DNA of 50,943 nucleotides from IMG/VR virus record IMGVR_UViG_3300029309_000066, positions 1 to 50,943 of that record; one strand, given 5' to 3'. The position numbers and the translations under genes were made by a program. Shown here piece after piece: positions 1 through 50,943 of the stretch. The notes under the pieces were generated by a model that saw only the letters and a program-made list of their open reading frames with translations, did not search any database and was not told the DNA's origin. Source of the DNA: a virus. Taxonomy: Duplodnaviria; Caudoviricetes. Positions within the stretch are counted from its first letter, which is position 1. Every line of letters begins with the position of its first letter.

Positions 1-104
1 TGATACCCAGTTCTTGTCTGAATATCAATGCCACATCTCTCGTAAGCTTCTGTTATTATTTCTTCAACATTAGGTCTGAATGTAACTGTTCCAGATGTTG
101 CCAT
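1..104 (-). CDS. N-terminal part of head-tail connector / tail tubular protein A-like gene (continues at window end)
   Basis: ATG at 104 gives MATSGTVTFRPNVEEIITEAYERCGIDIQTRTGY, which joins QAISARRSLNLLFSEWANRG at 50943 if the terminal TG is a 2-nt overlap. Confidence 0.85.
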   Translation of the reverse strand, partial: MATSGTVTFRPNVEEIITEAYERCGIDIQTRTGY

Positions 105-112
105 TTTTTACT

Positions 113-526
113 TTATCCATATTTCTTCTTCATTGTTAAAACAATCTGATAAGAATCACCTGCACCTGCACCAGTTGTTGTAAATTTTATATCTCCAGTA
201 GGGCTTGTGCCAGTTTGTTTTGTATTAGGCAAACCACCAACCTCAGTATAATCTACTTCTCCAGATTGTCCCTCATCAAGATTAAGCATAATTATATCTG
301 TTGATGCATCTGCCATAACTTGTACCGTCATGCCTTTAACAACCCATGTACATTTAAGTATTTTAACTCCTGTACATGCGTCACCATTTGCGTTTGTTTG
401 TAATGTTGAAACATCAACTTTCGTTACTGCAGATTCATTTCCAGTATCTACATATTGATACTGAAATGCCATTACAATTTCTCTAGTGTTTTCAGAAAGA
501 ATAGTGCTTGATGTAATATCAGCCAT
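113..526 (-). CDS. Putative virion structural protein
   Basis: 137 aa, beta-rich, in the late operon downstream of the capsid; GGAGG RBS. Confidence 0.6.
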   Translation of the reverse strand: MADITSSTILSENTREIVMAFQYQYVDTGNESAVTKVDVSTLQTNANGDACTGVKILKCTWVVKGMTVQVMADASTDIIMLNLDEGQSGEVDYTEVGGLPNTKQTGTSPTGDIKFTTTGAGAGDSYQIVLTMKKKYG

Positions 527-538
527 TATATCCTCCTA

Positions 539-1006
539 TTAACTGTCAGCAAATGGTGTTGCTACTGAACCAGAACCAATTAAAAGACCTTGCACCATGT
601 ATTCAGCAGTTGCTAATGCAGTAATTTCTACAAAAGAACCCACTTTACCACCTTTAGTGCCATTATTCATATCAATAACATCATTTGTTGCACCGGGCAC
701 AAATGCTTTTTTTGCGTCATCATCTACTGCAACCATTATTGAACCTACAAACTTGTCAGTACCATCTGTTTTGATTTTACCTGTCATATTTGTACCAATA
801 AAAAAAGTATATTTGGCACCTAATTCTGCAGATTTTATTGATGGTAATGTAATCACACCATCTGCATCATTGACTTCCATGATACGACCTGCATGGTCAT
901 TAAATGTTAATGTTGTTGCTACTGTAATTTCTTTAATATTGCTAGAACCTGCTTGTATAAAACCATTGTTTGATACAATCGGTCCTGAAAAGGTTGATTT
1001 AGCCAT
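539..1006 (-). CDS. Putative virion structural protein (head fibre/decoration-like)
   Basis: MAKSTFSGP...TPFADS type protein directly after the MCP; AGGAG RBS. Confidence 0.6.
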   Translation of the reverse strand: MAKSTFSGPIVSNNGFIQAGSSNIKEITVATTLTFNDHAGRIMEVNDADGVITLPSIKSAELGAKYTFFIGTNMTGKIKTDGTDKFVGSIMVAVDDDAKKAFVPGATNDVIDMNNGTKGGKVGSFVEITALATAEYMVQGLLIGSGSVATPFADS

Positions 1007-1015
1007 GTTAATTCT

Positions 1016-1051
1016 CCTTGTCTTGGCTATTGTCTACTTTCGTAGTCAAGG
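1016..1051 (-). ncRNA. Structured element downstream of the capsid gene, candidate Mu-gpT-DE RNA motif
   Basis: Minus strand CCTTG-a-CTAC-GAAA-GTAG-...-CAAGG: GNRA-capped hairpin within an outer stem overlapping the next RBS; position matches that described for Mu-gpT-DE. Confidence 0.55.
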
Positions 1052-1052
1052 T

Positions 1053-1082
1053 TAATTAAAGGGTGAGCAATAAACTCACCCT
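1053..1082 (-). terminator. Probable intrinsic terminator/attenuator after the MCP
   Basis: AGGGTGAG-7nt-CTCACCCT stem followed by TTAATT on the minus strand. Confidence 0.65.
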
Positions 1083-1092
1083 ATTTTTGCGA

Positions 1093-2004
1093 TTAAGCAG
1101 CGCCTTCTGTTCCAAAAAGACCTCTCCAGTCTGTAAAACCAAAAGAATATCTTTCACGAACTTTGTAACGAACATTACCTGTTTCAAAATCGCCTTCAAC
1201 ACCTCTTTTAAGTGGTGAACGTTGAAACATTTTCATTCCATCTGGCACATCTGTCTTGATAAAGAATGCATCACTATCAGTTAATCTTCTCATAATGTGA
1301 TAGCCTCTTGGCATATATCCACCATTATTTAATGCATTAATATCATTATCTGAAGTACCACTTCTCAATTGTGAATCTAATATTCTTTGAGCAGTAAAGG
1401 TATAGGCAGTTGGAATAATTAACATTGTTCCTTGTGCCGCTATTCTTAAACCTTTATCGTCTTTCATATCTGCGATTTGAATTAAAAGTGATTCAATAGA
1501 TGTTTCTGATAAATCAGCCGCTGTAGCCAAAGTATTACTTTGATTACCACTTGCAGTAGGGTGCGATGTACTTAACAAGGCAACACCATCACCACCTGCA
1601 TGAACTCCTGCTGATGTAGAATTGTTTAAAATATTTGCCGCTTTAATTTCTTTAGTTGCTGACATACTTCTAGCTAATGCTTTTGTATATCTTGAAGCGA
1701 TAGAACCATATAATCCATCTTCTTCTGCTTCCTCAGTAATTGAAAAGGCTAATGCGATAGTTTCATGCTGATATCTGGCAGTAAAACCTTGTGAAGCTGA
1801 ATCATAAGATATTGGTGCACCTTCGTCTTTTGTTGGTGCATTACCAAAACCTGTTAACAATACATCTTCTTCAAATGCTTTACTTGATGTATTTGCATCA
1901 AATACAGCTTGATATTCAGCAGGGTATGAGTCGTACTCAAGACCAAAGAGAGTATTCAATCCCGGCTCGAGCATTTTAGCAAATTGTGCTCTATTCATAG
2001 ACAT
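1093..2004 (-). CDS. Major capsid protein (Mu gpT-like, HK97 fold)
   Basis: RAQFAKMLEPGLN, FSITEEAEEDGLY, GDFETGNVRYKVRERYSFG motifs; synteny. Confidence 0.92.
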   Translation of the reverse strand: MSMNRAQFAKMLEPGLNTLFGLEYDSYPAEYQAVFDANTSSKAFEEDVLLTGFGNAPTKDEGAPISYDSASQGFTARYQHETIALAFSITEEAEEDGLYGSIASRYTKALARSMSATKEIKAANILNNSTSAGVHAGGDGVALLSTSHPTASGNQSNTLATAADLSETSIESLLIQIADMKDDKGLRIAAQGTMLIIPTAYTFTAQRILDSQLRSGTSDNDINALNNGGYMPRGYHIMRRLTDSDAFFIKTDVPDGMKMFQRSPLKRGVEGDFETGNVRYKVRERYSFGFTDWRGLFGTEGAA

Positions 2005-2016
2005 AAATTACTCTCC

Positions 2017-2568
2017 TTATATTCCTGCAGTCTGCTTGAGGATATGCTCATTAATGAGTACTTCAAGCTGTGCATATTGAGCAAAACTATTTGATGGGTC
2101 CTCCCATAATCCAATAATTTTACATGTTGCTGTTCCATTAGACATGGTTCCATTTAAATTGAAACCAGACTGACCTGTTGTTGTTGAACCTGCACCAGCT
2201 ACTACGTCAGCACATGCACCAACATCTGTTTGTGCAGGTGTGCCTTCTGATTGTATTCTAAACACAATATATGGGTCATCATACACATAAGCCACAATAT
2301 CTGTAGCTACTGTGCCAGACGGCCAAAATTTAGAGTATACATACTCTCCATCACTTGCAGTGTATGAAACCCCTGCGAAAACACCTATATTATTTGTTTC
2401 TGTTGCAGTATGTGGTGTAATAACACCATCTGTTGTCAGAATTACAAGGTCACCAGTAAATATATTTTCTGCTAGACCAGATGTAATAGTATATTTGTTT
2501 GCTCTTGGGGCATTACCACTCATATGACGGACTACCTTAAAACCATAAGGTGAATTAGGATTTGCCAT
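2017..2568 (-). CDS. Putative capsid decoration/cement protein
   Basis: MANPNSPYGF start, VYDDP motif, immediately upstream of the MCP. Confidence 0.6.
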   Translation of the reverse strand: MANPNSPYGFKVVRHMSGNAPRANKYTITSGLAENIFTGDLVILTTDGVITPHTATETNNIGVFAGVSYTASDGEYVYSKFWPSGTVATDIVAYVYDDPYIVFRIQSEGTPAQTDVGACADVVAGAGSTTTGQSGFNLNGTMSNGTATCKIIGLWEDPSNSFAQYAQLEVLINEHILKQTAGI

Positions 2569-2590
2569 AATGTTTCCCTTCCGTTAGCGG

Positions 2591-3076
2591 TTAATCCTCC
2601 ATGGCAGATAAATTATCTCTACCACGACTACTGCTGGATTGTCTATCTTGGTAGATAGGTTGTCCAACTTTACGACCTAAAGAGTCTAGTTCACCTGTTA
2701 GGGCTTCATTTTGGTCATTACTCTTTCCTTTGTAATATGCCTTCATAGACTGATGTTTGTCTTTTGGCATCTCACACAAGAGCATTCCCTCAATGCCTAT
2801 ACAACCTGCCCATTGACCATGGTTGATAGTTGGAAATTTTTGGTCTTTAACAGTGCTTGACTTTCTTGGCTCCCAACCTTCTCGCATACGTTTGTATACG
2901 TTATCGGGAGTATCTTTACCCTGTATCGTGGTAGCAACCCATCGTTGAACCATGCCCGGTCGTGCTTCTGGTGCGTCCAACAATGCTGGTGGTGTCCATG
3001 TTGTTTGAGGTCTACTTTCCTCATCTCTAACAGACATCCTTAATGAATCATCTCGTACATTTCTATTTATAGACAT
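2591..3076 (-). CDS. Conserved head-module protein
   Basis: WTPPALLDAP..RW..REGWEP motif; between scaffold and capsid. Confidence 0.6.
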   Translation of the reverse strand: MSINRNVRDDSLRMSVRDEESRPQTTWTPPALLDAPEARPGMVQRWVATTIQGKDTPDNVYKRMREGWEPRKSSTVKDQKFPTINHGQWAGCIGIEGMLLCEMPKDKHQSMKAYYKGKSNDQNEALTGELDSLGRKVGQPIYQDRQSSSSRGRDNLSAMED

Positions 3077-4020
3077 TAGCTATCCCTCCTATTTTTTAAT
3101 GTTTGAATTTCCTTAGCATATTTTTTCAATGCGTCTGGGTCTGTGATACCTAACTCTCTAGCCATAGCAAGTTCCTGTTGACTCATTCTTATTCTGTTGC
3201 CTCTGTAACCAGAGCCACCTGTCGTTGGTGCAACTGCTTGGCGACTTTTTGCTCTAGGTTTATCTTCAACAACTTCATCAATAGATATTAGCTCAGGATA
3301 TTTTTTTTGTAAACGATTATTTAATTCTGAGTAATATTCTGGTGTATTTTTATCGTAACCCTCAATATCAAGTTGCACATCTATTGACCTTGCATATGCT
3401 GTTTCTTGGTCATATCCCTTAGAATTAAACCATTTATTATCTTGCCACCATCTCATTGCTAGTTGTGGTGGTGGATTTTTGCTTGTCTGTTGTGCAGTAT
3501 CTATTGATGTTGGCATTGCACGTTTACCCTGCTCTTTTGCTAATCTTTGCACAGCAAGTGTTGTTTTTAAATCGCCTAATTCTTCAGTAAATTTGATTTG
3601 TGCCTCTGTATCGCCCTCTTCAATAGCCTTTGCTAAAGCTTTTTTTGTTAAATCATAATGTTCTCGTAACTGATTTTGCCCTTGTTTCTCATTGCTTGTT
3701 TCTATTTTTTCAAGCCTTTTCTTCATTTCAGACACTTGTTCTAGTAATTCAGCAGATTTTGCTTCTGCCTCGTGTTTTTGTGCAAGAACTTTTTTTATTC
3801 TTTTTTGCACATCTTCACTATATTTTTTCTTTTCTTCTTCAGTTACATCTGCAGGGTCTTTTTTTTCTTGTTTCTTTTCTTCTACTACAGGTTCTTCTAC
3901 AGGTTTTTCAACCAATTCTATTTCTAAATCTTCTGTACCCTTTTGTTTAACTTTTTCTATTTCAGAATTTATTTCGTCATTAATAGAATCAAGTGTAGGA
4001 TTACTTTGTGTATTTTCCAT
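3076..4020 (-). CDS. Putative capsid scaffolding protein
   Basis: Acidic coiled coil, YSEDVQKRI, W...N.WF, C-terminal ARELGI..YAK. Confidence 0.75.
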   Translation of the reverse strand: MENTQSNPTLDSINDEINSEIEKVKQKGTEDLEIELVEKPVEEPVVEEKKQEKKDPADVTEEEKKKYSEDVQKRIKKVLAQKHEAEAKSAELLEQVSEMKKRLEKIETSNEKQGQNQLREHYDLTKKALAKAIEEGDTEAQIKFTEELGDLKTTLAVQRLAKEQGKRAMPTSIDTAQQTSKNPPPQLAMRWWQDNKWFNSKGYDQETAYARSIDVQLDIEGYDKNTPEYYSELNNRLQKKYPELISIDEVVEDKPRAKSRQAVAPTTGGSGYRGNRIRMSQQELAMARELGITDPDALKKYAKEIQTLKNRRDS

Positions 4021-4032
4021 ATCTACCTCTTA

Positions 4033-4431
4033 TTAAATATATGCTGTAACTTCTACTTCTGGTGGTAAAATAGCTGTTATTTCATCATCATTTAGAAGTA
4101 AAAATCTAACATTGTTAACAACAATCTTTTGCCCTGCATATTTGCCATAAGTTACCTTATCGCCAACTTGTGGGACAACTTCTTGTTTCCATTTTTCGCC
4201 TGTGTCTCTTTCTCGGTATGCTAATTCACCAATCGCACAAACAGTTCCATGTGCAGTTAATATCTGCTCATTGTCTTTCACCTTGTCTGGCAGTAAAATG
4301 CCACCCTTAGTTTCTGCTTTAATGTCATTTGGTTGAATTAACACCTTCCAGTTCATTGGTCTTGGTAGTTGGTGTCTTCCGATAGTTGCTTTGGTTACAC
4401 TATCGTTTATAATATCGTGTTGATGAGTCAC
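4033..4431 (-). CDS. groES: Co-chaperonin GroES
   Basis: ETKGGILLPD, GD.V.YGKYAG, LLNDDEI motifs. Confidence 0.9.
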   Translation of the reverse strand: MTHQHDIINDSVTKATIGRHQLPRPMNWKVLIQPNDIKAETKGGILLPDKVKDNEQILTAHGTVCAIGELAYRERDTGEKWKQEVVPQVGDKVTYGKYAGQKIVVNNVRFLLLNDDEITAILPPEVEVTAYI

Positions 4432-4432
4432 G

Positions 4433-4627
4433 TTACATCTCCTTGTCTATTTGTTTTAATGTCTCGTCTATAATCTCACAAGATTGTTCTAAACCTTCTG
4501 CGATGCCGACGTTTTTTTGATATTGAGTGTGGTCGGTCATGCGACCTTCTACCATATCACTCGCTATCTGTAGTTTCCTCTCCCTCAGTTTCTTCGTTAT
4601 CTGCTTCAATAGGTCTATTTGGCTCAT
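4433..4627 (-). CDS. Hypothetical protein
   Basis: 64 aa helical ORF directly upstream of groES. Confidence 0.7.
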   Translation of the reverse strand: MSQIDLLKQITKKLRERKLQIASDMVEGRMTDHTQYQKNVGIAEGLEQSCEIIDETLKQIDKEM

Positions 4628-4700
4628 CTGTTCTTAACTCCCCCGTTCCAGTGATAGAAACTCCTGTTACATTAATAAAAACATCTTTCCTATTTTCCAT
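4557..4700 (-). CDS. Small acidic hypothetical protein (47 aa, not in ORF track)
   Basis: Manual translation MENRKDVFINVTGVSITGTGELRTDEPNRPIEADNEETEGEETTDSE. Confidence 0.45.
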   Translation of the reverse strand: MENRKDVFINVTGVSITGTGELRTDEPNRPIEADNEETEGEETTDSE

Positions 4701-4706
4701 ATGCCT

Positions 4707-4847
4707 TTACCCTTTATTTTTCTTCATTGGTTTTTTCTTCATTGTTTTTTTCTTCATTGGCTTTTTCATGGTCTTTTTTTTGCCTTTAGAATGATACACT
4801 GTTTTCCCTCCTTTTAAAAGTTTTGAAAATTTGGCTCTATTAAGCAT
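4707..4847 (-). CDS. Small Lys/Met-rich basic protein (alternative GTG start at 4799)
   Basis: Manual translation ...YHSKGKKKTMKKPMKKKTMKKKPMKKNKG; GGAGG before the GTG. Confidence 0.6.
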   Translation of the reverse strand: MLNRAKFSKLLKGGKTVYHSKGKKKTMKKPMKKKTMKKKPMKKNKG

Positions 4848-4906
4848 ATATGCATGTTATCACAAATGTAAAGTAAATAAAGTAATAAAAAAAAACCTTT
4901 TATGTG

Positions 4907-4974
4907 TTGATTTTTGAGCTAATGGTATTATATTAGTAACTATAGATTTTATATTTATAAAAATGGGAGAAAGA
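4907..4974 (+). promoter_or_regulatory. Early-type sigma70 promoter plus conserved leader TGGGAGAAAGA
   Basis: TTGATT-16-TATATT; leader motif at 4964-4974. Confidence 0.65.
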
Positions 4975-4976
4975 AT

Positions 4977-5096
4977 ATGAAAATCAAAAGAGATAAAACA
5001 CACTCAACATCAAGAGGTTGGGAGAAAGCTTACAAAAAAAGAGGTAAGAAAAAGCAAAGACAATTAGATAAGAAACTTACTAAGGGAGGTTATTAA
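4977..5096 (+). CDS. Small basic hypothetical protein (39 aa)
   Basis: MKIKRDKTHSTSRGWEKAYKKRGKKKQRQLDKKLTKGGY after the conserved leader; TAATG-coupled to the next gene. Confidence 0.65.
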   Translation: MKIKRDKTHSTSRGWEKAYKKRGKKKQRQLDKKLTKGGY

Positions 5097-5347
5097 TGAG
5101 AACAGACCAATTATCAAATCACGACAAAGAATTGATGGATAGTTTTTTTGAGAACGAAGACCAAATACTTGAGATGCAAGAAAAGGCAAAACCATCAATG
5201 ACAGAAATTGAAGCTATTAACCATATTATATCGGTTATAGATGAAAGAGGCTTAGATAAATGTACTGATAAGACACAAGATGCTTATAAAGTTCTTACAG
5301 AATTATCTGAGAAATTATCAACAGATTTTGTTTTATATAGACCATAA
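5096..5347 (+). CDS. Hypothetical protein
   Basis: GGAGG RBS, coupled start. Confidence 0.75.
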   Translation: MRTDQLSNHDKELMDSFFENEDQILEMQEKAKPSMTEIEAINHIISVIDERGLDKCTDKTQDAYKVLTELSEKLSTDFVLYRP

Positions 5348-5357
5348 GGAGGAAAAA

Positions 5358-5744
5358 ATGAAACAGTTAATTAGAAATATTAAATTCGGCTTTGAGAACC
5401 AATATTTTCATAGAATTATTGGTTACAATCAACAAAACGAAAAATTTAAATTTATTGATTATGGTTTTACAACAAGAATAGAATGCCTTGGTAAACACAA
5501 AGTTTTAAGAGGTAAATATTCTACATTTGCAATACCTTTTGATGATGATATTGCGAAATGGGAAACATCTTTTGATAATGTTGATGATGCATTACAAAGA
5601 TTACTTGAAATCGTAGATGGTAATTTAAAAGATTTTTCAGTTGTTTATTCTGAAAGAGAATTTGAAACCAAATCAATAACTTTAGAAAAATTATCTACAT
5701 TATCATTAAATCAAATAAGACAATTAGAAATGGAGGTGGCATAA
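5358..5744 (+). CDS. Hypothetical protein
   Basis: AGGAGG RBS supports start at 5358 (MKQLIRN) rather than 5280. Confidence 0.75.
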   Translation: MKQLIRNIKFGFENQYFHRIIGYNQQNEKFKFIDYGFTTRIECLGKHKVLRGKYSTFAIPFDDDIAKWETSFDNVDDALQRLLEIVDGNLKDFSVVYSEREFETKSITLEKLSTLSLNQIRQLEMEVA

Positions 5745-5974
5745 TGAAAGATAAAATTACCAAATCTGAGGCAAAGAAACTCTGTGATACACAGGGTTTC
5801 ACCTTTGAAATGTTAAGCCAAATGTTTGATATTACTAGAGAACCTAGAAAATATACATTTACTGTTGAAAATGAAAGACAGTATGCAATCAAGGTTTTAA
5901 ATGTAATATCTAACCTTAATCAGAAACAGAGAGAAAGGGTATTGCAAAGAGCATTAAAAACTAATAAAATATAA
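5744..5974 (+). CDS. Hypothetical protein
   Basis: GGAGG RBS, TAATG coupling. Confidence 0.75.
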   Translation: MKDKITKSEAKKLCDTQGFTFEMLSQMFDITREPRKYTFTVENERQYAIKVLNVISNLNQKQRERVLQRALKTNKI

Positions 5975-6023
5975 TTGTAAATTTTACACTTATAAATTTA
6001 CGCAATATCCTCTCCCCTTAACT

Positions 6024-6057
6024 CCCCTACTATTTATTTAGTAGGGGTTTTCTTTTT
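6024..6057 (+). terminator. Intrinsic terminator between convergent operons
   Basis: CCCCTACTA-6nt-TAGTAGGGG followed by TTTTCTTTTT. Confidence 0.85.
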
Positions 6058-6066
6058 GTAAAGGTT

Positions 6067-7278
6067 TTACTCTGGAAAAGGGAACTCAAAAACCATTTCA
6101 GAAATTTGCTGTGGTGTATTGCCTTCTTCAATTAATTTTTCATAGTATTCGTCAACTATATCAGCCATATTATCTGATGCCTTTGCATCTTTATACACCA
6201 TAACTCCTGCATACTCTGGTTCTACTTCTACAATTTCATTTGGTTTTGCACCATCTTGTATTGCTCTTTCTTGTAATGCAAACCTAAATTCAGAACTATA
6301 ATCGCCACCAAAATCTATTGCAGAATCTAATAATATTTTTTCTGATAATTCATTTGGTTTTATATGGAGCCCATCTTTAACACCATAATTTTTTTCTACC
6401 AATTTTGCTTTTTCTTCTAAAGGTAAATCTGCAAACTCAGATAATACACCTTCACCTTTATCAAATAAACCACCATATATATTTGCTGTAATACTATTTT
6501 CTTCAAAAGCATTTTCGTCATCTATTGGCAAATCTTCAAGTTGCATCTTTCCATCAGCATCTGGTATTGTATTATTATCTATAACTTCATCTAAATAATT
6601 ACGATATAGAGGTGTTACAAATTTCTTTAATGCAGAATCATAGTTTAATGGAACTGCCTTTGCCACCTTTGCTGTTTTTGTAACTGCTTTTGCTAATGGT
6701 TTATCTAATAACTTTAAACCACCCATTGTTGCCATTGCACCACCAGTTACCAATGCACTATCTTTCATAAACTTTCTTCTACTGGTGTCTACTGGAGCAG
6801 ATACATCACCTCTTAATTTACTGCCTAGACTTTTGAATAAGCCAACAATTGGTCTTGTTATGACATATGTTAATGGTATTGCTTCTACGGTTGCCGCTCC
6901 CAGTTCTGTTGCAGGTAAACCTAAATCTGGTCTATCCAAAGATGTTTGTAATGGTTGTCGCAGATAACCTAATAGTGCTAATTTTTTTTGTAAGTCTGTA
7001 CCTTTTGCTTTTTCAATGTCTCTATCGGCTTCTTGTGCTGCAAAAACAGTACCCACAGGTGTAAAATCTAACAGACCTGTTGTCTCTACTATATTTTCAA
7101 GTAAACCTTTATCCTCGTCATACGCTGTAGGGTCGCCTGTAAACGACCTTGCTATATCTTCTTGTGTCTTTTTACCTTCTCGTACACCTTTATCCACCAC
7201 ACCGAAGTTACGAAGAAACTCAAGGGTATCTACAATTTTATCTGCTGAAATATCTCGCAATATTGGTGTTTCTGCCAT
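6067..7278 (-). CDS. Hypothetical protein, probable internal virion protein with an internal Tat-like motif
   Basis: 403 aa; SRRKFMK plus hydrophobic stretch; acidic C-terminal domain. Confidence 0.6.
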   Translation of the reverse strand: MAETPILRDISADKIVDTLEFLRNFGVVDKGVREGKKTQEDIARSFTGDPTAYDEDKGLLENIVETTGLLDFTPVGTVFAAQEADRDIEKAKGTDLQKKLALLGYLRQPLQTSLDRPDLGLPATELGAATVEAIPLTYVITRPIVGLFKSLGSKLRGDVSAPVDTSRRKFMKDSALVTGGAMATMGGLKLLDKPLAKAVTKTAKVAKAVPLNYDSALKKFVTPLYRNYLDEVIDNNTIPDADGKMQLEDLPIDDENAFEENSITANIYGGLFDKGEGVLSEFADLPLEEKAKLVEKNYGVKDGLHIKPNELSEKILLDSAIDFGGDYSSEFRFALQERAIQDGAKPNEIVEVEPEYAGVMVYKDAKASDNMADIVDEYYEKLIEEGNTPQQISEMVFEFPFPE

Positions 7279-7469
7279 TAAACCTGTCCTGCTGATAATG
7301 TTCTTGCTAATATTTTAAGTGTTTGTTGAAAGCTTTTGTCAAGTTTTTTTGATAATCTATAAAACTTTCTTGGGCTTATTTCATCTGAATCAATATTTCG
7401 TCTTTGCAAAAATTTTTTTGCCTCTCTTATTTCTGCTTGTACTACTTTATCTACCTTTGCTTTTGCCAT
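7278..7469 (-). CDS. Small basic hypothetical protein
   Basis: Translationally coupled on both sides. Confidence 0.7.
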   Translation of the reverse strand: MAKAKVDKVVQAEIREAKKFLQRRNIDSDEISPRKFYRLSKKLDKSFQQTLKILARTLSAGQV

Positions 7470-8359
7470 TATGTGCCCTCATTTATATTATTTAACGCAC
7501 CAAACCCATTAATGTCAAAAAATTCTTTGACTTCATCTATATATTTTTGTGCATTTGGGTCTTGTGTAGGCTTTACTAAATCTCTTAGTGAGCCTCCATC
7601 TTTACTAAAATAAAAATTACTGTATATTTTTTCTAAATCTTCTGGGTTTTTTACTTCTTCTTCTGCAATACTTTTAACCACACTGGCATTCATACTTTTT
7701 AAATTCATAGGTTTATTGTTACTAAATCCCTCAGTTGATAATACTTTTGGTTGTATGCCAGATACATCTGCTATAATTTCATCTTGTGCATTTAACATGC
7801 CTTTTGTAAATTTTGCAGGGTTTGTAACTGTATCAAATCCACTTATTTTTGTTTGACCAATACCTTTTTCTTTAATTTTTTTATTAACATTTCTAGTAAT
7901 TCTGTCCTCATATGATGGTAAATAACCTGCTATTTTATCTCTTGGCACATCATATTTCAGCAAAAAAGAATTGTCTTCCATACTACTTTTACCTTCAGTG
8001 AGATAATTATGTAATGGAAAAACTTTATCTTTATCTAGTAGACCAGATACAAACTGTTCATCACCTATACGCATGGCTTCTGGTTTATTTGTAATAATTC
8101 TATATATTGAAACAAAATCATCATAGCCTTTATCGTCTAATGCTTTATTACTTATATTTTGGAACTCAGTATCATCAATTAATTTTTTGGCAAGTTCTTC
8201 TCTAGCAACAGATTTTTGAGGTGAACCACTAATTAAAGGTTGTATAACATAACCAGATATTAATTCTTCTGTATTAAATTCATCAAAATATGTAGGTACA
8301 TTTTCTAATTTGGCTCTTAATGATTTTAAAAGGATTTTAACTGCTGGTGTTATTTTCAT
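7469..8359 (-). CDS. Hypothetical protein, possible ADP-ribosyltransferase fold
   Basis: IYR...FVS...LKYDVP...QDEII order resembles R-S-QxE ARTs. Confidence 0.45.
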   Translation of the reverse strand: MKITPAVKILLKSLRAKLENVPTYFDEFNTEELISGYVIQPLISGSPQKSVAREELAKKLIDDTEFQNISNKALDDKGYDDFVSIYRIITNKPEAMRIGDEQFVSGLLDKDKVFPLHNYLTEGKSSMEDNSFLLKYDVPRDKIAGYLPSYEDRITRNVNKKIKEKGIGQTKISGFDTVTNPAKFTKGMLNAQDEIIADVSGIQPKVLSTEGFSNNKPMNLKSMNASVVKSIAEEEVKNPEDLEKIYSNFYFSKDGGSLRDLVKPTQDPNAQKYIDEVKEFFDINGFGALNNINEGT

Positions 8360-9084
8360 CTAAATGGTGCTCCTAAAACCCAACAAACCAAAGAATGTCT
8401 TTTACCTTTCGTTACAGGTGTAACTTGATGATACCAAAAAGATGGAAAAACAACTATTGAGCCTTGTGGTCTTATTTCTTTACATTCATAAAGTCTGTTA
8501 CTGTGTTGGTGGTCTCCCCAATCAAATTTTAGGTTACCACCTTCATAATCTTCTGGTTTACTTAAATTCATAGTTAAACTTAATTTTCTAATCTTTCCTA
8601 CCAAATCATCATTAGTGGTATAATATTTTTCTTTACCTTTTATTTTTTTTTCATCTGGTACATTTTTTAAATAAGCAGATTTATGACAACCGCCACAATC
8701 TCTATGCCAACCATAGAAGCCACCATTTTGATATGTTGTAAATTGTAAATCTTCTGCACTTTCAAAATCATAGTTCCAACCAGCCTTTTCATTTGCCTCT
8801 ACAACAAAAGGATATATTCTATTGTATATCCAAACATCATTTAGCCAAGATATAGAACTATCACGAACCAATGGGTTTATTTCATCAATATTTTTTCCTA
8901 GTTCTTTTTGTAATTGTTGTGTGGTTTTATCTGCTTGTTGAATTTGTTTATTGGCACCTTTATGTTCTAAATTCATAGTTTCTGCTTCTTCTGGCTCTTT
9001 ACTTAAACCTAAACTAATAATTTTATCACATTCATCACTTGTTAAAGCAGATGGGAATACGTAAAATGGTGTTTCAATATACAT
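8356..9084 (-). CDS. 2OG-Fe(II) oxygenase (PKHD/prolyl-hydroxylase-like)
   Basis: WHRD, RKLS, YEGG.L.F, FPSF..HQV.PV.KG.R.SLV.W. Confidence 0.9.
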   Translation of the reverse strand: MYIETPFYVFPSALTSDECDKIISLGLSKEPEEAETMNLEHKGANKQIQQADKTTQQLQKELGKNIDEINPLVRDSSISWLNDVWIYNRIYPFVVEANEKAGWNYDFESAEDLQFTTYQNGGFYGWHRDCGGCHKSAYLKNVPDEKKIKGKEKYYTTNDDLVGKIRKLSLTMNLSKPEDYEGGNLKFDWGDHQHSNRLYECKEIRPQGSIVVFPSFWYHQVTPVTKGKRHSLVCWVLGAPFR

Positions 9085-12041
9085 TACAAAGCCTCATCTT
9101 GTATTATATCTTCTTCACTACCTAGTAATTTTGATGTAATAGCACCTGCCAGACCTGTCGCAACTATTGGTGTATATAAAGAAACACCACTATTAACATA
9201 ATCTTTAACATCTGGTGTAAGATATATGGTAGGTGAATCTTTAATAAATCCACCATTTGTTTTAATTGTCTCATTTTTATCTAATACATCAATAAAATCA
9301 AAATCCTCTGGTAGATTATTGCTATCATCTAATCTGTTATTATTATATCTATCTAAAAATAATTCGTCAGAAAATATTGTTTTATTTTCAACTGTTGCAT
9401 CTGTGCCTTTTAATAAATTTTTGGCTACTTTTGGTATAATAACATCATAGTATTGTGTTAACTCAGGTTGGTTCCATCTTTTGTCATGTATTTTACCAGA
9501 AGAAAATGAAATACCATCATAATCATTATCTACTGCATGTTTCATCAATCTTTTAATACCTAATTCTGTAAATCTTTCTGAACTGCCAATAAAAGGTGCA
9601 GATGGTATTGATGAAACTGGATTAAGTTTTACTTCAAAAGCATCTGCCTTTTCTAATTTAGCCTCAAGATTACTTAAATTTTTTAATACATCATCTATTT
9701 TTGTTATATCATAATCAAAACTTGCAACTTCTTCTTGTATTCTTGGGTTTCTTAATTGAGAATCATATATTAAATCTTCGTAAAATCTTACTTCTGCTTT
9801 TTCTGTTCGCAATTCTATAAATTGTTTTTTTGAAATTACCTCTTGTTCTTCTAATGGAAATTTAGCTGGAATCTTTTTAAGTTCTAACTCTTTGCCTCTT
9901 GTAGAAAGGTAATGACTTTTTAGTTGGTCTATTGCATTTTTAGATAAATATAAATCATCTTCATCTTTTCTTTGTGAAAGAGGTACATCTCGCAAATTCT
10001 CTGGTATACCTAAGTCATCAGCAATTTCTGGGTAACCACTTATGTCTTGATTATAATAAAAATCAGCAACTTCTTTTTTGATATCATTATCAAGTTTATC
10101 TAGTTTTTCTTGTGGTAAAATGTTTCTAATTAACTTTTTATTGAACTCGTTAATCTCTGGTTTAGTTATTTTAGTATTTCTATCTGCAAAACCTTTTAAC
10201 CATTTATTATATTCTTTTGTATAATAATCATTAAATACTTTTTTCTTAATTCTGCCAATTTTTTGTGTAATATAACTTGTATCAACATAATCAGATACAT
10301 CAGTATATAGATTATCTGGTATAACCATATTTCTATCTTCTAATGTTGCATTATCTATTAGTGATGCATTATTTTTATCAATACCTGCATTAGAAAGACG
10401 CTGAACAGACTTTTCTTTTACAGGTAAAAATTTATATTTAGTCATTTTTTGTTTAATAATTTCTTCAATCGGTTTTGCCTTTTGGAATAGTCTTGCTATT
10501 TGTTCTTCTCTTTCAAAGCCAAAATCATTTAATGCAACTTCAAATACATTGTTAAAATCTGATTTAAATTCAACATATGTATCTCCAAGAGGCATCTTAT
10601 TAGATTCAATTCGTGAACCTTTAACAGCAGTTAGAGTATCAATATTAGTTGTATCTTTTAATTTTTGTATGTCATCTAATATATCGCCAAAAATGACTGG
10701 GTTATTTTTATTTATAAATGCTTTCTTTTCTTTTAAACCCATAACAAGGCCTTTTTTTCTACCTTGTTGTGCCATATCTGATTGTAATTCTTCTACATAC
10801 AATATCTTTTTACCATCGCTATCTACTCTATCTTTGGTACGAGCAAATACAATCACATTTTTTTCAGCACCAGTATGCGCAAAATTCTTATAGTCTTTTT
10901 TTAATAATTCTAACTGATTATCTTTATTAATTCTAATTTGTCTTGGACCTACATTTGTATCAATTGTTATAGGGTCGCCTTGTTTTAATGTTAAAAATGC
11001 TTCACTATCTATGGTTACATCAGATGGACTTCCTGTTATAAAAGGCAACCTTATATTATAAACACCAGAAATATCAGATGTAAAAGCATCTTTCCAATCA
11101 GATATAACGGTTTCAACCATATCTGGTGGTTCTGGCATTGTTAATAATATCTCATTATAATTATCACCACCGGGCAAAGTGTATTGTTCATGTTTTGGTA
11201 ATAAATCCTTAGTGGTTTTTTTACCTACAAATTGTTCGTCGTAAATTTCTCTACGTAATTGATTTAATTGTAATATTGCCTCATTTAAATTAGGTTGTAG
11301 ACCAAGACCAGTGTTTGTTTTACCATCTACAAGTATTTCATATCCATATTTATTATTTCCTTGAATACCAAATACTGAGTCTATATTTACATTTGGTTGT
11401 TCGGCATCATCTCTAAATTCTATATTAATATAATTATCTGTTTCAAAAGTGTCTGTATCTGGTTGTGCCTTTTTCTGAATGTCTTGAAAATCTTGACTCA
11501 TATCACCAAATTTAACTACCGAAATATTTGGTTCTTCCATATATCCCAACATATCTGGGTTGTATTGTTTCATGTAATCTTTAACAATACTGGTATTACC
11601 TTGTGTAACTTGTTCTGCTAAATCAGTAAAAGAATAAAGACGTGGCTTTTTAGTAATCCTACTTGTAAGTTCAAAATTCATATTTTTAAAATCTTGAAAA
11701 ATGTCTATTTGACCTGCCTCTAAAGCTTTTGCTTCGTTTTTAATAACCTCATTAACCCTTGTTTTATTATCTATTAAATATTCTTTTAGTTCTTGTGATG
11801 TTACTCTAGGTGATGTTGCAAAGGCATCTTCCATACCTGTAAATAACATTTCTTCTTTAACACCTTTTCCACCAATTTTTTCCATTTGAGTAAACATTTG
11901 TTCTGGTGTACCTTTTTTCTGTTGCATTATATCTAATACTTTTTCAGTAGGCGAGAACATGCCTAAATCGTCTAATACACCAAATTTCTGACCGAACTTA
12001 AATATTTGTTTTAATATTGGTTTTACAGGCAATTTAGCCAT
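9084..12041 (-). CDS. Large (985 aa) putative internal virion / polyvalent protein
   Basis: YTLPGGDNYNEILL, LYVEELQSD..QQGR, APF, A....YDGISF motifs that I recognise from large phage-injected proteins; hydrophobic C-terminal segment. Confidence 0.55.
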   Translation of the reverse strand: MAKLPVKPILKQIFKFGQKFGVLDDLGMFSPTEKVLDIMQQKKGTPEQMFTQMEKIGGKGVKEEMLFTGMEDAFATSPRVTSQELKEYLIDNKTRVNEVIKNEAKALEAGQIDIFQDFKNMNFELTSRITKKPRLYSFTDLAEQVTQGNTSIVKDYMKQYNPDMLGYMEEPNISVVKFGDMSQDFQDIQKKAQPDTDTFETDNYINIEFRDDAEQPNVNIDSVFGIQGNNKYGYEILVDGKTNTGLGLQPNLNEAILQLNQLRREIYDEQFVGKKTTKDLLPKHEQYTLPGGDNYNEILLTMPEPPDMVETVISDWKDAFTSDISGVYNIRLPFITGSPSDVTIDSEAFLTLKQGDPITIDTNVGPRQIRINKDNQLELLKKDYKNFAHTGAEKNVIVFARTKDRVDSDGKKILYVEELQSDMAQQGRKKGLVMGLKEKKAFINKNNPVIFGDILDDIQKLKDTTNIDTLTAVKGSRIESNKMPLGDTYVEFKSDFNNVFEVALNDFGFEREEQIARLFQKAKPIEEIIKQKMTKYKFLPVKEKSVQRLSNAGIDKNNASLIDNATLEDRNMVIPDNLYTDVSDYVDTSYITQKIGRIKKKVFNDYYTKEYNKWLKGFADRNTKITKPEINEFNKKLIRNILPQEKLDKLDNDIKKEVADFYYNQDISGYPEIADDLGIPENLRDVPLSQRKDEDDLYLSKNAIDQLKSHYLSTRGKELELKKIPAKFPLEEQEVISKKQFIELRTEKAEVRFYEDLIYDSQLRNPRIQEEVASFDYDITKIDDVLKNLSNLEAKLEKADAFEVKLNPVSSIPSAPFIGSSERFTELGIKRLMKHAVDNDYDGISFSSGKIHDKRWNQPELTQYYDVIIPKVAKNLLKGTDATVENKTIFSDELFLDRYNNNRLDDSNNLPEDFDFIDVLDKNETIKTNGGFIKDSPTIYLTPDVKDYVNSGVSLYTPIVATGLAGAITSKLLGSEEDIIQDEAL

Positions 12042-12712
12042 TAGCCATTTTCCAAAAAATTACAAGTAAGATTGCAAGAAAAGCTTCTTCTTTCACCTTT
12101 TCCATAAAAAGGATAAACAGTATGTACCAAATTTGATGGGAATAAATATATTCTACCTACTTTTGGTTTTTGTAACCATTTTGCAGCGGTTAATACATCT
12201 GTTTGCCCATTTATAAAATCAATATAACCTTCAGTTGCATATTCTTCATGTGTATGTTTAAAATTTTTATCACCTATACTATCTGGCACCATTAGATACA
12301 ATACACATGATAATTGACAACTTGTATGTACATGACCGGGATTATAATCACCTTTAAAAGAACGAACAAACCATGCTCTATTTATGTGAACTGACTCTAA
12401 TTCTGCTACGTTTTCTACATTTTGCTCTTTATTAAATTCTTTAAAAAAGGCAGATGTTGCATTACTTATAAAATGACCAAAAGGTGCCAATGTCTCATCA
12501 TTTAAATCACAACTTAATTCTTCTTGCACATGACCTACAAGATAACCAGAAGCATCTTTTTCTTTTCTCTTTTTAGATTTTATTATTTTATCACAATGTA
12601 CATTAAATGCATCAACCCATTTTTGTGGAATATCTGCTGTAAGTATTCTTGGTCCAAACGGTCTATTTACAAACACCTCAACATTAAAATCGTTATTTTC
12701 TTCTTTAGACAT
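12041..12712 (-). CDS. Putative 2OG-Fe(II) oxygenase (TIGR02466-like)
   Basis: YNPGHVH..LS.VLYL, FPS.L.H.VYPF...RRSFS.N. Confidence 0.85.
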   Translation of the reverse strand: MSKEENNDFNVEVFVNRPFGPRILTADIPQKWVDAFNVHCDKIIKSKKRKEKDASGYLVGHVQEELSCDLNDETLAPFGHFISNATSAFFKEFNKEQNVENVAELESVHINRAWFVRSFKGDYNPGHVHTSCQLSCVLYLMVPDSIGDKNFKHTHEEYATEGYIDFINGQTDVLTAAKWLQKPKVGRIYLFPSNLVHTVYPFYGKGERRSFSCNLTCNFLENG

Positions 12713-12725
12713 TTTAATCCTCCTA

Positions 12726-12983
12726 TTACCATGCCTTACAAGACCAATATCTTGCTTTTGTTTTGGGACCCGGATTATCGCAATTATGCCTAGCTCGAAA
12801 ACTCTTTCGTCTTGCTGGTGATGTTTTCTTTATTCGCATATTAGGGTCTCCAAAGGTTACTTTTTTAACTTTAGAACCATCTAATACAAAGACAACAGAT
12901 TTCTTTTTACCAAAAGAAGGTTCGCCTTTTCTAATTCTTCTTGGTTTATTAAGTTTAACCTTTCTGCCTCTGTATTCAGCCAT
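12726..12983 (-). CDS. Small basic conserved phage protein
   Basis: FGDPNM, RRKSFRARH.C...ARYWSC..W motif. Confidence 0.8.
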   Translation of the reverse strand: MAEYRGRKVKLNKPRRIRKGEPSFGKKKSVVFVLDGSKVKKVTFGDPNMRIKKTSPARRKSFRARHNCDNPGPKTKARYWSCKAW

Positions 12984-13144
12984 TACTTTTTCTTTTGAGC
13001 AGGTGTATGAACCTTTTGTATTTCAAATGATGCTTTTTTTACTGCACCTTTATGTGGTTTATAATCACCTTTCATCAATTTAAAACCTTTACCGGCTCGC
13101 ATCCAATGAAATCCCTTTGGTGCTTCAACTGTTTTTTTTGCCAT
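12983..13144 (-). CDS. Small basic protein (53 aa, not in ORF track)
   Basis: MAKKTVEAPKGFHWMRAGKGFKLMKGDYKPHKGAVKKASFEIQKVHTPAQKKK; TAATG coupling. Confidence 0.75.
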   Translation of the reverse strand: MAKKTVEAPKGFHWMRAGKGFKLMKGDYKPHKGAVKKASFEIQKVHTPAQKKK

Positions 13145-13457
13145 TTTTTCGCTCCTTTTGCTTTTTTAATGTTTCTTTTGCTTTTTTAAATATACTTGCA
13201 ACTTGATTTTTTTTCATAACTTTTGCTCTTTGTTCACCAACTGTAAGTATTTGTATCTTTCTCGCATACGGTTTATTGATTCTTTTAACCTTGGTAACAG
13301 TTTCTCTGGCATCTTGCGGTGTAGCAAATTTAATTCTAACCGTGTCCTTAGGATTTTCGTCCGTATATAAACGTCTGCCAGAACCTTTTGGCTTTTTTCC
13401 TGTTCCCTTTTTTGGCTCACTCTTTTTAGGCACTTTTCTTCTTCTTCTTTTTACCAC
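13125..13457 (-). CDS. Small basic protein
   Basis: K/R-rich; GRRLYTDENPKDTV motif. Confidence 0.75.
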   Translation of the reverse strand: MVKRRRRKVPKKSEPKKGTGKKPKGSGRRLYTDENPKDTVRIKFATPQDARETVTKVKRINKPYARKIQILTVGEQRAKVMKKNQVASIFKKAKETLKKQKERKNGKKNS

Positions 13458-13695
13458 CTAGTAAATCTTTATCTGCTTTTCTAGCACCACCTTTGCCAGA
13501 AACAAAACTTTTTACGCGTCCCATAGCCCATTGATGCGCTGATGTCTTTGGTCTACTACCAGAGCCATAGTATGCACCTAATCCTCGTTTATAGACCTTA
13601 TCTAATGTAGATTTTGCAAACCTACCTGCACCGGGTATTGATGAATATTTACCAGACTTCTTTTTAGCAGTAGATTTTTTCTTTGTAGGTGCCAT
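13426..13695 (-). CDS. Small basic protein (DUF5824-like)
   Basis: VYKRGLGAY..SGSRP....QWAMGRV.SF. Confidence 0.75.
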   Translation of the reverse strand: MAPTKKKSTAKKKSGKYSSIPGAGRFAKSTLDKVYKRGLGAYYGSGSRPKTSAHQWAMGRVKSFVSGKGGARKADKDLLGGKKKKKKSA

Positions 13696-13892
13696 TACGA
13701 TTTACTCCTTTGTTTACTTATTTTATCCATCATTGCCTTTGTTAATTTACCTTCTTTATAAAGTTTAGCAGTACGTTTTATCTCTTTTTCTCGTGCCTTA
13801 GGGTTTTTTGCACCTGCGACATATTTCTTAGGCACACCTTTTTTGGTCTTTGCAACCTTCTTAAACTTTCTTTTTGTTGGTTTTCTTGGCAT
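13695..13892 (-). CDS. Small basic protein
   Basis: K/R-rich; GVPKKY motif; coupled. Confidence 0.75.
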   Translation of the reverse strand: MPRKPTKRKFKKVAKTKKGVPKKYVAGAKNPKAREKEIKRTAKLYKEGKLTKAMMDKISKQRSKS

Positions 13893-14001
13893 TTTTCTTC
13901 TTCTTTTTTAATTTTGCAAAATCTGCACCTGTAATCTTGGTTCTAGGTTTTGCAACTCTAGCAAGTGCTTTTTGTTTTTTAGAATATTTACTAAATGGCA
14001 T
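13861..14001 (-). CDS. Small basic protein (46 aa, not in ORF track)
   Basis: MPFSKYSKKQKALARVAKPRTKITGADFAKLKKKKKNAKKTNKKKV; TAATG coupling. Confidence 0.7.
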   Translation of the reverse strand: MPFSKYSKKQKALARVAKPRTKITGADFAKLKKKKKNAKKTNKKKV

Positions 14002-14279
14002 TACATATTCTCTGGTTTAGATGAACCTAACATGTCATTCATCATTTCGTGAACATTCCCACTATCCATCTTAATTATTTTTACCTTCATCTCGCCATCG
14101 CCATGTTCTTCTTCCATCTGTGTTTCTTCTTCTGGCATAATCATTTCTTGGTGGCATAAAAGTAAAAAATTAACTAATTGACTATCGCTTAGTTCTAGCC
14201 CCTCTGAATCTCTTGGAAATCCCATTTTTTCCTCGAACAGTTTTTCGTTCTGTTCCATGTTGCCTATTTCTATTTCCAT
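14001..14279 (-). CDS. Small acidic Met-rich protein
   Basis: AGGAG RBS; coupled. Confidence 0.75.
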   Translation of the reverse strand: MEIEIGNMEQNEKLFEEKMGFPRDSEGLELSDSQLVNFLLLCHQEMIMPEEETQMEEEHGDGEMKVKIIKMDSGNVHEMMNDMLGSSKPENM

Positions 14280-15382
14280 TTTGGTCTCCTTTCATTAATC
14301 CAACCAATGGTATAAGTAATTTTTTCACCCATTCCCTTAATAACTTTAACAATAGGGTTATTTTTACCATATTTTCCACCAGAAACTTCATATGCCATTT
14401 GATTAGCCCATCGTACAAAGAATGCATAAAAGATGTTAAATACGATTTTATTATTTTGTAGTTTTTTTGCAAACCATTTACCCCATAATTCATAACCTTT
14501 ATATGTATAAAAATTAATCTGTTTTCCATAGATTACATCACATAGATAAATATTTCTAGGTAATAATCCCATTCTATACAATACAGAACATATAAATGTT
14601 TCTTGTTGTGGTGGTCCTTCTTCTTTATCTAAATTTTTTTGTGATTGTAAAGTAACTGCTCTGGAAAATGCAGGGTCATATGATGAACTTGGTATAAAAT
14701 CACCTGTTTTACGGTCTACTTGACCTATGTTTGACGATTCTATTGTATCTTCAGCAAATTCTGCAGGCGATTTTAATACGTCATCAAATCTACCTGCTCG
14801 AAATGCATCTGCAAAATCCATTTTACCACCAAACTTTGGGTCATCTGAAAAGTATGGTTCTTGACTTTGTTTTGTGTAATCGCCTCTAAAACCAGATTGT
14901 CTTAATGCACTCCCTGTTCTAAAAGGTTGCACCCCTGCCTTAAATACATCTCTTTGAGCATCTCTGTTTGCTAAGTTTACTTGTTCTGGTGTAAATTCAA
15001 GTGGTGCCAAATCTAAATCTGGAAAAGCACGAATAGCAGCATTTTGTATATCTGCTCTAGTTAATTGCTCATCTTCCTTTTTACCAACTGCATCTTTGAT
15101 TCTTTTCGTTAACTCTTTTGTTGCAGATAAATCGCCAGAGGTAAAAGCATCAAAATTAGATATTGGTTCATTACCTAATGCTAGATTTGCTATTTGATTT
15201 ACTCTCATTTGGTTAATTAGATTACCATATTGAGCCATACCAGCACCCGGTAATGCACCAAATATTGCAGATGGAGTTAATTTAAAATCAACACCTAATT
15301 TAGATAGAGGACTAACACCACCTTGTAGACTTAATAAACCCTCTTTTAATACACCAAATTGATTTTTTGTAATTGGTGCCAT
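14270..15382 (-). CDS. Putative internal virion protein with a C-terminal Cys-initiated domain
   Basis: 370 aa; C-terminal FICSVLYRMG...GYELW domain paralogous to that of 39522-40832. Confidence 0.6.
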   Translation of the reverse strand: MAPITKNQFGVLKEGLLSLQGGVSPLSKLGVDFKLTPSAIFGALPGAGMAQYGNLINQMRVNQIANLALGNEPISNFDAFTSGDLSATKELTKRIKDAVGKKEDEQLTRADIQNAAIRAFPDLDLAPLEFTPEQVNLANRDAQRDVFKAGVQPFRTGSALRQSGFRGDYTKQSQEPYFSDDPKFGGKMDFADAFRAGRFDDVLKSPAEFAEDTIESSNIGQVDRKTGDFIPSSSYDPAFSRAVTLQSQKNLDKEEGPPQQETFICSVLYRMGLLPRNIYLCDVIYGKQINFYTYKGYELWGKWFAKKLQNNKIVFNIFYAFFVRWANQMAYEVSGGKYGKNNPIVKVIKGMGEKITYTIGWINERRPKWK

Positions 15383-15804
15383 TAAATATTAATGCCTTGT
15401 TCCATTGCAGGTTTACGGATTTGTTCTTGTTGCATATTATCTCTTTGCCTCTGACGTTCCATCATTTCCATCAATTTATTAAGGTCAAACATACCATCAT
15501 TTGGCTCGTCTGGCATTGCAGGACTCATTTGTTGCTCACTTTCTCTAACAACTGACATTGGGTCTAGATTACCTAATGCACCCATTTGATTTGCTCTCAT
15601 TTCTGGTGGTGGTGCTTGAAATTTATCGCTACCTCTAACAATATTCAATGCTGTGGCAAAATCAGTTCCACTGCCTATAAGTGCCATCATTGCATTTTTC
15701 ATATCACTTGGTAGACTATTGATAAAATCTAACATCATTGGTGTAGATATATTATTTAAGTCCATATCTGATGGTGCGACATCAGCCCTATTTAGCATTT
15801 CCAT
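15382..15804 (-). CDS. Met-rich hypothetical protein
   Basis: AGGAG RBS, directly after the portal. Confidence 0.75.
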   Translation of the reverse strand: MEMLNRADVAPSDMDLNNISTPMMLDFINSLPSDMKNAMMALIGSGTDFATALNIVRGSDKFQAPPPEMRANQMGALGNLDPMSVVRESEQQMSPAMPDEPNDGMFDLNKLMEMMERQRQRDNMQQEQIRKPAMEQGINI

Positions 15805-15805
15805 T

Positions 15806-18235
15806 TTAAACTCCTTTATCTAGTTGTTGTGCTAATTTTTTTTCACGAAGTATTGCTAATTCTCCCTCCATCTTTTTTAATTTTAGCATTAGTTCATTCT
15901 GTGTTTTGGCATTTTCTATGGCGATATCTTGTTTTGCTTCTGCATTTTTAATAGCCATATCTTGTTTTGCCTTTGCGCTTTCAATCTGTAATTCTAGTTG
16001 TGTTTTCATTTGTAGCATTTTTGCTTCAAATTGTGCTAGTTGTTCTGCAATCTTGAATTGACCTTGACCTTGTTGACCATAATTCATCAAGCCTTTTATT
16101 TGTTCCATCTGTGGTGATTGTTTAACAACCTCTGAGGCTCTTTGTGATATTTCCATATCAAGTTCTGGTGGTATATCATTAAATTTAAATTTAGGGTCAC
16201 GAACATCTGGTAATGGTGCTAAATCCATACCAATGGCTGATTTCATTCTTTGTCTGTATAACAATGCTATGTGTTCTGCAATATGTGCTATCAATACAGG
16301 TTGTAAACCTCTTGCACCCGGATTACCACCTAGTGATGGGTCTTGTAGAAATTGCATATGAACTAATATATGTGCATCGTGGTCTTGTTCTGGGAATGCT
16401 CTTATAGGTTTGCCATACATAACAGACATATTTTCATCTACTGGGTCAAGTCTTGATGCTTCTTGTGGCTTTTCTAATACCTCATCTATATTTGGTATTC
16501 TTATCGCCTCTAACATTCTTTTATGTGTTTCGTACTGGTCATAAAGCTGAGGTGCTGATTGCGATAACTGAAGTACAGATTGACCTTGTGCAATTCTCTG
16601 TGCTGTTGAAAATATATTTGGGTCTGATACTGGTACAATATCTATTGCATCATCAAAATCTTTTGCAAATATTTGTGCAGATACACCTGCTTGTGAGAAC
16701 GAAAATTCTTCTGGTAAAAACTTGGCATTTAATTTTGCCATCAATTTAAATTCTTGTCCCTGTGAATAATGTAGTCTTTTATGTATCGCAGAGAAAGATT
16801 TACTACCTTGTTCTATTAATGCAACTGTTGAACCTACTGGTGCATTTGGGTTTACATCACCAACATTTAAATCTGCAGTACTAGCAAATCTACGACCTGC
16901 ATCTACGATTGCATTCATCAAATTAAATAAAGTACCAGATGGCTCTTTAAATGGTAATGGCATTATCGCCTTATTAACATCATCAACTGTCGCATCTAAA
17001 TCAGCAAATTCACCGGGATTTACCTGTAATTCACCACCTGTAACACGACCTTTTAATTTAAAACCACCTTGCATATTTGAAAAAGCGGCAGAATCTAATA
17101 ATGCCCTTAATGAACCAGTCGCTGCTTTTCCAAGACCGCCTATTAAATGATACAGACCAAAACCATAAAAGCCTATTCCGGGTAAAAACCTATATGATAT
17201 AAAATAATCTTGCCTTAACTTCTTTTCGTCACTTTCGTCCCAGTTTCTTCTAATCGCTACAATCTTTTGACTATCATAATCTATTGTAACGACATACGGA
17301 AATGCAACCAAATCTTCATTTTCTTCTGTATCTGAATATCCATCTATGCCATCAAATGTTTCGTATACATGCATTTCAATCAATGTTACTGTTTCATTAT
17401 ATTCGTTATCTTCGTAACCCTCTACCCCTTCTATCTGTCCACCAATATCCGTTGATGGGTCTGCATCACCACCTATATATTTAATAGGTAAATAAAAACC
17501 ACCCTCTACATATCTGTTGTAGTCATTTCTAGGCATTGTAATTATATGTGAATATCTAATTGATGTTTGTAAATCTTTACTGTCTGGTGCGACTACAAAA
17601 TCTTCTGCCTTAACAAATTGTGAACATTGTCTACCTAAGTTTGTATCATAATATACTTTTTTAAAGGCATGACCAATTAGTGGTAATTGAAACAACATTG
17701 TATCTAAATCTGGAAAATACTCTGGCATCTCCTGTGTTATCTGATAGTTCATGTAATCACGAACTCGTCTTGCTTGGTCTTCTAATTCTTCGTTTGGTTC
17801 TCCAATAATAGTTGTCTTGACTGGTCCTCCAGAGGGATATAATTCTGCGATTGCCTTTGCATTAAATTGTGTAGCAGACTCTGCAATCATAGGGTGTACG
17901 ACAGTAGATAAACCTCTTGTTGCTCTTTGTTCTTCTTCTTCTGTTAGTCCACCATCTGGTTCAAGTGTCTGTAAACCTTGTTTGTATCTTTCTTCCCATT
18001 CACTTCTTGCCTCTTTATCACTTTCAAATGCTTCTAATAGGTGTTGTGCTTTTCTTGCAGATAAATTTTCGTCAAGTTCTTCTGCTATGTTTTCGTCATG
18101 TTCTGATGTTATTTCTACAACTTCATCTAGTGATGCATCACCAATTAAAACATCTTCGTTATCTATCTGTTCAACCTCTAGGTTATCTGCAGGTTTTCCC
18201 TCTGAAAAAGGTACAACATTTGGTTCTCTAGCCAT
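15806..18235 (-). CDS. Portal protein (P22-like, long C-terminal coiled coil)
   Basis: 809 aa; HP...E...QF.A, G..FKKVYYD, FLPG.GFYGFG, PLPFKEPS, APVG.T.ALIE, SAIHKRLH. Confidence 0.9.
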   Translation of the reverse strand: MAREPNVVPFSEGKPADNLEVEQIDNEDVLIGDASLDEVVEITSEHDENIAEELDENLSARKAQHLLEAFESDKEARSEWEERYKQGLQTLEPDGGLTEEEEQRATRGLSTVVHPMIAESATQFNAKAIAELYPSGGPVKTTIIGEPNEELEDQARRVRDYMNYQITQEMPEYFPDLDTMLFQLPLIGHAFKKVYYDTNLGRQCSQFVKAEDFVVAPDSKDLQTSIRYSHIITMPRNDYNRYVEGGFYLPIKYIGGDADPSTDIGGQIEGVEGYEDNEYNETVTLIEMHVYETFDGIDGYSDTEENEDLVAFPYVVTIDYDSQKIVAIRRNWDESDEKKLRQDYFISYRFLPGIGFYGFGLYHLIGGLGKAATGSLRALLDSAAFSNMQGGFKLKGRVTGGELQVNPGEFADLDATVDDVNKAIMPLPFKEPSGTLFNLMNAIVDAGRRFASTADLNVGDVNPNAPVGSTVALIEQGSKSFSAIHKRLHYSQGQEFKLMAKLNAKFLPEEFSFSQAGVSAQIFAKDFDDAIDIVPVSDPNIFSTAQRIAQGQSVLQLSQSAPQLYDQYETHKRMLEAIRIPNIDEVLEKPQEASRLDPVDENMSVMYGKPIRAFPEQDHDAHILVHMQFLQDPSLGGNPGARGLQPVLIAHIAEHIALLYRQRMKSAIGMDLAPLPDVRDPKFKFNDIPPELDMEISQRASEVVKQSPQMEQIKGLMNYGQQGQGQFKIAEQLAQFEAKMLQMKTQLELQIESAKAKQDMAIKNAEAKQDIAIENAKTQNELMLKLKKMEGELAILREKKLAQQLDKGV

Positions 18236-18881
18236 ATTTCTTCCTTAATGATTGTATTTCATTATTTAAATTATTTATTTCATCTTCAGCAATACGATAT
18301 ACTGTTTTAACATTAGCATGATTAACCCAACCTGTAACAATGTATTTTTCGTATTCAGATACAACGCCTCTATGTGTATGTGTAAAATCTGTTGGCCATA
18401 TTAATGATAAACCTTTTTTGGCTTGTATCTTAACATTTGGATAAAATTTAAATTCTGTACCACCTCCATCTGGTATATCATTTAAATATGTCATAAATAC
18501 CAAAGACCTTTGATGTGTTTGTTGTGTATCTCTTTCGCAATGCCATTTTTTAAAACCACCACCAGATGGATAATGTTGAATATTAAATGGCTCGTTAATT
18601 TCAATTATATGGTAAGCTTCTGGATATTTTTTAAAATATTTTTCTAAGGCACCTGTTATACAACTCAAATACTGATTTATTATTTCATTATTTGTATTTG
18701 GTAATATTGTTAAATCTATACCTTGTTTTACATCTGGAGACCAACCAGAATCAGATGCATCAATTTTATTATATTTAGTATTTTTATAATAATTAATCAA
18801 ATCGTTACAAAGATTATGCGATATTTGAAAAGGCATAATAAAGTTTTCAACATTATTTTTTACAATCTCTAAATCAGCCAT
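18228..18881 (-). CDS. 2OG-Fe(II) oxygenase (prolyl-4-hydroxylase-like)
   Basis: WHCE, LVFMTYLND..DGGGTEF, LIWP..FTH.HRG, KYI.TGW. Confidence 0.9.
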   Translation of the reverse strand: MADLEIVKNNVENFIMPFQISHNLCNDLINYYKNTKYNKIDASDSGWSPDVKQGIDLTILPNTNNEIINQYLSCITGALEKYFKKYPEAYHIIEINEPFNIQHYPSGGGFKKWHCERDTQQTHQRSLVFMTYLNDIPDGGGTEFKFYPNVKIQAKKGLSLIWPTDFTHTHRGVVSEYEKYIVTGWVNHANVKTVYRIAEDEINNLNNEIQSLRKKYG

Positions 18882-20379
18882 ATAATGTTAATCGCTTTCT
18901 TTCTGTTAACTCATCTTCCTCATAGTCTGTAGTATGAGTGATAAACCAACCTTTTCTCAACCTTAACCATGCTTGAGTACATGTGTCAACTATATCATCA
19001 TTATCACCAGTTGGAAAGGCAGAACATATATCTATAAGGTTTTTAGCCCACTTTTTACCTGCAGGATAGAATATGCGACCATCTTCTAATAATGCAGAAC
19101 AGGCATGTGCTCTAGCTTCTTTATCTCTATCTGGCATATATTCTAAAACTGGTACACCTGCCATTCTTAAATCTTGTAATAGACTTTGTCCACTTGCCTT
19201 TTTCTCTATTAAGACAACATCTGGCTCGTAATCTTCATATGCTTCTTGTGCTATTCGCCTGAGGTCAGGGTATGAAACCCTATCGTACCACATATCAATA
19301 ACGATAGCGTTATAATATCCATTTTGCTTAAATACTCCCCATGTTGTTCTTGCTGAATATGATGACTTCTCCTTTGTTGAAAAAGCTGTATCATATGATT
19401 GTATCAAATATTCAATGTTTGGCAAATCTTCTTCTAACCAAGGTTCCCACCAATCTGCCTTCAAAATACCACCACCTCTAGGCATTGGTCTTTGTTGTAA
19501 TTGACCAGAGGCACCATACGTACCTAAACTTCTTTCTAAATTATCTAATGTTCTACTATCTATTCTTTGTGGCCATAATAATTGACCTTCTTTTGTTCTT
19601 GGGTCTTTAAATCTTAATGTACTTTTTACTGGTGTAGGGTGGTTTGCCTCATATTTGGCAGGTAAACATAGATGGTCCCAATCTTCAAATTCATTTGCCA
19701 GTATATGACCTGTTAAATCATTCTCATGTACTCTTTGCATAATTACAATAAATGCACCATTCTTTGGGTCGTTTAATCTTGTTTGCATTGCTTGGTCCCA
19801 CCATTCAAGTACTGATGTTCTAACTGCACCAGATTCTGCTTCTCTTACATTATGTGGGTCATCTATTATAATTATATCACCACCCTCACCAGTTAAAGCG
19901 CCATCAACTGATGTGGCGATTCGCATACCTGTTTTATCATTTTCAAATCGTTGTTTTTGGTTCTGGTCTGTTGTTAATTGAAACTGATTACCAAATGTAT
20001 CTTTATACCAAGAACTATCTATTAATCGTCTACATTTAACACTGTCTCTAATTGATAACATCAAGGCATATGATGCAAATAAGAATTTTTTTGTTGGGTC
20101 TATTGTCCATGTCCATGCAGGTAATGCAACGGATACAGATATAGACTTCATGTGTCTAGGTGGAATATTAATAATTAGTCTTTTAATATCTCCGTTTACG
20201 ACTGCCTGTAAGTGTTCTGCGATTGCATCAATATGCCAATTATCATTATAAATTCTATTTGGCTCTATTGTCGGCCATGCTTCTTTTATGAACAATTTTA
20301 GGGAGCGTCTCATCTTCTCCGCCCTCACTTGGTTCAACGACAGCGTATTTAAGTGCTCTTTCAATAGTGTTGAGTTCAT
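18874..20379 (-). CDS. terL: Terminase large subunit (exact start uncertain)
   Basis: INIPPRHMKS Walker A, IIIDDPH Walker B, QSYDTAF and NDDIVD RNase H-like nuclease motifs. Confidence 0.93.
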   Translation of the reverse strand: MNSTLLKEHLNTLSLNQVRAEKMRRSLKLFIKEAWPTIEPNRIYNDNWHIDAIAEHLQAVVNGDIKRLIINIPPRHMKSISVSVALPAWTWTIDPTKKFLFASYALMLSIRDSVKCRRLIDSSWYKDTFGNQFQLTTDQNQKQRFENDKTGMRIATSVDGALTGEGGDIIIIDDPHNVREAESGAVRTSVLEWWDQAMQTRLNDPKNGAFIVIMQRVHENDLTGHILANEFEDWDHLCLPAKYEANHPTPVKSTLRFKDPRTKEGQLLWPQRIDSRTLDNLERSLGTYGASGQLQQRPMPRGGGILKADWWEPWLEEDLPNIEYLIQSYDTAFSTKEKSSYSARTTWGVFKQNGYYNAIVIDMWYDRVSYPDLRRIAQEAYEDYEPDVVLIEKKASGQSLLQDLRMAGVPVLEYMPDRDKEARAHACSALLEDGRIFYPAGKKWAKNLIDICSAFPTGDNDDIVDTCTQAWLRLRKGWFITHTTDYEEDELTERKRLTLYG

Positions 20380-20761
20380 TATCTGATAGCTTACTTAAAT
20401 CAAGTACCTTTCTCTCTTCTATGTTAATATCTTGTGTTATCTCTTGTTTATCTGTTTGCCCTAATATTTGTTTGCCAAGCCAAATCGCCATTGTGGCATT
20501 ATTGCTTTCGTCCATAATTTGTATTTGTTTTCTTCTTAATGATAATTTACCACTGGCTCTGCCTTTATCTATTGCTTTTCTTACTTCTGGTTCGTGTGTA
20601 TACTTGTGTTCTAATGTTCTTAAAGGCACATCAAAAAACAAAGCGATTTCTTCCATGGTACAGTTTAGTGTGCTTAGTCTTTCTAATTCTACTAAGTTTA
20701 ATTCTATTTTTGGCCTACCTTTTGGTTTTTTTGGTGCTTTTATCTTTTTAATTTCATTCAT
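20255..20761 (-). CDS. terS: Terminase small subunit
   Basis: GRPK, HTH, SLRRKQ, M.IWLGKQ.LGQ.D; overlaps terL. Confidence 0.8.
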   Translation of the reverse strand: MNEIKKIKAPKKPKGRPKIELNLVELERLSTLNCTMEEIALFFDVPLRTLEHKYTHEPEVRKAIDKGRASGKLSLRRKQIQIMDESNNATMAIWLGKQILGQTDKQEITQDINIEERKVLDLSKLSDNELNTIERALKYAVVEPSEGGEDETLPKIVHKRSMADNRAK

Positions 20762-20787
20762 CTTTTTTTATATACCACGAAAAATAA

Positions 20788-21693
20788 TTAATCTGCAATC
20801 TTTTTGAGCCTCAAACCATAGTTATTTACACCTTTTTTAGGTTTATAATCATCACGAAATATAAGTTTATTTTCTCTTTTAAATTTATTGTAGTTAACAT
20901 AATGATGATGTCTACCATACCTCCACACAAGCTTTGTTACATCTGGGTGTAATCGCATCTGCATATTAGATTTAGGAATAGTACCTTCTTCAGCATAGAA
21001 CTCATCTGTATTACCACCTTTAAGTGTTTGTGTATTAGCCTTTTCTTGTAAGAACACATTAAATTGTACTGTACACCAACCTTTCTTAAGTATTCTTAAA
21101 GATAAGTCAGTATCTTCGTTGTATCTTGCTCTCCATCTCTCAGCCAAAGGTAAATCGTTTCTAATTAAATTGCATGAATATATCCTTGTATTAACTGTGA
21201 AAGGTCCATATTGATGTGCCCATTTATCTATTACAAAGAATGTGTAATTAGGTCCTGCCATGCCAATATTTTTATATCTCAGTACAAAATCTTCCATCAC
21301 TTTAAATGGTGTGCCATCTATACATTTAATCTCTAGGTTATTTTGCCATCTTCTAAAACATTTGATGTTATCGTCCATAACCCAATGCCATTTATAACCT
21401 CTATCTATAGAATGTTGCCATATAAAGTTTCTAGCAGGTCCCGGTCCCTTAGATTTTCTATCGCCTAAGTCGTCACAAGTATCGTAATCGTCTTGATATG
21501 TCTTATCTAACACGAGTATATTTTTCTTCGCCACCACCTTCGCATACTCTGAGTACTCTTGTTCTTCAACAACAACTGTATATGGAACACCCATTTCTTC
21601 TAATGCTTTAATAGTTAATCTAGTATCTGCTCTGCCTTTAGATGGTATATAGATGGGGAATTGGTGCATATGGTTTGACAAATCAATCTCCAA
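20788..21693 (-). CDS. TET-associated / GREB1-like glycosyltransferase (likely start 21669)
   Basis: YIPSKGR, GPGPARNF.W, W.MDDNI, RIYSC.LI, YNEDTDLSLR, GGNT. Confidence 0.8.
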   Translation of the reverse strand: MEIDLSNHMHQFPIYIPSKGRADTRLTIKALEEMGVPYTVVVEEQEYSEYAKVVAKKNILVLDKTYQDDYDTCDDLGDRKSKGPGPARNFIWQHSIDRGYKWHWVMDDNIKCFRRWQNNLEIKCIDGTPFKVMEDFVLRYKNIGMAGPNYTFFVIDKWAHQYGPFTVNTRIYSCNLIRNDLPLAERWRARYNEDTDLSLRILKKGWCTVQFNVFLQEKANTQTLKGGNTDEFYAEEGTIPKSNMQMRLHPDVTKLVWRYGRHHHYVNYNKFKRENKLIFRDDYKPKKGVNNYGLRLKKIAD

Positions 21694-22222
21694 TATTTGT
21701 TGTGCTTGCTGTATGTAAATCTTTTCTTAAATCGTAAGCAAAATTTTTATATTTTCCATCTGCATTTACATAATGTAAAAAAACATGCGAACTATATTTC
21801 ATGGGGCAAGGGTTTCTATAATGTATTTGTTCTATGCCTTTATACATAACACCTTCACCAATTCTTAATTCATAAGGTTTTTCATCTATAAAAATTTCCC
21901 AAGGTTTCTCTGGTTCAGCGCAATCTAATAAAATTGATACACTGTACTCGCAAGCCTCTCTATCCACATGTTTTACTATGCCAGAACCTTTATAATATTT
22001 TCTAAAATAAGAATATGTTGGAATTAATTTAACACCAGATAAACCTTCTAATTCTGGTTTTAAAAGTAGTAACAAAGTTTCAAATACATCATCTGCATAT
22101 ACTCCCATAGAATATCCCTCAGAATTTTCATTTGCTGTCTTATCTCTTTTTGCAAGTACATTTGTATGTAAACTTAAAAGGCTTAATAATGCATCTGGTA
22201 TATGAAATACAGGGTTATTCAC
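21683..22222 (-). CDS. 2OG-Fe(II) oxygenase-like protein
   Basis: PTYSY.R.Y, H.DR..CEYS, Y.G....H.R, FLHYV (HxD...H triad). Confidence 0.8.
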   Translation of the reverse strand: MNNPVFHIPDALLSLLSLHTNVLAKRDKTANENSEGYSMGVYADDVFETLLLLLKPELEGLSGVKLIPTYSYFRKYYKGSGIVKHVDREACEYSVSILLDCAEPEKPWEIFIDEKPYELRIGEGVMYKGIEQIHYRNPCPMKYSSHVFLHYVNADGKYKNFAYDLRKDLHTASTTNIGD

Positions 22223-22478
22223 TTAATATAGCCTCATTTTTCTTAATAAATTTTAATATATATTCTTTTCTTAATTTCTGTTTTCCCTCTCTAAGAATTT
22301 GATAAATTTTCTTTTTACCTTCAGACTTTGCTCGTAATCCCATATAATGTATTGCTGATATTTTCATTTGGTGAGAACTTGAATTGTTTTTTATCTTTTC
22401 AATGTATTCTTTTGCATTTTTTATGCTTTTTCTAGCATTAGCATTTATTTCATATGTATCGTCCATTTTATGCACCAA
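22215..22478 (-). CDS. Hypothetical basic protein
   Basis: Overlaps both neighbours in the operon. Confidence 0.6.
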   Translation of the reverse strand: MVHKMDDTYEINANARKSIKNAKEYIEKIKNNSSSHQMKISAIHYMGLRAKSEGKKKIYQILREGKQKLRKEYILKFIKKNEAILSE

Positions 22479-23091
22479 ATGCCTTATCTTTTATTACATT
22501 CTTTTCTATCTTTGGATACCAAATATATTTTGTTTTATCTGTATAATCTTGTTTTATTAATTGAAAGAATTTGTCCATAGATTCTTTGTTAACAAAATTT
22601 ATAGTTAGTGATTTATAAGGCGATTGGTCTTCATGGTCAAAGCTTGGCATATCCTGCCAATGTTCTTCAGTATCTAACCAATCCCTTGAATTATGGTCTG
22701 GTTGAAAAACAATTGTTTCCAGTTCTTGTTGGTCGAAGCCTAGATTATCTAAATCAAAACCTAAATCACTCAACATATCCATTTCAAATTTAAGTAACTC
22801 ATAATCCCAAGTACTATCTTCGGACAATCTATTATCTGCTATTCTATATGCCTGTACTTGTTCTTCTTTCATATCATGTGCAACATGAACTGGTACTTTT
22901 TTCATTTTAAGATACTCAGCACCCATTAATCTCGTATGCCCCACAATTACTACATAGTCTTTATCAACGACAATAGGTTGTCTCCAGCCATATTTTTCTA
23001 GTGATTTGGCTATTTTTTCTGCGTTTTGATTTTTTCGAGGATTATTTTCGTAAGGTTTTATCTTTTTAATATCTATCATTTCTACTTTCAT
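22468..23091 (-). CDS. ParB-like N-terminal domain protein
   Basis: PYENNPR, S...YGW.QPIVVD, GHTR, YRIADNR; C-terminal WQDMPSF...KTKYIWYP. Confidence 0.88.
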   Translation of the reverse strand: MKVEMIDIKKIKPYENNPRKNQNAEKIAKSLEKYGWRQPIVVDKDYVVIVGHTRLMGAEYLKMKKVPVHVAHDMKEEQVQAYRIADNRLSEDSTWDYELLKFEMDMLSDLGFDLDNLGFDQQELETIVFQPDHNSRDWLDTEEHWQDMPSFDHEDQSPYKSLTINFVNKESMDKFFQLIKQDYTDKTKYIWYPKIEKNVIKDKAFGA

Positions 23092-23100
23092 ATTCTGCTC

Positions 23101-23328
23101 CTAAATTAATTTAAGTTGGCTATCATCATCTAACACATAACCTTTATCCTCTAACTCTTTGATTTGCATAAACTTTTCATATGTTACAACTTCTGATTGC
23201 ATTTTTTGATATAATTTATAATCAACCTTTTTTATACCTAACATTAATTCTTCGTATTTTTTATCAACAATTGCTTGTTCTTCTTTGGTCAAACCATTAT
23301 CAAATATGTCCGATATTGTTTTATTCAT
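23101..23328 (-). CDS. Hypothetical protein (start MNKTISD)
   Basis: C-terminal part of the ORF-track 23101..23412; start overlaps the upstream small ORF. Confidence 0.6.
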   Translation of the reverse strand: MNKTISDIFDNGLTKEEQAIVDKKYEELMLGIKKVDYKLYQKMQSEVVTYEKFMQIKELEDKGYVLDDDSQLKLI

Positions 23329-23473
23329 ATTTAGATAACCTTTTACAATTACATTTTGATTTAAATACATATCTCCAAAATGGGAACCAAACATATTCAT
23401 TACATTTTCCACATTGAAGTGATTTATTATATGGAGGTTTGATATTTACAGTATATTTGATTGCCTTACTCAT
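23321..23473 (-). CDS. Small putative zinc-binding protein (50 aa, not in ORF track)
   Basis: MSKAIKYTVNIKPPYNKSLQCGKCNEYVWFPFWRYVFKSKCNCKRLSKYE; overlaps the helicase stop. Confidence 0.55.
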   Translation of the reverse strand: MSKAIKYTVNIKPPYNKSLQCGKCNEYVWFPFWRYVFKSKCNCKRLSKYE

Positions 23474-25193
23474 AACATCTAGTCCTGTAATTAAATGCAA
23501 ATTCTCTTTGCCCTATCTCACCATATACACCTTGTTCTCTAATTTTTCTTGTTATTATCTTTGTAGAATTGTTTTCAAAATCTCTATGGATTACCAATCC
23601 AACATCACACATATTAGCCCAATGTGCAGAACCACTGACTTGATATAGGTCTGGTGGTGGTATTATACCTGCATCGTTTCTATGTAATTTATGTGGGTGT
23701 GCAACCATAAATATAATTACATCATGGTTTCTTGCAAATTGTTGGCATTTAGCAATGATATCACGAATATGCTCATCTTCTCGTTTATTTCCCTCTCTGT
23801 CGGCAGAAATTTGATTAAAAGGGTCTATGACCAAACCTTTAATTCCATACCTTTGTTTAGAGGCTTTTGCCTTTTTAAGTATATAATCTATCGTAGGCAA
23901 ATCTTCATTCACTTCTAAAAACTTAAAATGTACATCTAAATAATCTAAACCTGCATTTAATTCTTCCTGTGTAATTCTTTCATAAACACCAATATCAAAT
24001 GGCTTTCTACATCTTTTTTCAAGCAATCTTCTTAAATGGTTTTTTGTAGAATGTTCTGGTGAATAAATTAAAAACTTCCAATTCTGTGATTCTGCCAAAT
24101 TCATTAATATTTGGTCAAGAAAATTACTTTTTCCATGATTAGGTATGCCTGTTATTAAATTAAATGTAGATGGCATAATTTTATATATTTCATCTAATTT
24201 ATCAAAACCAGTAGAAATAGCTCTTTGTACATTTCCATCATAGATATTTTGTATTTCGTCTTTATATTCTGATGCAGAATGCAAATCTTCTATTGGAAAT
24301 TCTTTTGCACCATAAATACATTCAAGTAATTTTTCTTTACCAAATGTTACAAGACATTCATTCGCATCTTTAATTTGCTTAAGTTCTTCAGATGAACTAT
24401 CGTTATACAAAGGAAAATGAACAACTTTACATATATCCCTGCCAAAACGATGCAACAACTCAAGTTTAAGGGAATTTCCTGCATCATCATTATCGGTCGC
24501 TATGATTACTTCTTCAGCATCAAATATCCATTCGCTTTGTTCAAACGCAGAAAATCTTTTATCTTGCAAATCAAACTTTGGTGTTTTAGGTGCACCATCT
24601 GGTAAACTGACAGCATTGGTAAAACCACATTCAACCATTGTTAAAACGTCCATCTCGCCTTCTACGAAGATTATTTGTTTCTTTATAGGTGTATCTTCAT
24701 TTTCAAGCCAATGTTTATATAAACCATCTATATTGTATAATGTCTTTAATGCATCTTTTGATTGATGAAATCTTTTATCTTTTGTTCTAAATTTTATATT
24801 TACAGTTTTTCCATCATGTAAGTAGGGAAAGCACAATTTCTCGTTTGATGTATATAATCCCATTTCTATTGCGATTTGTGTAGATATACCTCGTTTTTTA
24901 AGCCAATCTCTTGCTTCTTCAGATAATTTTTTATTGTCTGGCACAAAGGGTACAACATTTTCTTTCTTTGGCTCTTTCTTTACTACATAATCTTTTTTTT
25001 CCCTATCGTATACAGAGCCTTTCCAATCACAATGATGGCAATGCCAAACTGCAATATCATGTTCTACATTTATTGATAAACAAGGTTCTGTTGTATTTCT
25101 TCTTGTATGTGAACATTTGGGACAAACTGTTTTCGTCTGTCCATATCTTTCTATTCTAATACCTTCATTAAGTAATTGTTCTTTTATTTGCAT
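23466..25193 (-). CDS. DNA primase-helicase (T7 gp4/Twinkle-like)
   Basis: CPKC...CHHC zinc domain, TOPRIM EGEMD/DND.AG, Walker A GIPNHGKS, IDPFN, VAHP. Confidence 0.93.
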   Translation of the reverse strand: MQIKEQLLNEGIRIERYGQTKTVCPKCSHTRRNTTEPCLSINVEHDIAVWHCHHCDWKGSVYDREKKDYVVKKEPKKENVVPFVPDNKKLSEEARDWLKKRGISTQIAIEMGLYTSNEKLCFPYLHDGKTVNIKFRTKDKRFHQSKDALKTLYNIDGLYKHWLENEDTPIKKQIIFVEGEMDVLTMVECGFTNAVSLPDGAPKTPKFDLQDKRFSAFEQSEWIFDAEEVIIATDNDDAGNSLKLELLHRFGRDICKVVHFPLYNDSSSEELKQIKDANECLVTFGKEKLLECIYGAKEFPIEDLHSASEYKDEIQNIYDGNVQRAISTGFDKLDEIYKIMPSTFNLITGIPNHGKSNFLDQILMNLAESQNWKFLIYSPEHSTKNHLRRLLEKRCRKPFDIGVYERITQEELNAGLDYLDVHFKFLEVNEDLPTIDYILKKAKASKQRYGIKGLVIDPFNQISADREGNKREDEHIRDIIAKCQQFARNHDVIIFMVAHPHKLHRNDAGIIPPPDLYQVSGSAHWANMCDVGLVIHRDFENNSTKIITRKIREQGVYGEIGQREFAFNYRTRCYE

Positions 25194-25196
25194 CTT

Positions 25197-25817
25197 TTAC
25201 CCCACTAATTGATTTAAATTAACTGTGTTATCTTTCTCCTCTATTATCTCCCACCTTTTCCCATTTAACCATGTGGTTGGGTGAGGTATAAACCTTTGTT
25301 CTGTGCCATGAACACTTTGTTTATATTTAATAGTTTTAGAATATAACTCGTCTTTATCAATTTCTTTATCAATTATTTTTTTATAGATAGTAAATGCTTT
25401 ATTTTTTGAACCTGCTTTTCTTGGATAAACATTCCACCAATCATCAAAATCTTTAGTATATATATTTGGTTCTTTATTATTGGTTATATGGGGTTTCATG
25501 GTGATACTGGGGTGGGTATCACTCTGGACCCCATGGGTATCAACCTGTAAATAATACATATTACTTGTTTGTCTTGTTATTTCTCCAGATAAATTTTCAA
25601 ATCGTTCTTCTTTTAAAATTAATTTGGCATCAATTAAATCTTTTATACATCTCTTTACAGTAGACTCAGATAATTCTGTCATTTTAATTATTGTTTTTAT
25701 ACTTGGGAAACATTTATTTTCATCATCACAAAAATTTGCCAATGTAACTAAAACAAACTTTCTAGGTGAACTGCCAACCTTTTGTTTACTAGCCCATTCA
25801 AGTGCTGACCAACTCAC
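25197..25817 (-). CDS. Replication initiator (N-terminal HTH; lambda O-like organisation)
   Basis: L..LAN, CFPS, LSESTV.R, SN.Y.L; C-terminal F..WW.VYPRK..K, HP.TWLN..RW. Confidence 0.8.
   Translation of the reverse strand: MSWSALEWASKQKVGSSPRKFVLVTLANFCDDENKCFPSIKTIIKMTELSESTVKRCIKDLIDAKLILKEERFENLSGEITRQTSNMYYLQVDTHGVQSDTHPSITMKPHITNNKEPNIYTKDFDDWWNVYPRKAGSKNKAFTIYKKIIDKEIDKDELYSKTIKYKQSVHGTEQRFIPHPTTWLNGKRWEIIEEKDNTVNLNQLVG
25490..25543. repeat. Iteron-like repeats, candidate replication origin
   Basis: TGGGTATCA twice, 21 bp apart, plus inverted GTGATAC/GTATCAC, in the initiator linker next to an AT-rich tract. Confidence 0.55.
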
Positions 25818-26137
25818 AATACCTCCGTTATATAAATTGGTGGATTATAGGTTTCTAAAATCTTTTTACGAAGCCTATAATCTCTTGTTATGGTTGCTTT
25901 TGACTTTACATCTTCAATTACAACCTCTCCCTTATTATTATTATATCTAAAATCGGCAGTATATCTACCAATCTTTTTGCCATTTACCATTAATGGAAAT
26001 ACTGGGTGTATCTCTAAATTTGAAATATAATTTTTATTTTGCATCTGTTCCAATATTAAGTATCTCGCCAATTCTTTTTTTGAATCAAATTTTATTCCTT
26101 TGTAAATTTGCTTCTTTGCGTTGTATTTGTTCTTCAT
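25814..26137 (-). CDS. DUF1064-like putative endonuclease
   Basis: KYNAKK..GIKFDSKKE, Y.ADF.Y, EDVK. Confidence 0.85.
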   Translation of the reverse strand: MKNKYNAKKQIYKGIKFDSKKELARYLILEQMQNKNYISNLEIHPVFPLMVNGKKIGRYTADFRYNNNKGEVVIEDVKSKATITRDYRLRKKILETYNPPIYITEVL

Positions 26138-26315
26138 ATAAATCTTGTCCATTTACTTGATAATTAGTAAATTCAAATAACTTTTTTGCTTCAGCCCATC
26201 TAGGCAGTCTATCGCCTTTCGCCCACGACTCAACATTTCTATAGTGAGTACCAAGTGCATATGCAAAACTCTTATAACTATAACCATTTTGTTTTATATA
26301 AACTTTCAATCGCAT
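26085..26315 (-). CDS. Cro-like HTH transcriptional regulator
   Basis: MRLK.YI, FA..LG, V..W..G.R.P, T...V...D pattern; divergent from the recombination operon. Confidence 0.75.
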   Translation of the reverse strand: MRLKVYIKQNGYSYKSFAYALGTHYRNVESWAKGDRLPRWAEAKKLFEFTNYQVNGQDLYEEQIQRKEANLQRNKI

Positions 26316-26360
26316 AATTATTATTAAATTATTTTTTTTTAATTGTAAACACATTTAAGG

Positions 26361-26388
26361 TTGACATACACAAAAAAGGTATTAGTTT
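26361..26388 (+). promoter_or_regulatory. Sigma70-like promoter of the recombination operon
   Basis: TTGACA-16-TAGTTT. Confidence 0.65.
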
Positions 26389-26407
26389 GTATATTAACAT
26401 AAAGTCC

Positions 26408-26456
26408 GTGGCAACTTAAAGAATTTCGCCTTATTGATTGTTTTTTGAGTTGCCAC
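26408..26456 (+). promoter_or_regulatory. Long leader hairpin
   Basis: GTGGCAACTTAAAGAA pairs with TTTTTTGAGTTGCCAC (16 bp including two G-U). Confidence 0.6.
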
Positions 26457-26460
26457 ATAA

Positions 26461-27240
26461 ATGAAGAAAGAAGAACGAAGAATGAAAAGTAACAATCCAT
26501 TTAATAATCATAATTTATTTTGGTTATCACATAGTTCAATTTCCACTTGGATTCAAAGTCCATCTAAATTTATTGCAGAAAAACTATTTAATATAAAAGG
26601 TGAAAGTTCTGCATCTATGCATAGAGGTACTGCAGTAGAACATGGTCTTGCAAAAAAATACACAGATGGAATTTTAGATATATTTGAAATAGAAAATAAA
26701 TTTACAGAATTGTGTAACTTTGATGGGATTGATTGGGAAAATGAAAAAAGACAAAAAGAACATAAAGAATTAAAAAGTTATGCACAAATATTAGAAAGAA
26801 ATTTTAAATACGAAACATTATTAGGTTATCAAGAAAAGATTGAAGTTCAATTTGATGAACTGCCAATACCTATAATTGGATATATAGATTTTATATTTGA
26901 TGGTATAATTGTTGATTTAAAAACATCTGCAAGATTGCCTTCTAAGGCATCAGAATCAAATAAAAGACAATTAGCAATATATAAAATGGCTTACCCAACA
27001 CATGAGACAGAGGTGTTTTATGCAACACCACAGAAATGTAATGCCTTTAAATTAGAAAATTTAGAAATTTACCAAAAGCAAATAAAAGAAGTTGCCTTAG
27101 GTATGATGAAATTTTTGAGTATCAGTAATGATAAACAAGAATTAGCTTCTATGGTTCTGCCAGATGCAGACGATTGGAAGTGGTCAGAAAATACGATAAA
27201 TGAAGTAAAACAAAAAGTTCAAGCATGGAGGTACTTATGA
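26461..27240 (+). CDS. PD-(D/E)xK exonuclease (start possibly 26482)
   Basis: LS.SS, RGTAVE, GYIDF, VDLKT, Q..IY. Confidence 0.85.
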   Translation: MKKEERRMKSNNPFNNHNLFWLSHSSISTWIQSPSKFIAEKLFNIKGESSASMHRGTAVEHGLAKKYTDGILDIFEIENKFTELCNFDGIDWENEKRQKEHKELKSYAQILERNFKYETLLGYQEKIEVQFDELPIPIIGYIDFIFDGIIVDLKTSARLPSKASESNKRQLAIYKMAYPTHETEVFYATPQKCNAFKLENLEIYQKQIKEVALGMMKFLSISNDKQELASMVLPDADDWKWSENTINEVKQKVQAWRYL

Positions 27241-27800
27241 AGAACGAAGAAAAAAAACTGGCAAAAGACCAGACGATTATTGAAGAAATTGTAGATGCAT
27301 CTGTATCTATAAAACAAGATAATCAATTCCCTAAAACACTTGTTGAAGCATTAAATAAGTTTCAAAAGTTAAATGTACAAGCATTGAAAGATAAGAATAA
27401 TCCTTATTTTAAATCAACATATGCAGATTTAACTTCTATTATAAATGCTGTAAATCAAGCATCACAATTTGGTTTGGCATTTTCGCAAATAGTAGATTAT
27501 TCAAGACATATAATTGATAAACAAAGAAAAGATATTGCAAAAGATGGCACCAATTCAATAACAAATGTTCAAGCAATAGAAAGAGATATTTATGTTGAAA
27601 CAATTATTTGGCACATTGATGATAAAGACAATACATTAAGTTGTAGAGTACCAGTATTGGTAAAAGATAATGATAATGACCCACAAAAAATGGGTTCAGC
27701 CATAACATATGCAAAAAGATATGGTCTACAAGCCTTATATGGTTTGGGACAAGATGATGATGGAAACCAAGCAAGTGGAAAGGGAGATAAAAATGGATAA
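27237..27800 (+). CDS. erf: ERF-family single-strand annealing protein
   Basis: NPYFKSTYADL, Q.MGSAITYAKRY.L, DDDGN. Confidence 0.92.
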   Translation: MKNEEKKLAKDQTIIEEIVDASVSIKQDNQFPKTLVEALNKFQKLNVQALKDKNNPYFKSTYADLTSIINAVNQASQFGLAFSQIVDYSRHIIDKQRKDIAKDGTNSITNVQAIERDIYVETIIWHIDDKDNTLSCRVPVLVKDNDNDPQKMGSAITYAKRYGLQALYGLGQDDDGNQASGKGDKNG

Positions 27801-28236
27801 CATAAAGAAATATGATAACACCAATAGTGGTGTTCTTTATACAATACCAAAAGACCCAAACAATGAACCAGAATGGAAATTAATCCAACAAGGTAAATTA
27901 AACATTGATGGGAACGATATGCGAATTGTTGGTATAAAAAGACTAAATAAAGATGGAAAAGAAATGGTTGGCATATTTAGAGAAATTGGCACGATTAAAG
28001 AAAATGCCAATAAGGTAAATGATAAAGAGCCAGATGCAAAGGGTGTTGTAAATAATATTATTGATAATGGTGGTTTTACAATTTCTGCATGGAAAGAAAT
28101 ATCGGAAAGAAAAAATGCCTATGTAAGTTTAAAAGTAAGGGCATTTCAAGAAGATAATTCAAGAAAGGTAGAAGATAAACAAGACAACAATAATCAAGAT
28201 AACGACATTAAAATTGATGACGATATACCATTTTAA
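27793..28236 (+). CDS. Putative single-stranded DNA-binding protein
   Basis: YDNTNSG, acidic tail ending DDDIPF; follows erf. Confidence 0.7.
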   Translation: MDNIKKYDNTNSGVLYTIPKDPNNEPEWKLIQQGKLNIDGNDMRIVGIKRLNKDGKEMVGIFREIGTIKENANKVNDKEPDAKGVVNNIIDNGGFTISAWKEISERKNAYVSLKVRAFQEDNSRKVEDKQDNNNQDNDIKIDDDIPF

Positions 28237-28245
28237 AGGGAGAAA

Positions 28246-28560
28246 ATGATGCAAATAAAAGATTTAATATTATCTGAAGTAAAATCACACCCAATAAGCC
28301 AAAGGTCAGATGCACCAACTGGTTCTGAAAATCTTACACAACATGAAAATGTTAAAAGATATTTAGAAAGCATGAATATGATAACACCATATTATGCTTT
28401 AAATGTTTATGGTGCATTTAGACTAAGTGCAATTATTTATGAATTGCGAAAAGAGGGTTTAGATATTATTACTGAAATGGTAACGAGTAAAGGTAAGTCA
28501 TTTGCCTGTTATATGTTAAAGGCAAGGTATGATGAACTTAAAACACAAACCGATACGTAA
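28246..28560 (+). CDS. Winged HTH protein
   Basis: ITP..AL..YG.FRLSAII..LR..G..I.T. Confidence 0.75.
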   Translation: MMQIKDLILSEVKSHPISQRSDAPTGSENLTQHENVKRYLESMNMITPYYALNVYGAFRLSAIIYELRKEGLDIITEMVTSKGKSFACYMLKARYDELKTQTDT

Positions 28561-28987
28561 TAAAAACTTTATGATTTTTGTAGCGAACAGAGAATGTTCG
28601 TTACATAATCATTCAACTTATCGTTGCAGTGGTGGTGTTCAAGCACATCATTTATTAAAACCATGGGACGGATATAGGGGAATGGGTTTAAAAGCAGGCG
28701 ATAATAATTGTATTCCTCTGTGCCAAAGACATCATGCACATTTACATGATAAACATGGTAACGAAGATACATTTTGGCAATTATTTAAGTTGCCAGAGGA
28801 TTATGGTCGTATCGTATCACAATCTTTGTGGTATTCATTTAAACTAGGAGTATCTATGGAAGAAAAAATAAGTAAATTCAAGGACTTAATAACTGAAATT
28901 GACATATCAAAATACAAACAAAAAGAATATGTAGTTATTGTAAATGCTATTTATAAAAGTATTTTTGGAGACAAATATGGAAACTGA
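28529..28987 (+). CDS. DUF968/HNH-like putative nuclease
   Basis: C...C, AHH, GMGLK..D...IPLC..HH. Confidence 0.75.
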   Translation: MMNLKHKPIRNKNFMIFVANRECSLHNHSTYRCSGGVQAHHLLKPWDGYRGMGLKAGDNNCIPLCQRHHAHLHDKHGNEDTFWQLFKLPEDYGRIVSQSLWYSFKLGVSMEEKISKFKDLITEIDISKYKQKEYVVIVNAIYKSIFGDKYGN

Positions 28988-29312
28988 AAAAATTACTGAA
29001 GAAGAAGTACAAAAAGCAGTAGATTATTTACGAGACAGTTCTACTGAATGTGCAAAGGCAAGAGCAGAATTAATTTATGTTACTGAATATAGAAAATCTT
29101 TAAAAGCAATCTTAATGAAAAAACATGGAGAACTGGCATATTCTGGTCAAGAGAGAGAAGCATATGCTGAACAAGAATATAAAAAACATTTAGATGCAAT
29201 TAAAGAAGCAACCTTTACTTATGAACGATTAAAATTTTTAAGAGAATCAGCAAAAGCCAAAATAGATGCTTGGCAAACAATGTCTGCAAATATTAGAGCT
29301 ATCAAGGTATAA
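28977..29312 (+). CDS. Conserved coiled-coil phage protein
   Basis: GGAG RBS; RKS.KA.LM, QEREAYA, W.T..AN.R. Confidence 0.75.
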   Translation: METEKITEEEVQKAVDYLRDSSTECAKARAELIYVTEYRKSLKAILMKKHGELAYSGQEREAYAEQEYKKHLDAIKEATFTYERLKFLRESAKAKIDAWQTMSANIRAIKV

Positions 29313-29440
29313 AGAGGCTACCAGTCTTTCTTCTATACCTATGTATGATTAAACAAAAAATAATTTTTACAGAGGTTCTAACTCTAGTAATCGTTTAAAA
29401 TGTCAAGAAAAAAAAGTTTTTATAATTATAAAATTTATGA

Positions 29441-29499
29441 TTGACATAATAGCTACTGATATTACCTTAAAACTATCATTAATTTTATTGGGAGAAAGA
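29441..29499 (+). promoter_or_regulatory. Early-type promoter plus conserved leader
   Basis: TTGACA-16-TACCTT; TGGGAGAAAGA at 29489-29499. Confidence 0.65.
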
Positions 29500-29501
29500 A
29501 A

Positions 29502-29690
29502 ATGATAATAGAACTTTACGAAGATGTAAAAAAACTAGAAGAAATAAAATCTGTATGTTTTGGTTATTCACGAAGTACAATCCAATCACATATCCAAGAT
29601 TTGATAAATGAAAAAAATAAACAAATCGCAAAAATTCAAGATGAACACAACAGACGTTCATTAGAAGATTTATTAGGGAGGAAAATATAA
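29502..29690 (+). CDS. Hypothetical protein
   Basis: Follows the conserved leader. Confidence 0.75.
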   Translation: MIIELYEDVKKLEEIKSVCFGYSRSTIQSHIQDLINEKNKQIAKIQDEHNRRSLEDLLGRKI

Positions 29691-29917
29691 TGGGTGGTCA
29701 AGCATTTAAAAATCATATGGAAAAAAAGATGGATAAAGAAATAGAAAATACAATTAAAAATATTTCACATCACGAAGAAGTAGAGAAAAAGGCAAAATCA
29801 TTATATACAAAATGGTACGAAAGAAATCTTTTACCTTTTGATTATGCAGATTTAGATGATTTTGTAGAATATTTTACAGACCTATATATTAAACATTGGG
29901 AGGGTTCACATGAATAG
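29690..29917 (+). CDS. Hypothetical protein
   Basis: GGAGG RBS, coupled. Confidence 0.75.
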   Translation: MGGQAFKNHMEKKMDKEIENTIKNISHHEEVEKKAKSLYTKWYERNLLPFDYADLDDFVEYFTDLYIKHWEGSHE

Positions 29918-31184
29918 ACCAATTTTATGTTCAGAAATCCTATCTGCATTAACACAACCAAAAAGAGCATTAGCCCTCTATCAAGGAGGGCGAATTGCAG
30001 ATTCAAAGATAAGACAAAAACAATTTGAATTTGTTGATGCAAAGAAATTTGTAATTTCAGACAACATGATAGAAAATGCTTGGGATATTTCACTTTCAAA
30101 GCCATCTGTAATATTAGAATTACTTGATTATGCCAGAGTTCCATTTGAAAATGTTTGGTTTGAATGGAATGAAAATCTAAGACAAGAGATAATGCAGAAT
30201 TATGCAAAAAAACATGGCAAAGAAATAGATGATACAAGACCTAGCAGATATCCACAGAGGGTTGGTTATCATATTAAAAAATTTAAAAATCGTTTAGATG
30301 AAGATTATTATTTATACGAAAACTGGTGGTTTACTGGTGAAAATGTAGTAAATCAAGAAAAATGGTCATCATCTGAATTACCAAATAAATATTTTACACC
30401 TACAATGTGTTTTACATTAGAAGATACAGACCCAAATTGGGAAGATGCCATTGCACGAATTCAGTTATTAGATGAAATGCCAGAACAAGGTAGACCCACA
30501 ACACCAATGGACATGATGATACAATCGTTCTGTGTAGGTACACAATTATTAGGTAGAAATTACTCTTATAAATATATACCTAGAAAATTTTTATTAACTC
30601 TTGAAGAAAAACAAAAATTAGGCAATCAAAAAGGTTATTTAAAATTTTTAGAAAAGGTAATTAAATACGAAGGTAATCACGAATTTAATTGTTTCAAACA
30701 AATTTGTTACAGATTGAGTTTGGCACAAAGTTCATCAATGCATTGGTCTATACCAGAATGGAAGTTCAAAGAGGGATATACTATGAAAGAAATACAAGAC
30801 CATGAATCTACTGCATTGGTTTCTATGGAGGGCGATACAAGATTTATGATTAGTTTATTATCTTTAATAAATCAAAATCTACATGAACAAGAGTTTGTAG
30901 AACCTAATTCTAAAATTGTTCATACTGTTCTTGGTAAAAGAGTTCCTAGAAATTCTTATTATGTATTAAATGTTATTGTGCCAAAATCTGGTATCAGAAA
31001 AATATATAAAACTACATTTACTGGCAAGGGTAATCCTAAAAGAGAGCATGAAAGACGAGGTCATATGAGGCACCTGCGAGATAAAGATGGTAATGTGTAT
31101 AAAAAGATATGGATTAAAGATATGGTCGTTGGTAACGCAGAACTAGGGAAAGTAACCAAAGATTACAATTTTAAATCTGAATAA
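29910..31184 (+). CDS. Hypothetical protein with a C-terminal H-x-RRGH-x-R motif
   Basis: 424 aa; REHERRGHMR...WIK...VGN..LG. Confidence 0.75.
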   Translation: MNRPILCSEILSALTQPKRALALYQGGRIADSKIRQKQFEFVDAKKFVISDNMIENAWDISLSKPSVILELLDYARVPFENVWFEWNENLRQEIMQNYAKKHGKEIDDTRPSRYPQRVGYHIKKFKNRLDEDYYLYENWWFTGENVVNQEKWSSSELPNKYFTPTMCFTLEDTDPNWEDAIARIQLLDEMPEQGRPTTPMDMMIQSFCVGTQLLGRNYSYKYIPRKFLLTLEEKQKLGNQKGYLKFLEKVIKYEGNHEFNCFKQICYRLSLAQSSSMHWSIPEWKFKEGYTMKEIQDHESTALVSMEGDTRFMISLLSLINQNLHEQEFVEPNSKIVHTVLGKRVPRNSYYVLNVIVPKSGIRKIYKTTFTGKGNPKREHERRGHMRHLRDKDGNVYKKIWIKDMVVGNAELGKVTKDYNFKSE

Positions 31185-31216
31185 TGTATAAATGTAAAAA
31201 AAATACCTTTTTAGTG

Positions 31217-31274
31217 TTGAATATTTACAAATATAAATTATATATATACTATAATCAATTTTATGGGAGAAAGA
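31217..31274 (+). promoter_or_regulatory. Early-type promoter plus conserved leader
   Basis: TTGAAT-16-TATATA; TGGGAGAAAGA at 31264-31274. Confidence 0.6.
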
Positions 31275-31276
31275 TT

Positions 31277-31633
31277 ATGAACAAAAAAATCTTAAAATAT
31301 ATTGAAGAATATAAAGGTTATTCTTTAACAGATTGGGAAAAAGAATATTATTCTAAACATTACCCAACAATAGAGAAGTTTGAAAAAGATATGATATATC
31401 AATCAATATCAGATATTTCAAAAGAATTACATGGTTCACGATATAGACTTGATATTGATGAATATTCAATAGAAGAATTGCAATCAATCTTAGATGAGTT
31501 CATTCAAGAAATAAAAAATGAAAATCAAAGAAGAGCAGATAAAGAGGCTGAGAATTTTGTTAAAAATAAATTATTGGCAAAAAGTATCGGTGTTTCTATT
31601 GAAGACTTACACAGATGGGAAGTGGCATGGTAG
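31277..31633 (+). CDS. Hypothetical protein
   Basis: Start MNKKILKY after the conserved leader. Confidence 0.75.
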   Translation: MNKKILKYIEEYKGYSLTDWEKEYYSKHYPTIEKFEKDMIYQSISDISKELHGSRYRLDIDEYSIEELQSILDEFIQEIKNENQRRADKEAENFVKNKLLAKSIGVSIEDLHRWEVAW

Positions 31634-31709
31634 CCACCTCCCCCTATAACCCAACGGAGGAATGTAAGGTTATTCCTCCTTGTATCATAAAATAAAAAAG
31701 GAGACAATT

Positions 31710-32612
31710 ATGTTAGATACTAAATTTTTTAAAGACGAGATGGCAAAGGTAGATTTTCCAATATCTATTTTGCCAATAAATGATATTCCATTAGAGATGG
31801 GACAGAAATTGGTAAGAACCGATACATCTGAACCTTTGGGTATTGTTAAATCAAAATATAAGCCAATTCTACATAAAGATTGTTTTGGTGGTGCAATCGA
31901 GCAAATGAAGATTGCAGGAGTATCTTTTAAAGATGCTGAAATGAATATTCAATCTTATGAAAATGGTGCAATGGCAAAGATGGAGTTATTATTACCAGAC
32001 CATAATACTACTATTGGTAAACATAATTTATCTTTAAAATATGTTGCCAGAAATTCATATAATGGTAGATGGAAATTTCAAGCTTTCTTTGGTTGGTTAA
32101 ATCATGTTTGTTTTAATACATTGGTTACTGGTCAAAAATTGGCATATACATCAAATAGACATACTAAATCTTTTGATATTGAGTCATCTAATAAAAAGAT
32201 TACAAATGCTATTAAGGCAGTTACAGATGAAACTGAAAGATTTAAAAATTGGTGGGATATACCAGTAGAAGATGAACAGGTAAAAAACCTGTTTCAATCT
32301 ACTATTGCCAAGCAAAAACTATCTAAAGGTTCTAAAATGGCAGGTATTAATGAAACCAATAAAAAGCAATTATCTATTTTAATGGGATTATACGACCAAG
32401 AGGTAGCACAATTACATGGTCAAGGTGATTATGGTAGGGCTGATGCTAAAGGCTCTCTATGGTGTGCATATCAATCTGCAACTGCATGGTCTACACATCT
32501 TGCAGATATACAAAGAGACGATACAAAAAAATATCTTGTAGAAATAGATAGACAAACTTTGGTTTCAGATATGGTCAATTCTGATAATTGGAAAGAATTA
32601 GAAGATGCTTAG
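31710..32612 (+). CDS. DUF932/DUF945-like protein
   Basis: LVRTDT..PLG.V...Y, NSYNG, VC.N.L, H..S, SLW..Y...T.W.TH. Confidence 0.75.
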   Translation: MLDTKFFKDEMAKVDFPISILPINDIPLEMGQKLVRTDTSEPLGIVKSKYKPILHKDCFGGAIEQMKIAGVSFKDAEMNIQSYENGAMAKMELLLPDHNTTIGKHNLSLKYVARNSYNGRWKFQAFFGWLNHVCFNTLVTGQKLAYTSNRHTKSFDIESSNKKITNAIKAVTDETERFKNWWDIPVEDEQVKNLFQSTIAKQKLSKGSKMAGINETNKKQLSILMGLYDQEVAQLHGQGDYGRADAKGSLWCAYQSATAWSTHLADIQRDDTKKYLVEIDRQTLVSDMVNSDNWKELEDA

Positions 32613-32622
32613 GGAGGGAAAA

Positions 32623-32925
32623 ATGAAACTATTATATCTTTTAATTATATTGGGGTTAACTGCTTGTAGCAGTTCCCCAAAAAATAAAGTTGCAGAGGTA
32701 AAACTTGGCACGGTAATACCAAAAAATATGTCCTCAGATGGTGTAGCAAAATTGATGCATGATAGGCAAATATTTCAGATGACAAGACAAGAAGTTATTA
32801 CTGCCATTCAAGATTGCCATTCTGCTGATTTAAGGGCTGTATTATATCATGGTAGGGTACAAGTAACTGGTCGTTATATACCTATTGTGGTTCAAGTACA
32901 ATGTGCAGTTAAGATAACGAGATAA
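32623..32925 (+). CDS. Putative lipoprotein
   Basis: MKLLYLLIILGLTAC|SSS signal peptide with lipobox. Confidence 0.75.
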   Translation: MKLLYLLIILGLTACSSSPKNKVAEVKLGTVIPKNMSSDGVAKLMHDRQIFQMTRQEVITAIQDCHSADLRAVLYHGRVQVTGRYIPIVVQVQCAVKITR

Positions 32926-32928
32926 AGG

Positions 32929-32980
32929 GGTTGGGGAGTATTATGAATCTTCGGCGAAATTTTTGGAGTACTCCCCAACC
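32929..32980. other. Strong GC-rich hairpin
   Basis: Perfect 12-bp stem GGTTGGGGAGTA/TACTCCCCAACC with a 28-nt interior. Confidence 0.7.
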
Positions 32981-33008
32981 AGATGCAACTTTATTATACA
33001 TTAATTGG

Positions 33009-33061
33009 TTGATATTACTACTAATTTATATAAAATGTTACTAACTTTTATGGGAGAAAGA
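33009..33061 (+). promoter_or_regulatory. Early-type promoter plus conserved leader
   Basis: TTGATA-16-TAAAAT; TGGGAGAAAGA at 33051-33061. Confidence 0.7.
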
Positions 33062-33063
33062 TT

Positions 33064-33234
33064 ATGAAGAACGAAAATTTAATAGATACAAATAAATATA
33101 TTAAACTAAAATATCCAGATGGCGATGTAGAATTTTGGACATGTGACAGTCCGATTTCAGAATTAAAAAGACTTCAGAAATTACACAATAACAAAATTGA
33201 AATAGAATATATTGAGGTAAGGGTAACAAAATGA
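33064..33234 (+). CDS. Hypothetical protein (56 aa, not in ORF track)
   Basis: MKNENLIDTNKYIKLKYPDG...; ATGA coupling to the next gene. Confidence 0.7.
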   Translation: MKNENLIDTNKYIKLKYPDGDVEFWTCDSPISELKRLQKLHNNKIEIEYIEVRVTK

Positions 33235-33458
33235 ATATTTATGAACACGATAAAGAAACCTTACAATACATTGACCATTACTCAGTAACTGAATTGGTTG
33301 ATAGAGGTCAATATGAAAAGACTAAATTTTTTAATATTAAAGATGCAATCAAATTTAGAGATGCTGTATTAAATAAAAATAAATTGGCACGCATTGCAAT
33401 ATATGCAGTTTGCACACCACCTGCCAGACCAGTTGTAAACTTGATAATGGAGGTTTAA
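33231..33458 (+). CDS. Hypothetical protein
   Basis: GAGG RBS, coupled. Confidence 0.75.
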   Translation: MNIYEHDKETLQYIDHYSVTELVDRGQYEKTKFFNIKDAIKFRDAVLNKNKLARIAIYAVCTPPARPVVNLIMEV

Positions 33459-33623
33459 ATGGATAATAGGTATTATGTAAAGATACGTTTATACGAAGAT
33501 TTACCAGATATGCCACATAGTGGTAAATATTTAGAATTTATGATAGAGGCAAAATCTGAGCAAGATGTTCGTATGATGGTTTCAGATAGACATAAAATAA
33601 CATTAATCACATTAGTTGATTAA
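33459..33623 (+). CDS. Hypothetical protein (54 aa, not in ORF track)
   Basis: GGAGG RBS; MDNRYYVKIRLYEDLPDMPHSGKYLEF... Confidence 0.7.
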   Translation: MDNRYYVKIRLYEDLPDMPHSGKYLEFMIEAKSEQDVRMMVSDRHKITLITLVD

Positions 33624-33664
33624 TAGAAAAGGTTTGGCATAGAATATATTATCTGTTAGAAATA

Positions 33665-33830
33665 TTATAAGATGTAATTTTAACCATACCTATATTAATG
33701 ATTTAAATTATATCTTGTAAAGATGGAATTGGGCTTCGCAAGAAAAGTAGCCTCTTGGCTCTCTTTCTCCCACCCCCACCTTAAATTGGTATGTGAAGGG
33801 CGAGGATAAGCATACCACCGATTAATTTTT
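33665..33830 (+). ncRNA. Candidate small regulatory RNA antisense to the early-gene leaders
   Basis: Three hairpins flanking a pyrimidine-rich tract containing TCTTTCTCCCA; possible promoter TTGGCA-17-TAGAAA at 33634-33662. Confidence 0.45.
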
Positions 33831-34304
33831 ATTTGTCTTCCATAGAAAAAATATAAGAACAAAAAAACCAATTATTGTAATTGTTAAACCTATTATGGCA
33901 ATAACATTAATTATCTTATCTCTTTGTTCTTGTTTTTTATGAACAAATTCTGCTCGTTCTTTTCGTATCTTACCTTCTAAGGCTAACAATTCGTTCCAAC
34001 CAGATGGACCATACGACATCATAATTATATTTTTTAAATCTTGCCTATGTTTTTGCATTTTTTTCTTGGCAATCAAACTATCAACTGCAACTTTTTCTAT
34101 ATTCTCACTATTAAACATAGATTGCCAAAATGTAGGGTTCTTGGCTCGTTTCTCTAAATGTTCAATATCACTACTATTTTGCATAAAAGTAGAAACTTGA
34201 TTTGTCATTTCAGATATATCTTTGCCTAATGCAATACCTTGTTTAAGATAATCAACACATTTGGTAGCACCTGCCAATAATATGCCAATAGTTGCAGGTT
34301 CCAT
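33822..34304 (-). CDS. Membrane-anchored hypothetical protein
   Basis: Coiled coil plus C-terminal TM helix. Confidence 0.8.
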   Translation of the reverse strand: MEPATIGILLAGATKCVDYLKQGIALGKDISEMTNQVSTFMQNSSDIEHLEKRAKNPTFWQSMFNSENIEKVAVDSLIAKKKMQKHRQDLKNIIMMSYGPSGWNELLALEGKIRKERAEFVHKKQEQRDKIINVIAIIGLTITIIGFFVLIFFLWKTNKN

Positions 34305-34307
34305 TTT

Positions 34308-34475
34308 CTACCTCACCAATAATCCCACCAATAAAACTATAGTCGTCCCTGCTGTTCCTATCATTATGTGTTCAATACGTTTTATTCGTAATATAGTTTC
34401 TTTCCAACGTTCTGCACATACAGCCTCGTGTGTATCTATTTGTGATTTTACTTTTTCTATTGATGGTCTAGGCAT
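34308..34475 (-). CDS. Small membrane protein (HEAVCAERW type)
   Basis: GGAG RBS; one C-terminal TM helix. Confidence 0.7.
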   Translation of the reverse strand: MPRPSIEKVKSQIDTHEAVCAERWKETILRIKRIEHIMIGTAGTTIVLLVGLLVR

Positions 34476-34498
34476 ATATTCTAAAATTACTCCCCACA

Positions 34499-36472
34499 TC
34501 ATGTCATATCAAGTGAATCTAATATTTTTCTACGTGCAGACATTGGAACATCTTGTAAAAATTCTGATGCTTGTGCTGACCCTGTAATATTAATATCTTC
34601 ATCTGCAAGAGGTGCAGTACCTGTTACTGTACCACCAATTATACTATCTATAACCCTTTCAACTTTATTAGTTAACATATCCCTTGCACTTTTATCTCTT
34701 AAAGAATTTTTTAGTAACTCTACATCTTCTTGTAATATTAATTTTGCCACTTGTGCAAGTTGACTATCTGAAAGTTGTGCTGATTTACCCGGCAATATTT
34801 TTCTAATTAACCTCATACCACCACCAACAGTACCTTGTAAAAGGTCCATTACATCTCCTGCATCAGATAAAGTAAATGATGTACCAATTCTTTTTGCCTT
34901 TTCTAAGGTTGGTGCTGTAATTGTTGTATTTAGTATTTTACCTTTTGCCATAAGGGCGCCTGCTGCAACATCAGCTTTATTTAAAATTTCTTCTAAAGAT
35001 TCTTGTGGGTAAAGTTTACTTAAAATAATTCGTTCTCGTGATGGTGGTTCTGTTTTTACTAATTGATTAATAAAATTGGCTTTTCTATTTCCAGATGCAA
35101 GTTTTCTAATATTTGATAATGCACCAAGTTTTAAGCCTTCTATCGCATTTGTATTACCTGTACTTAAAATATTATCAATAATAATTTCTGCATCATCAGC
35201 ACTCTTATTAAAGATGGTTTCACCTATTTTAAAATTATCATTACCTTTTTTTAAATTAGACCAATTTAATCTTGTTTGTTTAAGGTCTGGCGATATATCA
35301 TCAATAATTTTTCTCAAGGCATTTTCTTGTAATCTTACTTCTTTACCAAGTGTTCCGTCGCCATCTTTAAACAATCTTGCTTGTCTATCAAATAAAATAC
35401 CACGAATTTTCTCTGCCATCTCTAAACTAACATCACCTGTTAACGTTAAAACACCTTTATCATCTATCTTAAATAAATTTCCATCACCACCTGTAGCACG
35501 ATGTAGCTCATTCATTTTTGACCTTAAGCTTCTATTTATATTGGCAATCTGTAAAATAGCTAAATTTAAATTGTTTGATTTAAAATTTTTAAATTTATCG
35601 TAAATTTCATTATATGCTTTACTTTCTGCACTAGCAAAAGCACTTTGATTTGCTTGAAATAATTTTTTTACATTACCTTCTGCACTACCAGATAAATCTT
35701 TTTGTATGCCACTAAATACCTCAGCAGGTTTTTTTATGGCACGTTCTTCTAATTTTTTAGCAATTTCTCCAGCACCTCTGGTACCTTTAGAATATAACGC
35801 TTTAATATTTGCAGCCAATTCTGGACTGATTTCTGGAATTATTTTACCTTGGGCAACACCAGCAATTATGTCATCTATACTTACAGCAGATTCTTCTGCT
35901 ATTCTTTGCAACTCTTTTTCAGCTTTGTTACCTACTTGTCCTTTAATTTTTCTTAATATTGGTTGAGCAATGGCCTTACCTGCTCCTGCTATTGCCTGCA
36001 TTGTTTTTGCAGCCAATGGACCTGCAACAGCACCTGTTAATGTCTCACCAACCAGTTCTGCAGGTTTATCCATAACTCGTTCTGTTATTGTTGAACCCTC
36101 TTTACCACCTAATCCATATACAAAACTACTACCTGCACCAACTGTTGCCATTCTACCTAAAGTTACAGGTGCCATAGTGCCACCAGAAAAAATACTTAAT
36201 GTTAAACCGGGTACGAATGCACCACCAATCTCTAATGCCATAGATGTTTTAGGAAACTGTCTTTGTATTCTTTCAACTTCTGCTCTTTCTTCTGCAATGG
36301 CTTCATCTATGGTTAAATCTGGGTCAAGATAACCACGAAGTGTACCTATTGCTTCGTCACCAAATCTAAAACCTAAACCTTGACCAAAAAACATACGAGC
36401 AACATCTTTATAGTTAATAGATGGCTCTTTTATGCCATATTTTTTTCTTAATCTTGTTGCTGTTTCACTCAT
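34499..36472 (-). CDS. Internal virion / DNA ejection protein
   Basis: 657 aa, helical; QGL.F.FGDE motif and Gly/Ala-rich hydrophobic segments. Confidence 0.7.
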   Translation of the reverse strand: MSETATRLRKKYGIKEPSINYKDVARMFFGQGLGFRFGDEAIGTLRGYLDPDLTIDEAIAEERAEVERIQRQFPKTSMALEIGGAFVPGLTLSIFSGGTMAPVTLGRMATVGAGSSFVYGLGGKEGSTITERVMDKPAELVGETLTGAVAGPLAAKTMQAIAGAGKAIAQPILRKIKGQVGNKAEKELQRIAEESAVSIDDIIAGVAQGKIIPEISPELAANIKALYSKGTRGAGEIAKKLEERAIKKPAEVFSGIQKDLSGSAEGNVKKLFQANQSAFASAESKAYNEIYDKFKNFKSNNLNLAILQIANINRSLRSKMNELHRATGGDGNLFKIDDKGVLTLTGDVSLEMAEKIRGILFDRQARLFKDGDGTLGKEVRLQENALRKIIDDISPDLKQTRLNWSNLKKGNDNFKIGETIFNKSADDAEIIIDNILSTGNTNAIEGLKLGALSNIRKLASGNRKANFINQLVKTEPPSRERIILSKLYPQESLEEILNKADVAAGALMAKGKILNTTITAPTLEKAKRIGTSFTLSDAGDVMDLLQGTVGGGMRLIRKILPGKSAQLSDSQLAQVAKLILQEDVELLKNSLRDKSARDMLTNKVERVIDSIIGGTVTGTAPLADEDINITGSAQASEFLQDVPMSARRKILDSLDMT

Positions 36473-37833
36473 TAATTATCCCTGCTATCTAATTCTTTTT
36501 CAATAAGTTCTAGTTGTGCATCGTCTATTTTAAATACTTCTGCATTTTGTATTAATTGTAGTAAAAATGTTTTTGTCGTTCTTTTTAATACCTGTGGGTT
36601 AATAATTATTTTTGCATCACCTAAACCTGTACCCTCATTTTTATCTACGTCAGTAATATCAACTTGTTGCGCCATTATATCGTCAAAATTTTCTTTTACA
36701 GTAAATCCGGGTGCAATAAATTCAAAAGCTGATTGTTTCTTTTCATCTGATGCACCTGCACCTGCAAGTTTATCAGCACTACTTTTAAATCCATCTATAA
36801 CTTTATTAAATCTTTTTGTTTTATCAGCATAAATTTTTATCGTTGCATTATATATTTGTTTTCTTATGCCTTTTGATAATTTACCAGTTCCCAGTAAGGC
36901 ATTTATAATTTGTGCTTTTAAAGATGCAGTAATAGAACCTGCACTTGCAACTGATTGCACCTCTGATTCTCTTGCCACAGATGTTGGGTCAAGTATCTTT
37001 GCAAAACCAACTGCTAAACCATAATCACTAATCGCATCTTCGTTATCATAAAATCCCTTAATATTCTCATAGGCTCTTTGCACCTCTTTATGTGCTTTTA
37101 ATGCAGGTGCTAGTTTATTTTGTTGATTTTCTATTGCACCAAAAACCTCTTTATCAAATCCAGCAATTTGTGGTGGATATGCCTTAATTATAAAACCTTT
37201 TTTATTTGCATATTTAGCATCTTCTTCATTTAATAGAACATTACCATTTGCAGAAATTTGTAAATTTGTAAACAATGGGTCTGCCCTCATTAGGTCAGTA
37301 TCTACAACACCATATGGTTGTAATTTTTCACTATCTTTTTTTTCTGAAGCAAGTGATAATTTAGACTTTATATCATCTGGTAAACGTGAAAATTCACCTT
37401 GTGTTATTAATGTAGATTTACCTGCTGGTACATTCTGACCTCTAATTAAAACATCTTCTTTTGCTGTAACAGAAAAAGGTTTGGTTGTATCGCCCTGTGC
37501 TTTTAACAAGCTTAAACCAGTGCTTAATTTTGTTAAATCTTCTACACGTTGTACTTTTTTTCTATCTAAATAATCTTTTGCACCTGCTCCAATACCAGTA
37601 GATATTGCACCAAGACCTGTAGCACCGGGTTTACTTGCCTCTGCTATTGTTCTTAAAGAACCTTGTAAAAGTGCTAGGTTTTTCAATGTATTGTCTGAAA
37701 CTGTACTTGGTTGTAAGGCTCTTCGTACTAAAGGTCCCAAGGCACCTCTGGTTATATCGCCAATATTTGTACCAGATGCACCAAGAGTTGTATTTAAGAA
37801 ATTTTGTGTCGTTGTAAAATCTGTTTCTGCCAT
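36472..37833 (-). CDS. Internal virion / DNA ejection protein
   Basis: D......F.K.LDP.SV.RESE motif; synteny. Confidence 0.7.
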   Translation of the reverse strand: MAETDFTTTQNFLNTTLGASGTNIGDITRGALGPLVRRALQPSTVSDNTLKNLALLQGSLRTIAEASKPGATGLGAISTGIGAGAKDYLDRKKVQRVEDLTKLSTGLSLLKAQGDTTKPFSVTAKEDVLIRGQNVPAGKSTLITQGEFSRLPDDIKSKLSLASEKKDSEKLQPYGVVDTDLMRADPLFTNLQISANGNVLLNEEDAKYANKKGFIIKAYPPQIAGFDKEVFGAIENQQNKLAPALKAHKEVQRAYENIKGFYDNEDAISDYGLAVGFAKILDPTSVARESEVQSVASAGSITASLKAQIINALLGTGKLSKGIRKQIYNATIKIYADKTKRFNKVIDGFKSSADKLAGAGASDEKKQSAFEFIAPGFTVKENFDDIMAQQVDITDVDKNEGTGLGDAKIIINPQVLKRTTKTFLLQLIQNAEVFKIDDAQLELIEKELDSRDN

Positions 37834-38795
37834 TATTTTTTACCTAATCCATATAATGCACCTAATGCTCCTAATGCACCAACTGTCTGGCCATAAATAC
37901 TTGGTTGGTTAACAATTTGAGAGCCTGTAGATAATTGTCTTGTCAATGTCTCATATGGTATGCCTTGCAATGCACCCAGTACAAAATTCAACATTTCAAA
38001 TGGAAATTGTTGTTGTTGCAGAAAATCACCATAGGCTGTATCTAATGCCCTTTGGTCAAGTGTTCTTTCTGCTTCTCCAGCAGTTAATAATCCAGTTGCT
38101 CTTTGTTCTGTTAATGCTTGAGATAAAGGCGCTAATTGTGATAACGTTTCTGTTGCTCTTAATCTTGATGCCTCATCTGTTTCAAAATCGGCTCTTCTTG
38201 CGTCTCTGTCTGCATCATATCTGTCAGATGCAAAAGTTAATGCATCAAGACCTGCTTGTTTAACTAAATCTGTACTTGCTTTTCCAAACTCGGCATCTGT
38301 TAATGCCTCTCTTACACCCAATCTTGAACCACCAAATGCACCTGCCCTTATTGCATCTGCCCTATTTTCAACCTGTCTGTCTTCTCGTTCTCTTTGTAAT
38401 CTATCTAATGCAGGGTCTATGGCTGTTTGAAAAGTACCCATATATTGATTAACTGTATCTGCTGAAAATGGGTCCATTTCATCAAGTCCTTGACCTAATG
38501 TACCTGCCATATCTACTGAATCTTGCAAGATATCTTGAAAATCAGTATTATTTGCCAATATATCTAAACCTTGTCGTTCTAATTCTGTTAAACGTTCTGG
38601 GTTTCCCTCTTCATCTGTTCCATAAGTGGCAAATCTTTCTCCTGTATATTCTGGAAAATCGCTTTGTGCCAGTTCTTCTGCCTGTTCAAATATTCTTTTT
38701 CCACCTTCTGCGACAAAGGCAGGTATATTGGTACCAGTAACTACCTCTGTACTTGTAGGTAATTGTTCAGTTGTTGTGGTACATAAGCCACCCAT
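37833..38795 (-). CDS. DNA ejection (pilot) protein
   Basis: GAFGGSR motif, Gln/Ala-rich, Gly-rich hydrophobic C-terminus. Confidence 0.7.
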   Translation of the reverse strand: MGGLCTTTTEQLPTSTEVVTGTNIPAFVAEGGKRIFEQAEELAQSDFPEYTGERFATYGTDEEGNPERLTELERQGLDILANNTDFQDILQDSVDMAGTLGQGLDEMDPFSADTVNQYMGTFQTAIDPALDRLQREREDRQVENRADAIRAGAFGGSRLGVREALTDAEFGKASTDLVKQAGLDALTFASDRYDADRDARRADFETDEASRLRATETLSQLAPLSQALTEQRATGLLTAGEAERTLDQRALDTAYGDFLQQQQFPFEMLNFVLGALQGIPYETLTRQLSTGSQIVNQPSIYGQTVGALGALGALYGLGKK

Positions 38796-39233
38796 TTAAG
38801 CCTCCATATATACAGAACCTGCTCTCACAAATCCTAACCTTTCATAAAATTTATCTTTTCTTTCTATATCACCAGAGAAAATATGCCCAAGACGTAATTT
38901 TAATTTAGCTTTTTTTGCTAATTTAATGAATTCGTCTATTAATTTTTTACCTGCCAAACTCTTTCTATTATTTTTCATTACATAGTACCACGCATCAGCC
39001 AAATGCGTTTCATCTGTCCACCAATCTTGCGATATTTGACCAGCAATAGAACCAACAACTTTATTATCATCAACAGCAACCAATACCAATCCATCATGTA
39101 GTAAGACATTGATTTTATTGATTAATTTTACAGAATTTATTTTTGGTGTTTCTATTTCAGTCTCCTCATGCATTTTGTGTAACAAAAAAATTATTGCTGA
39201 TATATCTAAAAGTGTTGCTTTTCTTATAATCAT
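38796..39233 (-). CDS. GNAT-family acetyltransferase
   Basis: IRKAT..D, WYYV....R....GKKL, FYERLGF. Confidence 0.85.
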   Translation of the reverse strand: MIIRKATLLDISAIIFLLHKMHEETEIETPKINSVKLINKINVLLHDGLVLVAVDDNKVVGSIAGQISQDWWTDETHLADAWYYVMKNNRKSLAGKKLIDEFIKLAKKAKLKLRLGHIFSGDIERKDKFYERLGFVRAGSVYMEA

Positions 39234-39532
39234 TTAACATTAGCCAAAGCACCCATATTTTCTTCTGGCATTTTACTTCTTTTTGGCTCCTCCTCTGGCA
39301 TATCTTTCTCAGACATACCACCAATTTTTTGTATCAATTCTGCTAATTCTGGTAATAATTTTATTAATACATTCATAACTCTGGGACTTATTGCCTCGTC
39401 AAGCATTTTTAATTCTTCTTCTGTCATCTCAGCCAATCTTGACATAAGAACAATTTGTATGCTTTCAGAAGGTTTTTTTAGATTTTCTTTGGCTTTTTCT
39501 GGCATATTTATGCCCATATCTTCAAGTGCCAT
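39230..39532 (-). CDS. Hypothetical protein
   Basis: GGAG RBS; coupled. Confidence 0.75.
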   Translation of the reverse strand: MALEDMGINMPEKAKENLKKPSESIQIVLMSRLAEMTEEELKMLDEAISPRVMNVLIKLLPELAELIQKIGGMSEKDMPEEEPKRSKMPEENMGALANVK

Positions 39533-40832
39533 TTTTTTCTCCTGTGTATAAAACTGTATAATCAGTTTCTTTTTTAAAATATCCTATAATATAACACATT
39601 GGTTCAAATATTTTTCTATAAATTTTTCCAAGGTAATCTGGTTTATCAGCTTTTCCCAGTAAGTATTTGATTTCGTTACATCTATGTTGCGCAATATGTT
39701 TCCAAAATTTTACAAATCTACCTTTTCTTAAACCTTTAACAACAAGAATAGCCCAAGCATGATAGCCATTTATATGTTGTTTTGTTAGTCTTTTCTGCGT
39801 AAATTCTAAATCTATAAGTACATCTTTGGCTGACATTAAATTTTGTCTAAATAATTCATTACAAATTACTCTACCTGATATTGCTCTACCTATACTACCA
39901 CCAACAACAGCACCAATCGGACCACCTATTGCAGAACCAATATATGTACCTAAACCAGTACCAATTGCTGTTTTTGCAGCCTCTCCTGCATCTTTACCTT
40001 GAATTAATCCCAAAGCAAAATCTGCTACACCTGCACCAACACCTTGCATTTGAAATCTAGAATCTGCAAGTCTTGCTGTTGTACTACCAACTAATCCACC
40101 TGCATCAACATTTATGGCATCTACATCTACATCAGTTCCTTTAAGATTGGCAGAACTTGCATCTGGCTCATAGGCAAATATATTTTCTCGTGTATCACCT
40201 ACCTTTTCAATTCCTACAAGGCTTCTACTTGGTGCAATTTGTTCAAATAAATCTTCTTGTCCTGATAATTTTGCAGCGGTTTTACTTGCCAAAGACGGAG
40301 CATAAATTAATGGTTTATTACCTGTACCTAATCTTGTCTCGTTAATTCTCCCAAGTCTAAATGCTGTTCTATCAAAATTGTTTAAATCATAATTAGATAT
40401 CGCATCTGTTGGTAATGTATCTTGCCCTATTGCTGACATAAAGCCTCGTGATAAAGCATCACCTTCTTTTACTAATGGGTCTCCAAATGCCCTACCAATA
40501 TTACCACCTACTTGAACACCTACTGCAGAAATTGTATCTTCTAATGCTTGTTGTGCCACCTCTTCTGGTGTCATTACACCATCTGGTCTTTGCTGTGCAG
40601 GTATTTGATAATTACCAAATAGCATTTGGTCACTGGGAATATTAGGGTCGTATTCTTTTTCACCAGTTTGTAATAACTTCACAAATTCTAATGATGGCAA
40701 AACCCTTGTACCATAGAATCTTAAGTCTGCATTTTCTGGTATAGGCTGAGATTGTAATTGATAAATACCATAGGTAGACTTATCTTCGTCTTTTATTTCA
40801 TCGCCAAATGCACCGTAAGTTGGTTCAGCCAT
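39522..40832 (-). CDS. Putative internal virion protein with a glycine zipper and a C-terminal Cys-initiated domain
   Basis: GTGLGTYIGSAIGGPIGAVVGGSIG followed by VICNELFRQ...GYHAW. Confidence 0.65.
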   Translation of the reverse strand: MAEPTYGAFGDEIKDEDKSTYGIYQLQSQPIPENADLRFYGTRVLPSLEFVKLLQTGEKEYDPNIPSDQMLFGNYQIPAQQRPDGVMTPEEVAQQALEDTISAVGVQVGGNIGRAFGDPLVKEGDALSRGFMSAIGQDTLPTDAISNYDLNNFDRTAFRLGRINETRLGTGNKPLIYAPSLASKTAAKLSGQEDLFEQIAPSRSLVGIEKVGDTRENIFAYEPDASSANLKGTDVDVDAINVDAGGLVGSTTARLADSRFQMQGVGAGVADFALGLIQGKDAGEAAKTAIGTGLGTYIGSAIGGPIGAVVGGSIGRAISGRVICNELFRQNLMSAKDVLIDLEFTQKRLTKQHINGYHAWAILVVKGLRKGRFVKFWKHIAQHRCNEIKYLLGKADKPDYLGKIYRKIFEPMCYIIGYFKKETDYTVLYTGEKNGT

Positions 40833-41153
40833 TTACGTAATCTCCAATAAACTAACAATCACATGTAATCTACCTGCTGTGGTTGCTTGCGCTTTCAATA
40901 TCTCACTTTCTTGTATTATAAGTGGTTGTGTTAATAATTCAACTGTTGAATTACCTGTGATAGATTTACTTTTATAAATAGAAAAAACATCAGCACCATT
41001 TGTTAAGGTAAAATTTATTGTATCACCACTACCACTATCATCATTTACTAATATACTTTTTACAATTGTTTGTGTTGCAGTAGGACATGTATATATTGTA
41101 GTATTATCAGTTGTAGTCAAATCAGCCTTTGCATTTTTAAAATTATTTGCCAT
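40833..41153 (-). CDS. Small virion structural protein
   Basis: MAN.FKN, IYTCP, S.LEI; tail region. Confidence 0.65.
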   Translation of the reverse strand: MANNFKNAKADLTTTDNTTIYTCPTATQTIVKSILVNDDSGSGDTINFTLTNGADVFSIYKSKSITGNSTVELLTQPLIIQESEILKAQATTAGRLHVIVSLLEIT

Positions 41154-41156
41154 TAA

Positions 41157-41363
41157 TTAACCTAAAAAAAATCCTTTTGCTGTTGCATCATCATCTGCCT
41201 GTGTATTAGAACTATCTGTTTCAAATTCTGATTTATTTTGTTGTATTTCTAATGTCGTAACTAAATTTTGTAAATAATTATTTATTTCTAAAAATTTAAT
41301 TGCAAACTGTTCTGGTGTTGCAGGTGTTGCTAATGTTATTGGTGGTTGTGGTAATCTTATCAT
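41157..41363 (-). CDS. Hypothetical tail-associated protein
   Basis: RLP.PP motif; directly after the tail tubular gene. Confidence 0.65.
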   Translation of the reverse strand: MIRLPQPPITLATPATPEQFAIKFLEINNYLQNLVTTLEIQQNKSEFETDSSNTQADDDATAKGFFLG

Positions 41364-43243
41364 CTTACACTATCTGCCTGTGCATTTATTCTAAAATCGC
41401 CTAATGACCAATCATCATTTGCACCAGAACTACTATATCTAATTGCAATTTGCCTACCTTTTACTCTTGTACTAATTTTTTCTGTATTATGAGCAACGGT
41501 AAAAGGTCCCTTTGTTATTTCAGTGGCATTTGGATATTTTCTTGTTTTAAATTCAAGTGATAGATTAGTACTTACAGACATATTTGCATCTGGTATAATT
41601 CTATCAATTAAAAATTGTCTTGTCCCATCTGCATCAATCTCTATTTCTGCACTTTCAATATGACAATTCATGGCTTCACCATCATCACTTGTACCTGTTT
41701 CGTGATTATATAAACGACCATCTTTATCAAAAGCAAAAGGTACTGTTTTAAAACCTTTCGCATCTGTCCATGTATTTCTATCTAATTCACCTATTGTCCA
41801 AACATCTTCTAAATAATTGTATGTAACATAACTATCTGGCTCTTGATTTGATGTTGCTGTATTTGCTGTACTTACATAAAACCAAGTTATTTCATTAAAT
41901 TTTTTATTATGACCTACATGTGTTTTATCAAGTCTGTCATTATTAATTCTGTTAAAAACAAAATGTTTTACAGGACAAGGTAATTCTTGAACACTACCAT
42001 TATATAAGAAAAAATTACTTTTACCTATCCAATAAGCTCTTGAGTCAACTACAATCGTACCTTCTTGAGCAACTGCACCACAATTTACTGCTAATAATCT
42101 AAATGAAAATGTAAATGGTGGCCCAACAAATGTCATGCCATAAATGGCTTCATCAGTTTGTATTAACGTTTCGTCTTTTGAAGGTGTCATAGAAATAATC
42201 TTACTACCAATTTCTAATCGTTGGTCTCCTGCGGTATTTGTGGCTGTTACTGTAAAATTTGTAAAATCTTCTTGGTCTGAAAATCTTACTAACATTGGGT
42301 CAAAAAGACTTGTTGATATATTTATTGTACCTGCAGTAATAAAGTGTCTGTCTGGAAAAGAAACACTTGTAATTCTATTTTCAACTGGTACACCAGATGC
42401 ACCTGCCAATGATGATGCCAAAACCGCTCGTGTGCCTTCACCACTTGTTCTGCTCCAGTAATAAATTTGACCATTTCTATTATTTGCTAATAAATCATCT
42501 CCCCATATATTCAAAGACCATCTTGTGGCATCAAATACTAGACTATTAGATGCTACAGTTCTTGGTGTATTCCATGTGCCTGCATTCCATGTTCCAACAC
42601 CCCAACCAGTTGCAGGGTCTGCACTTTCAATACCCATGTTTTCAGCCTTGCCAATAAGATATTTTATATTTAATGTACCACCACCACCAGATACTGTACT
42701 AGAAGCATTAGAAGGTGCTTCAAACGAATATGAATTATTATCAATTTTTGTTATTTGATATCCTGCTTGTCTGTTTAAATCATCTGCTGATATACCACCA
42801 ATGGCAGATGCACTATCTATAACTACAAAATCACCTGTTGATGCACCATGACCAGTATCTGCAACAGTTATTGTGGCATCACCATTAGCAGTTGTTAATG
42901 GATTACTTAAAGATGCTGATGTTTTTCTAAGTGGTGTTATATCGTGTAATGTATTGTCTTTAATTAAATATAAATGAGAAGTTGTGCCTACTGCTATTCT
43001 ATCAAGACCATCAAAACCACGCCAATACAAAGATTTTTTTGGTGTTCCCTGTAATAATACAGATGTAGATGGGTCAGAAGAATAAAAATATTTTTCTTCT
43101 TGCCAACCACCTATCTTTTCTGGGAAACCATTTTTAAATCTAACAAGGTTACTATCAACATAGAATGGACCATTTTTACCTGCTGAATAGTCTGTTATAT
43201 CTTTAACAACACCCGGTTGTATTTGTACCAATCTTAATGTCAA
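41360..43243 (-). CDS. Tail tubular protein B / P22 gp10-like DNA stabilisation protein
   Basis: VRF.NG.PEKIGGW, VRFSDQE, NTAG.QRL, FNEI.WFY, R.RQ; beta-propeller-like. Confidence 0.8.
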   Translation of the reverse strand: MTLRLVQIQPGVVKDITDYSAGKNGPFYVDSNLVRFKNGFPEKIGGWQEEKYFYSSDPSTSVLLQGTPKKSLYWRGFDGLDRIAVGTTSHLYLIKDNTLHDITPLRKTSASLSNPLTTANGDATITVADTGHGASTGDFVVIDSASAIGGISADDLNRQAGYQITKIDNNSYSFEAPSNASSTVSGGGGTLNIKYLIGKAENMGIESADPATGWGVGTWNAGTWNTPRTVASNSLVFDATRWSLNIWGDDLLANNRNGQIYYWSRTSGEGTRAVLASSLAGASGVPVENRITSVSFPDRHFITAGTINISTSLFDPMLVRFSDQEDFTNFTVTATNTAGDQRLEIGSKIISMTPSKDETLIQTDEAIYGMTFVGPPFTFSFRLLAVNCGAVAQEGTIVVDSRAYWIGKSNFFLYNGSVQELPCPVKHFVFNRINNDRLDKTHVGHNKKFNEITWFYVSTANTATSNQEPDSYVTYNYLEDVWTIGELDRNTWTDAKGFKTVPFAFDKDGRLYNHETGTSDDGEAMNCHIESAEIEIDADGTRQFLIDRIIPDANMSVSTNLSLEFKTRKYPNATEITKGPFTVAHNTEKISTRVKGRQIAIRYSSSGANDDWSLGDFRINAQADSVR

Positions 43244-43683
43244 TCTATTGCCTTCATTCTTTCAACTAATCTATCTGCTCTGTTAGTTACTTGTCTATAC
43301 CACTTGGAGTCTTTCATCTCCTCGCTTGCAGAAACAAAGTCCCTATTATCAATATGTTTCTTCATCTTCAAAAATCTACTTAAACGAGGACGACCAAGAT
43401 TAAACATCATATTTGCTATAATTAATTGTGCTTCTTCTGGTAATGTATAAAAATCTTCATATAAATAAGTACATTCATCTAATGTAACTTTTATATCTTC
43501 ATCAAATAATTCGTTTACTCTTTCTTCACTAATCTCAGTTCCTACATCTAAGCCATATTCTGGGTCAGTTTCTTTTATAAGATGTCCCACCCCACAAGTC
43601 GGTAGGGATAAGTGGTCAAGGTATATTTCATATTTTACACCCTCGTCTATTTTCAATTCTTCACGTAATTTTTCAATATTCAT
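43240..43683 (-). CDS. Endolysin (T4-type lysozyme, GH24)
   Basis: DEG....IY.D.....T.G.GHL, NM.FNLG, EM.DS.W..Q...RA. Confidence 0.92.
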   Translation of the reverse strand: MNIEKLREELKIDEGVKYEIYLDHLSLPTCGVGHLIKETDPEYGLDVGTEISEERVNELFDEDIKVTLDECTYLYEDFYTLPEEAQLIIANMMFNLGRPRLSRFLKMKKHIDNRDFVSASEEMKDSKWYRQVTNRADRLVERMKAID

Positions 43684-43784
43684 TTTTTTAACCTATCATT
43701 ATCTATTACACCACAAATAGGACATTTATACACACCTTTTATTTCTGTTTCATTCATATTAATTTTACATCTTTCACACATCAT
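43680..43784 (-). CDS. Tiny zinc-ribbon protein (34 aa, not in ORF track)
   Basis: MMCERCKINMNETEIKGVYKCPICGVIDNDRLKK; ATGA overlaps at both ends. Confidence 0.6.
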   Translation of the reverse strand: MMCERCKINMNETEIKGVYKCPICGVIDNDRLKK

Positions 43785-44179
43785 TTTGTAATACCTTTAA
43801 ATTTTTCAAATGTACGGAGTCCTCCCAAACCGAGCATACCCATGAGTACTGTTAATAAAGACTCCATATCAAACGTTGGTAATTTTGGTAATTCTACACC
43901 AAAATAGGCTGAAAAAAACATTATAAATGGTGCTAAAACAAAATGCCAAGCTAATGCAATACCACAAGTCCAACCAACAAAAGGCCTCCAACCTGCAACA
44001 AATATACTTCTATGTTGTGCTTCTGTTTTATTTATTTCTAATTGACCTTTTGCTAATTCTTGAGCATGTTTTTCAGCCATTGTAGCAATATCATGTGCCA
44101 ATTTGTTTTTTGTGTCTTTATCCTCAATAAATTTGCCTAATAATTTGGTGGCAGGACCAATTAATGCTTGTATCACCAT
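43781..44179 (-). CDS. Holin (GTA 3TM-holin-like)
   Basis: FVAGWRPF.GW, GMLGLGG.RTFEK. Confidence 0.85.
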   Translation of the reverse strand: MVIQALIGPATKLLGKFIEDKDTKNKLAHDIATMAEKHAQELAKGQLEINKTEAQHRSIFVAGWRPFVGWTCGIALAWHFVLAPFIMFFSAYFGVELPKLPTFDMESLLTVLMGMLGLGGLRTFEKFKGITK

Positions 44180-44367
44180 AACCTCATTTGTTTATTTACA
44201 TTTACTAATTTACAATAACAATCATATTTTTGTGTTTCTTCACCTATCTTTACTGTTTGATTAGCTAATCTATCTTTAAAATAATTACAATTGTTTACAT
44301 TTGATAAATGCAAAGCTCCTGCAGGATTACCTGCTAAATAGCATAATAAAACAAATGCAGGTTTCAT
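44173..44367 (-). CDS. Small Cys-containing hypothetical protein
   Basis: F.L.CYL, C..F...L, CYC. Confidence 0.65.
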   Translation of the reverse strand: MKPAFVLLCYLAGNPAGALHLSNVNNCNYFKDRLANQTVKIGEETQKYDCYCKLVNVNKQMRLW

Positions 44368-44681
44368 TTGCCATTCCTATTCATTATGGCCGATGCACCC
44401 ATATATGCAGCAACAATGCCACCACCAGTGATGTAAAAAAGATTGCTAATATCGGCAAGTGCTTTAACTCTTTCGATATCGACAAAAAACATAGCAAAAG
44501 TAAAAGAAGCCATAGCAACCAAACTGGCAGTTGCCATTCTTCTTTGCGCCCTTTGTTTTCGTAAATCATGTTCTAGTTTTTCAATATCTGCCACATGTGA
44601 CAGTTCATCATCTGATACTATACCATCGCCATCAACATCATATTTTGCGTAATCGGAAGATTTTTGCAAACTTTTTGGCAT
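44364..44681 (-). CDS. EF-hand-loop, two-TM membrane protein (holin/antiholin-like)
   Basis: DVDGDGIVSDDE loop followed by two hydrophobic helices. Confidence 0.7.
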   Translation of the reverse strand: MPKSLQKSSDYAKYDVDGDGIVSDDELSHVADIEKLEHDLRKQRAQRRMATASLVAMASFTFAMFFVDIERVKALADISNLFYITGGGIVAAYMGASAIMNRNGK

Positions 44682-44820
44682 AAATCTTTATCCTTTCAAT
44701 AATTGTAGGTTTTTCGCTAACATAAGCCTCATTCTTTTTTGTATTTGGATTATCAGCAATAAATCTACCTTTATCAGTTCTTGCTCTTTTTCTTGGTCTG
44801 CCTCTTTTCTTTTCAGTCAT
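44638..44820 (-). CDS. Small basic protein with an AT-hook-like motif
   Basis: KKRGRPRK; RAR..KGRFIAD.P.T..NEA. Confidence 0.65.
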   Translation of the reverse strand: MTEKKRGRPRKRARTDKGRFIADNPNTKKNEAYVSEKPTIIERIKIYAKKFAKIFRLRKI

Positions 44821-46283
44821 TATGGTGTCCTATTAAATTCTCCAGTATAATTAGATGTATCAATACCTGCAGTTGGTTCGCCATCAGAATTATTGGTAAC
44901 ACCTGTGCCACCAAAGGCATCACCAGTTGCTACTGGTTGATTTGATGCATTTTCTGCAGGTTTTTGACCAGTATAACTCCATGATGTTCCACTTCCTACA
45001 ATTACTGCGGTTGCAGTAGCACCAACATTTCCAGAACCTGTACCTGCAACAAAATTTATTGGATTATCGTTGTTATTGGTAACTGTAAAATTACTACCAC
45101 TTATAGATATAACAACTGTACCTGTTGCACCGTCACCACCATCACCAGTTGCTACTGTAGCATTACCACTACCTGTAGCACTTATACCTAGTACTGATGC
45201 TCTTGAACCTGTAAATGAAAATGCTTCGCTTGTTTGTGATGTTGCAATACTTGCTGTTGCACCACTTGCAATACTTGTATTTCCAGTAGGTGTTGTATAT
45301 GTTATTGCTCCACCACTATTATTTGTTACTGCAAAAGTTCTTCCAGAAACTCTAATTGTTTGATTTATTAATTTAGCAGTTGTAATATTAAACCCAGACC
45401 GTGTTCCAGCATTTCCCCTAGCACAAACCAAGGCTCCTCTATAATCCCATTTAAAGGTATTAAGTAAATTTGTTGCGGGGTCATTACTGCCTGCTGGTTG
45501 AACAAATGCTTGAAAGAAAATACCAGTAGATAGAGGGCCATTCGTTCCACCAGAACCTGCTTGAGCATTTGTATAGGTTCCACCAAAACCACTAGGCGTT
45601 GTTCCTGTATAGCGAAATTTTGATGCATTTGCTCCAAAAAGTTCAGTTATTTGTGCAGTAGTTGCTGTTGTACCTGAACCACTATTGCTTGAACCTCCAG
45701 ATGTAGAAAGTCTTGAACCGGGCCCTAATGTGCCAGTTGATGTTACAACTGTAACACCAGATGGTATTCTCGGAAAAAAACCACCAAATCTAAATGTACC
45801 ATTACCAGAAGCAGGTGAGTTAACATAAGCATGCCATGTCAATACCACATCTTGTCCAGTTGTATCAGATGTGGTACTTGATACTGTTGTTCCCACATTA
45901 CCTGCCATATTCCCAAGATTTGTACCTCCTGTACTTGAAGGTGATACAGTTACAGTGCCAGTTCTTGAACCAGAAGAATAAGCAAGTGTTCCACCACTTG
46001 ATACCAAGCCTCCACCTTTTAATTCAACTGTACCTGTGCCATTATAAACAATAGGAGTTGATGCAGTTCCTGTACCAGATGCACCTAACAAATTTCTATT
46101 ATTAACATCAAGTATAATTTTTTTATGGTTCGCATTATTGTTGATTGTTATTGTTCCAGTAATATCTGCAGTTAATCTGTAAAATTGAACAGGTAAAGCA
46201 TCTTTAGAACCTGCTTTTGTATTTAAAGTTCCTGCAGAATCAACTGCTGTAAATCCCAAATTAGATATAAAAGGAACAGACAT
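44820..46283 (-). CDS. Gly/Thr/Ser-rich tail fibre / receptor-binding protein
   Basis: Low-charge, beta-rich, 487 aa, in the tail module. Confidence 0.65.
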   Translation of the reverse strand: MSVPFISNLGFTAVDSAGTLNTKAGSKDALPVQFYRLTADITGTITINNNANHKKIILDVNNRNLLGASGTGTASTPIVYNGTGTVELKGGGLVSSGGTLAYSSGSRTGTVTVSPSSTGGTNLGNMAGNVGTTVSSTTSDTTGQDVVLTWHAYVNSPASGNGTFRFGGFFPRIPSGVTVVTSTGTLGPGSRLSTSGGSSNSGSGTTATTAQITELFGANASKFRYTGTTPSGFGGTYTNAQAGSGGTNGPLSTGIFFQAFVQPAGSNDPATNLLNTFKWDYRGALVCARGNAGTRSGFNITTAKLINQTIRVSGRTFAVTNNSGGAITYTTPTGNTSIASGATASIATSQTSEAFSFTGSRASVLGISATGSGNATVATGDGGDGATGTVVISISGSNFTVTNNNDNPINFVAGTGSGNVGATATAVIVGSGTSWSYTGQKPAENASNQPVATGDAFGGTGVTNNSDGEPTAGIDTSNYTGEFNRTP

Positions 46284-46292
46284 TTTAACTCC

Positions 46293-47192
46293 TTATGATT
46301 TAACTGTTTCTACAAAACTAAATTTACTACTACCTTGATAAAAAGCTGATGCAAATTCAACTGCGTTTCCCAGACTTAAACCTTGCGAATTAGTTGGATA
46401 TGCTAATGTCAATGTATTTGAACCTGTGTCTATTTTATCGACAACAATATACTGACCAACAGCCAAACTTCCTTCCGCAAGAGTTAAAGTAATATTACCA
46501 CTTGTGCAATCTACTCTTTGATAAATAGATTTTGCAGAACTTGGTGTTAAAGTACCAGTTGATGTAATGGCAGATGGCGCATCAAAAGCATTGGCATTAT
46601 AATATGTACTCATATCAGTAACTGCCACTTGTTTCATTGTGCCATCATCATTAAATACAACTCTGTCTGCATCTGCCACTGTGGTTGACGTTGCTGAAAC
46701 ACCACCTCTAATATTATTTATTTCAGCACCAGTTGATGATATTGCAGTACCACCTAATCGTAGAGATGTTATATCTAATGTATTAGTTACATCTACAACC
46801 GCGGCTCCACTACCTGCACCATCAGCATATATTATTTTTTTACTGCCATTTGGTACTGTTACATTTGCACCAGAACCTTGTGTAAATATAGCATCTTGTC
46901 CAGAGCCATTTTGCACAATGTAGACTTTATCTGCATTATTTGGGTCAATAGTAATTGTATTTGTGCCAGATGGTGAACCACCTAAAACCAATACAGAAAA
47001 CATACCATCAGATAATGTGCCATCTGTGGTAGTTAAAGTATGTGTTGTACCTGACAAGGTAATAGCACCAACACCATTTATTGCTCTATCAATAATATCA
47101 AAATTGGTGTTGGTAGTATTTCCCCAAGTTCCAGATTGTTCTCCAGAACCTATTTTTTCTATACCATTATTAAGTGTATATGAACTTGACAT
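46293..47192 (-). CDS. Tail fibre/spike-associated protein
   Basis: M.SSY, GEQSGTWG..TN.N, ADG.GSGAAV motifs. Confidence 0.7.
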   Translation of the reverse strand: MSSSYTLNNGIEKIGSGEQSGTWGNTTNTNFDIIDRAINGVGAITLSGTTHTLTTTDGTLSDGMFSVLVLGGSPSGTNTITIDPNNADKVYIVQNGSGQDAIFTQGSGANVTVPNGSKKIIYADGAGSGAAVVDVTNTLDITSLRLGGTAISSTGAEINNIRGGVSATSTTVADADRVVFNDDGTMKQVAVTDMSTYYNANAFDAPSAITSTGTLTPSSAKSIYQRVDCTSGNITLTLAEGSLAVGQYIVVDKIDTGSNTLTLAYPTNSQGLSLGNAVEFASAFYQGSSKFSFVETVKS

Positions 47193-47193
47193 T

Positions 47194-47610
47194 TTAATCT
47201 ATCCTTATAATTGCGTTAGCTCCTGCCGCTGGAAAAATTATTTTAAAAGTACCAGATGATACTGTAAAATCACCACCAAAATCTAAAACTGCAATAGCTT
47301 TATCAGAGTTTGTGCTATTATAGATTAAGGCACCTCTTGCAGTAAATGATGCACTTGTCCATGTTGGGTCTGCAGCATCAAAATGTGCTGTTGTTCCAGT
47401 TGTTGAAACTGCTTTACTGGTTAATGTCTCACCACCTGCTGAATAACCAGTTCCAGATACTTCGTTACTGGTTGAATAAGCTGTGGTTGATGCACCTAAA
47501 CTAGCAGAACTTGTAAATAATGCTATTTTCAAAGTATCTGCTACTAAATCGTGTTGTTCATCTAAAATTTCAGCCTTAAATGAAGTACACATTGCTTGTG
47601 TTATTGCCAT
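47194..47610 (-). CDS. Virion structural protein
   Basis: MAITQAMCTSFK, GY.AGG, ARGALIYN, VLDFG. Confidence 0.75.
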   Translation of the reverse strand: MAITQAMCTSFKAEILDEQHDLVADTLKIALFTSSASLGASTTAYSTSNEVSGTGYSAGGETLTSKAVSTTGTTAHFDAADPTWTSASFTARGALIYNSTNSDKAIAVLDFGGDFTVSSGTFKIIFPAAGANAIIRID

Positions 47611-47623
47611 AATTTACTCCTTA

Positions 47624-48256
47624 TTAAATTCCTGCCTCGTATTCACTGGCATAATTACGAGCCATTTCTTGCTGAAACAATGCTATTGCTTCATCAAATT
47701 GCTGTTTATACAAGTTTACAGTATCTGGAGCCTTAAGAAAAGTAGAAGTTTCATAAAGACACGCAGATAATAAAACTTGCTCTGCATTATCACCTATCCA
47801 ACTATTTGCATTCAAGGTGGATAATCCTGTTTCTAGTCCTATAAAATCTATACTATATCCTAATGTATCTGATGGTATAGGACTTACTTGTATTTGTATT
47901 CCAGAAGTGGTGGCTTTTTTTGTAGCATAGAACTCTGGTGTACCTGCATTTAAAACAGTTTGTTGAAAATCATTTATATAACTATCTGTTCTATGTTTTA
48001 AATATACTATATTGGTAGCTAAAAGTCCTGTTCTTACTTCAACTTGTCTAATCATTCTTGCGTTTGCCACATCAACTGTGTTTGTACCTATTACAAAATT
48101 ACCAGATAAAGTTTGCCTATAACATGGTAAATTAGGCAATCTTGCAAAAATCATACTTTCTGCTTGTTTGATTATCTCTGGTATTGATGTATCTAATTCA
48201 GTAGAATCATCTTCTATAAAATTTTGTATATTAGTTTTTAACTGTGTAAAATTCAT
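47624..48256 (-). CDS. Head-tail adaptor-like protein
   Basis: L...IQ...E, I.QAE, G.P..YA, P.P, LL..CL.E. Confidence 0.7.
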   Translation of the reverse strand: MNFTQLKTNIQNFIEDDSTELDTSIPEIIKQAESMIFARLPNLPCYRQTLSGNFVIGTNTVDVANARMIRQVEVRTGLLATNIVYLKHRTDSYINDFQQTVLNAGTPEFYATKKATTSGIQIQVSPIPSDTLGYSIDFIGLETGLSTLNANSWIGDNAEQVLLSACLYETSTFLKAPDTVNLYKQQFDEAIALFQQEMARNYASEYEAGI

Positions 48257-50347
48257 TTAATTACCCCATGTTCCAGTATTCCATGCACCCTCATTCCAAC
48301 CAATATTTGTACCTACAGTTGAACTTCCTATTGCACCTGTACCTGCCACACCATCTTCTGTCTTATTAGTTTCAATGTCAAACCTTCTATCTTTTATACT
48401 TTGAATTGCATATTCTCTTAAACCACCACTAAAACCATATTTCCATCTAACATTAGGTTCTGGATTTCTAATAAACGCATATGCAGGGCTATCTTGGTCT
48501 AATTCACTTATAAAACCACCATTATTTGTACCTGCCCAAATTGTGATGCTCCAACTTGGATTAACATCTGCTGAACCAACTAAAACATCATCTATAAATA
48601 TTTTACCACTTCCATTGGTTGGGTTTGCCTCCCATACTAATGTATGTAACAGACCATCATCTGGTAAGCTTGTTTTTGGTATATCTATAATTGTTTTGTT
48701 ATTAGCAGGAGTGTCATTACCTCCATTACCAAATGCTAATCTAAATGTATCTGTATCATGGAAACCTACTGTCATGCCAAAACCTGTACCACCCATTTCA
48801 AATAAAGTACATGCTGTATCTACAACTTTAGGGAATATAATTTCACAAGCAAAAACAACTGGTTGTGCTCTATTTAAATCAGCGGCGGCAATTACAGTAT
48901 TGGCATCATGTGTTTCAGTTAAGTTTAAACCACTTTCTACACTTCCAACAGAACCTTTAGCACCAACACCCATGGTATCATCTGCACCACTCCAAACACC
49001 ACTGTTCCAAGCATTTTGACCCCAAGCTGTTGTAAATGAAATGTCTTGGTTTAATGTTATAGTACCTATAGCACCAGTGCCTGCCACTCCAGTTTCAGTA
49101 ACAATTGATGATGATACTTCATTTCCAGTTGTTCCTGTACCTGCGACACCAGAAGTGCCTGTAACATTGATTTGTATGTTACCATTACCAGATACACCAA
49201 AGGCCTCAACTGCTCCAGTACCTGCTATTCCAGTTTCTGTTATGACACTATCTGCTCTTACACCCTCTGTACCAATAGCACCTGTTCCTGCCACACCTGT
49301 CTCAGTTAGATTTAATTCTAATGTTTCTGCACCTGTTGTTCCAGTTCCAGCAACTCCAGTTTCTACTACATTAAGTTCCATGCCCTCTGTACCAATGGCA
49401 CCAGAACCAGAAACACCTGTTTCTGTGATAGATGCTTGTGGAACATCTGCACCTATTGTACCTGTACCTGCTACACCTGTTTCGGTAATTGTAAAGTCAA
49501 TTCTTATGCTTTCTGTACCAGTATTACCTGTACCTGCAACACCAGTAACATCAATATCAACACCAACAAACATGGTTTCGTTGCCAACTGCACCAGTACC
49601 TGCGACACCTGTTTGATTAAATATTCTATCACTTTCAATACTTTCAGTACCTATTGCTCCAGTACCTGCAACACCAACTTCTGTTATTGATGTTTCTTGT
49701 GAAATTGTACCTATGGCACCAGTTCCTGCTACACCAACCTCTGTAATAGAAAGTTCTAGCGCTTCTGTTCCAATCGCACCAGTTCCTGCAAGACCTGTTT
49801 CAGTAACTATTGATTCACTAACCTCTTCACCAACAGTTCCAACTCCACCTACACCACTAACACCAGTTACTTCTAAGAATAAATTACCATCACCAGATAC
49901 TCCAAATCCCTCTACTGCACCTGTACCTGCAACACCTATTTCATTAACTTCTAATTCGTTTCCATAAAGACCAATAGCAGAAACACCTTCAACACCTGTT
50001 GCAGTAGGTGTGGCATCTTGTTGAATAAATATTGATTGACTACCTAATCTACCAAATGCAGGCACACCAACAGATGTTTGGCTTCTTGCCAATCTTGAAA
50101 GAAATGGATTTTTAGTAAAACCTAATAATATTTCTACATTTTCTGGGTCATTATCTGGTCTTGGGTTAAATAATGCAGTAGCATCTACAACATTTTTGGC
50201 AGGTGTTAACTGTGGGTGTTTAGGGCTATATTCTTCTGGTTCAACTCTTAAATTATCCCAAGTTGTTTTAAGTTGAGTATAACGTACCTCGAAACCAGAA
50301 ATGTCACTGATTGCTTTAGATTTTTTACCTGAAGCAAACCTAGCCAT
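48257..50347 (-). CDS. Repeat-rich virion fibre protein with an inserted LamG/ConA-like domain
   Basis: N-terminal ASGK....ISD.SG..KHPQL domain, tandem TE.GVAGTGAIG repeats, WG..W..G.W motifs. Confidence 0.7.
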   Translation of the reverse strand: MARFASGKKSKAISDISGFEVRYTQLKTTWDNLRVEPEEYSPKHPQLTPAKNVVDATALFNPRPDNDPENVEILLGFTKNPFLSRLARSQTSVGVPAFGRLGSQSIFIQQDATPTATGVEGVSAIGLYGNELEVNEIGVAGTGAVEGFGVSGDGNLFLEVTGVSGVGGVGTVGEEVSESIVTETGLAGTGAIGTEALELSITEVGVAGTGAIGTISQETSITEVGVAGTGAIGTESIESDRIFNQTGVAGTGAVGNETMFVGVDIDVTGVAGTGNTGTESIRIDFTITETGVAGTGTIGADVPQASITETGVSGSGAIGTEGMELNVVETGVAGTGTTGAETLELNLTETGVAGTGAIGTEGVRADSVITETGIAGTGAVEAFGVSGNGNIQINVTGTSGVAGTGTTGNEVSSSIVTETGVAGTGAIGTITLNQDISFTTAWGQNAWNSGVWSGADDTMGVGAKGSVGSVESGLNLTETHDANTVIAAADLNRAQPVVFACEIIFPKVVDTACTLFEMGGTGFGMTVGFHDTDTFRLAFGNGGNDTPANNKTIIDIPKTSLPDDGLLHTLVWEANPTNGSGKIFIDDVLVGSADVNPSWSITIWAGTNNGGFISELDQDSPAYAFIRNPEPNVRWKYGFSGGLREYAIQSIKDRRFDIETNKTEDGVAGTGAIGSSTVGTNIGWNEGAWNTGTWGN
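49050..49995 (-). repeat. Tandem coding repeat of about 20-24 aa, (I/V)TE(T/V)GVAGTGA(I/V)G
   Basis: More than a dozen degenerate copies visible in the translation. Confidence 0.85.
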
Positions 50348-50943
50348 TATCTTAAATTTAATCCTGTAGGTTGTAATTTAAGACTTACACCATCATTATC
50401 ATTAGACGATGCATATTCAAATGCCTCTTTATATAAATTACTAAGTAGTGGAAATTTATCTGGTGCATATTTAACAGATAATTTACTTGCTAATCCTGCA
50501 CATATACATTCTGTCCATGTATAAGGTATGTCGGTATCTTCGTTAGATGCAGTAATATCTTCTAATTGATTCATTGACCAATAATTTAACCTATATGTAC
50601 TTCTATCTGGTGTTTGCCATAGAAATAATTTGTATATATTATTTGAACCAGATTGTCTGCCTTTATCAAGCATATACTGATTTGGTTTACCTGTATCTGT
50701 TTTATTAGGTATCTGATTATACTCAGAAATTGTAATTCTATTTATGATTGTATCAGTTCTTGTAGCATCAGCATCATCATAAATAACAACATCTAATATA
50801 TCAGTGATACCTGCAGGCAAATCATATGAAGAAGTATTTGCTGTTAAATTTAATGTTCTTTGAGTAACTGTCCAATAGTTAATCCCACGATTCGCCCATT
50901 CTGAAAATAATAAGTTTAAGCTTCTTCTTGCAGATATGGCTTG
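50347..50943 (-). CDS. C-terminal part of head-tail connector / tail tubular protein A-like gene (about 232 aa in total with 1..104)
   Basis: Frame open to the window end; ARRSLNLLFSEWANRG, IPNK...G.P.Q, GLA..LS.K.AP. Confidence 0.85.
   Translation of the reverse strand, partial: QAISARRSLNLLFSEWANRGINYWTVTQRTLNLTANTSSYDLPAGITDILDVVIYDDADATRTDTIINRITISEYNQIPNKTDTGKPNQYMLDKGRQSGSNNIYKLFLWQTPDRSTYRLNYWSMNQLEDITASNEDTDIPYTWTECICAGLASKLSVKYAPDKFPLLSNLYKEAFEYASSNDNDGVSLKLQPTGLNLR

Follow-up and report, generated by a model that had tools for sequence, protein, structure and literature searches.

We found that the gap between two convergent genes of a tailed-phage genome carries a conserved structured RNA, one segment of which is the exact complement of a ribosome-binding leader shared by plus-strand genes, and this RNA probably silences all leader-tagged early genes by pairing with their ribosome-binding sites. 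As judged from the comparison of relatives, the idea of an anti-leader RNA is well supported. The window, by which we mean the whole stretch of DNA analysed, is a complete IMG/VR virus record of 50,943 bp (CheckV 100%, GC ~32%). The minus strand holds most of its genes, including those for the primase/helicase, the large terminase, the portal and the tail, and on the plus strand there are a gene block (26461-33623) and a small island (4964-5974). The products of the block and the island include an exonuclease, an Erf-like annealing protein, an SSB, an HNH protein, a DUF932 protein and many small proteins of unknown function; we infer, and only infer, that these are the early genes. No lysogeny genes were seen among the scanned proteins of the window, and ARAGORN found no tRNA or tmRNA genes in it.

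The closest isolates of the window are the Roseobacter phages CRP-901 and CRP-902 (TerL 74% identical), the genus of which has a GC content of 40-49% and shares a family with the pelagiphages HTVC023P and HTVC027P, according to the paper on these phages (PMC10149686). The words "non-coding" and "promoter" are absent from that paper. In CRP-902 itself, neither the gap, nor the RNA, nor the leader was found. The gap of the window spans 33624-33821, with the final plus-strand gene stopping at 33623 and a minus-strand gene (33822-34304) stopping at 33822, and a blastn search of 33400-34000 against phage records gave no match. A 97%-identical copy of the region is found on a metagenomic contig of 138,904 bp (L114; relatives are referred to here by L numbers), which is nearly 3 times the length of the phage genome and could have arisen by concatenation, misassembly or integration.

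The first-pass annotation had pointed to an identical 11-mer before four plus-strand genes and to its exact reverse complement in the non-coding gap, and both observations hold. The 11-mer TGGGAGAAAGA matches the window exactly on the plus strand at 4964, 29489, 31264 and 33051, and in inverted orientation at 33762-33772. Five matches compare with 0.04 expected, and none of 100 shuffles reached at least five, so chance is excluded as the origin of the five copies. Each of the four plus-strand copies is followed by 2 nt and then ATG, and each ends a sizeable plus-strand intergenic gap, of which the window has few. The four leader copies are as follows:

4964-4974, plus strand: leader copy 1, ATG at 4977, opening gene of the small plus-strand island, 39-aa basic peptide
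29489-29499, plus strand: leader copy 2, ATG at 29502, 62-aa protein (MIIEL...)
31264-31274, plus strand: leader copy 3, ATG at 31277, 118-aa protein
33051-33061, plus strand: leader copy 4, ATG at 33064, 56-aa protein, in an operon that ends 105 nt upstream of the RNA

Promoter-like hexamers precede two of the three leader copies inside the scanned range, TTTACA-17-TACTAT (31224-31252) before copy 3 and TTGATA-16-TAAAAT (33009-33036) before copy 4. A GGGAG Shine-Dalgarno sequence was found in 5 of the 15 crudely called plus-strand genes, and also at the genes starting at 4977 and 31277, as against 1 of the 54 minus-strand genes, while AGGA was found in 21 of those 54. The Shine-Dalgarno type thus appears to split by strand, with (U)GGGAG before plus-strand genes and (A)AGGAG before the structural and replication genes of the minus strand. 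Several other features were observed around the leaders. The 39-aa peptide (4977-5096, plus strand) is very basic and rich in K and R, and its gene contains a near-copy of the leader motif, TGGGAGAAAG, at 5019-5028, with no start codon after it. A GC-rich hairpin, GGTTGGGGAGTACT ... AGTACTCCCCAACC (32929-32981, plus strand), lies just 5' of leader copy 4 (33051) and its promoter-like site; it probably terminates the plus-strand operon before it, but is absent from the listing of the terminator scan.

The inverted copy lies within a conserved structured RNA, the parts of which are as follows:

33729-33818, plus strand: conserved structured RNA, core element of ~90 nt (covariance model R1, 69.6 bits, E 3e-12 in the window)
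33730-33733, plus strand: 5' strand of helix P1, UGGG, paired with 33775-33778 in the constrained MFE structure
33734-33739, plus strand: pseudoknot strand J, CUUCGC, paired with 33800-33805 (GCGAGG)
33741-33768, plus strand: hairpin P2, AGAAAAG / CUCUUUCU, from the MFE structure
33762-33772, plus strand: anti-leader core UCUUUCUCCCA, exact complement of the early leader
33775-33778, plus strand: 3' strand of P1, CCCA of the second C run, from the constrained MFE structure and the model alignment
33787-33817, plus strand: hairpin P3, UGGUAUGU / GCAUACCA, with a 15-nt loop that contains the pseudoknot 3' strand 33800-33805

Relatives were fetched via the neighbouring 657-aa protein, yielding 47 viral and 80 metagenomic loci in which this anchor protein is 27-39% identical, save for the near-identical twins L008 and L114. 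The R1 covariance model matched 16 of 125 distinct sources (E <= 1.3e-6), representing 14 distinct sequences and six sequence types: window/L114; L019/L164; L014; the L016 group (L016, L050, L069, L080, L159 and L161); L026/L193; and L032. These R1 matches were obtained although the flanking 657-aa protein is only 31-39% identical. The RNA was also recovered by nhmmer, with E values down to 1e-25, including in relatives with 31-36% identity in that protein. All 16 sources are low-GC relatives, and the GC content is 29-34% in every RNA-bearing viral locus. In most other relatives the convergent genes overlap and leave no gap; a miss in a metagenomic locus is not proof of absence, since many of these loci are short. 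Weak R1 matches in L126 (E 0.019-0.068) and in L029 (E 0.45) were not included in this set.

Searches beyond the anchored loci added little to this set. An exact-core pattern retrieved 59 stretches from IMG/VR, and only L069 and L080 were judged to be new real instances; several of the remaining stretches had already been fetched via the protein anchor, and the rest had no flanking features. The same pattern retrieved 52 stretches from GTDB genomes, none of which was matched by the covariance model, giving no pointer to a host. No Rfam 15 family reached its gathering score in the window, and nothing relevant was found at E <= 10 in 33600-33860, where the Rfam C4 family (which we take to be RF01695) did not match either. 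The sole Rfam match near the gap, RF04347, was rejected as chance level (E 3.9, opposite strand, 33601-33629). Divergent cousins of the RNA occupy the same genomic position in L009 (8400-8497), L124 (9879-9975; the same as L119) and L118 (9931-10027). These keep P1, the pseudoknot and P3 but have a different middle domain, with AUCCUC in a hairpin loop in L124 and L118, and no multi-copy complementary leader was seen in L009, L118 or L119/L124. One complementary leader, CACUAGAGGA-N7-ATG, was observed in L119/L124, on the other strand.

The fold of the RNA is supported by covariation across these lineages, and the covariation score of the whole four-helix structure on the model alignment was reached by none of 500 shuffles. 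The pseudoknot helix was predicted unprompted by RNAalifold on the model alignment, with compensatory changes at 6 of its 6 pairs and 90.5% of cells paired. Across ten lineages 54 of 60 cells are paired, a value reached by none of 20000 partner shuffles, and the helix takes the forms CUUCGC/GCGAGG, CUCCG/CGGAG, UCGCCU/AGGCGA, CUCUAU/AUAGAG, CUCAUC/GAUGAG, UUCAG/CUGAA, UCAGC/GCUGA and CAGU/ACUG. P1 is paired in 92.9% of cells on the model alignment and changes from G-C to U-A in L026/L193; its two compensatory variants are UGGU/ACCA in L026 and UAGG/CCUA in L032. Drawing P1 to the first C run instead was slightly worse (89.3% of cells paired and no double changes, versus 92.9% and one) and was not retained. 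P2 is paired in 88% of cells, with no pair changed on both sides, and a hairpin AGCC-UCUU-GGCU is inserted at its tip (~33749-33760) only in the window, L008 and L114.

For P3, RNAalifold on eight MAFFT-aligned lineages, after four misaligned rows (the L016 group and L014) had been dropped, gave 7 pairs, 6 of them with compensatory changes, and 75 of 80 cells were paired in a separate count of our own; in the model alignment, where its columns are out of register, 61.5% are paired. The relatives conserve a P3 loop of 13-17 nt. A U-rich tail follows P3 at 33822-33835 in the window, and a U-rich run that begins 2-8 nt past the stem is present in most lineages. The TGGTATG/CATACCA hairpin with U-rich tail of the first-pass annotation is this P3 (33787-33817), and it is present in the plus-strand MFE structure. 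By contrast, the GCAA-capped hairpin that had been placed at 33732-33752 is neither in the MFE structure nor conserved, and its CUUCGC is the pseudoknot strand. Of the antisense RNA that had been proposed, the core is upheld by comparison, but a compact pseudoknotted fold replaces the pyrimidine tract between three simple hairpins. The helices contain six G.U/U.G wobble pairs in the plus sense and no A.C, and since these pairs fit the plus sense only, the RNA would be read in the direction of the early genes. Taken as a whole, the gap shows no unusual folding stability (z -1.36 for the plus and -1.82 for the minus strand). A C-rich linker, CCCCAC(C) (33773-33780), is almost invariant in the relatives; no conserved complementary partner of it was found, and its pairing with the leader of the 160-aa gene on the convergent strand (GGTGGG...) is confined to the window and L114.

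The anti-leader segment of each lineage was taken as the 3' strand of P2 together with the P2 loop and the internal loop, and the leader and RNA sequences were found to change together as follows:

Window, L008 and L114: leader UGGGAGAAAGA, RNA core UCUUUCUCCCA, 3-4 sites
L019 and L164: leader (U)UGGGAGAAAACAAAUG, RNA core CAUUUGUUUUCUCCCA(A), runs of 16-17 nt
L014 and the L016 group: leader UGGGAGAAAACA(AU), RNA core (AU)UGUUUUCUCCCA, 1-5 sites of at least 11 nt
L026 and L193: leader GUGGGAGAAAA, matching RNA core, two leaders only, 11 and 9 nt
L032: leader (UU)GCACAGGAG, RNA core CUCCUGUGCAA, 5 sites

L019, L164, L014 and the L016 group have in common the leaders UGGGAGAAAACA(A) and the RNA (U)UGUUUUCUCCCA. 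The L019/L016 type departs from the window type at two leader positions (G to A and A to C), with matching changes in the RNA. In L032, where GCACAGGAG pairs with CUCCUGUGC in the core, the complementary stretch lies upstream of GGAG, whereas in the window it lies downstream of GGAG. The complementary runs are 12-17 nt in the relatives, reaching AUG in L019 and L164 and 17 nt in L019; the paired sequences of L019 and of the L016 group are UGGGAGAAAACAA(AUG) with (CAU)UUGUUUUCUCCCA. Orthologues of the MIIEL... protein (window 29502) carry their own lineage's version of the leader in L019, L164 and L114. Because there are only three sequence states, the co-variation of leader and RNA represents few independent events.

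The first-pass annotation had suggested that leader and seed should co-vary in related genomes, and they do so both in these three leader/anti-leader pairs and in their co-occurrence over the 127 protein-anchored loci. An early-sense GGGAGAAA-N1-8-ATG occurs at least once in 15 of the 16 loci that carry the GGGAGAAA-type RNA versus 2 of the 106 loci without the RNA, and the one RNA locus without a leader, L025, is a shorter fetch of the L026 phage. Same-strand sites of at least 11 nt followed by ATG number 1-5 per locus and were found in 15 of 15 RNA-bearing loci. The genomes carry 4-9 leaders in separate transcription units, and the inverted copy is always single and always within the RNA (16 of 16 loci). 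No relative without the antisense element was found to have at least two such leaders. Overall, the comparison shows a match between RNA and leader that appears to be under selection and that would cover the ribosome-binding site and sometimes the start codon. Predicted energies did not separate the leaders from other gene starts in either duplexfold or cofold calculations: the cofold ddG of the four leaders was -6.2 to -9.9 kcal/mol, and some unrelated gene starts pair better, via the C-rich linker, reaching -15.6 kcal/mol.

These data lead us to propose the following mechanism. An RNA of ~90-100 nt would be made from the plus strand, either from its own promoter or as the 3' end of the last early operon, and would fold into a short closing helix (P1), a hairpin (P2) and a 3' hairpin (P3) with U-rich tail, and the P1-P2 junction would pair with the P3 loop in a pseudoknot of 5-6 bp. 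The complement of the Shine-Dalgarno leader, which stands before the opening gene of every early unit, lies in the 3' strand of P2 and in the unpaired nucleotides that flank it. In the constrained MFE structure of the window, the anti-leader core covers 33762-33768, which is the P2 3' strand, and continues for 4 nt into the unpaired internal loop (33769-33774). Accessibility of the seed, on which the first-pass annotation depended, is predicted to be partial: 7 of its 11 bases are paired in the plus-strand MFE structure, and in the constrained MFE structures 4-6 nt are unpaired and 6-7 nt lie in P2, with the P2 loop free as well in L019 and the L016 group. Pairing would therefore start on the unpaired nucleotides, and the leader would then displace the P2 5' strand to form a duplex of 11-17 bp over the ribosome-binding site. 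Such a duplex would block initiation and would probably destabilise the mRNA, acting on all tagged early genes jointly, and late genes would escape repression through their use of AAGGAG-type sites. The tagged genes would most likely be repressed jointly at translation, since antisense RNAs that occlude ribosome-binding sites are known to act in this way, and the RNA would probably control all leader-bearing early genes at once. We infer its transcription, action in trans, repression and timing from the features described above; delayed negative feedback is plausible, given that synthesis of the RNA would accompany the early transcripts or follow shortly after them, and the RNA could take part in an early-to-late switch.

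An unlikely alternative, though the one that survives best, is that the RNA pairs with the leaders without shutting off early genes, either by protecting or activating the mRNA (for example, by covering an RNase site), or by acting in cis only as the 3' UTR of the 33051 operon, or by targeting host ribosome-binding sites of the UGGGAG type with the phage leaders as a sponge. The same complementarity and co-variation apply to it, the RNA follows a leader-tagged operon of the same strand at a distance of 105 nt, and the conserved C-rich linker has no conserved phage target. The region upstream of the RNA contains two features:

33634-33639 / 33657-33662, plus strand: weak promoter-like TTGGCA-17-TAGAAA, read from the sequence
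33666-33719, plus strand: AU-rich hairpin, in the plus-strand MFE structure, lineage-specific

The hexamers of the promoter-like site, which had been put forward as a possible promoter of the RNA, are indeed present, but the promoter scan did not list them (its 44 promoter-like sites in the window compare with 46.7 expected, with no excess), and they are found in the closest lineage only. The version in L114 is TTGGCA-17-TAAAAA, and L001 and L008 have a gene in their place. The window's own lineage has no convincing conserved promoter, and the lack of an independent one would suit this alternative. However, the L016 group and L014 have an apparent dedicated promoter, TTGCAA-16-TA(G/A)AAT, that ends 15 nt before P1 even though the spacer sequence differs. 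A purely cis role fails for most copies because the 4-9 leaders stand in separate units. A duplex over the Shine-Dalgarno sequence, which in L019 would cover the AUG too, also speaks against this alternative; with RNAs that occlude ribosome-binding sites, a duplex on the Shine-Dalgarno sequence or AUG normally prevents initiation.

The AU-rich hairpin, correctly noted in the first reading of the gap, is retained in L114 with G.U pairs at other positions, is replaced by a different hairpin in L001 and is absent from L019, where the RNA abuts the upstream gene. It may contribute to a processing site of the RNA or to a longer precursor. In the twin L001 (96% identical) a 160-aa gene replaces 33623-33686 and 33728-33813 is unchanged. 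This extra gene (4506-4988, locus minus strand) encodes a protein of unknown function, and the window has 64 nt in its place. In addition, an identical 21-mer was observed just 5' of the RNA in the window (33699-33725) and L026 (~8891-8911), where the flanking protein is 31% identical; this shared 21-mer, which includes the 3' arm of the AU-rich hairpin, may be a precursor or processing-site part.

It is quite unlikely that the element is no more than a structured transcript end, a terminator or 3' stabiliser of the convergent operons, with the leader match a relic of an inverted leader duplication. Such a role would fit the position at a convergent junction, the U-rich tail after P3 and, in the window's lineage, the AGCC-UCUU-GGCU hairpin between A-rich and U-rich runs, which resembles a bidirectional terminator. 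Yet the terminator scan lists no site in 33624-33821, the AGCC/GGCU hairpin is an insertion limited to that lineage, and the tail begins 2-8 nt past P3, so that an intrinsic (bidirectional) terminator was rejected. Most relatives, moreover, handle the same junction with overlapping genes and no gap, and continued tracking of the leaders, in lineages with proteins that are 31-36% identical, would not be seen with a relic.

We regard it as very unlikely that the shared motif is an asymmetric operator acting at the DNA level in either orientation, the structured RNA being an unrelated 3' end or terminator that contains one such site by chance. The motif does lie just 3' of promoter-like hexamers at two of the three scanned leaders, and a DNA site is indifferent to orientation. 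Against this, the inverted copy is single and inside the RNA in 16 of 16 loci, it extends into the start codon in L019, both of its halves are strands or loops of covarying RNA helices, and its sequence tracks the leaders exactly, even with the shift to a position upstream of GGAG in L032.

Finally, function of the minus strand, as a fifth ribosome-binding leader for a small ORF or as a decayed gene start, is highly improbable: a minus-strand copy is followed by ATG and a frame of 13 or 19 codons in L019 and L026, but there is no start codon in the window or the L016 group (in the window no ATG, GTG or TTG within ~15 nt, as the first reading had already noted), the mini-frames are not conserved in other lineages, all six wobble pairs become A.C mismatches on that strand, and the 36-aa GTG frame at 33708-33818 has no ribosome-binding site. 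The minus-strand ORF was rejected on this evidence, as was the bidirectional terminator on that given above. The mirror-image leader with ATG, seen on the strand opposite to the RNA at ~8749 in L019 and ~8855 in L026 (both on the locus plus strand), arises because the complementarity of the RNA extends into the start codon.

Joint repression of the tagged early genes by the RNA, our preferred reading, has its closest analogues in the c4 antisense RNAs of phages P1 and P7 and the CI antisense RNA of P4. A 2025 review of phage sRNAs presents c4 as the relevant precedent (PMC12197685). According to that review and to what is generally held of these systems, c4 and CI are likewise phage-encoded structured small RNAs, exposed segments of which pair at the ribosome-binding region of the phage's own leader transcripts and block expression, and in P1/P7 heteroimmunity the c4 RNA and its target co-vary between related phages (PMC12197685, in part). 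In contrast, c4 and CI are immunity factors that serve one operon of a temperate phage and are processed from the transcript of that operon, whereas the RNA of the window would target 4-9 early units, has a fold with a junction/loop pseudoknot and stands at the 3' end of the early block; the Rfam scans revealed no sequence or structure match between them.

Two other systems offer partial likenesses. RsaE/RoxS of Firmicutes are C-rich sRNAs (UCCC motif) that pair with the Shine-Dalgarno sequences of many mRNAs, so that there too one sRNA with a C-rich anti-Shine-Dalgarno motif represses a regulon at its ribosome-binding sites. However, these are cellular RNAs with short, redundant C-rich loops and targets that share only a generic Shine-Dalgarno sequence; the present RNA has no Rfam match and would read an extended "address" of 11-17 nt on the early genes of one phage. 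In phage T4, RegB cuts GGAG in the Shine-Dalgarno sites of early genes and RegA is a translational repressor of early mRNAs, so that a phage factor recognises early ribosome-binding sites and shuts off early translation as a class. RegB and RegA are proteins, whereas here the recogniser would be a base-pairing RNA. We class the element, on the comparative evidence, as a putative phage antisense RNA on ribosome-binding sites with a new fold and with a gene set instead of one locus as its target.

Our literature search found no description of this element, nor of any RNA matched to a shared early leader. A catalogue of 8,495 candidate structured RNAs (PMC10690425), likewise drawn from IMG/VR and likewise based on covariation in intergenic regions of phages, may include the motif; in its main text, as distinct from the alignments of its supplement, "Shine-Dalgarno" and "ribosome binding" have 0 occurrences each.

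Simple antisense action requires neither the C-rich linker nor the pseudoknot. Both suggest a further function, possibly a structural switch or one that involves a host factor. Together they might form a switch or a platform for a host factor such as Rho, although Rho binding by the linker is speculation. A tentative and rather doubtful extension is that the system is a programmable RNA "address" system, in which every early unit carries the same tag, one pseudoknotted RNA reads it, and the RNA also silences a co-infecting relative with the same tag. The tag/anti-tag pairs AAAGA, AAAACAA and GCACAGGAG differ by lineage and may be non-cross-reacting; the RNA could therefore silence the early genes of a same-tag co-infecting relative. 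If true, this would amount to RNA-based exclusion or heteroimmunity among lytic marine phages.

To our knowledge, few phage sRNAs are known that act on the phage's own genes (c4, CI, sar and OOP), each at a single locus and in temperate enteric phages. In the present case, comparison by itself indicates a single RNA that matches the shared leader of 4-9 early units, in abundant uncultured marine relatives of CRP-901-type roseophages and HTVC023P-type pelagiphages. If the proposed action is correct, the RNA would be a counterpart of the protein-based shutoff of early translation by RegA and RegB in T4, and the RNA and its leaders would be a rare case of trans-pairing partners that are visibly co-evolving in metagenomes. 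The system is small, consisting of a 90-nt RNA and a target of 11-17 nt with natural orthogonal variants, and is thus a possible source of orthogonal translational repressors.
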